Part shown: positions 1 through 29,001 of the stretch, piece after piece
How the letters are laid out: each line of letters opens with the position of its first letter
Position numbering within the stretch: the stretch's first letter is position 1
IMG/VR virus record: IMGVR_UViG_3300032299_000826
Location: 1-29,001 of that record
Length of the DNA stretch: 29,001 bases
Source of the DNA: a virus
Taxonomy: Duplodnaviria; Caudoviricetes
Reading direction: 5' to 3' (one strand)
Notes under the pieces: model-generated
Database searches by the model: none
Seen by the model: only the letters and a program-made list of their open reading frames with translations
What the model was told of the DNA's origin: nothing
Program-made: the position numbers and the translations under genes

Positions 1-291
1 GTCCAAGTGGTCAATAGGAAGGTAAGCACAGTTGTAGATTCTGTTTGGAGAAATCTCAATTGGTTTACCACCAAATTGCATTGACCTCATTGAAGGTAAT
101 ACTTTTTTATTATACACATACTTATACACTTCCACAATTTCACTTGCGATTAAAGGGTATTTCTTAATGTGCATATTCATGTTTCTTGTTACTAGCTCTT
201 CCCAAGTTTCTCTTCTTTCCAACTCAGGAATAAATTTTGAATACTTCATGTGAACCGTTAGGTCCGACAAAATCTTTTGTGATGCGTCCAT
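1..291 (-). CDS. nrdJ: Class II (adenosylcobalamin-dependent) ribonucleotide reductase, N-terminal part (runs off window start; absent from ORF track)
   Basis: Manual translation from ATG at 291: MDASQKILSDLTVHMKYSKFIPELERRETWEELVTRN...KKVLPSMRSMQFGG...NRIYNCAYLPIDHLD. KY-x(n)-RRETW, LPSMRS and YNCAY are typical of monomeric RTPR/NrdJ. Confidence 0.85.
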   Translation of the reverse strand, partial: MDASQKILSDLTVHMKYSKFIPELERRETWEELVTRNMNMHIKKYPLIASEIVEVYKYVYNKKVLPSMRSMQFGGKPIEISPNRIYNCAYLPIDHLD

Positions 292-317
292 TTTATTTAA
301 AATACAATTTTTTTTTA

Positions 318-1706
318 TTAATTAAAGTTATTTGGTTGTTGTACTCGTTCTTTTCTTTTTTCCATAAGTTCTTTGATTCTATCTCTGTTCTTTTCTTCTT
401 TCTTTTCTTCAAATCCTAAGAAGGTAACAGAACTTTCAGTATCAATCTCCAACAATTCGTTGTTGAACTTACAGTTTTCAAAGATAACCCCATCTTTACC
501 CACACGAGACTTGGTAATTGCGATGGTTGCTAAATTCATTTCTTTTTGTTGTAAAGTTTTTGCCACGGAAATAATAACGTGTCCAACTTGTGCTTTTTTA
601 ATAGAACCACCCATTTGGTCGGTGGTAACAACCTCAGAAGATATAGAGCTTCTGTTACCCTGTGTTGCGGTCCATCCTACTACGTTAAGTTCATGACACA
701 TAGATTCGTAACCTCTCATAACGGAACCCTCACTTTTCCATTCATCACCCATATTTTTGTCAGGTACAATACAATCAATATAATCTAAAACAATCATATC
801 AATCTTATGTCCGTCAGCAACCATCTTTCTAATCATGTTCTTAATTTGAGTCATTGTAAATTGGTCTGAAGGTAATTTTTTCAAGAACAATTTGTTGGTC
901 ATTTCTTCCTTGACCTGACGTGCTTTTTCAAGAACTTCTTCACGGTGTAATGGTAGGTCATCAGGTGGTATACCTGTCCACATTGTGAAGTGTTTACGTT
1001 GGATTACTTTAGGGTTGTCCTCAAAGAATAACTGAAGAACATTGTAACCGTTATTAAACGCTGAGTTAGCAATTTTTGAAAGGACTGTAGTTTTTCCTAC
1101 ACCAGTTGGTGCTAAGATTACACCCAATTCACCTTTTGCTAATCCACCTTTTAATAACTTGTCAATACCTGTTATTCCCATTGGAATTGGGTGACGGAAA
1201 TCTTCATTCAAAACATCTTCCAAGTTTTGGAAAACATCTTCAATCTTATTTCCACTTTCACCTACTTGGAGAGCACTTCTTACTAGTTCTTCAAGTTTGT
1301 CATAGTTTTCAAATTCTCCACTATCAAGTATTTTTTGTGATTTGGTAATTGCCTTTTGAAGTTCTTGTTGTTTACAAAACTTCAATGATTTTTCTTGTAC
1401 AAACGATGCACCTTCTATAGACGCTGTTTGTATCTGTTTGATAGTGTCGTTTAGAATTTTCAACATCAACTCTTGTGGGAACTCACTTTTCACCATTTGT
1501 GAAAGTGTTTCGTATGAAGGAGTACAATCATATTTTATATAGTACTCCTTCACCAATTGGAGAAGTGTTTTGAAATATTTATTTTCAAAGTGTGAGGGTT
1601 CAATTACATCAATGATAGAATGTGAGAAGTCCTTATCTAAGATAATCTGATTTAATAATTGTAGTTGAAATGTGTTACCTAGATACTCAAAATTCTTATT
1701 TGACAT
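318..1706 (-). CDS. DnaB/gp41-like replicative helicase
   Basis: Walker A APTGVGKTT, Walker B IVLDYID, WTATQGNR and KSRVG SF4 motifs. Confidence 0.93.
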   Translation of the reverse strand: MSNKNFEYLGNTFQLQLLNQIILDKDFSHSIIDVIEPSHFENKYFKTLLQLVKEYYIKYDCTPSYETLSQMVKSEFPQELMLKILNDTIKQIQTASIEGASFVQEKSLKFCKQQELQKAITKSQKILDSGEFENYDKLEELVRSALQVGESGNKIEDVFQNLEDVLNEDFRHPIPMGITGIDKLLKGGLAKGELGVILAPTGVGKTTVLSKIANSAFNNGYNVLQLFFEDNPKVIQRKHFTMWTGIPPDDLPLHREEVLEKARQVKEEMTNKLFLKKLPSDQFTMTQIKNMIRKMVADGHKIDMIVLDYIDCIVPDKNMGDEWKSEGSVMRGYESMCHELNVVGWTATQGNRSSISSEVVTTDQMGGSIKKAQVGHVIISVAKTLQQKEMNLATIAITKSRVGKDGVIFENCKFNNELLEIDTESSVTFLGFEEKKEEKNRDRIKELMEKRKERVQQPNNFN

Positions 1707-1731
1707 AATTAAAATTCCCTTGTTAGTTTTG

Positions 1732-1738
1732 ATAAATA
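1732..1738 (-). promoter_or_regulatory. TATTTAT upstream motif (putative phage promoter) before helicase
   Basis: ATAAATA on + strand, 25 nt upstream of the ATG. The same motif precedes several other genes. Confidence 0.5.
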
Positions 1739-1741
1739 CTA

Positions 1742-2191
1742 TTAGTTTAAGTCATAAGACATGTAACTTGTAACAAAATTTTCGTCTGAAAAAATGTCAG
1801 TTAAGTCTCTTAATACACTTTTTACTTGCTGGCGTATATCTACGGTGTATCTTATTTTAGGTGGGAACAATTTTGCATCTAAAATTCTATGACAAATTGT
1901 CTGTTCTCCTACCTTTATTAAAAAGTTAAATGTTTCTGAACCATCGGTATTTGAGGTTTGAAGGATACTTGGGTTATCAAAAATTTCGTCTTTGTTCTCC
2001 AAAAGGTATACTACCGAACGCATTTTTTGGTCGTACTCAAACTCTTCTACAAAGTCTCTTAAATACTGATACAATTCTATAGAACTGCGAGCTTGTGGAT
2101 TGTAATCTCTTACGTTAAAGTACCGTTGGATTACGATGTTGTTGTTCAAGGTAATCAAGAACTCCATTTTAATTAAATCTGTTTCTTTCAT
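1742..2191 (-). CDS. Hypothetical protein (149 aa) in replication module
   Basis: Fills the gap between exonuclease and helicase, same strand, A-rich start context. No recognisable motif. Confidence 0.8.
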   Translation of the reverse strand: MKETDLIKMEFLITLNNNIVIQRYFNVRDYNPQARSSIELYQYLRDFVEEFEYDQKMRSVVYLLENKDEIFDNPSILQTSNTDGSETFNFLIKVGEQTICHRILDAKLFPPKIRYTVDIRQQVKSVLRDLTDIFSDENFVTSYMSYDLN

Positions 2192-2195
2192 TATT

Positions 2196-3206
2196 TTATT
2201 TTTCTATATGTTGTTTGTGTTGTCTTTTTTCTTTTCTTGTCAATTTCATCAAAGGTCGTATAAATTTAATAAATTCATCATCACTCTTACCAAGATATTT
2301 GAAGAATCCATCTTCTGTCATCATACGAATTAGATTTTTATAACCCCTACCTTCAGGGTCTAAAGTGTCGGCATAATATTGTTCAACAAGTATCCTACCT
2401 TCGTCAGAAATGAGTGGATTTTGTAAGTCCACGATTTTTTTGTTTGTTTGGTAGAATGATTCTCCAAATTCTCCGTCTTTTGTTTTTCCACTTACAATAT
2501 TTTTTAAAGTTGTGTTTTTTTTGTCTTGTTCTAAAAGTTCTTGTGCCTTTGTTAAAATATGGTTATAATCTACCATAGAATCAAGCATCTCAGGAAAGTA
2601 TTTAATAATAGTCTTTTCACCCAACCTTAATATACCACAAATATTATCTGATTTATCACCCGTTAATATCTTAAGAGTCAATACGTTATAGTGGGGGAAT
2701 TCACACTCACCAAATTTAACTTTATCGCCAAGTTTGAATGTAATTTTAGAAATTGGTGAATAGATTGATGTATGTTCATCAATTAATTGGAAGTAATCTT
2801 TATCTGCTGATAATATTGTTTTTGATTCTTCGTTAGCAATCTGACAATAGTAGGCAATTAAATCATCCGCCTCACATTCAGTCGCTCTTACCTGACGAAC
2901 GAAACATTCTTCAAGGTATTCTTTTACTCTTTCTTTTTGAATGTGGTATGACTCAAGTTTAAACTCGTTCATACTCTGTCTACGGTTTAACTTGTAGTTA
3001 GGATATAGTTTACGTCTAACGGCTGAGTTGTCGTCACCGTCCCAAAAGACAATAATTTTGTCGTAGTTGTGTACATCAATTTGTTTTCTGAGGGTATTGA
3101 TAAAATGAAAGACACCCCCGATATGGTTTCCTTCCACGAAGAGGTCTCTGACCCCATGAAATCCGATTTTGAATAGGTTATCACCATCTACTAAGAGTGT
3201 CTTCAC
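2196..3206 (-). CDS. 5'-3' exonuclease / flap endonuclease (T4 RNase H, Pol I N-terminal family)
   Basis: LLVDGDN, VFWDG, YPNYKLNR, EADDLIA, SADKDYFQL and GDKSDNI motifs. GTG start. Confidence 0.93.
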   Translation of the reverse strand: MKTLLVDGDNLFKIGFHGVRDLFVEGNHIGGVFHFINTLRKQIDVHNYDKIIVFWDGDDNSAVRRKLYPNYKLNRRQSMNEFKLESYHIQKERVKEYLEECFVRQVRATECEADDLIAYYCQIANEESKTILSADKDYFQLIDEHTSIYSPISKITFKLGDKVKFGECEFPHYNVLTLKILTGDKSDNICGILRLGEKTIIKYFPEMLDSMVDYNHILTKAQELLEQDKKNTTLKNIVSGKTKDGEFGESFYQTNKKIVDLQNPLISDEGRILVEQYYADTLDPEGRGYKNLIRMMTEDGFFKYLGKSDDEFIKFIRPLMKLTRKEKRQHKQHIEK

Positions 3207-3216
3207 AATTTATTGT

Positions 3217-4227
3217 TTATACTGTTTCACTTTCTTTTTCCTCAAACAAGCTGAAATCCCCATCAGCCCCAATAATCTCTTTCCAATACTCAGCGTTTTC
3301 TTTCTTGTACTGTTCAATAGATACTTTCTCTTCAGCTGCGTCTTTTCCTGCCAAGAATCCGTGTGGTGTTACGATGATTTTTCCATCTTCATATCCCAAA
3401 CCATTGATGTGGTTTTTCATAACAGAAACTTTTGTACGGATTGCAAACTTAACAGTTCTTTTATCTTTTGTTGCTGAAATTTTGTTTGTTCCCGCACCTT
3501 TTTGATTACCGAACAAGAATACCAAAGATGAGTTTAACCAAATTGCTTCACCACCCTTCGCCTTAATCTTTGGTTGTCCAAATGGATTGTCTGGAAGTTC
3601 AACCCAAGGTTGGTTAACAATAACCAAACTGTTTTCGTATTTTGAATCAGATTTACGAGAACCTGAAATACGTTGGTTGATACCCATTCCAATCTTGTCT
3701 GCAAGAACCGCTGCGTTGTGTTGTTTACCACCTTTACCATCAAAAGTCATCTTGCAAGGAACTGAACCTACTGAATCCCAAAGGAACAATAAATCATATT
3801 CTAATTCACCTTTTTCTTGAGCGTCTAACAAATTATTAATATAATCTGTGATTTGTTCAATGTAAGAGAAGTTGTTATTGAAGATAAAGAATCCATCCCA
3901 ATCTAACTCTCCTGTTTCGGGGTCAACAACTTCTTCACAATCAAAACCCATAAGTCTTGCGTGTTCAAAACTCCACTTCTGTTCGGTGATAATGAACACA
4001 GGAAGAATATTCTGTTTCTGAGCTGATACTGCGGCCTTTACAAGACCTGTTGTCTTACCTGTATCAGAGTGACCCAAGAACATATTTAAGTGTCCTATGG
4101 CGGGTCCTGGTAGTCCTACAGCATCCAAGAAATCTTTACCCAAGTCAAAGTATCTTTGTGGTTTATACTTCGCCGAAGTTGAGAATTTCTTCTTTACTGA
4201 ATTAAAATCGTTTTTCTTGATTGCCAT
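3217..4227 (-). CDS. RecA/UvsX-like recombinase
   Basis: Walker A GHSDTGKTT, Walker B LFLWDSVGS, IVNQ, KGGEAI and KNH motifs of the RecA fold. Confidence 0.88.
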   Translation of the reverse strand: MAIKKNDFNSVKKKFSTSAKYKPQRYFDLGKDFLDAVGLPGPAIGHLNMFLGHSDTGKTTGLVKAAVSAQKQNILPVFIITEQKWSFEHARLMGFDCEEVVDPETGELDWDGFFIFNNNFSYIEQITDYINNLLDAQEKGELEYDLLFLWDSVGSVPCKMTFDGKGGKQHNAAVLADKIGMGINQRISGSRKSDSKYENSLVIVNQPWVELPDNPFGQPKIKAKGGEAIWLNSSLVFLFGNQKGAGTNKISATKDKRTVKFAIRTKVSVMKNHINGLGYEDGKIIVTPHGFLAGKDAAEEKVSIEQYKKENAEYWKEIIGADGDFSLFEEKESETV

Positions 4228-4242
4228 GTGTGTTATAAATTA

Positions 4243-4278
4243 ATCATGTATGGTACCATACAAGATACCATACATGAT
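4243..4278. repeat. Nested inverted repeat between SSB and recombinase genes
   Basis: ATCATGTATGGTA (4243-4255) and TACCATACATGAT (4266-4278) form a perfect 13-bp IR. An internal 16-bp palindrome TGTATGGTACCATACA spans 4247-4262. Confidence 0.85.
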
Positions 4279-4289
4279 GTTTTGTTTTA

Positions 4290-5138
4290 TTAGAACGGTA
4301 AGTCCTCAGCAGGTTCGTCAAATAATTGTGGGTCTGCAGGAGCCATAGGTGTTGATTTAGAACCACCCATCATCATATCTCCTGAATCACTATACAAGTA
4401 TTTACCTGTTTCATTATCCCAACGAGGTTCTTCACCACGAGAGATTGCCTCCAAATATTCTACAGGTTTCTTAGAGTAAACATCATTCCATGTCAACTCA
4501 TCCGTCAACCACTCTTCCATAACCTTAGCTGTCTCGTGAAGAGGTGCTGGGTCATCATGCATAATAGTTTGGATTGTAGTATAATCTTTTCCACCAGGAG
4601 TTTTAGATTTAACCAACTGTACAATAAGGTCTCTACCTTTTTGTGAATCAGTTACATCACCTTTCTGTCTCCAAATTGGTATAATTTTGTCAAGAATACC
4701 GTCATTCTTATAATTGTGTTTGAAACGCCAAAACTTTACACCTTCGTCTTCAGCATCACGGTCAATAACCTTTACGATGTAAAATTTACGAGATTTGTAT
4801 TGTTTTGCCAATTCTTTGTCTGACTCTTTGCCGGTAGACATCAACTCATCGTGAACCTCATTCAAAGGTGAACGCTCATTGTCATTTTTACCTGGGTCAT
4901 AGAATTTTTGCCATTTACCACCTACTTGTAATTCATGGTACCAAACCTCTTTGAAAGGTGAAGAACCATCGTGTGTAGGAAGGATACGTACTCTACGTTG
5001 TCCTTGTGATTGTCCTTGTGGTAGAATACAAGCAAAATACTTTTTCATTCTTTCCTCTTGGGACATTCGGTTAGAGTCTCCGAAAGACTGTGTGTTTTTT
5101 TCGTACTGTGAAAGTACTGCGTCAAGTGAACTCATCAT
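4290..5138 (-). CDS. gp32-like single-stranded DNA-binding protein
   Basis: VRILP...PFKEVWYH, FYIVKVIDR...GVKFWRF, D...GRDL, acidic tail ending EDLPF. Adjacent to recombinase. Confidence 0.85.
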   Translation of the reverse strand: MMSSLDAVLSQYEKNTQSFGDSNRMSQEERMKKYFACILPQGQSQGQRRVRILPTHDGSSPFKEVWYHELQVGGKWQKFYDPGKNDNERSPLNEVHDELMSTGKESDKELAKQYKSRKFYIVKVIDRDAEDEGVKFWRFKHNYKNDGILDKIIPIWRQKGDVTDSQKGRDLIVQLVKSKTPGGKDYTTIQTIMHDDPAPLHETAKVMEEWLTDELTWNDVYSKKPVEYLEAISRGEEPRWDNETGKYLYSDSGDMMMGGSKSTPMAPADPQLFDEPAEDLPF

Positions 5139-5170
5139 GTTTTTTGTTTAATTAGATTGTTTGTTTATAA

Positions 5171-5199
5171 ATTATAGTTGTTATTTTTCTGTTCGTCAA
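5171..5199 (-). promoter_or_regulatory. Sigma70-consensus promoter for the SSB/replication operon
   Basis: Minus strand TTGACG (5199-5194), 17-nt spacer, TATAAT (5176-5171). It lies just downstream of a terminator and 32 nt upstream of the SSB ATG. Confidence 0.75.
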
Positions 5200-5214
5200 A
5201 TTATTTCACCAAAT

Positions 5215-5239
5215 AAAAAAGGGTCACAACGTGACCCTT
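5215..5239 (-). terminator. Rho-independent terminator ending the tail module
   Basis: Minus strand AAGGGTCAC-GTT-GTGACCC followed by TTTTTT, 26 nt after the stop of the 226-aa gene. Confidence 0.85.
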
Positions 5240-5265
5240 GTAATATAATAAAAAATTGTTAAAAA

Positions 5266-5946
5266 TCAATTCATTCTAAATGAAGTTCCAGTGGGCTCAG
5301 CACCATATTCATCAAATGATTTTTTAATATCTGAAGGTACAATGTTTTCAACATCATCTGATGTTAACACATATTCATTCTTACCTGTCTTTTCTAAGTC
5401 TTCTTGTTTGTCATCAAAAAAACTTGAAAGTTTTTGATTGAATGGTCCACTATCTAAACTCCTTAGTTCCAATTTTTCTTGAGGTGTTTTTGGTCTGTAT
5501 TGTTCAATCTTTTCTTCCATGCTGTTTAATTTGTTGAATACGTCATCCATAGCATTTAACTTGGTTTGTAAACCCTCAATTTGTTTGAACATCATGTCAA
5601 AATATTCTTGTTGTTTACTTTCAACATTTTTTTGTGAATTAACCAAATCTGTAATATCCAATTCTTCACTACCAGAATCATCATCTGACTCTTCGCTTTG
5701 TCCGACATTATCAATTTTTTCAACTTCAGTGTCTGTTGCAGTATCAATAACTTCAGGTGATGTTGGTGCCGCAGTTAATGTTGGGTCTCCTTCAGGAGTC
5801 GCTGCAGCATCGGGTGCAGGTGCCGCTGTTGGGTCTGCCGGTGGAACATTTCCCAACGCATCTTGTTCCATTATGTATTTATTGATTGAGTTGTATCTCT
5901 TAATCTCTTGAATTATTTTAATGTCTATTCCCATTTTTTTAACCAT
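5266..5946 (-). CDS. Acidic, low-complexity/coiled-coil hypothetical protein (start may be ATG at 5934)
   Basis: Pro/Ala-rich and Asp/Glu-rich linker followed by a heptad-like segment. N-terminal IIQEIKR...IMEQ. Overlaps the upstream gene. Confidence 0.8.
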   Translation of the reverse strand: MVKKMGIDIKIIQEIKRYNSINKYIMEQDALGNVPPADPTAAPAPDAAATPEGDPTLTAAPTSPEVIDTATDTEVEKIDNVGQSEESDDDSGSEELDITDLVNSQKNVESKQQEYFDMMFKQIEGLQTKLNAMDDVFNKLNSMEEKIEQYRPKTPQEKLELRSLDSGPFNQKLSSFFDDKQEDLEKTGKNEYVLTSDDVENIVPSDIKKSFDEYGAEPTGTSFRMN

Positions 5947-6163
5947 TTAATAATTGTTTAAAACCTTGTGGTGTTTCAACTTGGACTTTTCTATTAGTTT
6001 TTAAAGTGTTGTCTACTCTTTCAATAAGACCATCTCTATCTCTAACAGTGTAACAGCTACCTGTGTCCAAATCACACACTTCGGTAAATCCATTTCCGGC
6101 ATTTTTTTCGGTATATCTTGTATTCTTACCAAGATAATTGTCTAAATGTTGTTTAATATTCAT
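5939..6163 (-). CDS. Small hypothetical protein (74 aa)
   Basis: Fills the gap, preceded by the TATTTAT motif, overlaps the downstream gene. Contains C-x6-C. Confidence 0.75.
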   Translation of the reverse strand: MNIKQHLDNYLGKNTRYTEKNAGNGFTEVCDLDTGSCYTVRDRDGLIERVDNTLKTNRKVQVETPQGFKQLLNG

Positions 6164-6177
6164 AACTATAGTTTCTA

Positions 6178-6185
6178 TATAAATA
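6178..6185 (-). promoter_or_regulatory. TATTTATA upstream motif
   Basis: TATAAATA on + strand in the 24-nt gap upstream of the 74-aa gene. Confidence 0.55.
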
Positions 6186-6187
6186 TC

Positions 6188-9100
6188 TTAAAAACTTACA
6201 AGATTAAATTTTATCATTAATTCTACAACTTCATAAGCCGCTTTTTTTAAATCAGGTAACACATTTGTATTTTTAGCGTAGAAGGTTTGTTCTTCTTGAA
6301 AAGAATTAAATCGTTTTGTTGGCCACCACCCAAGCCACGTTGACACCATACTTAATACATAATCATCTTTAGTCACCCATTTATTGGTTCCAATATTAAT
6401 TAAACTTTTTGACGCCCCAGCTTGTTTATTAAAATAATAATTTTCCATAAAATTTATAGAGTTTTCAAAACTCGTGAATACCGCAACTGGTTGTGTGGCA
6501 CCAGCTTTATTTGTTTTACAACCAAAGGTTTTTGTAAAAAATGTTTCTCTACCACCATAAGATATTTGAGGAGATGGTAGTCCACCTAATGGAGTACCTC
6601 CTAAGTCAAAATTAAATGAAATAAAATTATTATCATCGTGACCATTTAAATATGACGTATAGAATATCATTGCTCTAGTTGGTATAGAACTAACATTTTC
6701 TTTTAATAATGTTGCCATATCACCATACGATAATCTTTGAATTGTGCTTTCAACACCCGTATATTTTTGATATTTAACATTTGCGTCTTGAATGTCTTTA
6801 AGACACTCAACAGGTGCTGACACTGTAAATTTACCATTTGTTTGAACCGAATTACCAATTGTTATTACATTAACTGCCGGTTGTACGGTTGTTGTTGCCG
6901 TTTCTTTAAGTCTTCTAACTTCCTGAACTAGTTCCGCCAATAAACTAGTATTAAGTGTCATAATTTGTTGTTCAATTAAAGGTAATGAATATAAAGGCAT
7001 CCTAATACCAGTGAAAAATGTTCTAAATTGACCGGCATCTATTGAGTGTTCAACCGATTGAATCATATATGGACCTCTAAACATTGGTACATAACGTAAA
7101 TTGAAATACATTGTAGGTTGTATCATAGCATTACCCATAGATTCAACTCTACATTCATAACTTCTAGTTTTATACAAATTATATAAACTAACATTTTGAG
7201 TGTTTGACCTAGTACCACCCGCTTGGTTTGCGGCATCTGTAATAACTCTATTACCCTCAGTTGTTGCTGCCGCGGAATTTTGGTCTAATTGTATACTATA
7301 AAACATACTTTGATTTCGTGTTCCAAAATCAACATTAAACGCGACAACTCTATTTGATTGTGCCCAATCTTTTTTTCCTTGTAATTTATCAATTAATGGC
7401 ATTCTAGCTGGTGCAAAATCAAAAGCGTCCGTTTTCCACCTATACTCAGGATTTTCTCTCATATCCAAATGCTCACTTGGTTTTCCAGCATAATAACAAA
7501 CAAACTTTGGAGAAGCGTATCTATAATCAACATCTAAGAAAGTACCAAATAATGAATTTGCCATATCATTTGTTGGTTCGGCATTTGGTGTTTCACCTTG
7601 TTTTACATTACCAACACCCCAAAAATTAATGTATGCTGGCATAGGCATCATTTGAAATTGGTTATCAGCAATAATTCTACTTATAAAATCAATACATCTT
7701 GTATTTAAAGATGTTGTTCCTGAAAAGAAATCTTTTAATTTAAAAATGTCTACATAAACCGCATCACCAATATCTCTGTTGGCTCTATCTAAGAATAAAA
7801 CATCTTGGAATAATGTTCTATCTTTATATTCACCACCCGCAATCCATTTGTCATTAAACGCTTTAAAAGTTTCCCAAAATTCTATTTTTGTTTGTACACC
7901 ATCAACTGCAGATAAAATTGGTTTTTCATTTGTTTGTTCAACATTTGGTAATTCTTTTTGAAGTGTTGAAAACAATTGTGTTAGTGTATTATTTAAAAAT
8001 ATATTTTTGTTTTGGTAATATTCATTAATTGATGTTGTAAAATTACCTCTACTATATATTGTTGTTGATGATTCGTTTAGTAATTTTTGTGTACCAAATA
8101 TTTTAATTAATGGTGCGAAATTAACCACATTTGCCTGAGTGAATTCAACATTCATTGTTGGGAAGAAATCAGTATAATAACTACCATTATTTGAGTATAT
8201 CATACCTGATTGTGTTGCAAATCCAACATTAGTATACATAGCTTTCCAAGCGTCGGGATTTAAACTAACTGATTGTGATAAAGTTAAAGTTCCGGCATCA
8301 GTTGGTAATGTATTTTGAACATAAGGTTTGTAGGTATATGGGTCAACAACTTTGAATTCGGGTAACGTTGTAAATGAACCAAATAATTTTCTATCAAAAT
8401 TACTTGGATTGCCGTATTTGAATGCAATGTTATAATTCATAAATGAATTAATCGTTTCACTTATTTTGGTTCTTTGTAAATTATTACAAGTTGTAACATA
8501 ATTGTCATACGATTGGGTATTATCAACATATTGTATTGTTAACATTTCACCCATTATTGATTGGAAATTTCTATTAACAAATGTACTACCCGATATTTGT
8601 TCGGCAGATAAATCATTATATGACTTTGTAAAGTTTAAGAATTCATTTTCAAACGAATCTAAAATGTCTTTTTTAAATGTTCCAAATATATCTTCAATTT
8701 TTGTATATGTTTGTCCAAATTTAACAGCGTTTTGTTTTGAATCACCAGTAAAGATTTGTTTAAAGTATTCATTGTAATTTGGTTTAGTAATACTTTGTAA
8801 TTCAAAATAACCATAGTTTGGCGCTGTCCAAAATGTTCTTGCCGAACCATTGTAGACCGCAGAATTATTAAATACTTCCTGAGTTAAAGTTAATGTGTTA
8901 CCAGTCGTACTTTGTGTAAAACATTCAGAACTAATCTGATTATAGTTTGTTGAAAAACTTGGAATTAAAATGGTCTTTTGTTGTTGGTATGTTTTAAACT
9001 TAGTTGAGTTTTTTGTATCAAAAGAACTAAACCAAACATTCATATTTAAACTTCTATTTGGATTATTTGGGTCAAAACCATTTTGTAATGAAATTGCTGA

Positions 9101-12100
9101 ATTACTAATAGGACCAACATTTAAACCTTCATTAACTGCCGTTTGAATTTCAGTATTTGTATATCCTGTTATTAAATCTTGTCCAGCAATTAAGTAATAA
9201 ACATCGTTCATTAATTTTGGATAAAATCCAAGATTCATTATTGATATTGTATTTCCACCAACAGTATTGTTTAATTGACCAACAATATTAAAGTTTTCAT
9301 TTTTTTGATTTTTAAAATTATATTGAGTTTCTAATGAATTTGTAGTTGGATTATATAAATTAGGTGCGTTCACATTTGTCCACACAGAATCTAAAATATC
9401 CACATTTGTTTCAATATATGTTTTATATCTATGCCAAATAGAACCATATCTTAATATCCAAGAATATGGTAATCTATGAACACCACCAAATTTTGTTAGT
9501 GTTGTAAATATATAATCCAAATATGTTGTATTATTTGAATCTAATGAAAAATATCTTTCACTTACATTTGATAACGGTAATGAATTTAAGAAAAGATATG
9601 CAGATTTAATATATGGTGATGTAACACCATCACTTCTATCAGCTTGTACATCTTGTTGTAAAGCATTAATGAAGAACGGTGTGTTTAACATTGATACCGT
9701 CTGATTAAAAACAACATTTCCTGTCTTAGCACTATAATCTAAAGGACCTTCAGTTGGGAGATATAATTCTTCTACCCTTCTTGTCGCGTAAAAATTATTA
9801 AAAGTTGTTGTTACTGCAGGTGTTTGCGATGTTAAAAATGAACCATCAACAAAAGGTTTGTTTTGGTTATTATCAGTAACCCCAACTTGATAGTTTGTAA
9901 TATATTTCTTTGTAATATTAAGATATAAACTATTTTTTGTTGTATATCTGTCGGACTTAACTTGTTTAATATTCGCCAAATGTTGTTTAGACCACGTATC
10001 ACTTCTAAATGGATACACATCCATAATGTCTGTTGTTGTGGACTTTGTTGATTTAACATATTCATCAATGTTTTTTAACGATTCAACACTTTTTTCAGTT
10101 GATGTTGAGGATGCAGTTATTAAACTATCTTCTAAAATATCATAATCTTTTGTTGTAATCGTTCTCAAATATTCTGAAGTAAAAATACCTCTAATAAGTT
10201 GTTGCCAACTTGTACCAGTACCATCATTTGATATTTGTCTTAAAACACCCAAATAATTGTTTGGTGTAAAAGCAATATTTTTAAGAGTTTTAGTTAACGC
10301 AGGACTTGTTCCTGTTAAGGCTTGTCTAATATTAGTAACTTCTAAATCTGATAAAGTATTATAGACCGATAATGATGTTGCTCCCGATGTTGATATTCTA
10401 TCCCAATATGTTGCTAATAATAACCTTTCGTAAATTTCATATAAAAACTTAACGGTATCATAGTCAGTATATGGTATATTTGTTGTTGGGAATTCAACAG
10501 CGTTTACCGTGATTTTATTTACTGTACGTCCTTCGTTATTATCACCTGAAGGACCAGTGTCAGGGCTTGAACGTTGAGCTAATCCTTTCATATATTCCTC
10601 AACAAATTCAACTTCAGGCCACACATCAAAATTATTCGCCTTTGTTCTTGAAATTTCTCTTGGGTCGCCAGGGTACCTTAACTCATATTGTTCTCCCTTA
10701 TCCGAATTTGTCTGAACATAATATTGTGGCCATGGATAAACAGGAATATTACTTAAATTTGGCGTATTTGTTGTTTGTGTTAGATTTTTAGAATCTGTGG
10801 TTGTATTTGATTTATCATCACCATAAACCGCAGCCTTTCTATATGGGTGTAATCTTTTTGACCAAGCATCAGAATGAACATCATCCATCAATCTATAAAA
10901 CGCTTCAATAGATGCGAATATCATAGCCATGATATTTCTCATAGTTGGTTTAAATCCTAAACCATTTGGACCTTCAATTTTTTTGGCTAAAAAAGCTGTA
11001 AGAGCCGTAACAATTTTTTCTTTTTGTTTTGATATCTCATCAAAAGTTTTTGATATTACATCCAAAAAATTACCAGGTCCTTCAAACACAAAGTTAAATG
11101 TTGGTTGGAATATTTGTTGATTTGGACCTTGTGTTTCTAATGGAGTAAAAAATAATATTGATTGTGTTTTTAAAATTTCTTCTTCACCATTTCTTGGTTC
11201 TCTATTAGTTCTTGCGACAAACGTTTCGTACCAATTAATATCATCTATAGAAATTGACTTTCTAAACGTATCTTCGCTAACATACAATGTTGTTGAAGGG
11301 GATACTTTGATGTTTTTTACAACATTTATTTGTGAACCTTGTTTAACACCATCAATTGTAAAACTACCATTATCACCTAAAGTTTTATTTTTTGATAATT
11401 GAATTTCATACTCAGTAACAAGTTGTCTTAACTCATTATAAGCATTAATTCTTTTTTGACCATCGTCCCTTGTTTCTTTATTATAAATCCAAGTTTTAAC
11501 ACCTGTTTGATTATTAGCCTTTGTTGACTTTAAAACAAATGGTAAACTAACATCAATATATTTTTTAAACCAACTATCCTCAACGGGTGATGAAATATCA
11601 TCACTAAATTTGGTTACTAATTTAAAATATGTGTCAACATCAGATAGTGGTGTAAAATCCGCTTGACCAAAACTTTCAATCAAAAACTTTTCAAGCCCTT
11701 CTAATCTTGCTCTTAATTCAGGAAACGAAAGTTCAGGTAATGTTGGTGAAATTAATTGGTCCGCTTTATATCTGGCATAAACTTCTTTAATTTTTTGATA
11801 ACCTCTTGTTGTTCTTACGTTTGAAGTAACGGTTGTCGCATTTTGTTGACCACCACTATTACCAATTACAACAGAATTTTGTGCCGCGTTTAAAGCTCCC
11901 GTTTGTGGCGCTGTTGCATTTATTTTAAAATCAGATGTATACATAAATGGAACCGCAAATAATGCACCCACTTGTGTTTCGGCCAATACTGTATATTTGT
12001 AAGAATAAAAATTAAGATTAATTCTATAGTTTCCAGTATTACCATCAAAAGCCGCTGAAAATTTTGTAAGAATTAATTGATATCTAATTGCTTTACCGTA

Positions 12101-12697
12101 ATAACCTTTTAACGTTAAATAAAATGTTGGGTATGGTAAGTTAAAAAATGCCGCATATTCAGAATTTTCACCTTTTTCAAATAACGCTCTTCCTTGTGTA
12201 TCAATCAATGTCATTTCAACACTTGGTGTTGCGCTTCTATTATTTTTAACTCTAATAGATTCAATACCCAATAATCCAGTGTCTTGTGAATTTATTGTAT
12301 TTTGTTTAAGATAAAACTCATCAGTTTTATTTTGTTGGCTAACATTTGTAATACTTGGTTGATTGGTTCCTTTTCCATTACTTGTATTTAAACCTGTAAT
12401 TTCATCAAGATAAGCATTTGTAAGTAATGTTTTACCACCAGGTCTTAAAAAATTCATAGATGCGATTGGTACATTTTGAATAGCGTCTGATATTGGTGCA
12501 CCAACAGCAAGTTTTGTTCTTGGAAAAACATTTGTCGCTTCCAAGTTTGCGTACATAACTAAATTTTCATGATGAATTTGTCTTTCTCGGGCAACACCAT
12601 TTAAATCAACGGTCTTGTTTGGGTCAACTAAAAAAACATTTTGATAATCAAAGTCTACGAATATGTTATCACCACCATTTATATTGTTATCTGCCAT
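6188..12697 (-). CDS. Giant baseplate hub-like protein (gp27 / Mu gp44 / P2 gpD-like ends with very large insertions)
   Basis: N-terminal LGIESIRV...PSVEMTLID...PYPTFYLTLKGYYG and C-terminal CRVESMGNAMIQP...GPYMIQSVEHSIDAGQFRTFFTG resemble hub beta-barrel halves. Follows the LysM-like wedge gene as in contractile tail operons. Confidence 0.6.
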   Translation of the reverse strand: MADNNINGGDNIFVDFDYQNVFLVDPNKTVDLNGVARERQIHHENLVMYANLEATNVFPRTKLAVGAPISDAIQNVPIASMNFLRPGGKTLLTNAYLDEITGLNTSNGKGTNQPSITNVSQQNKTDEFYLKQNTINSQDTGLLGIESIRVKNNRSATPSVEMTLIDTQGRALFEKGENSEYAAFFNLPYPTFYLTLKGYYGKAIRYQLILTKFSAAFDGNTGNYRINLNFYSYKYTVLAETQVGALFAVPFMYTSDFKINATAPQTGALNAAQNSVVIGNSGGQQNATTVTSNVRTTRGYQKIKEVYARYKADQLISPTLPELSFPELRARLEGLEKFLIESFGQADFTPLSDVDTYFKLVTKFSDDISSPVEDSWFKKYIDVSLPFVLKSTKANNQTGVKTWIYNKETRDDGQKRINAYNELRQLVTEYEIQLSKNKTLGDNGSFTIDGVKQGSQINVVKNIKVSPSTTLYVSEDTFRKSISIDDINWYETFVARTNREPRNGEEEILKTQSILFFTPLETQGPNQQIFQPTFNFVFEGPGNFLDVISKTFDEISKQKEKIVTALTAFLAKKIEGPNGLGFKPTMRNIMAMIFASIEAFYRLMDDVHSDAWSKRLHPYRKAAVYGDDKSNTTTDSKNLTQTTNTPNLSNIPVYPWPQYYVQTNSDKGEQYELRYPGDPREISRTKANNFDVWPEVEFVEEYMKGLAQRSSPDTGPSGDNNEGRTVNKITVNAVEFPTTNIPYTDYDTVKFLYEIYERLLLATYWDRISTSGATSLSVYNTLSDLEVTNIRQALTGTSPALTKTLKNIAFTPNNYLGVLRQISNDGTGTSWQQLIRGIFTSEYLRTITTKDYDILEDSLITASSTSTEKSVESLKNIDEYVKSTKSTTTDIMDVYPFRSDTWSKQHLANIKQVKSDRYTTKNSLYLNITKKYITNYQVGVTDNNQNKPFVDGSFLTSQTPAVTTTFNNFYATRRVEELYLPTEGPLDYSAKTGNVVFNQTVSMLNTPFFINALQQDVQADRSDGVTSPYIKSAYLFLNSLPLSNVSERYFSLDSNNTTYLDYIFTTLTKFGGVHRLPYSWILRYGSIWHRYKTYIETNVDILDSVWTNVNAPNLYNPTTNSLETQYNFKNQKNENFNIVGQLNNTVGGNTISIMNLGFYPKLMNDVYYLIAGQDLITGYTNTEIQTAVNEGLNVGPISNSAISLQNGFDPNNPNRSLNMNVWFSSFDTKNSTKFKTYQQQKTILIPSFSTNYNQISSECFTQSTTGNTLTLTQEVFNNSAVYNGSARTFWTAPNYGYFELQSITKPNYNEYFKQIFTGDSKQNAVKFGQTYTKIEDIFGTFKKDILDSFENEFLNFTKSYNDLSAEQISGSTFVNRNFQSIMGEMLTIQYVDNTQSYDNYVTTCNNLQRTKISETINSFMNYNIAFKYGNPSNFDRKLFGSFTTLPEFKVVDPYTYKPYVQNTLPTDAGTLTLSQSVSLNPDAWKAMYTNVGFATQSGMIYSNNGSYYTDFFPTMNVEFTQANVVNFAPLIKIFGTQKLLNESSTTIYSRGNFTTSINEYYQNKNIFLNNTLTQLFSTLQKELPNVEQTNEKPILSAVDGVQTKIEFWETFKAFNDKWIAGGEYKDRTLFQDVLFLDRANRDIGDAVYVDIFKLKDFFSGTTSLNTRCIDFISRIIADNQFQMMPMPAYINFWGVGNVKQGETPNAEPTNDMANSLFGTFLDVDYRYASPKFVCYYAGKPSEHLDMRENPEYRWKTDAFDFAPARMPLIDKLQGKKDWAQSNRVVAFNVDFGTRNQSMFYSIQLDQNSAAATTEGNRVITDAANQAGGTRSNTQNVSLYNLYKTRSYECRVESMGNAMIQPTMYFNLRYVPMFRGPYMIQSVEHSIDAGQFRTFFTGIRMPLYSLPLIEQQIMTLNTSLLAELVQEVRRLKETATTTVQPAVNVITIGNSVQTNGKFTVSAPVECLKDIQDANVKYQKYTGVESTIQRLSYGDMATLLKENVSSIPTRAMIFYTSYLNGHDDNNFISFNFDLGGTPLGGLPSPQISYGGRETFFTKTFGCKTNKAGATQPVAVFTSFENSINFMENYYFNKQAGASKSLINIGTNKWVTKDDYVLSMVSTWLGWWPTKRFNSFQEEQTFYAKNTNVLPDLKKAAYEVVELMIKFNLVSF

Positions 12698-13007
12698 AAT
12701 AGAAGAAATAATTTTCTATACCATTTTTATAATCTTGTAATGAAGATATAAGTGGATATGGTATAGTCAATAAAGAATTGTTAGGTATATTCCATTCTAA
12801 CCCACCATACTCAGGATTGGCTTGCAAAATTAACCACCCAAAAAATGGTGTTCCATAAAATTGTTGGGATACCTTATCTAATCTACTATATCCAGTTCTG
12901 TAGATATATCTTTGGTCTGAAGTTTTACTTGGTAGTGGTACAAATGGAACTACGGTTTGTTCACCATTAATAAAAAATTGTTGGTATCGGTTATAATATG
13001 CATCCAT
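12687..13007 (-). CDS. LysM-like baseplate wedge protein (gp53 / P2 gpX-like)
   Basis: RLDKVSQQFYGTPFFGWLILQANP...IPNNSLLTIP pattern. TAATG stop/start coupling with the upstream gene. Confidence 0.75.
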   Translation of the reverse strand: MDAYYNRYQQFFINGEQTVVPFVPLPSKTSDQRYIYRTGYSRLDKVSQQFYGTPFFGWLILQANPEYGGLEWNIPNNSLLTIPYPLISSLQDYKNGIENYFFYYGR

Positions 13008-16000
13008 TAGTTAAATTTTCGTTTAAAGTTGTATGGGTTAAACTTACTATTATTATTCTTATTAGAATAGATAGTTTGAAGTGTTTTTTTATTGATTTCA
13101 GGTGCTGTTAAATCTTCAGCAAATACGGTAATTCTTTTTTGTGTTGACCCAAATGGTGGTGTATATTTAATATAGTTTTTAGCAACATCACCTGATTTAT
13201 AAATAGCCAATAAATCTGAACCAGCCTTATTGGCGTACGTCCATTGGAATCTTAATGAAGTACCACTAGTGTCGTAATAAAATAAAATAGCATTTGTTGT
13301 TGCTTGGTCTAAACCTTCCACCAAAGCTTTTAGGAATCCGTCTTTTAAATCTTTTTGTAATAAAGCTCTACTCATCAAGGTATATTCTCTTATTTTATAT
13401 TCGTTAGGATTTTGATAACCAAAATAATCAAATCCTTCTGTTGGTAATGTCCATGTTCCCGGTACTTTTGGTTTGTAACCATCAGTATTATATAGTTGAG
13501 CGTCTGTCAAACCTGATAAGAAAATATTATTACTATTTCCTATAGTAATATAATCATTTCTTAAAGATGTTAAACTATCAATTGTAGTTCCATTAATATC
13601 TTCAGGTGTTCCACTTATAGAATATAAAATTGAAATATTTTTTTGGTTTAATTTACCATCATATCCTGTCGTTGTTCCTGATGCAACAAAATTTAATCTA
13701 TCAATATTAAACACATAATTTTGTTGTGATTCAACTAATGTTGATAATGGCTCAGTTAAAGAATTTAAGAATGTTGTTTGATATGTTTTAACATAATTTG
13801 TATAATTCTTTTTAAACAATCTTTTTTGAGCATTTGTTATAATTGGGTTTGAAAATTCATAACTTGAGAAAATTATTAAGTCTTCACCATCAATGTCTTT
13901 TAATAATTCTTTAAACGCATCATCAACATATGTTTGTGTTTTTGCCGGTTTACCATATAAATTTACAGTTAAATTTGTAGACGAATTAAAACTACCTGTA
14001 TTATATGTTTGATTATTATCACCATAATTTAACATAGACAACACACCATAGTTATAGTTTGTTAAAACACTATCAAACATATTTAAAACACCATTATAAT
14101 ATGATTGAGTTTGTTCAACCATTTTATTCATAAATGGTGCATATGTTAAAGTACCTGTTTGACCACTTGCTGTTGTTCCAGTTGCCGTAAACACACCAAT
14201 TGTATTACCACCGTCTGTAGATATTTGAGTATCAACATTGGCAACACCTACAACAGGTTGTTGTTCTCTAATTGAATTAATAACTTGTTTATCAAGTTTA
14301 CTTGTATCTTCAGTAGCTTCAGCTCTTTCATCATACATTTCAGTATTTGCATAGTAATTGAATGATAATGCGTTCTGTAATGTATCAACAGGATTTGCAA
14401 GCCCTGAACCACCAACAAAGTTGAATCCCATATTAACCTCTACAATCATTGGTTGAAAACCAATACCTTCAGGATTAAAATCAAATGTTTGATATGTAAA
14501 ACCTAAACTTGTTGGAATTATCTTTGTATTGTAAAAATCACCAACACGTAAAACCAATACTGGTGGCGCCCCAAATGATGTGTTTAAAGCGTCATTATAT
14601 AGTTTATCACCATTGGGTCCAATTGTTGGGATTGTTTCACCAGGTCTCATACATTGTTGTAAGAAAGTTAAACGTGAGTTTAATCCTTCAGGTGTTGTTG
14701 AGTGAAACGCTGGTTGGAAATATTTTATTTTTTCTTTTATTGAATCATAAATGAATGGGTTTTCAGCCTTTAACACTTCAAAATAATCACACTCATTTAA
14801 AAGGTATCTTAATAATTTTTTAGATGCCCCTTTAAATAAAATCTCATCAGGTTGTGGTGAAACAACATTTGTTTGTGCCGGTTTTTTTGGTTCTTGATTA
14901 TTTCCTGTAGCCGCAATTGCTTCTTGTGATTCAGTATTGTTTGGTGCTGGTTGTGGTGCTGGTTGTTGAACAGTAATGTCTGATATAATAACTGCCCTAC
15001 AAGCCATGGCATTTGTTGAATAAATTTTATTGTTTCCTTTTAAATCTTGGTTACAATCAACAGAGCCAAACGCACTTGAGTTTCCTTTTGGATTTGCAAT
15101 TACAATATTTTCACCAACAGGTAATCCGTTTAATACCAATGAGTTACCAATAAATTCATTAACTGATTTTCCACCAGCAAATGTGTATGTTTTAAAGAAA
15201 TTTTCAACGGAACTTATTCTTCTTTGGGATAGTTTATTGTTATACTCTTCGGTGTTTGGTGATGATGCACTTCCTCGTAAAGTAAGGATAATTTTTTCAG
15301 CTTGTTTTTGACTCAATAAATCATAAATCTTTTCTACCAAAGTCTTCATTTGGGTATAGTTTTCATCAACAATATTTGTAAAGAAAGTTGATACTGTAGC
15401 CGCACTTGGCGCGTTTTGACTATATTTTGTTTTATTAGCCGATGATGTATAAACATCATATGTTGATTGATATGGTATTTCAGTTGTTGTGTTAGGATTT
15501 TGTTTTGGAATGTCATTGTCAAAATAAAATCCATATTCTTTATAACTTGACAATGTCTCCGTTACTGTCGCTTGTTGAGCAATTCCTACCTCTGTGGAAG
15601 TATTTTGAAAAACACTCTCAATATTTTCATTTGTCGCTTGTGGATTATTTGCAACTTCTTGCCAAGCTTGTAATTCTGTTAAGGGAATTGTATTGTATAT
15701 TTTTGCAAGTTCATATAAATCATATTTTTTACAACCAGCAAAGAATGAATCAACAATTGAATCAACTTTTTGTCTATCACCCTCATTGGCCAATACCTTA
15801 TTAACAATAACATTTAAAATTGATGGATGGTCAACAACCATCTTCCATTTCAATGTACCACTACGAGAAGTGTTTTTATAGGTATATACAGGTTCGGGTC
15901 TACCCAAGAATGTAGTTTCATTAAATGATGGTCTTGTATCCTCAGTAAATGATAAATCATATGGGGGGAACCACATAACTCTACCACCATTTGGTCCTTG

Positions 16001-17866
16001 TTCACAAACGGGTAAATCACTAACTCTATAACCAGGTCTATGTCCTGTTCTCCAAGCCAAGTTCTCAACTGAGAACATATATTTTTTTACCTTACCATTA
16101 ACAATACTATCACCACCTTTTTCAGGTGCAATGTTTAAGTTAAACGTTGAGTCAACAATAGAATATGAAAACTTACGAATATTTCCGTCTTTTTTCTGTA
16201 AACTATTAAAAGTATAATATGGTGTATCTTTTGTAAAAACACGACAATACTCAATACCCACGTTAGATTGTCCATCAGAATATCTGATAACTTGTGAACC
16301 TTTTGTTATTTCTTTATACCCGTCAAAGAATACTTTAGATGTTTGACTAATAGCATTACCTACGTGTCCAAATCTAGCACCTGAGTTTGGTTGTGAATCA
16401 ATTAATCTTTGAGTGTTGTCTAAAATTGAACCCGGTTTAAAGTCATAGTTTATTGACTCTGTTGCCGTTAATTGATTTGAAATTGATGCAAATGCTGGGT
16501 CTTCACCAGCGTAATCACCACCAGGTTTTTGATATTTACCAGCATTTGGTGCCCATTTACCACTAATCCATGTAAATCCACCGACAATACTACCATCATT
16601 TTCAAATGGTCTTCCCGCCAAACCAAATTTAAAGTCTTTATCTACTCCTTCATATTCTTTTCCTAATATATCAGGACCATAAACAGGCGCGTTAACTTGA
16701 CCACCAAAACTATCAATGGGTATTTGACCAGGTGGTGATGTTATATATCCCGGCTCTCTTTGTGGACTACCAACATAATATGTTCCCTCACTTGCGTTGT
16801 TTGCAAATGCTCCTGTAATGGCTTGACCTAAAGCGGATAAAATGCCCGTACCACCTGTGTTATATTGTGGACGGTATCTATTTGTAGATAAATTTTGAGT
16901 TAACTGGCCTCTTTGTCCTGAGCCAGTGTAGTCCAAAAACACTTGTGATGGTGATGTTGGTCTTGACCCAAATAATCCAAATAATCCACCACGTCTTCCG
17001 TTACCAGCGGCAGCTGCGGCTGAAGTTGCGGTACCAAAATCTCTTGCTTGATAATAACTACCTGGAATTGGTGAGAATGGAAATTGTACACCAGTTATTC
17101 TTTGGACAATGTCCATACCCTGTGATAGTAAATTACCACCTGATGTAATAGTCCAATCGGCAACAATTATAGGTCTTTTTCCCGCAATAACTTGTGATAA
17201 GTTAAATGGGTCAGAAAGACCTGATAAAATATTAACCCTACCTATTGTAGCGGCCCTTACATTTTGGTCAACTCTATATTGAAAAGATTGTTTTGCACCT
17301 TTGACACCTAATTTAGCGAGTTCCGAGTCATCACTAACAGGGCCATTATCACCTACGGGGTCTTCTTGTAATAAAACTGAAAATGGTGAATAAGATGATG
17401 GTCTAAAACTTGGTGGTCCCCAATATGTTGCGTTTTTTTGTACTTTAACAATATCACCTATTTCATAATAGGAGTATTGTCCTCCTGGCGAGTACACATT
17501 TTTAATGTATTGTCTCTTTTGAAATGATTCTGAATATACCTGTAATGCGTTGGTATATGGTGGAGTTGCACCATATGGACCTTGATTTGATGTTATTTGT
17601 AGAGTATTAATTAAACCATTAATATCTTTATTAAAACCACCTAAAGGTCCAAATACATTGTTAACATAAAGTTTGTCGGCAAATGGGTCGGAATCAATTA
17701 ATGCATCTGGTGAATCAATTACAGAATAATCATTTTGAACTAGTTCTCCTGAAGCAGGTTTTGAGGTTGAAGTGTAAACACCAGGTTTGTTATATGGAGT
17801 TAAGTTTCTTGTTAGTAACTTATCTCTTAATAATTTTGTCGCACTAAAAGTTAATTGACTTGGCAT
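13007..17866 (-). CDS. Giant baseplate / tube-initiator-like protein (gp48/gp54-like) with an internal OmpA-like domain
   Basis: FPPYDLSFTE...FLGRPEPVYTYKNTSRSGTLKW and PPVLVLRVGDFY...PMIVEVNMGFNFVGG tube-like halves flank FYFDND...GSASS...YNNKLSQRRISSV...GE...CRAV. Located directly after the tape measure gene. Confidence 0.65.
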   Translation of the reverse strand: MPSQLTFSATKLLRDKLLTRNLTPYNKPGVYTSTSKPASGELVQNDYSVIDSPDALIDSDPFADKLYVNNVFGPLGGFNKDINGLINTLQITSNQGPYGATPPYTNALQVYSESFQKRQYIKNVYSPGGQYSYYEIGDIVKVQKNATYWGPPSFRPSSYSPFSVLLQEDPVGDNGPVSDDSELAKLGVKGAKQSFQYRVDQNVRAATIGRVNILSGLSDPFNLSQVIAGKRPIIVADWTITSGGNLLSQGMDIVQRITGVQFPFSPIPGSYYQARDFGTATSAAAAAGNGRRGGLFGLFGSRPTSPSQVFLDYTGSGQRGQLTQNLSTNRYRPQYNTGGTGILSALGQAITGAFANNASEGTYYVGSPQREPGYITSPPGQIPIDSFGGQVNAPVYGPDILGKEYEGVDKDFKFGLAGRPFENDGSIVGGFTWISGKWAPNAGKYQKPGGDYAGEDPAFASISNQLTATESINYDFKPGSILDNTQRLIDSQPNSGARFGHVGNAISQTSKVFFDGYKEITKGSQVIRYSDGQSNVGIEYCRVFTKDTPYYTFNSLQKKDGNIRKFSYSIVDSTFNLNIAPEKGGDSIVNGKVKKYMFSVENLAWRTGHRPGYRVSDLPVCEQGPNGGRVMWFPPYDLSFTEDTRPSFNETTFLGRPEPVYTYKNTSRSGTLKWKMVVDHPSILNVIVNKVLANEGDRQKVDSIVDSFFAGCKKYDLYELAKIYNTIPLTELQAWQEVANNPQATNENIESVFQNTSTEVGIAQQATVTETLSSYKEYGFYFDNDIPKQNPNTTTEIPYQSTYDVYTSSANKTKYSQNAPSAATVSTFFTNIVDENYTQMKTLVEKIYDLLSQKQAEKIILTLRGSASSPNTEEYNNKLSQRRISSVENFFKTYTFAGGKSVNEFIGNSLVLNGLPVGENIVIANPKGNSSAFGSVDCNQDLKGNNKIYSTNAMACRAVIISDITVQQPAPQPAPNNTESQEAIAATGNNQEPKKPAQTNVVSPQPDEILFKGASKKLLRYLLNECDYFEVLKAENPFIYDSIKEKIKYFQPAFHSTTPEGLNSRLTFLQQCMRPGETIPTIGPNGDKLYNDALNTSFGAPPVLVLRVGDFYNTKIIPTSLGFTYQTFDFNPEGIGFQPMIVEVNMGFNFVGGSGLANPVDTLQNALSFNYYANTEMYDERAEATEDTSKLDKQVINSIREQQPVVGVANVDTQISTDGGNTIGVFTATGTTASGQTGTLTYAPFMNKMVEQTQSYYNGVLNMFDSVLTNYNYGVLSMLNYGDNNQTYNTGSFNSSTNLTVNLYGKPAKTQTYVDDAFKELLKDIDGEDLIIFSSYEFSNPIITNAQKRLFKKNYTNYVKTYQTTFLNSLTEPLSTLVESQQNYVFNIDRLNFVASGTTTGYDGKLNQKNISILYSISGTPEDINGTTIDSLTSLRNDYITIGNSNNIFLSGLTDAQLYNTDGYKPKVPGTWTLPTEGFDYFGYQNPNEYKIREYTLMSRALLQKDLKDGFLKALVEGLDQATTNAILFYYDTSGTSLRFQWTYANKAGSDLLAIYKSGDVAKNYIKYTPPFGSTQKRITVFAEDLTAPEINKKTLQTIYSNKNNNSKFNPYNFKRKFN

Positions 17867-17881
17867 TTTTATTGTTTCTTC

Positions 17882-17889
17882 TATAAATA
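17882..17889 (-). promoter_or_regulatory. TATTTATA upstream motif
   Basis: TATAAATA on + strand, 15 nt upstream of the ATG at 17866. Confidence 0.55.
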
Positions 17890-17908
17890 GAAGCTCATTT
17901 ATTTTTTA

Positions 17909-19759
17909 TTAAATCTTATTTGGAACTGCACCGTAATTTGTATTCATTTGAGATTCAGAAATGATTCTTGTAAGTTCTTTTCTAAAACCATCATTTTTAA
18001 ATATTTCACCAATTTGTGAGTCAGTTAAAGATTGTGTTGTTCCATTCGGTGTTGTTACTTTAATATCTATAGTACCTTTATGTTCCAAAGGATTAAACTC
18101 AATCTTTTGATTAGTTTGTGTAATATTACCAGTTTCAATTGCTGTTTTTTTAGTAACATCAGTTCCTGATAAAAATGATTTTGCCTTATCAGCTAAAGTA
18201 GTTAATCCTGTTACAGCAGCACCCGCAGCTTCGGCAATTTTATTTCCTGATGTAATATATGGTTTAGACGCTTCAGTATCAAAATTACTAAAGGCCTTTG
18301 TAATATTCTTTAATCCCTCCCCCATATCCATTCCCGCAGTTTTAAACACATTTGCAACTTCTTCTAAACCACCTTTTCCTGAAATTAAATCTGTTAAACC
18401 TTTACCTGTTTTTTCATAAAGTTGGTCAATACCCTCAATACCACCACGTGTATTACCAACAGCTCTTTGTGCTGTTGATTGTCCTGATGCTAAAGTACCC
18501 CTTAATAATTCTCTTAAATCCTGTGGAGCTCTTGACCCAGCAACAGGTGCTGCAAGTCCATCTCTAATCTGTCCTAATACAGCATTTGAATATTCTGTTT
18601 CGGTAAGTTGACTCTTAGCCAAATCTTCTAATGTTACAGGTTTTTGTGATTCTTTTAATTCATCAATATCTTTACTATTAATTTCAGTAACAAGTTTTTC
18701 ATCTCTACCAATTTTAACAGTAAATCCACCTTTTTGTTTGTTGTATTGAGCGACATTGGCAACAAATTGTTTTGTTTCTTCATCAACACCGGCAATTTTT
18801 AAATCTTTAGATATCAAATTTAATTTTTGAGTACCTTCAGACATTTTAATCAAATCATTGTAGGCGATACCTGTGGCTTTTTCAATTTCTCTCAAATCAC
18901 GTTTAGCATTTGGGAAAACTTTAAACTCTTTTGTCTTCTCATCAAAATATGTAAACTTTTGAGTCATTTTTACAACTTGATTCTGAAGTTCTTCAGTATC
19001 TTCAGACGCCAAATACATTAATCTAAATGGGTCGGCTAGGTCACCAGCGGCAACACCCATTCTTTGAAACGCCGCTACGGTATCAATCGCACCTTCGGGG
19101 TCAAATACTTTTTCAGCAAAATCAAATATTGAATTCATATTAATACGTAATCCCGCCGCTTGAGCTGACATCTTAGCCAATCCCGCAACACCATTTTCAA
19201 AACCATATTTATTAATTGAGTCTAAGTTATTACTAACCAACTTAAACACCGCACCCGTATTAACGCCAACTTGTCGTGCTAAATTAACGGTTGTTTGAAT
19301 ATTATCTTTAATGTTTCCAGTTTGAATTCCAACATCTTGGAATGCGGCAACCATTTCACCAACACCATCCGAAGATACTCCAACTGCTTTTCCCGCAGCG
19401 TATAAATCAGTTACGGTCTCACCTAATGTAATAACATTAGTTTTAAGAGATTCTGCAATACCTTTTTGAATCTCAGCAACATCCTCAAAAGCACCACCCA
19501 ATCCAACAACACCAGGTGTAGCAACAGCGAGTTCTTCTCTTAACCCTTTAATCGCCGATTGGGTTTGCCCAAATGTACCCGCTATTTTAGCTGTAAATGT
19601 CGCGTATTGACTATCTAATTCATCAGTTCTTTTTGACCAAGTTGTATAAACCTCATCAACGATGGTACCTAGTTTTTTAACAATATCCCCAACAGAATTA
19701 ATACCTGAAGTATTTGGTGGATTTGGTGGATTTGGTGGATTCGGTGGAACTGCTTGCAT
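17909..19759 (-). CDS. Tape measure protein (gp29-like)
   Basis: 616 aa, Ala/Gly/Lys-rich, helical character. Canonical position after tube and chaperone and before baseplate genes. Confidence 0.75.
   Translation of the reverse strand: MQAVPPNPPNPPNPPNTSGINSVGDIVKKLGTIVDEVYTTWSKRTDELDSQYATFTAKIAGTFGQTQSAIKGLREELAVATPGVVGLGGAFEDVAEIQKGIAESLKTNVITLGETVTDLYAAGKAVGVSSDGVGEMVAAFQDVGIQTGNIKDNIQTTVNLARQVGVNTGAVFKLVSNNLDSINKYGFENGVAGLAKMSAQAAGLRINMNSIFDFAEKVFDPEGAIDTVAAFQRMGVAAGDLADPFRLMYLASEDTEELQNQVVKMTQKFTYFDEKTKEFKVFPNAKRDLREIEKATGIAYNDLIKMSEGTQKLNLISKDLKIAGVDEETKQFVANVAQYNKQKGGFTVKIGRDEKLVTEINSKDIDELKESQKPVTLEDLAKSQLTETEYSNAVLGQIRDGLAAPVAGSRAPQDLRELLRGTLASGQSTAQRAVGNTRGGIEGIDQLYEKTGKGLTDLISGKGGLEEVANVFKTAGMDMGEGLKNITKAFSNFDTEASKPYITSGNKIAEAAGAAVTGLTTLADKAKSFLSGTDVTKKTAIETGNITQTNQKIEFNPLEHKGTIDIKVTTPNGTTQSLTDSQIGEIFKNDGFRKELTRIISESQMNTNYGAVPNKI
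19712..19747 (-). repeat. 9-bp tandem repeat x4 encoding (PPN)4
   Basis: ATTTGGTGG x3 plus ATTCGGTGG on + strand. Confidence 0.9.
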
Positions 19760-19765
19760 ATGTTA

Positions 19766-19772
19766 ATAAATA
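19766..19772 (-). promoter_or_regulatory. TATTTAT upstream motif
   Basis: ATAAATA on + strand, 6 nt upstream of the tape measure ATG. Confidence 0.5.
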
Positions 19773-19778
19773 GAATAA

Positions 19779-19934
19779 TTAGGTATTTTTTATTCCCTCA
19801 ATTATTTTATCTATCAAATACCTACGAGCATATGTAGGCATTCTCATAAAATCAGTCCAAGATGTGTGTAAATTTTTTGATAAAACGAAATATTCGTCTA
19901 ACTGATAGGAGGCGTAATCAGAAGAAAACGCGAA
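19779..19934 (-). CDS. Hidden gp51-like coding frame, probably a frameshift extension of the upstream chaperone
   Basis: The +1 frame relative to 19918..20667 reads F-AFSSDYASYQLDEYFVLSKNLHTSWTDFMRMPTYARRYLIDKIIEGIKNT*. It fills the whole gap to the tape measure gene, and the helix + MP-x-x-x-R motif resembles T4 gp51-type proteins. The first ATG lies about 30 codons in. Confidence 0.7.
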   Translation of the reverse strand, partial: FAFSSDYASYQLDEYFVLSKNLHTSWTDFMRMPTYARRYLIDKIIEGIKNT

Positions 19935-20667
19935 AAAACTCAACCCCAAAGGCGATTTCTACATCTACCTTGTTTCCTGACGGGGCTAAAATTGTTCTTC
20001 TTAAATCCAATCGTGGTTCATTCTCATCAATAAAATTTCTGATGAATTTTGAATCCATTATGGGTAATCCTTCTACAAATCTATTAATAGTACCTTGCTC
20101 ACTATCACCTTCAACACTAATAATTTGTTTTTGAAGCTTCCAAGTTACTTTTGGTGCCACTCTTCCTGCAGGATATTGGTCAGCCAATCTGTTAATCTCA
20201 CCAATTTCTTTAAAAGTTAAAGGTCTTACCTTAACAGTTGCGTTTGATTTCGGTAATTTGATTGTAAAACTACCATCTTCATTTGGTTCTTGTGATGGTT
20301 TTCTAAAATCCAACTCATCCAACAAAATTTCAGTTGAAAATCTTTTTCCTGTCTCAGGGTCATTACTTGAAATTTTATACTCGGGACCAAATGATGTATT
20401 TCTTAAAAATATCAAAATGGCTTCAATATCACCATTTAACATCTCATCAGGTTTCAAATCTGGTTCATATAACTTAGAACGTACCAATGTCATAACCAAA
20501 TCATCGGGGTTAACCGACATAATTACATTCTCATCAGCGGCCGTTAAATAACCCACCTTGACAGATTTTTTCTTTGATTTATAAAACTTACCTTCTGAAG
20601 GTAGTTTTACCACATCGTGTGGTAAGTTAAAGTCTTGTTGACCATATTTTGATATATTTTCGTCCAT
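19918..20667 (-). CDS. gp26-like baseplate hub / tail assembly chaperone
   Basis: Duplicated LPS/LPKS...V...LT motif, D...IL..LR..SFG, C-terminal F-G-x-E-F-F. Located between tube and tape measure genes. Confidence 0.75.
   Translation of the reverse strand: MDENISKYGQQDFNLPHDVVKLPSEGKFYKSKKKSVKVGYLTAADENVIMSVNPDDLVMTLVRSKLYEPDLKPDEMLNGDIEAILIFLRNTSFGPEYKISSNDPETGKRFSTEILLDELDFRKPSQEPNEDGSFTIKLPKSNATVKVRPLTFKEIGEINRLADQYPAGRVAPKVTWKLQKQIISVEGDSEQGTINRFVEGLPIMDSKFIRNFIDENEPRLDLRRTILAPSGNKVDVEIAFGVEFFRVFF
19930..19941 (-). other. Candidate programmed ribosomal frameshift site GAG-UUU-UUU-CGC
   Basis: T6 run at 19938-19933 followed by CGC. tRNA-Phe can re-pair UUU to UUC in the +1 frame, a few codons before the frame-0 TGA. 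Confidence 0.55.
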
Positions 20668-20697
20668 AAAAAAAACACAGGGATTAGACCCTGTGTT
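20668..20697 (-). terminator. Rho-independent terminator after tube gene, abutting the next ATG
   Basis: Minus strand AACACAGGG-TCTAAT-CCCTGTG followed by T8 and then immediately ATG (20667). Confidence 0.8.
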
Positions 20698-20745
20698 AAA
20701 TATATCTCAATAAATTAATTTATCAATATAAAATAAAATACAAAA

Positions 20746-21234
20746 TTAGTAAACCAAAATACAACGGTCCATTTGCATGGTAACGTCCAATCCTGCTAAT
20801 TTGTCATCACTGTATGATACGTTATCCCAAGCGGATTTTGTAATCATACATCCCTCAAGTATCCATTTTTCCACAACAACACCTGTTGGGTCTAACATCT
20901 CAAGGTCAACATTCTTTTTATAACCCGCAGCATATCCCATACGACCTGTAACTGATTCAGCATGTAAACGAACCCACTCCATAAGAGCTTGTGTTGCTGA
21001 TGGACCAATCGGGTCACGGAATTTAACTGAGATTGGATTCCATTTGAACCTACCTGCAACATATGTAGAAGTGTTCAAAAATTGTATCTCAACAGGGTTA
21101 ATATCAATACTTGGTCTTCCTGATGATTCAACGAACCACTCATTAATACCTAAACTTGTGTCAAACCTAAGTATAAATCGGTTCGCTCTTTTTGGTTCGT
21201 AAGGAACCGGCATTTTCATTAATAAATCAGCCAT
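20746..21234 (-). CDS. Tail tube protein (gp19-like)
   Basis: YEPKRANRF, YVAGRFKWNPISVKFRDP, YKKNVDLEMLDPTG..VEKW.LEG motifs. 162 aa. Confidence 0.9.
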   Translation of the reverse strand: MADLLMKMPVPYEPKRANRFILRFDTSLGINEWFVESSGRPSIDINPVEIQFLNTSTYVAGRFKWNPISVKFRDPIGPSATQALMEWVRLHAESVTGRMGYAAGYKKNVDLEMLDPTGVVVEKWILEGCMITKSAWDNVSYSDDKLAGLDVTMQMDRCILVY

Positions 21235-21266
21235 GCTATATTGTTTTTAGTTTTTTTGTTTTAGTT

Positions 21267-21282
21267 TATTTATCTATAAATA
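21267..21282. promoter_or_regulatory. Palindromic TATTTAT-N2-ATAAATA element upstream of tube gene
   Basis: TATTTATCTATAAATA, matching 25359-25374 at 15 of 16 positions. Confidence 0.6.
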
Positions 21283-21336
21283 CATGTTGTTTTAAAATTT
21301 TTGTATTTACTTTAATTTTTTAAAAATTATACTCGT

Positions 21337-22173
21337 TTAGTATCTAGTTTTAGTTCCTCCAGCAGTAGAATAAGTTTTTAGAACTGGTTCATCTTTAAAA
21401 CTCTTCTTCATTACTTCTACATTCTTTAAGTCATCATCTGAAAAACCAATACTAGGAATAAAATTATTATTTACATCATCTTTAACATATAATTTTTTAC
21501 CCAGTTCTTTTGCCTGTCCTTTTACATATGAAATAAATTCTTTCATTGCTTGAACTTTTAATTCCTCGGGGTTGGCGGCTCCTACTTCTGTACCAAAACT
21601 AACGGGATAATATTTGTTCATATCCATATAGTCTCTTATTAATTCCATATCTGATTTGTCTTCCATACCCGAAAAGTCACGGAATTTTCTAAGATTCTTA
21701 ATTAATAAATTTTTATTAATACCCATATGGTCAGAAATAATAAGATTATAAATTGCATCTTTAATTGTCTCGGGGTTGTGTCCACGTGCTGTGATTATTG
21801 AAAAAATTGACCCGTTGTTGATTGCTTCCACAAAATCGGACCAAGCGGGACCTGGTTTACCTTTCATAGCGTCAATTTTAAATTGTTTATCACCACCCGT
21901 TCTAAAATTACGAAAAGGTTCGTCAGAATACCCAACTATTTTACTACCTTTATAATCAAACGGTTTTACACCAATTTCACTTCTATATTCGGCAAAATCT
22001 TCTGTAGACATACCAACCTCATTATTATTTTCATCTTTAAGAATAATTTTTGTCGGCATCATCATAATATTATCATCCCAATCAAAGGCATAATATTTCA
22101 TGTCAGGCGTACCAACATCATCAAAACCTTCACGTAATGATGATGTTGGATTTAGTATTTTTTTTCTAATCAT
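21337..22173 (-). CDS. HAD-superfamily phosphatase-like protein
   Basis: Motif I YAFDWDDNI, motif II IITARGH, motif IV IGFSDDDLKNV. Confidence 0.75.
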   Translation of the reverse strand: MIRKKILNPTSSLREGFDDVGTPDMKYYAFDWDDNIMMMPTKIILKDENNNEVGMSTEDFAEYRSEIGVKPFDYKGSKIVGYSDEPFRNFRTGGDKQFKIDAMKGKPGPAWSDFVEAINNGSIFSIITARGHNPETIKDAIYNLIISDHMGINKNLLIKNLRKFRDFSGMEDKSDMELIRDYMDMNKYYPVSFGTEVGAANPEELKVQAMKEFISYVKGQAKELGKKLYVKDDVNNNFIPSIGFSDDDLKNVEVMKKSFKDEPVLKTYSTAGGTKTRY

Positions 22174-22180
22174 TTAAAGA

Positions 22181-25100
22181 TTAAATATTTTCAAATGATG
22201 CTCCTGTTGGAGTTATCAAGAATTCAATGTCAATGAATTCCAACGCTTTAGTTGGTTTTAAGTAAATTTTACCTGTCATAGTATTTCTATCTAAATCTTC
22301 AGGTGAATTACTTACCGTAACACGGAAATCATATAAACCTCTGTCTCTTCTGATTGCATCCAAGATAGGGTTAACCGAATCCAAGAAATCTTGTCTTACT
22401 TTAGCATCGTTTTGTTCAAACAATAATCTTACTGCCACCGCTGATATTAACTTACGAGCTTGTAATAACAATCTCCTTACGTTAATTCTGTTAAGTGCTG
22501 TGTCAGCAATTTGTAATGTTTTATTACCCCAAATTACAGTTCCAACATCGGAGAATGTTGCAATAGGATTAATTCTACCTTGATACAAAGTATCTCTATC
22601 TTCTTGTGTAAGTTTCTTACGAGCTTTAATAGCGTTCACCAAACCTCTTGTGTAACCCGCAGTTGCGAACCAAGGGAATGATACGTTATCAGTTAAAGCT
22701 AAGTTTCTACAAACTTCATTTGTTGGTGGTATGTAGATTTGTGTATTGTTAACAGTATCTCTAACCAAAATCCAAGGGTAGTAAGTTGCTGTATAGTTAG
22801 AATCTATATTAGTGTTTGCTAAATTATCAACCGCTCCTGTTGGATAAATAAAGTTATCGGTGTTTGTTGGAATAAATAAGTTACAATCAGGTGTAGTACA
22901 AATGTAGATTGAATCTGCTCTATTAAATGTTACCATAGATATTGAATCCTCAACTAAATTTGAGTTATTTACATAATCAATTCCTGGTGTTGCGAATACA
23001 TTTATATTAACCGCTTCAGGATTTGAGAATGTGTTTATACCTAACAAGTATGCATAATAATCAGTGTTTGCAAAATCTGTAAAGTCACCAATAGTGATTG
23101 GTTTAAACGCTCCCCAACCTGATGCGTTTGGATATCTTGTTGTTGCACAAGCTCCTTTTTGATAACCAGTACCACCTAAGATAAACGAGTCACCATTTGT
23201 TCTATATTCACGATAGATATCCCAACCATCAAAACCATTTTGAACCAAGAAAGAGAATTTTCTTGCTTGAATTTGGTAGTAAGGGTTTGCTGAGGTTTCA
23301 GGGTCAGATTGGAACGACGCATCACCACAATCAAATGCTGTTTGTCCTGATTGAGGACCATAAGCGATTGTTACAACAGTTGCTCCTGAATCCATATGAA
23401 AACCTTTTGTTATATAACCCCAAGGTTCACCAACATTTGCTTCATCACAATAGTTGTTTGATGCCTGTCTTCCATTATATTCAAAGAACGCTGGGTCATA
23501 TCCAATTTGTGAAGATATTCCCAAATAAGAGGTTCTTACTTTATCACCAGGACTTACCATAGGATTATCAAGACCCGCTGTAGTTCCAAATGGTGGATTG
23601 TATATTACCTCACCAGGGAAGTTGTATTGTGTTTTATAAATTGGGAATGGAGGTGTTGCAGAACCATATTGTCTAGTAATATAACCTTCAAATCCACAAG
23701 GAACAGATTCTATGTTAGCATCAGGATTAATTTCTAACATAATATATTTTGAATTTAATGCGTATTCACCATCACTTGTACCAATCTTAACAGCCACATA
23801 ACTATTTGAACCTGGGTCCATAGTACAGTTTGTGTATTTTTCTAAAATTACTGGGTTTGTGTCAGTATCATAAAAACTACGAACCGCTAAATCAAAACTT
23901 AAATTAGCGAATGAAATATTAGATATTGATATTTTAATTTGTGTGTTTGCACTATCACCATCAGCCACCGAATAAATTTTAAATAACTTATCAACTGTAC
24001 TACCGAATAATTGAGAAACAGCCCAAGGTGATTCAGGTGATTGATATCTTTGAAGATAGTTTGCAATAGTACCTGTTGAATTAGCGTATCTAACACCAGG
24101 AAGTGCAACCAATTGAGAGTTAAGACCTCTTATGTATCCTTTATTGTAAGCGTAATTTAACAAGTTAGGAAAAGTTTCTTCAACAAATAATGGAACCTCA
24201 ACTCTAGATTTACCAAAGTTAGATAAACCAAATACCTTAGTAATATAATTTGCTGATGTTGTACTCAAAGATGATGCGAATGAGAACGCATCTCCCGCAG
24301 TAGTTAACCCTGAAATTGCAAATTCTGTAAATGGATTCTGCGATATTGATGAATAACTTCCTGAATTATCAATAATAACACTAGTTAAACCTGATACTGT
24401 ATAAACAGGACCATTACTTCCAACACCATATGTTGAAATACCTCTTGAGCGTAAAGTAGCAGCAATTAAGTTATTATAATCTGTGTAAGCGGTACCTGTA
24501 TAGTTATAAACAGTTCCAGAAACAGTACCCGAATAAACACCACCACCCAAACTAGTCATACTTGATATTACATTATAGAATGAATATCCTGTATAAGCAT
24601 TTCCTGAAGAAATGTCAAAGTTTGCGTAATACCAAGTATCATTAATACTTGAAGTAAAATCAGCATTTGATGTTGTTACACCCGAAACACCATAAACGTT
24701 AGTTGATGCAGTATATGCTGACAAACTTGGTGATGCTCCTGATGGAATAGTACCAAAATAACCTATTGTAAAACCTGAACCAACACCAGCAGCGTTGATT
24801 ATTGGTGATATTAGTGAATCCAAATCATCTTGTATTGTTGAAATACTACCATCAAATTGTGTGTATTGTGTATCAAGATTAATAGTTGCTGGAAATGAAC
24901 CAAACGTCACACTTGTTGAACCTGTGGAACCTGTAAATCCAACATTATATGTTGATGAAGTTCCATTTAATCCAACTGTTGTTGAGTTAACATTGGCGAT
25001 TGTTGTTATTGACCATGACGGTCCCGCATCATACCCTGACAATCCCAATACTCTTGTTACGAATAATTGGTTAGACTGTTGAAGGTAGGATTTGGCGATG

Positions 25101-25336
25101 TACGCCAATTCATATTTAGGAATTTGTGTGTTTACAAATTTTTCTGGGACTGTACCCCCGAAATAAGACTCAAAGTCTGAGTAGTTTGTGATGAAAATGG
25201 GTTCAAAAGCTGGACCCATTAATGTCTCACCAACAAGACCAAGTGTGGTTACCCCAACACTTTGTGCTACAAAACTAAGGTCTCTTTCAGATGTGTATAC
25301 ACCGGGAGAAACGAAAACTTTATTTGATACTGCCAT
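22181..25336 (-). CDS. Tail sheath protein (gp18-like), enlarged
   Basis: SPGVYTSERDLS N-terminus, PWFATAGYTRG, RINPIATF...WGNKTLQ...LNRINVRRLL, LFEQND, PTKALEFIDIEF C-terminus. Confidence 0.95.
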   Translation of the reverse strand: MAVSNKVFVSPGVYTSERDLSFVAQSVGVTTLGLVGETLMGPAFEPIFITNYSDFESYFGGTVPEKFVNTQIPKYELAYIAKSYLQQSNQLFVTRVLGLSGYDAGPSWSITTIANVNSTTVGLNGTSSTYNVGFTGSTGSTSVTFGSFPATINLDTQYTQFDGSISTIQDDLDSLISPIINAAGVGSGFTIGYFGTIPSGASPSLSAYTASTNVYGVSGVTTSNADFTSSINDTWYYANFDISSGNAYTGYSFYNVISSMTSLGGGVYSGTVSGTVYNYTGTAYTDYNNLIAATLRSRGISTYGVGSNGPVYTVSGLTSVIIDNSGSYSSISQNPFTEFAISGLTTAGDAFSFASSLSTTSANYITKVFGLSNFGKSRVEVPLFVEETFPNLLNYAYNKGYIRGLNSQLVALPGVRYANSTGTIANYLQRYQSPESPWAVSQLFGSTVDKLFKIYSVADGDSANTQIKISISNISFANLSFDLAVRSFYDTDTNPVILEKYTNCTMDPGSNSYVAVKIGTSDGEYALNSKYIMLEINPDANIESVPCGFEGYITRQYGSATPPFPIYKTQYNFPGEVIYNPPFGTTAGLDNPMVSPGDKVRTSYLGISSQIGYDPAFFEYNGRQASNNYCDEANVGEPWGYITKGFHMDSGATVVTIAYGPQSGQTAFDCGDASFQSDPETSANPYYQIQARKFSFLVQNGFDGWDIYREYRTNGDSFILGGTGYQKGACATTRYPNASGWGAFKPITIGDFTDFANTDYYAYLLGINTFSNPEAVNINVFATPGIDYVNNSNLVEDSISMVTFNRADSIYICTTPDCNLFIPTNTDNFIYPTGAVDNLANTNIDSNYTATYYPWILVRDTVNNTQIYIPPTNEVCRNLALTDNVSFPWFATAGYTRGLVNAIKARKKLTQEDRDTLYQGRINPIATFSDVGTVIWGNKTLQIADTALNRINVRRLLLQARKLISAVAVRLLFEQNDAKVRQDFLDSVNPILDAIRRDRGLYDFRVTVSNSPEDLDRNTMTGKIYLKPTKALEFIDIEFLITPTGASFENI

Positions 25337-25358
25337 TTTTCTTTATGTTCAATTGTTT

Positions 25359-25374
25359 TATTTATGTATAAATA
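25359..25374. promoter_or_regulatory. Palindromic TATTTAT-N2-ATAAATA element upstream of sheath gene
   Basis: TATTTATGTATAAATA, nearly identical to the tube element. Confidence 0.6.
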
Positions 25375-25410
25375 TTATGAAAACCAAGAAAAACTTTACT
25401 TTACAGTATC

Positions 25411-25441
25411 TATTTATAATATGGGCAGATTATTTTCTGCC
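25411..25441 (+). promoter_or_regulatory. TATTTATA motif plus GGCAGA-N6-TCTGCC inverted repeat upstream of small regulator
   Basis: TATTTATA at 25411-25418 is on the + strand, following the orientation of the + strand gene. IR arms at 25424-25429 and 25436-25441. Confidence 0.55.
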
Positions 25442-25453
25442 TTTATTCTACCT

Positions 25454-25609
25454 ATGGAAAAGAAAATAAAGAATTTAAAGATATCAGTAGAAGCACACGA
25501 TGTTTTGAAAAAATACTGTGATAAACACGGTATTAAAATGTATAAGTTTTTGGAAAATTTGATTAAAGAAAAGTGTCAAGTTAAAAAAGACATTTACGGT
25601 GAATCATAA
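25454..25609 (+). CDS. Small ribbon-helix-helix-like DNA-binding protein (51 aa; start re-called from 25364)
   Basis: MEKKIKNLKISVEAHDVLKKYCDKHGIKMYKFLENLIKE fits the beta-strand / helix / G-turn / helix RHH pattern. The upstream in-frame extension overlaps regulatory motifs. Confidence 0.7.
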   Translation: MEKKIKNLKISVEAHDVLKKYCDKHGIKMYKFLENLIKEKCQVKKDIYGES

Positions 25610-26653
25610 CAACTTAATTCCGTACTCTAATATGGACTCATCACCATCAGTTTTTTTAATCACCTCAAATCTTAAGATGTCATTTGTGTTAACTTGAATT
25701 AGTCTAACATCAGTACCATAAAAATCATTATTAATATAGACATCATAACTTTCAATATTACTTTGTCCCTGAGTTAAAAAATCACCCGTGTAATCCACAT
25801 TTAATTGCTTTGTTGTTACATTAGATGGAATTGTAACGGACAGATTAAATGTGTCTTTATTTTCAGGAAATCTTTTTTTCTTTGGTTTGGTTGTTTGAGA
25901 TGATACTTCAAAAGTGTTCAACACACGAGAAACCGCAGGGGCAACTTCAAATTCATCTTCATCCAATAAAAACCCTAACATTGTAAATTCGTAGTTTTGA
26001 ATGTAGAATCTTCTTCTTTGTACCTCAACAACCGACTCGTCTGAAATACCCCCCATAATAATTGGAATGTAATGACCGTTGATTTGTCTATAGGCTTGTC
26101 TTGATGCAAAAGTTTGAATTACATTTTTGTTAAACTCATTCAACTCCCTCATTCTATTACAAACAATTTTAACATTATAAGTAATATCAACAGGAACGGG
26201 TTGTGGAATTTTATAGATATCCAAACCTTTAATGTTTCCATTCCAAGACGGAACGGCAGCATAAAAATATTCTTTTCTGTTTGGAATATTATACATGATG
26301 GCAGGATTGCTTCCGTATTTAACTTCAGGTTGACGAACAACAGTAATAAAAGGTAATGTTGGATTACCATTTAAATCTTGGATGTTCCAAGTTTCTGTAA
26401 ATTGAGCCCAGTTTTGTGTGGTGATAATTAAATCAATCATTGGTATTATACTACCAGCAACCGTTGTTTGTAAATCTTCTTTAACAAAATCTAAAAATCC
26501 CCTATCTAACTCGGGGTGCAATAATGACTTTGGTAGGAAAGTTCCGTCATACTTAATATCTTCAACCAATTGTTCTCTACGAGCCAAAAGAATTTTTTCT
26601 GGCTTAAGATTAATAGTTGGAATAATTTCCTTTCGTTTTCTTGGTACCGGCAT
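25604..26653 (-). CDS. Tail terminator / sheath stabiliser (gp15-like)
   Basis: LPFITVVR and PQPVPVDITYNVKI motifs. Located between neck and sheath genes, with an extra C-terminal beta-rich domain. Confidence 0.6.
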   Translation of the reverse strand: MPVPRKRKEIIPTINLKPEKILLARREQLVEDIKYDGTFLPKSLLHPELDRGFLDFVKEDLQTTVAGSIIPMIDLIITTQNWAQFTETWNIQDLNGNPTLPFITVVRQPEVKYGSNPAIMYNIPNRKEYFYAAVPSWNGNIKGLDIYKIPQPVPVDITYNVKIVCNRMRELNEFNKNVIQTFASRQAYRQINGHYIPIIMGGISDESVVEVQRRRFYIQNYEFTMLGFLLDEDEFEVAPAVSRVLNTFEVSSQTTKPKKKRFPENKDTFNLSVTIPSNVTTKQLNVDYTGDFLTQGQSNIESYDVYINNDFYGTDVRLIQVNTNDILRFEVIKKTDGDESILEYGIKLL

Positions 26654-26654
26654 A

Positions 26655-27068
26655 TTATTTTTTAACTACAAATAGTTTATTTTGTGAATTAATCATATCA
26701 ACTTCTTCGGCTCTATAAACGGGTTCTTCACTTTGTTTGTAAACAAATGAATCGTGTTTATAAGGATTGTATGTCACAATCATATCAGATGGTGGATTTG
26801 GAATGTCACCACAAGGATATTCACAATAATCCAATAATCTTCCAATCACAAATGCGTGAACATTTTTTGATTTTTCAAAACGAACTCGTTCTTTACCACC
26901 TTTTCTAACTCTAAATTCAACATCACCTAACTTAACATAGTCGGCATGCATAATAACTTTACTGTCGTATGTAACGGAAAAAGTATTTTTGTGTAAGTTG
27001 TAATAGACCATTACTTTCTTACCCAAGAACAAATTATCAAACTGTGATTCCGTAATAAGGACTTTCAT
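26655..27068 (-). CDS. Phage hypothetical protein (YYNLHK...KNVHAFV type) with MKVLITESQ leader
   Basis: Clean ORF with TAATG coupling. The motif pattern is familiar from phage proteins of unknown function. Confidence 0.75.
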   Translation of the reverse strand: MKVLITESQFDNLFLGKKVMVYYNLHKNTFSVTYDSKVIMHADYVKLGDVEFRVRKGGKERVRFEKSKNVHAFVIGRLLDYCEYPCGDIPNPPSDMIVTYNPYKHDSFVYKQSEEPVYRAEEVDMINSQNKLFVVKK

Positions 27069-27583
27069 TATAATCCTCTAAATTCGTTTTCACTTGCGGG
27101 TGTTGCTGTGTAAGAAAAGTAAAATCCTTTATATCCACCATAAGTGTGTTTATTGTCATAATCAGGAATACCCGCATCTATTATTGAATAATACCTAACT
27201 TCAGATTCTGTTATCCAATACCCTATATAATCACCCAATTCAATATTAACTTGTAAATCTGCAAGTTCTTGTTTGTAGACGGCAAATTTTAATAATCCAG
27301 GTTCGTTTTGAATAATTTTACTACTTCCCAAAAATTGTTCAGACGCTTCTTCAATCTTAACATAAGCATTAATTGATACGGGTGCCAAAAATTGTATCCC
27401 GTCTTGTTGTACTTCACCATAAACATCATCTTGAACTGTTTTGGTCCTATCAACTTTATAAAGTACTATTGTAAAATTCATATCTCCACCAAGCCATTCA
27501 CGACCCATAGAAATATCTAATGAGAAATCTTCCCCACCAAAAAATTTTCCTAATCTTGTAATTGGAACTAACTGTTGTGCCAT
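27068..27583 (-). CDS. Putative neck / head-closure protein (gp14-like)
   Basis: DDVYGE...F..PV.I and ELGDYIGY beta-rich pattern. Upstream of the gp15-like and sheath genes. Confidence 0.5.
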   Translation of the reverse strand: MAQQLVPITRLGKFFGGEDFSLDISMGREWLGGDMNFTIVLYKVDRTKTVQDDVYGEVQQDGIQFLAPVSINAYVKIEEASEQFLGSSKIIQNEPGLLKFAVYKQELADLQVNIELGDYIGYWITESEVRYYSIIDAGIPDYDNKHTYGGYKGFYFSYTATPASENEFRGL

Positions 27584-27585
27584 AC

Positions 27586-27614
27586 TTGATAAATATACTT
27601 AAATTGATTATCTT
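27586..27614. promoter_or_regulatory. Overlapping divergent promoter candidates
   Basis: Minus strand TATTTAT (27595-27589) 5 nt upstream of the neck ATG. Plus strand TTGATA (27586-27591)-N17-TATCTT (27609-27614) upstream of the SNF2 gene. Confidence 0.45.
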
Positions 27615-27622
27615 TTGTTAGA

Positions 27623-29001
27623 TTGGAAAATACTGAAAACACATATAATGTCTCTGTGTTAGAAAGAAAAGCTCTTGATTTATTAGAGACGTATCAGGGT
27701 GCCAATAATTACATCATACGTTTGAGACAAAAACAGATTGATAACAAAAAGTTTTATCCCACTCGTGCTCAAGCAGAGTACATTATAAATTATCACGAAA
27801 CACCACCAAAAGTAGCAAAGAAATGGGTGGAACTTGATTCATACTTCGCACAAAAAATTGCTAATGATAAATTACTTTCATCTGTCCCAACAAAAGTATA
27901 TGTTGAAAAACTTTTAGTTGAAAAAGATACCGCCTATCATATTTGGGGTAAATATTTTGAATCTGAACAAGTGTATGATTTTTGGGTTCCAAAAGTTGCC
28001 TTAATAAAGGACAACAAAGTTAAAGATGTTGTGATTGATTATGAAAAGTATTCTCACCGTCCACCACTTGAACACCAAAAAGAAGCCGTTAAATCTTTGG
28101 TTGAGAATAAAAAATTTATTCTTGCTGATGACATGGGTTTGGGTAAGACAACATCAACTATTATCGCAGCTTTGGAAACTGGAGCAAAGAAAATTTTAAT
28201 TATTTGTCCAGCATCTTTAAAGATTAACTGGCAACGTGAGATTGAAAATTATTCAGACGAACCAACATCAATTATTGAGGGTAAAAAATGGGAAGATGGT
28301 ACTTTTATTATCATCAATTATGATATTATTAAAAACTTTCACGATGAAAAAAAGAAAACAGATTCTGTTTTATTAAAAACAAAGTTTGATTTGGTGATTA
28401 TTGATGAAGCACATTACATTCAAAACAAACAAGCCCAAAGAACTAAGTTAATTAATGACTTTGTGTCTAATGTTGACCGACTTTGGTTGTTAACAGGTAC
28501 ACCAATCACATCAAGACCGATTAATTACTTCAATTTATTAAACTTAATTGAATGTCCTGTTGCTAAAAATTGGATGGCTTATGTTAAAAGGTATTGTAAT
28601 GGTTTTCAATTCCAAGCGGGAAGAAGAAAAATTTGGAATGTTAGTGGAGCTTCCAACTTGGAAGAGTTAAGAGACCGAACCGCACCTTTGGTCTTGAGAA
28701 GATTAAAGGAAAATGTTTTAGATTTACCCGATAAAATTATTACACCTGTTTACCTAAGATTAAAATCAAAAGAATACGAAGCCTTAATGGGAGAATATTA
28801 TGATTGGTATGACAAAAATGGTGATTCCGATTCATTAACCCTACAATTTACTAAACTTACAAAGGTAAGACAGGTAATTGCCGAAGAGAAAGTTCCATCA
28901 ACAATTGAAATTTGTGAGAACATTATAGAACAAGGTAAGAAAGTAATTGTTTTTACAAACTTTACCAAGACTTTGGAAATGATATTGGAACATTTTGGAA
29001 A
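27623..29001 (+). CDS. SNF2-family (SF2) helicase/translocase, truncated by window end (absent from ORF track)
   Basis: Open frame from TTG at 27623 (in-frame TGA at 27605). Contains ILADDMGLGKT, ICPASLKINW, IIDEAH, LLTGTP, LRRLKENV and KKVIVFT motifs. Confidence 0.9.
   Translation, partial: MENTENTYNVSVLERKALDLLETYQGANNYIIRLRQKQIDNKKFYPTRAQAEYIINYHETPPKVAKKWVELDSYFAQKIANDKLLSSVPTKVYVEKLLVEKDTAYHIWGKYFESEQVYDFWVPKVALIKDNKVKDVVIDYEKYSHRPPLEHQKEAVKSLVENKKFILADDMGLGKTTSTIIAALETGAKKILIICPASLKINWQREIENYSDEPTSIIEGKKWEDGTFIIINYDIIKNFHDEKKKTDSVLLKTKFDLVIIDEAHYIQNKQAQRTKLINDFVSNVDRLWLLTGTPITSRPINYFNLLNLIECPVAKNWMAYVKRYCNGFQFQAGRRKIWNVSGASNLEELRDRTAPLVLRRLKENVLDLPDKIITPVYLRLKSKEYEALMGEYYDWYDKNGDSDSLTLQFTKLTKVRQVIAEEKVPSTIEICENIIEQGKKVIVFTNFTKTLEMILEHFG

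Follow-up and report, generated by a model that had tools for sequence, protein, structure and literature searches.

A conserved +1 coding frame overlaps the end of a gp26-family tail chaperone gene behind a predicted bulged stem-loop

Between the tail tube gene and the probable tape measure gene of this large freshwater phage, a second reading frame overlaps the end of a gp26-family gene, and the locus raises the question of whether ribosomes enter that frame by slipping. We analyzed the window, a 29,001-nt stretch of a Caudoviricetes virus (IMG/VR record IMGVR_UViG_3300032299_000826), in which a first-pass annotation had proposed a +1 programmed frameshift, or a -2 slip, fusing a gp26-like chaperone to a hidden gp51-like frame (coordinates in Table 1). 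The junction numbers of that proposal all proved correct and refer to the minus strand. The gp26-family gene ends GGG GTT GAG TTT TTT CGC GTT TTC TTC TGA, the +1 frame is free of stops from 19958 to a TAA at 19781-19779 (minus strand), and a slip at the second TTT (19935-19933, Phe245) would add 50 more sense codons for a total of 295 aa. Nineteen nt separate this TAA from the tape-measure ATG at 19759, and the first in-frame ATG of the +1 frame is its codon 29, with TTG codons at 19949 and 19943. The overlapping pair thus sits between the tube and probable tape measure genes in the layout of G/GT.

Table 1 Features of the tail chaperone locus in the window
Feature	Coordinates	Strand	Basis or detail
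gp26-family gene, short tail assembly chaperone form (TAC-N), 249 aa	20667-19918	minus	PF12322, phrog_150
Candidate TAC-C extension, +1 frame, 50 codons after the putative slip, then TAA	19779..19934	minus	conservation, three-helix model
Tail tube gene, upstream	20746..21234	minus	phrog_4542 E 9e-28
Probable tape measure gene, 616 aa	17909..19759	minus	position only
Sheath gene, before the tube gene	25336-22181		
Candidate shift site TTT TTT CGC	19930..19938	minus	predicted E-site 19938-19936, P-site 19935-19933, A-site 19932-19930
Predicted RNA stem-loop core 5' of the shift site	19943..19986	minus	fold of the window itself spans 19989-19940
Outer stem P1, 5' arm RCCCCN	19981..19986	minus	codon bias, pair counts
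9-nt bulge with SD-like AGGA(G)	19972..19980	minus	motif conservation
Inner stem P2 and loop	19949..19971	minus	compensatory swaps
Outer stem P1, 3' arm YGGGGY (the GGGG of the first-pass annotation)	19943..19948	minus	GGG conservation

The product of the gp26-family gene matches Pfam T4_baseplate (PF12322; E 9e-9, above cut-off) and phrog_150 (E 1e-13). The model of the 249-aa short form (pLDDT 88) has a weak Foldseek likeness to the HK97 chaperone 2OB9 (prob 0.75, E 0.58). For the 616-aa gene behind it (19759-17909), no phage family sequence match was found and nothing scored above the cut-off in the domain search; the gene at this position is annotated as the tape measure in immuto, SP-15, LIS04, and HSE3. 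A Pro-Asn-Pro repeat in 9-nt units (19712-19750, minus) marks its N-terminus, and one unit is absent in the contigs of three runs. A terminator-like hairpin with a T run (20697-20668, minus) stands directly before the gp26-family start codon, a terminator is annotated at the corresponding position before the gp26-like gene of SP-15, and contigs from four DNA runs carry one extra A/T at 20667 compared to the window, outside the coding frame. The 278-aa gene between the sheath and tube genes (21337-22173, minus) had no family match; we take its DWDD and FSDDD motifs to recall HAD phosphatases. Past the probable tape measure lie two very large genes of 1619 and 2169 aa (13007-17866 and 6188-12697, minus), for which no family match was found but weak OmpA, below cut-off.

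Two viral scans with peptide patterns that excluded the junction itself returned 143 loci of the window clade (144 examined with the window, 6 truncated, 84 distinct junctions kept). From a second subclade, which shares about 40% identity with the window, came 160 loci (9 truncated, 115 distinct junctions); these rows are related sequences, not independent events. The viral collection is estimated to contain about 3200 matching stretches. An in-frame TTT-CGN is present in 84/84 window-clade and 115/115 second-subclade junctions, and TTT-TTT in 83/84 of the former. The A-site codon is CGG or CGC in 70/84, though only about 1% of the Arg residues of these genes are encoded that way, and across 18 window genes an in-frame TTT-CGN occurs at two places, one of which is the shift site. 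The +1 frame stays open for 42-57 codons beyond the frame-0 stop in all 84 window-clade junctions and is the longest frame in 114/115 junctions of the second subclade. Among 54 relatives <85% identical, a stop falls within 35 codons in 0/54 for the +1 frame, 53/54 for frame 0, and 54/54 for +2, and positional entropy in the +1 codons (0.98/0.86/1.45) places the variation on third positions. The 41 distinct immuto-like junctions are likewise all +1 with an in-frame UUU-Y, as are eight named records (immuto, SP-15, LIS04, GXN1, LR756508, Mel-JY01, HSE3, and RM378). The extension is modeled as three helices (pLDDT 86). In one relative (L006), about 70 nt have been lost inside the extension, which could be an assembly artefact.

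These comparisons confirm that a conserved +1 coding frame overlaps the gene end. As the first-pass annotation had anticipated, the +1 offset is constant among homologues (84 + 115 + 41 distinct junctions, and cultured phages too), TTT-CGN is conserved at the nucleotide level, and coding conservation begins at the T-run. Its short/long chaperone logic is supported as well. We consider a +1 ribosomal slip at UUU-CGN to be very likely on this comparative evidence.

Unusual codons that are nearly fixed cluster in the last 21 codons of the gp26-family gene (87 amino-acid-conserved columns compared), a sign of constraint on the RNA itself. They include TCA (0.91 vs 0.41), GGA (1.0 vs 0.33), and GGG (0.98 vs 0.15), these three preceding the site in a stretch with a single coding frame. 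When the 57 nt that a ribosome at the site would have behind it were folded for each representative, the same outer stem P1 was predicted in 53/54 and P2 in most; the window's stem-loop reaches -17.4 kcal/mol (z -2.7). Over 70 sequences, 90.7% of the cells pair and two-sided changes occur at 6/12 pairs, a level reached in 0/500 shuffles under a control that ignores kinship. Within P2, G-C/A-U/C-G swaps are found in 14/70 rows at pair 33-51 and in 14/70 at pair 34-50, whereas P1 scarcely varies and the stem overlies a protein beta-hairpin (model), which limits how the covariation can be read. The codon of the C-arm (Ala/Thr/Ser) ends in CC in 187/188 junctions vs a 7-15% background, and the codon of the 3' arm is GGG in 83/84 and 104/104 vs 8% background. 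The sole sequence without GGGG (L101) alters two P1 pairs on both sides. In the second subclade, which was unused in deriving the structure, four central P1 pairs are kept in 103-104/104 and the P2 register is shifted by 1-2 nt.

Compared to synonymous resampling, the fold has a mean z of -2.25 (25/41 below -2; 41 sequences), and the same resampling at nine other places gave -0.63 to +0.17. The stem signal is absent in the -1 cyanophage group (z +0.14), and the immuto-like +1 group reaches just -1.2. Between the stem and the E-site codon lie 4 nt, within the ~5 nt expected of upstream hairpins that stimulate +1 shifting. A search of papers and Rfam, thin in subscription journals, found no report of this stem-loop, and the covarying, predicted bulged 5' element is the new part of the finding. 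It is likely, judging from these folds, that the stem-loop stimulates the +1 slip.

The bulge holds AGGA or GGAG in 69/70 and 104/104 segments. In six relatives, AGGA has moved by 2 nt yet is kept at the cost of a Gly-to-Lys change, which points to reading by RNA sequence. An anti-SD pairing scan, which used a 7-nt anti-SD core, placed the strongest peaks along the gene at -45..-39 (the bulge) and -15..-9 in both subclades, at -36..-30 in the immuto-like group, and at -21..-15 in the -1 cyanophages. An SD-like tract is present near the site in every group, free and close in the -1 group, distant and linked to the stem in this clade. Pairing of the bulge with sequence after the site was tested and failed. 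The anti-SD of 16S RNA may read the bulge, an idea that we hold tentatively and against which we lean slightly. The 60 nt before the site in LR756508 (L067) and HSE3 (L152) contain a 7-8 bp hairpin, separated from the Phe codons by 2-3 nt, with a long SD-like tract immediately on its 5' side. These arrangements and the GGAG next to the site in LIS04 (L066) may be other versions of the same signal.

Two alternatives accept the +1 slip and assign the conserved upstream elements differently. In one, the GGGG is an internal Shine-Dalgarno, as the first-pass annotation had suggested by analogy to prfB, and the stem is secondary or merely masks it. The near-invariant GGG, the anti-SD pairing peak at -15..-9, and a GGAG immediately before the site in LIS04 fit this reading. 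It is nevertheless quite unlikely: the GGGG lies 8 nt from the P-site codon vs 3 nt in prfB and is predicted to pair with an equally conserved CCCC, and the fixed CCCC partner and the L101 double change would be left unexplained. Moreover, in 16/18 window leaders pairing to the anti-SD core is weaker than -3 kcal/mol, and in the likely hosts the anti-SD is sequestered. The covarying stem has largely replaced this part of the earlier proposal.

In the other alternative, the GGA bulge of the stem-loop is the binding site of a protein, either a CsrA-like one or the chaperone, or the stem-loop has a further role, such as control of mRNA cutting or of transcription into the tape measure gene. CsrA prefers GGA, which is present in every bulge, and a hairpin followed by a U-run looks like a terminator. 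The terminator scan, however, does not call the stem-loop, and two RNA-library contigs cross it. Its fixed distance to the site, its absence from -1 relatives, and the SD-like peaks that all four groups show close to the site tie the element to the shift, so that we give these other roles, taken jointly, little probability compared to stimulation of the slip.

The direction of slippage was evaluated from the site itself. A T preceding TTT-TTT is absent in 54/54 and 104/104, so the usual X_XXY_YYZ heptamer for -1 slippage does not occur. Where Asp precedes the site in +1 groups, the codon pairs are GAC-TTT (20), GAT-TTC (2), and GAT-TTT (0), with GAT at 76% elsewhere. The +1 groups therefore avoid the -1 heptamer. 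Among cyanophage-like loci (80 loci, 2 truncated, 74 distinct), 73/74 distinct junctions have T-TTT-TTC and a -1 frame, the exception (L256) being fused in frame. L256 carries gp26 and gp51 in one frame with a shortened T run and could be an assembly artefact. Eight named records also have a -1 frame at the same Phe-Phe position (P-SSM4, RaK2, PA5oct, Xoo-sp13, SCTP-2, Atu_ph07, RsoM2USA, and LR756511). The Phe-Phe site is thus associated with -1 in cyanophages and proteobacterial jumbo phages and with +1 in several Bacteroidota and Bacillota phages; in a quick tree, tentative in its deep forks, the two directions cluster, with at least a few switches.

Variant sites bear on two other routes into the extension. 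TTC-TTT-CGN is found in 1/84 window-clade junctions and 4/104 unique second-subclade segments, and TTC-TTT-TGG in 10/35 immuto-like segments. In the first of these routes, RNA polymerase slips on the T run with help from the hairpin, producing a share of mRNAs that lack one U or carry two extra. The T6 run does sit 4 nt behind a hairpin, and rare transcript variants would be invisible in contigs. Polymerase stutter is very unlikely all the same: the T's are always in frame as Phe, and the run shrinks to 3 T in 1/84, 4/104, GXN1, and HSE3, and to 4 T in 10/35 immuto-like segments, with UUU-Y retained. The second route is a -2 slip on the U6 run with one extra Phe added, the option left standing by the first-pass annotation. 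In the window, the second UUU can geometrically re-pair two bases back, but the TTC-TTT variants leave tRNA-Phe no -2 codon, and the same holds for immuto (TTT-CTT-T) and LR756508 (TTT-CTA), which makes a -2 slip highly improbable.

The extension could instead be a separate small gene, started at TTG 19949/19943, at the internal ATG, or by reinitiation. A TTG is found at -5 in 51/84 junctions and an ATG at +31 in 57/84, and GenBank annotates such pieces as small hypothetical genes. Against this, 10/84 junctions contain a +1-frame stop that comes after both TTG positions and two codons ahead of the site, and in 13/84 none of ATG, GTG, and TTG occurs up to codon +8. Residue conservation starts at the T-run, about 30 codons ahead of the commonest ATG. 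The extension has no conserved start of its own, as the +1 reading had implied, and independent initiation keeps a very slight probability. An assembly error or a decayed fused gene, for which the in-frame L256 contig could be cited, is refuted by the offset shared among 84 + 115 + 41 distinct junctions and cultured phages, and by spanning contigs without a T-run indel, both from DNA (runs X1, X5, and X9; contigs drop rare variants) and from RNA libraries (two contigs, X16 and X18; such libraries may hold DNA).

The leaders of 18 window genes are A/T-rich with almost no anti-SD pairing (SD-less). A bS21 gene was found in 3/4 related records searched (256-322 kb; G001, G002, G004 [L459-L461]; L462-L466), in relatives of 288-322 kb, and is opposite in direction to its neighbouring genes at the one locus opened, and one relative belongs to a Flavobacteriaceae bin. 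Because relatives encode bS21, the host of the window phage is probably a member of Bacteroidota. In their bS21, the relatives resemble freshwater Bacteroidetes phages (Chen 2022, PMC9723584); the window itself, a 29-kb fragment, does not cover the region near head genes where bS21 lies in such phages. The word 'frameshift' is absent from the main text of that paper (Chen 2022, PMC9723584). According to PMC10798248, Bacteroidia sequester their anti-SD, and the prfB shift is ~7% without it and higher with bS21 mutated. SD-blind hosts would make a helix that mimics the SD attractive, and a sequestered anti-SD makes base pairing between the bulge and 16S RNA less probable.

Between 7 and 29 tRNA matches were found per relative, among them two tRNA-Phe(GAA) and an unusual tRNA-Gly(ACC) prediction in G001. 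The suggestion that ribosomes pause at a rare CGC holds in part. The codon is rare (4/8772 codons in 18 window genes, 1.3% of Arg), CGC/CGG account for 1.6% of Arg codons, and no CCG-anticodon tRNA was found in five stretches scanned. However, tRNA-Arg(ACG) is encoded by 2/3 relatives scanned, so the rare CGC codon need not be starved.

We propose that, as a slowly decoded CGN keeps the A site waiting, the peptidyl-tRNA-Phe(GAA) at the second UUU moves onto UUC, where a Watson-Crick pair would take the place of the wobble pair. The stem would refold behind the ribosome, closing 4 nt 5' of the E-site codon, and could act like an SD:anti-SD helix, with +1 favoured and -1 blocked. The bulged AGGA(G) would be read by sequence, most simply by the 16S anti-SD. 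The 249- and 295-aa products may then act on tape measure and tube in the manner of lambda gpG/gpGT. The whole explanation, a minority +1 slip that yields 295-aa and 249-aa chaperones and is probably helped by the predicted refolding stem-loop, seems to us reasonably likely. A stronger version would define a new natural class of +1 signal, in which a refolding stem-loop presents a bulged SD, ~40 nt away, to the anti-SD and phage bS21 sets the rate; we regard this as unlikely.

The gp51-like character of the extension, also part of the first-pass annotation, is partly supported by a transitive link, whereas direct profile links to gp51 are weak (prob 3) or absent. The extension of the window clade links to the immuto-like one (prob 98), the immuto-like extension links to cyanophage gp51 (prob 91, E 1e-6), and cyanophage gp51 links to T4 gp51 (E 4e-4). 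In a comparison of the extension to PHROG, no family was matched by more than 1/57 members.

In T4-like phages, gp26 and gp51 are reportedly the tail chaperones TAC-N/TAC-NC, a view attributed to Vladimirov, Gautam, and Davidson in 2022 (Virology 566:9). In the literature, gp26 and gp51 are listed as T4 hub assembly chaperones (PMC3004832), poly-T -1 signals in T4-like TAC-N genes are described with reference to Vladimirov 2022 (PMC12846349), and the same gp26/gp51 chaperone work is cited in PMC10885494 and PMC12859696. The gp26/gp51 set as a G/GT-type pair is thus already in print (Vladimirov et al. 2022). The T4-like pair resembles the present one in its PF12322 family, the short gp51-like frame behind, and the T-run at the end of the first gene. 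The present pair departs from it in its +1 offset, its avoidance of the -1 heptamer, and its conserved 5' stem-loop. Lambda gpG/gpGT (-1) shares the short and long chaperone made from one gene between tube and tape measure. For the archaeal myovirus HSTV-2, a likely +1 chaperone shift is cited as precedent (PMC5009743), and the +1 shift is less new than the first-pass annotation thought. Compared to lambda gpG/gpGT and HSTV-2, our clade combines another protein family with a bacterial host, a sense UUU-CGN site, and a structured 5' element.

Similar slip sites are known elsewhere. According to PMC5009743, UUU_Ynn sites are +1-prone in bacteria (e.g., YopN-TyeA), and influenza PA-X and amalgaviruses use the +1 site UCC_UUU_CGU. 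What PA-X/amalgaviruses and YopN-TyeA share with the present site is a P-site UUU that would re-pair to UUY with CGN in the A site. No stimulator is evident for PA-X in that text (PMC5009743), whereas an E-site UUY and a conserved 5' stem-loop are found here.

Upstream hairpins provide the closest mechanistic parallel in Cho 2013 (PMC3639245) and Huang 2018 (PMC6321510), where a stable hairpin placed a few nucleotides upstream of the E site raises +1 and lowers -1 shifting in yeast and in E. coli lysate. In the lysate, an upstream hairpin gave ~60% of SD-driven +1 shifting with -1 damped, only without RF2 (PMC6321510), and widening the spacing from 2 to 5 nt halved the effect of such a hairpin on -1 (PMC3639245). 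The hairpins in those +1 tests were engineered or transplanted and stood at Ty1-type or prfB sites; the predicted element here would be a natural, conserved counterpart in a bacterial phage, with an SD-like bulge. With prfB, the likeness is a +1 P-site slip and an upstream SD-like purine tract, which is kept in SD-blind Bacteroidia (PMC10798248). In contrast to prfB, the A site holds no stop codon (CGN in all junctions), there is no free SD 3 nt upstream, and the exposed SD-like tract lies ~40 nt upstream in sequence.

For annotation, the conserved +1 frame corrects the small 'hypothetical' genes before the tape measure in immuto, SP-15, HSE3, and Mel-JY01, and the one after the same gene in RM378. 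The GenBank entries in these extension frames are KNV73_gp038, SP15_046, WWT39326.1, HSE3_gp075, and Rm378p030 (L064, L065, L151, L152, and L153). If the explanation is true, gp26 lineages differ in whether one homologous Phe-Phe site directs a -1 or a +1 shift, and the 5' signal changes with direction, from a free SD ~15-20 nt upstream in the -1 cyanophages to a bulged SD-like stem-loop here. The locus would then be a natural, covarying test case of a hairpin behind the ribosome that replaces the SD helix in +1 shifting. If the stronger version also holds, phage bS21 would determine, in SD-blind Bacteroidota hosts, how much short tail chaperone is made relative to the long form. The system would also offer a handle on whether the hidden anti-SD of Bacteroidota ribosomes is used during elongation and on the role of phage bS21.
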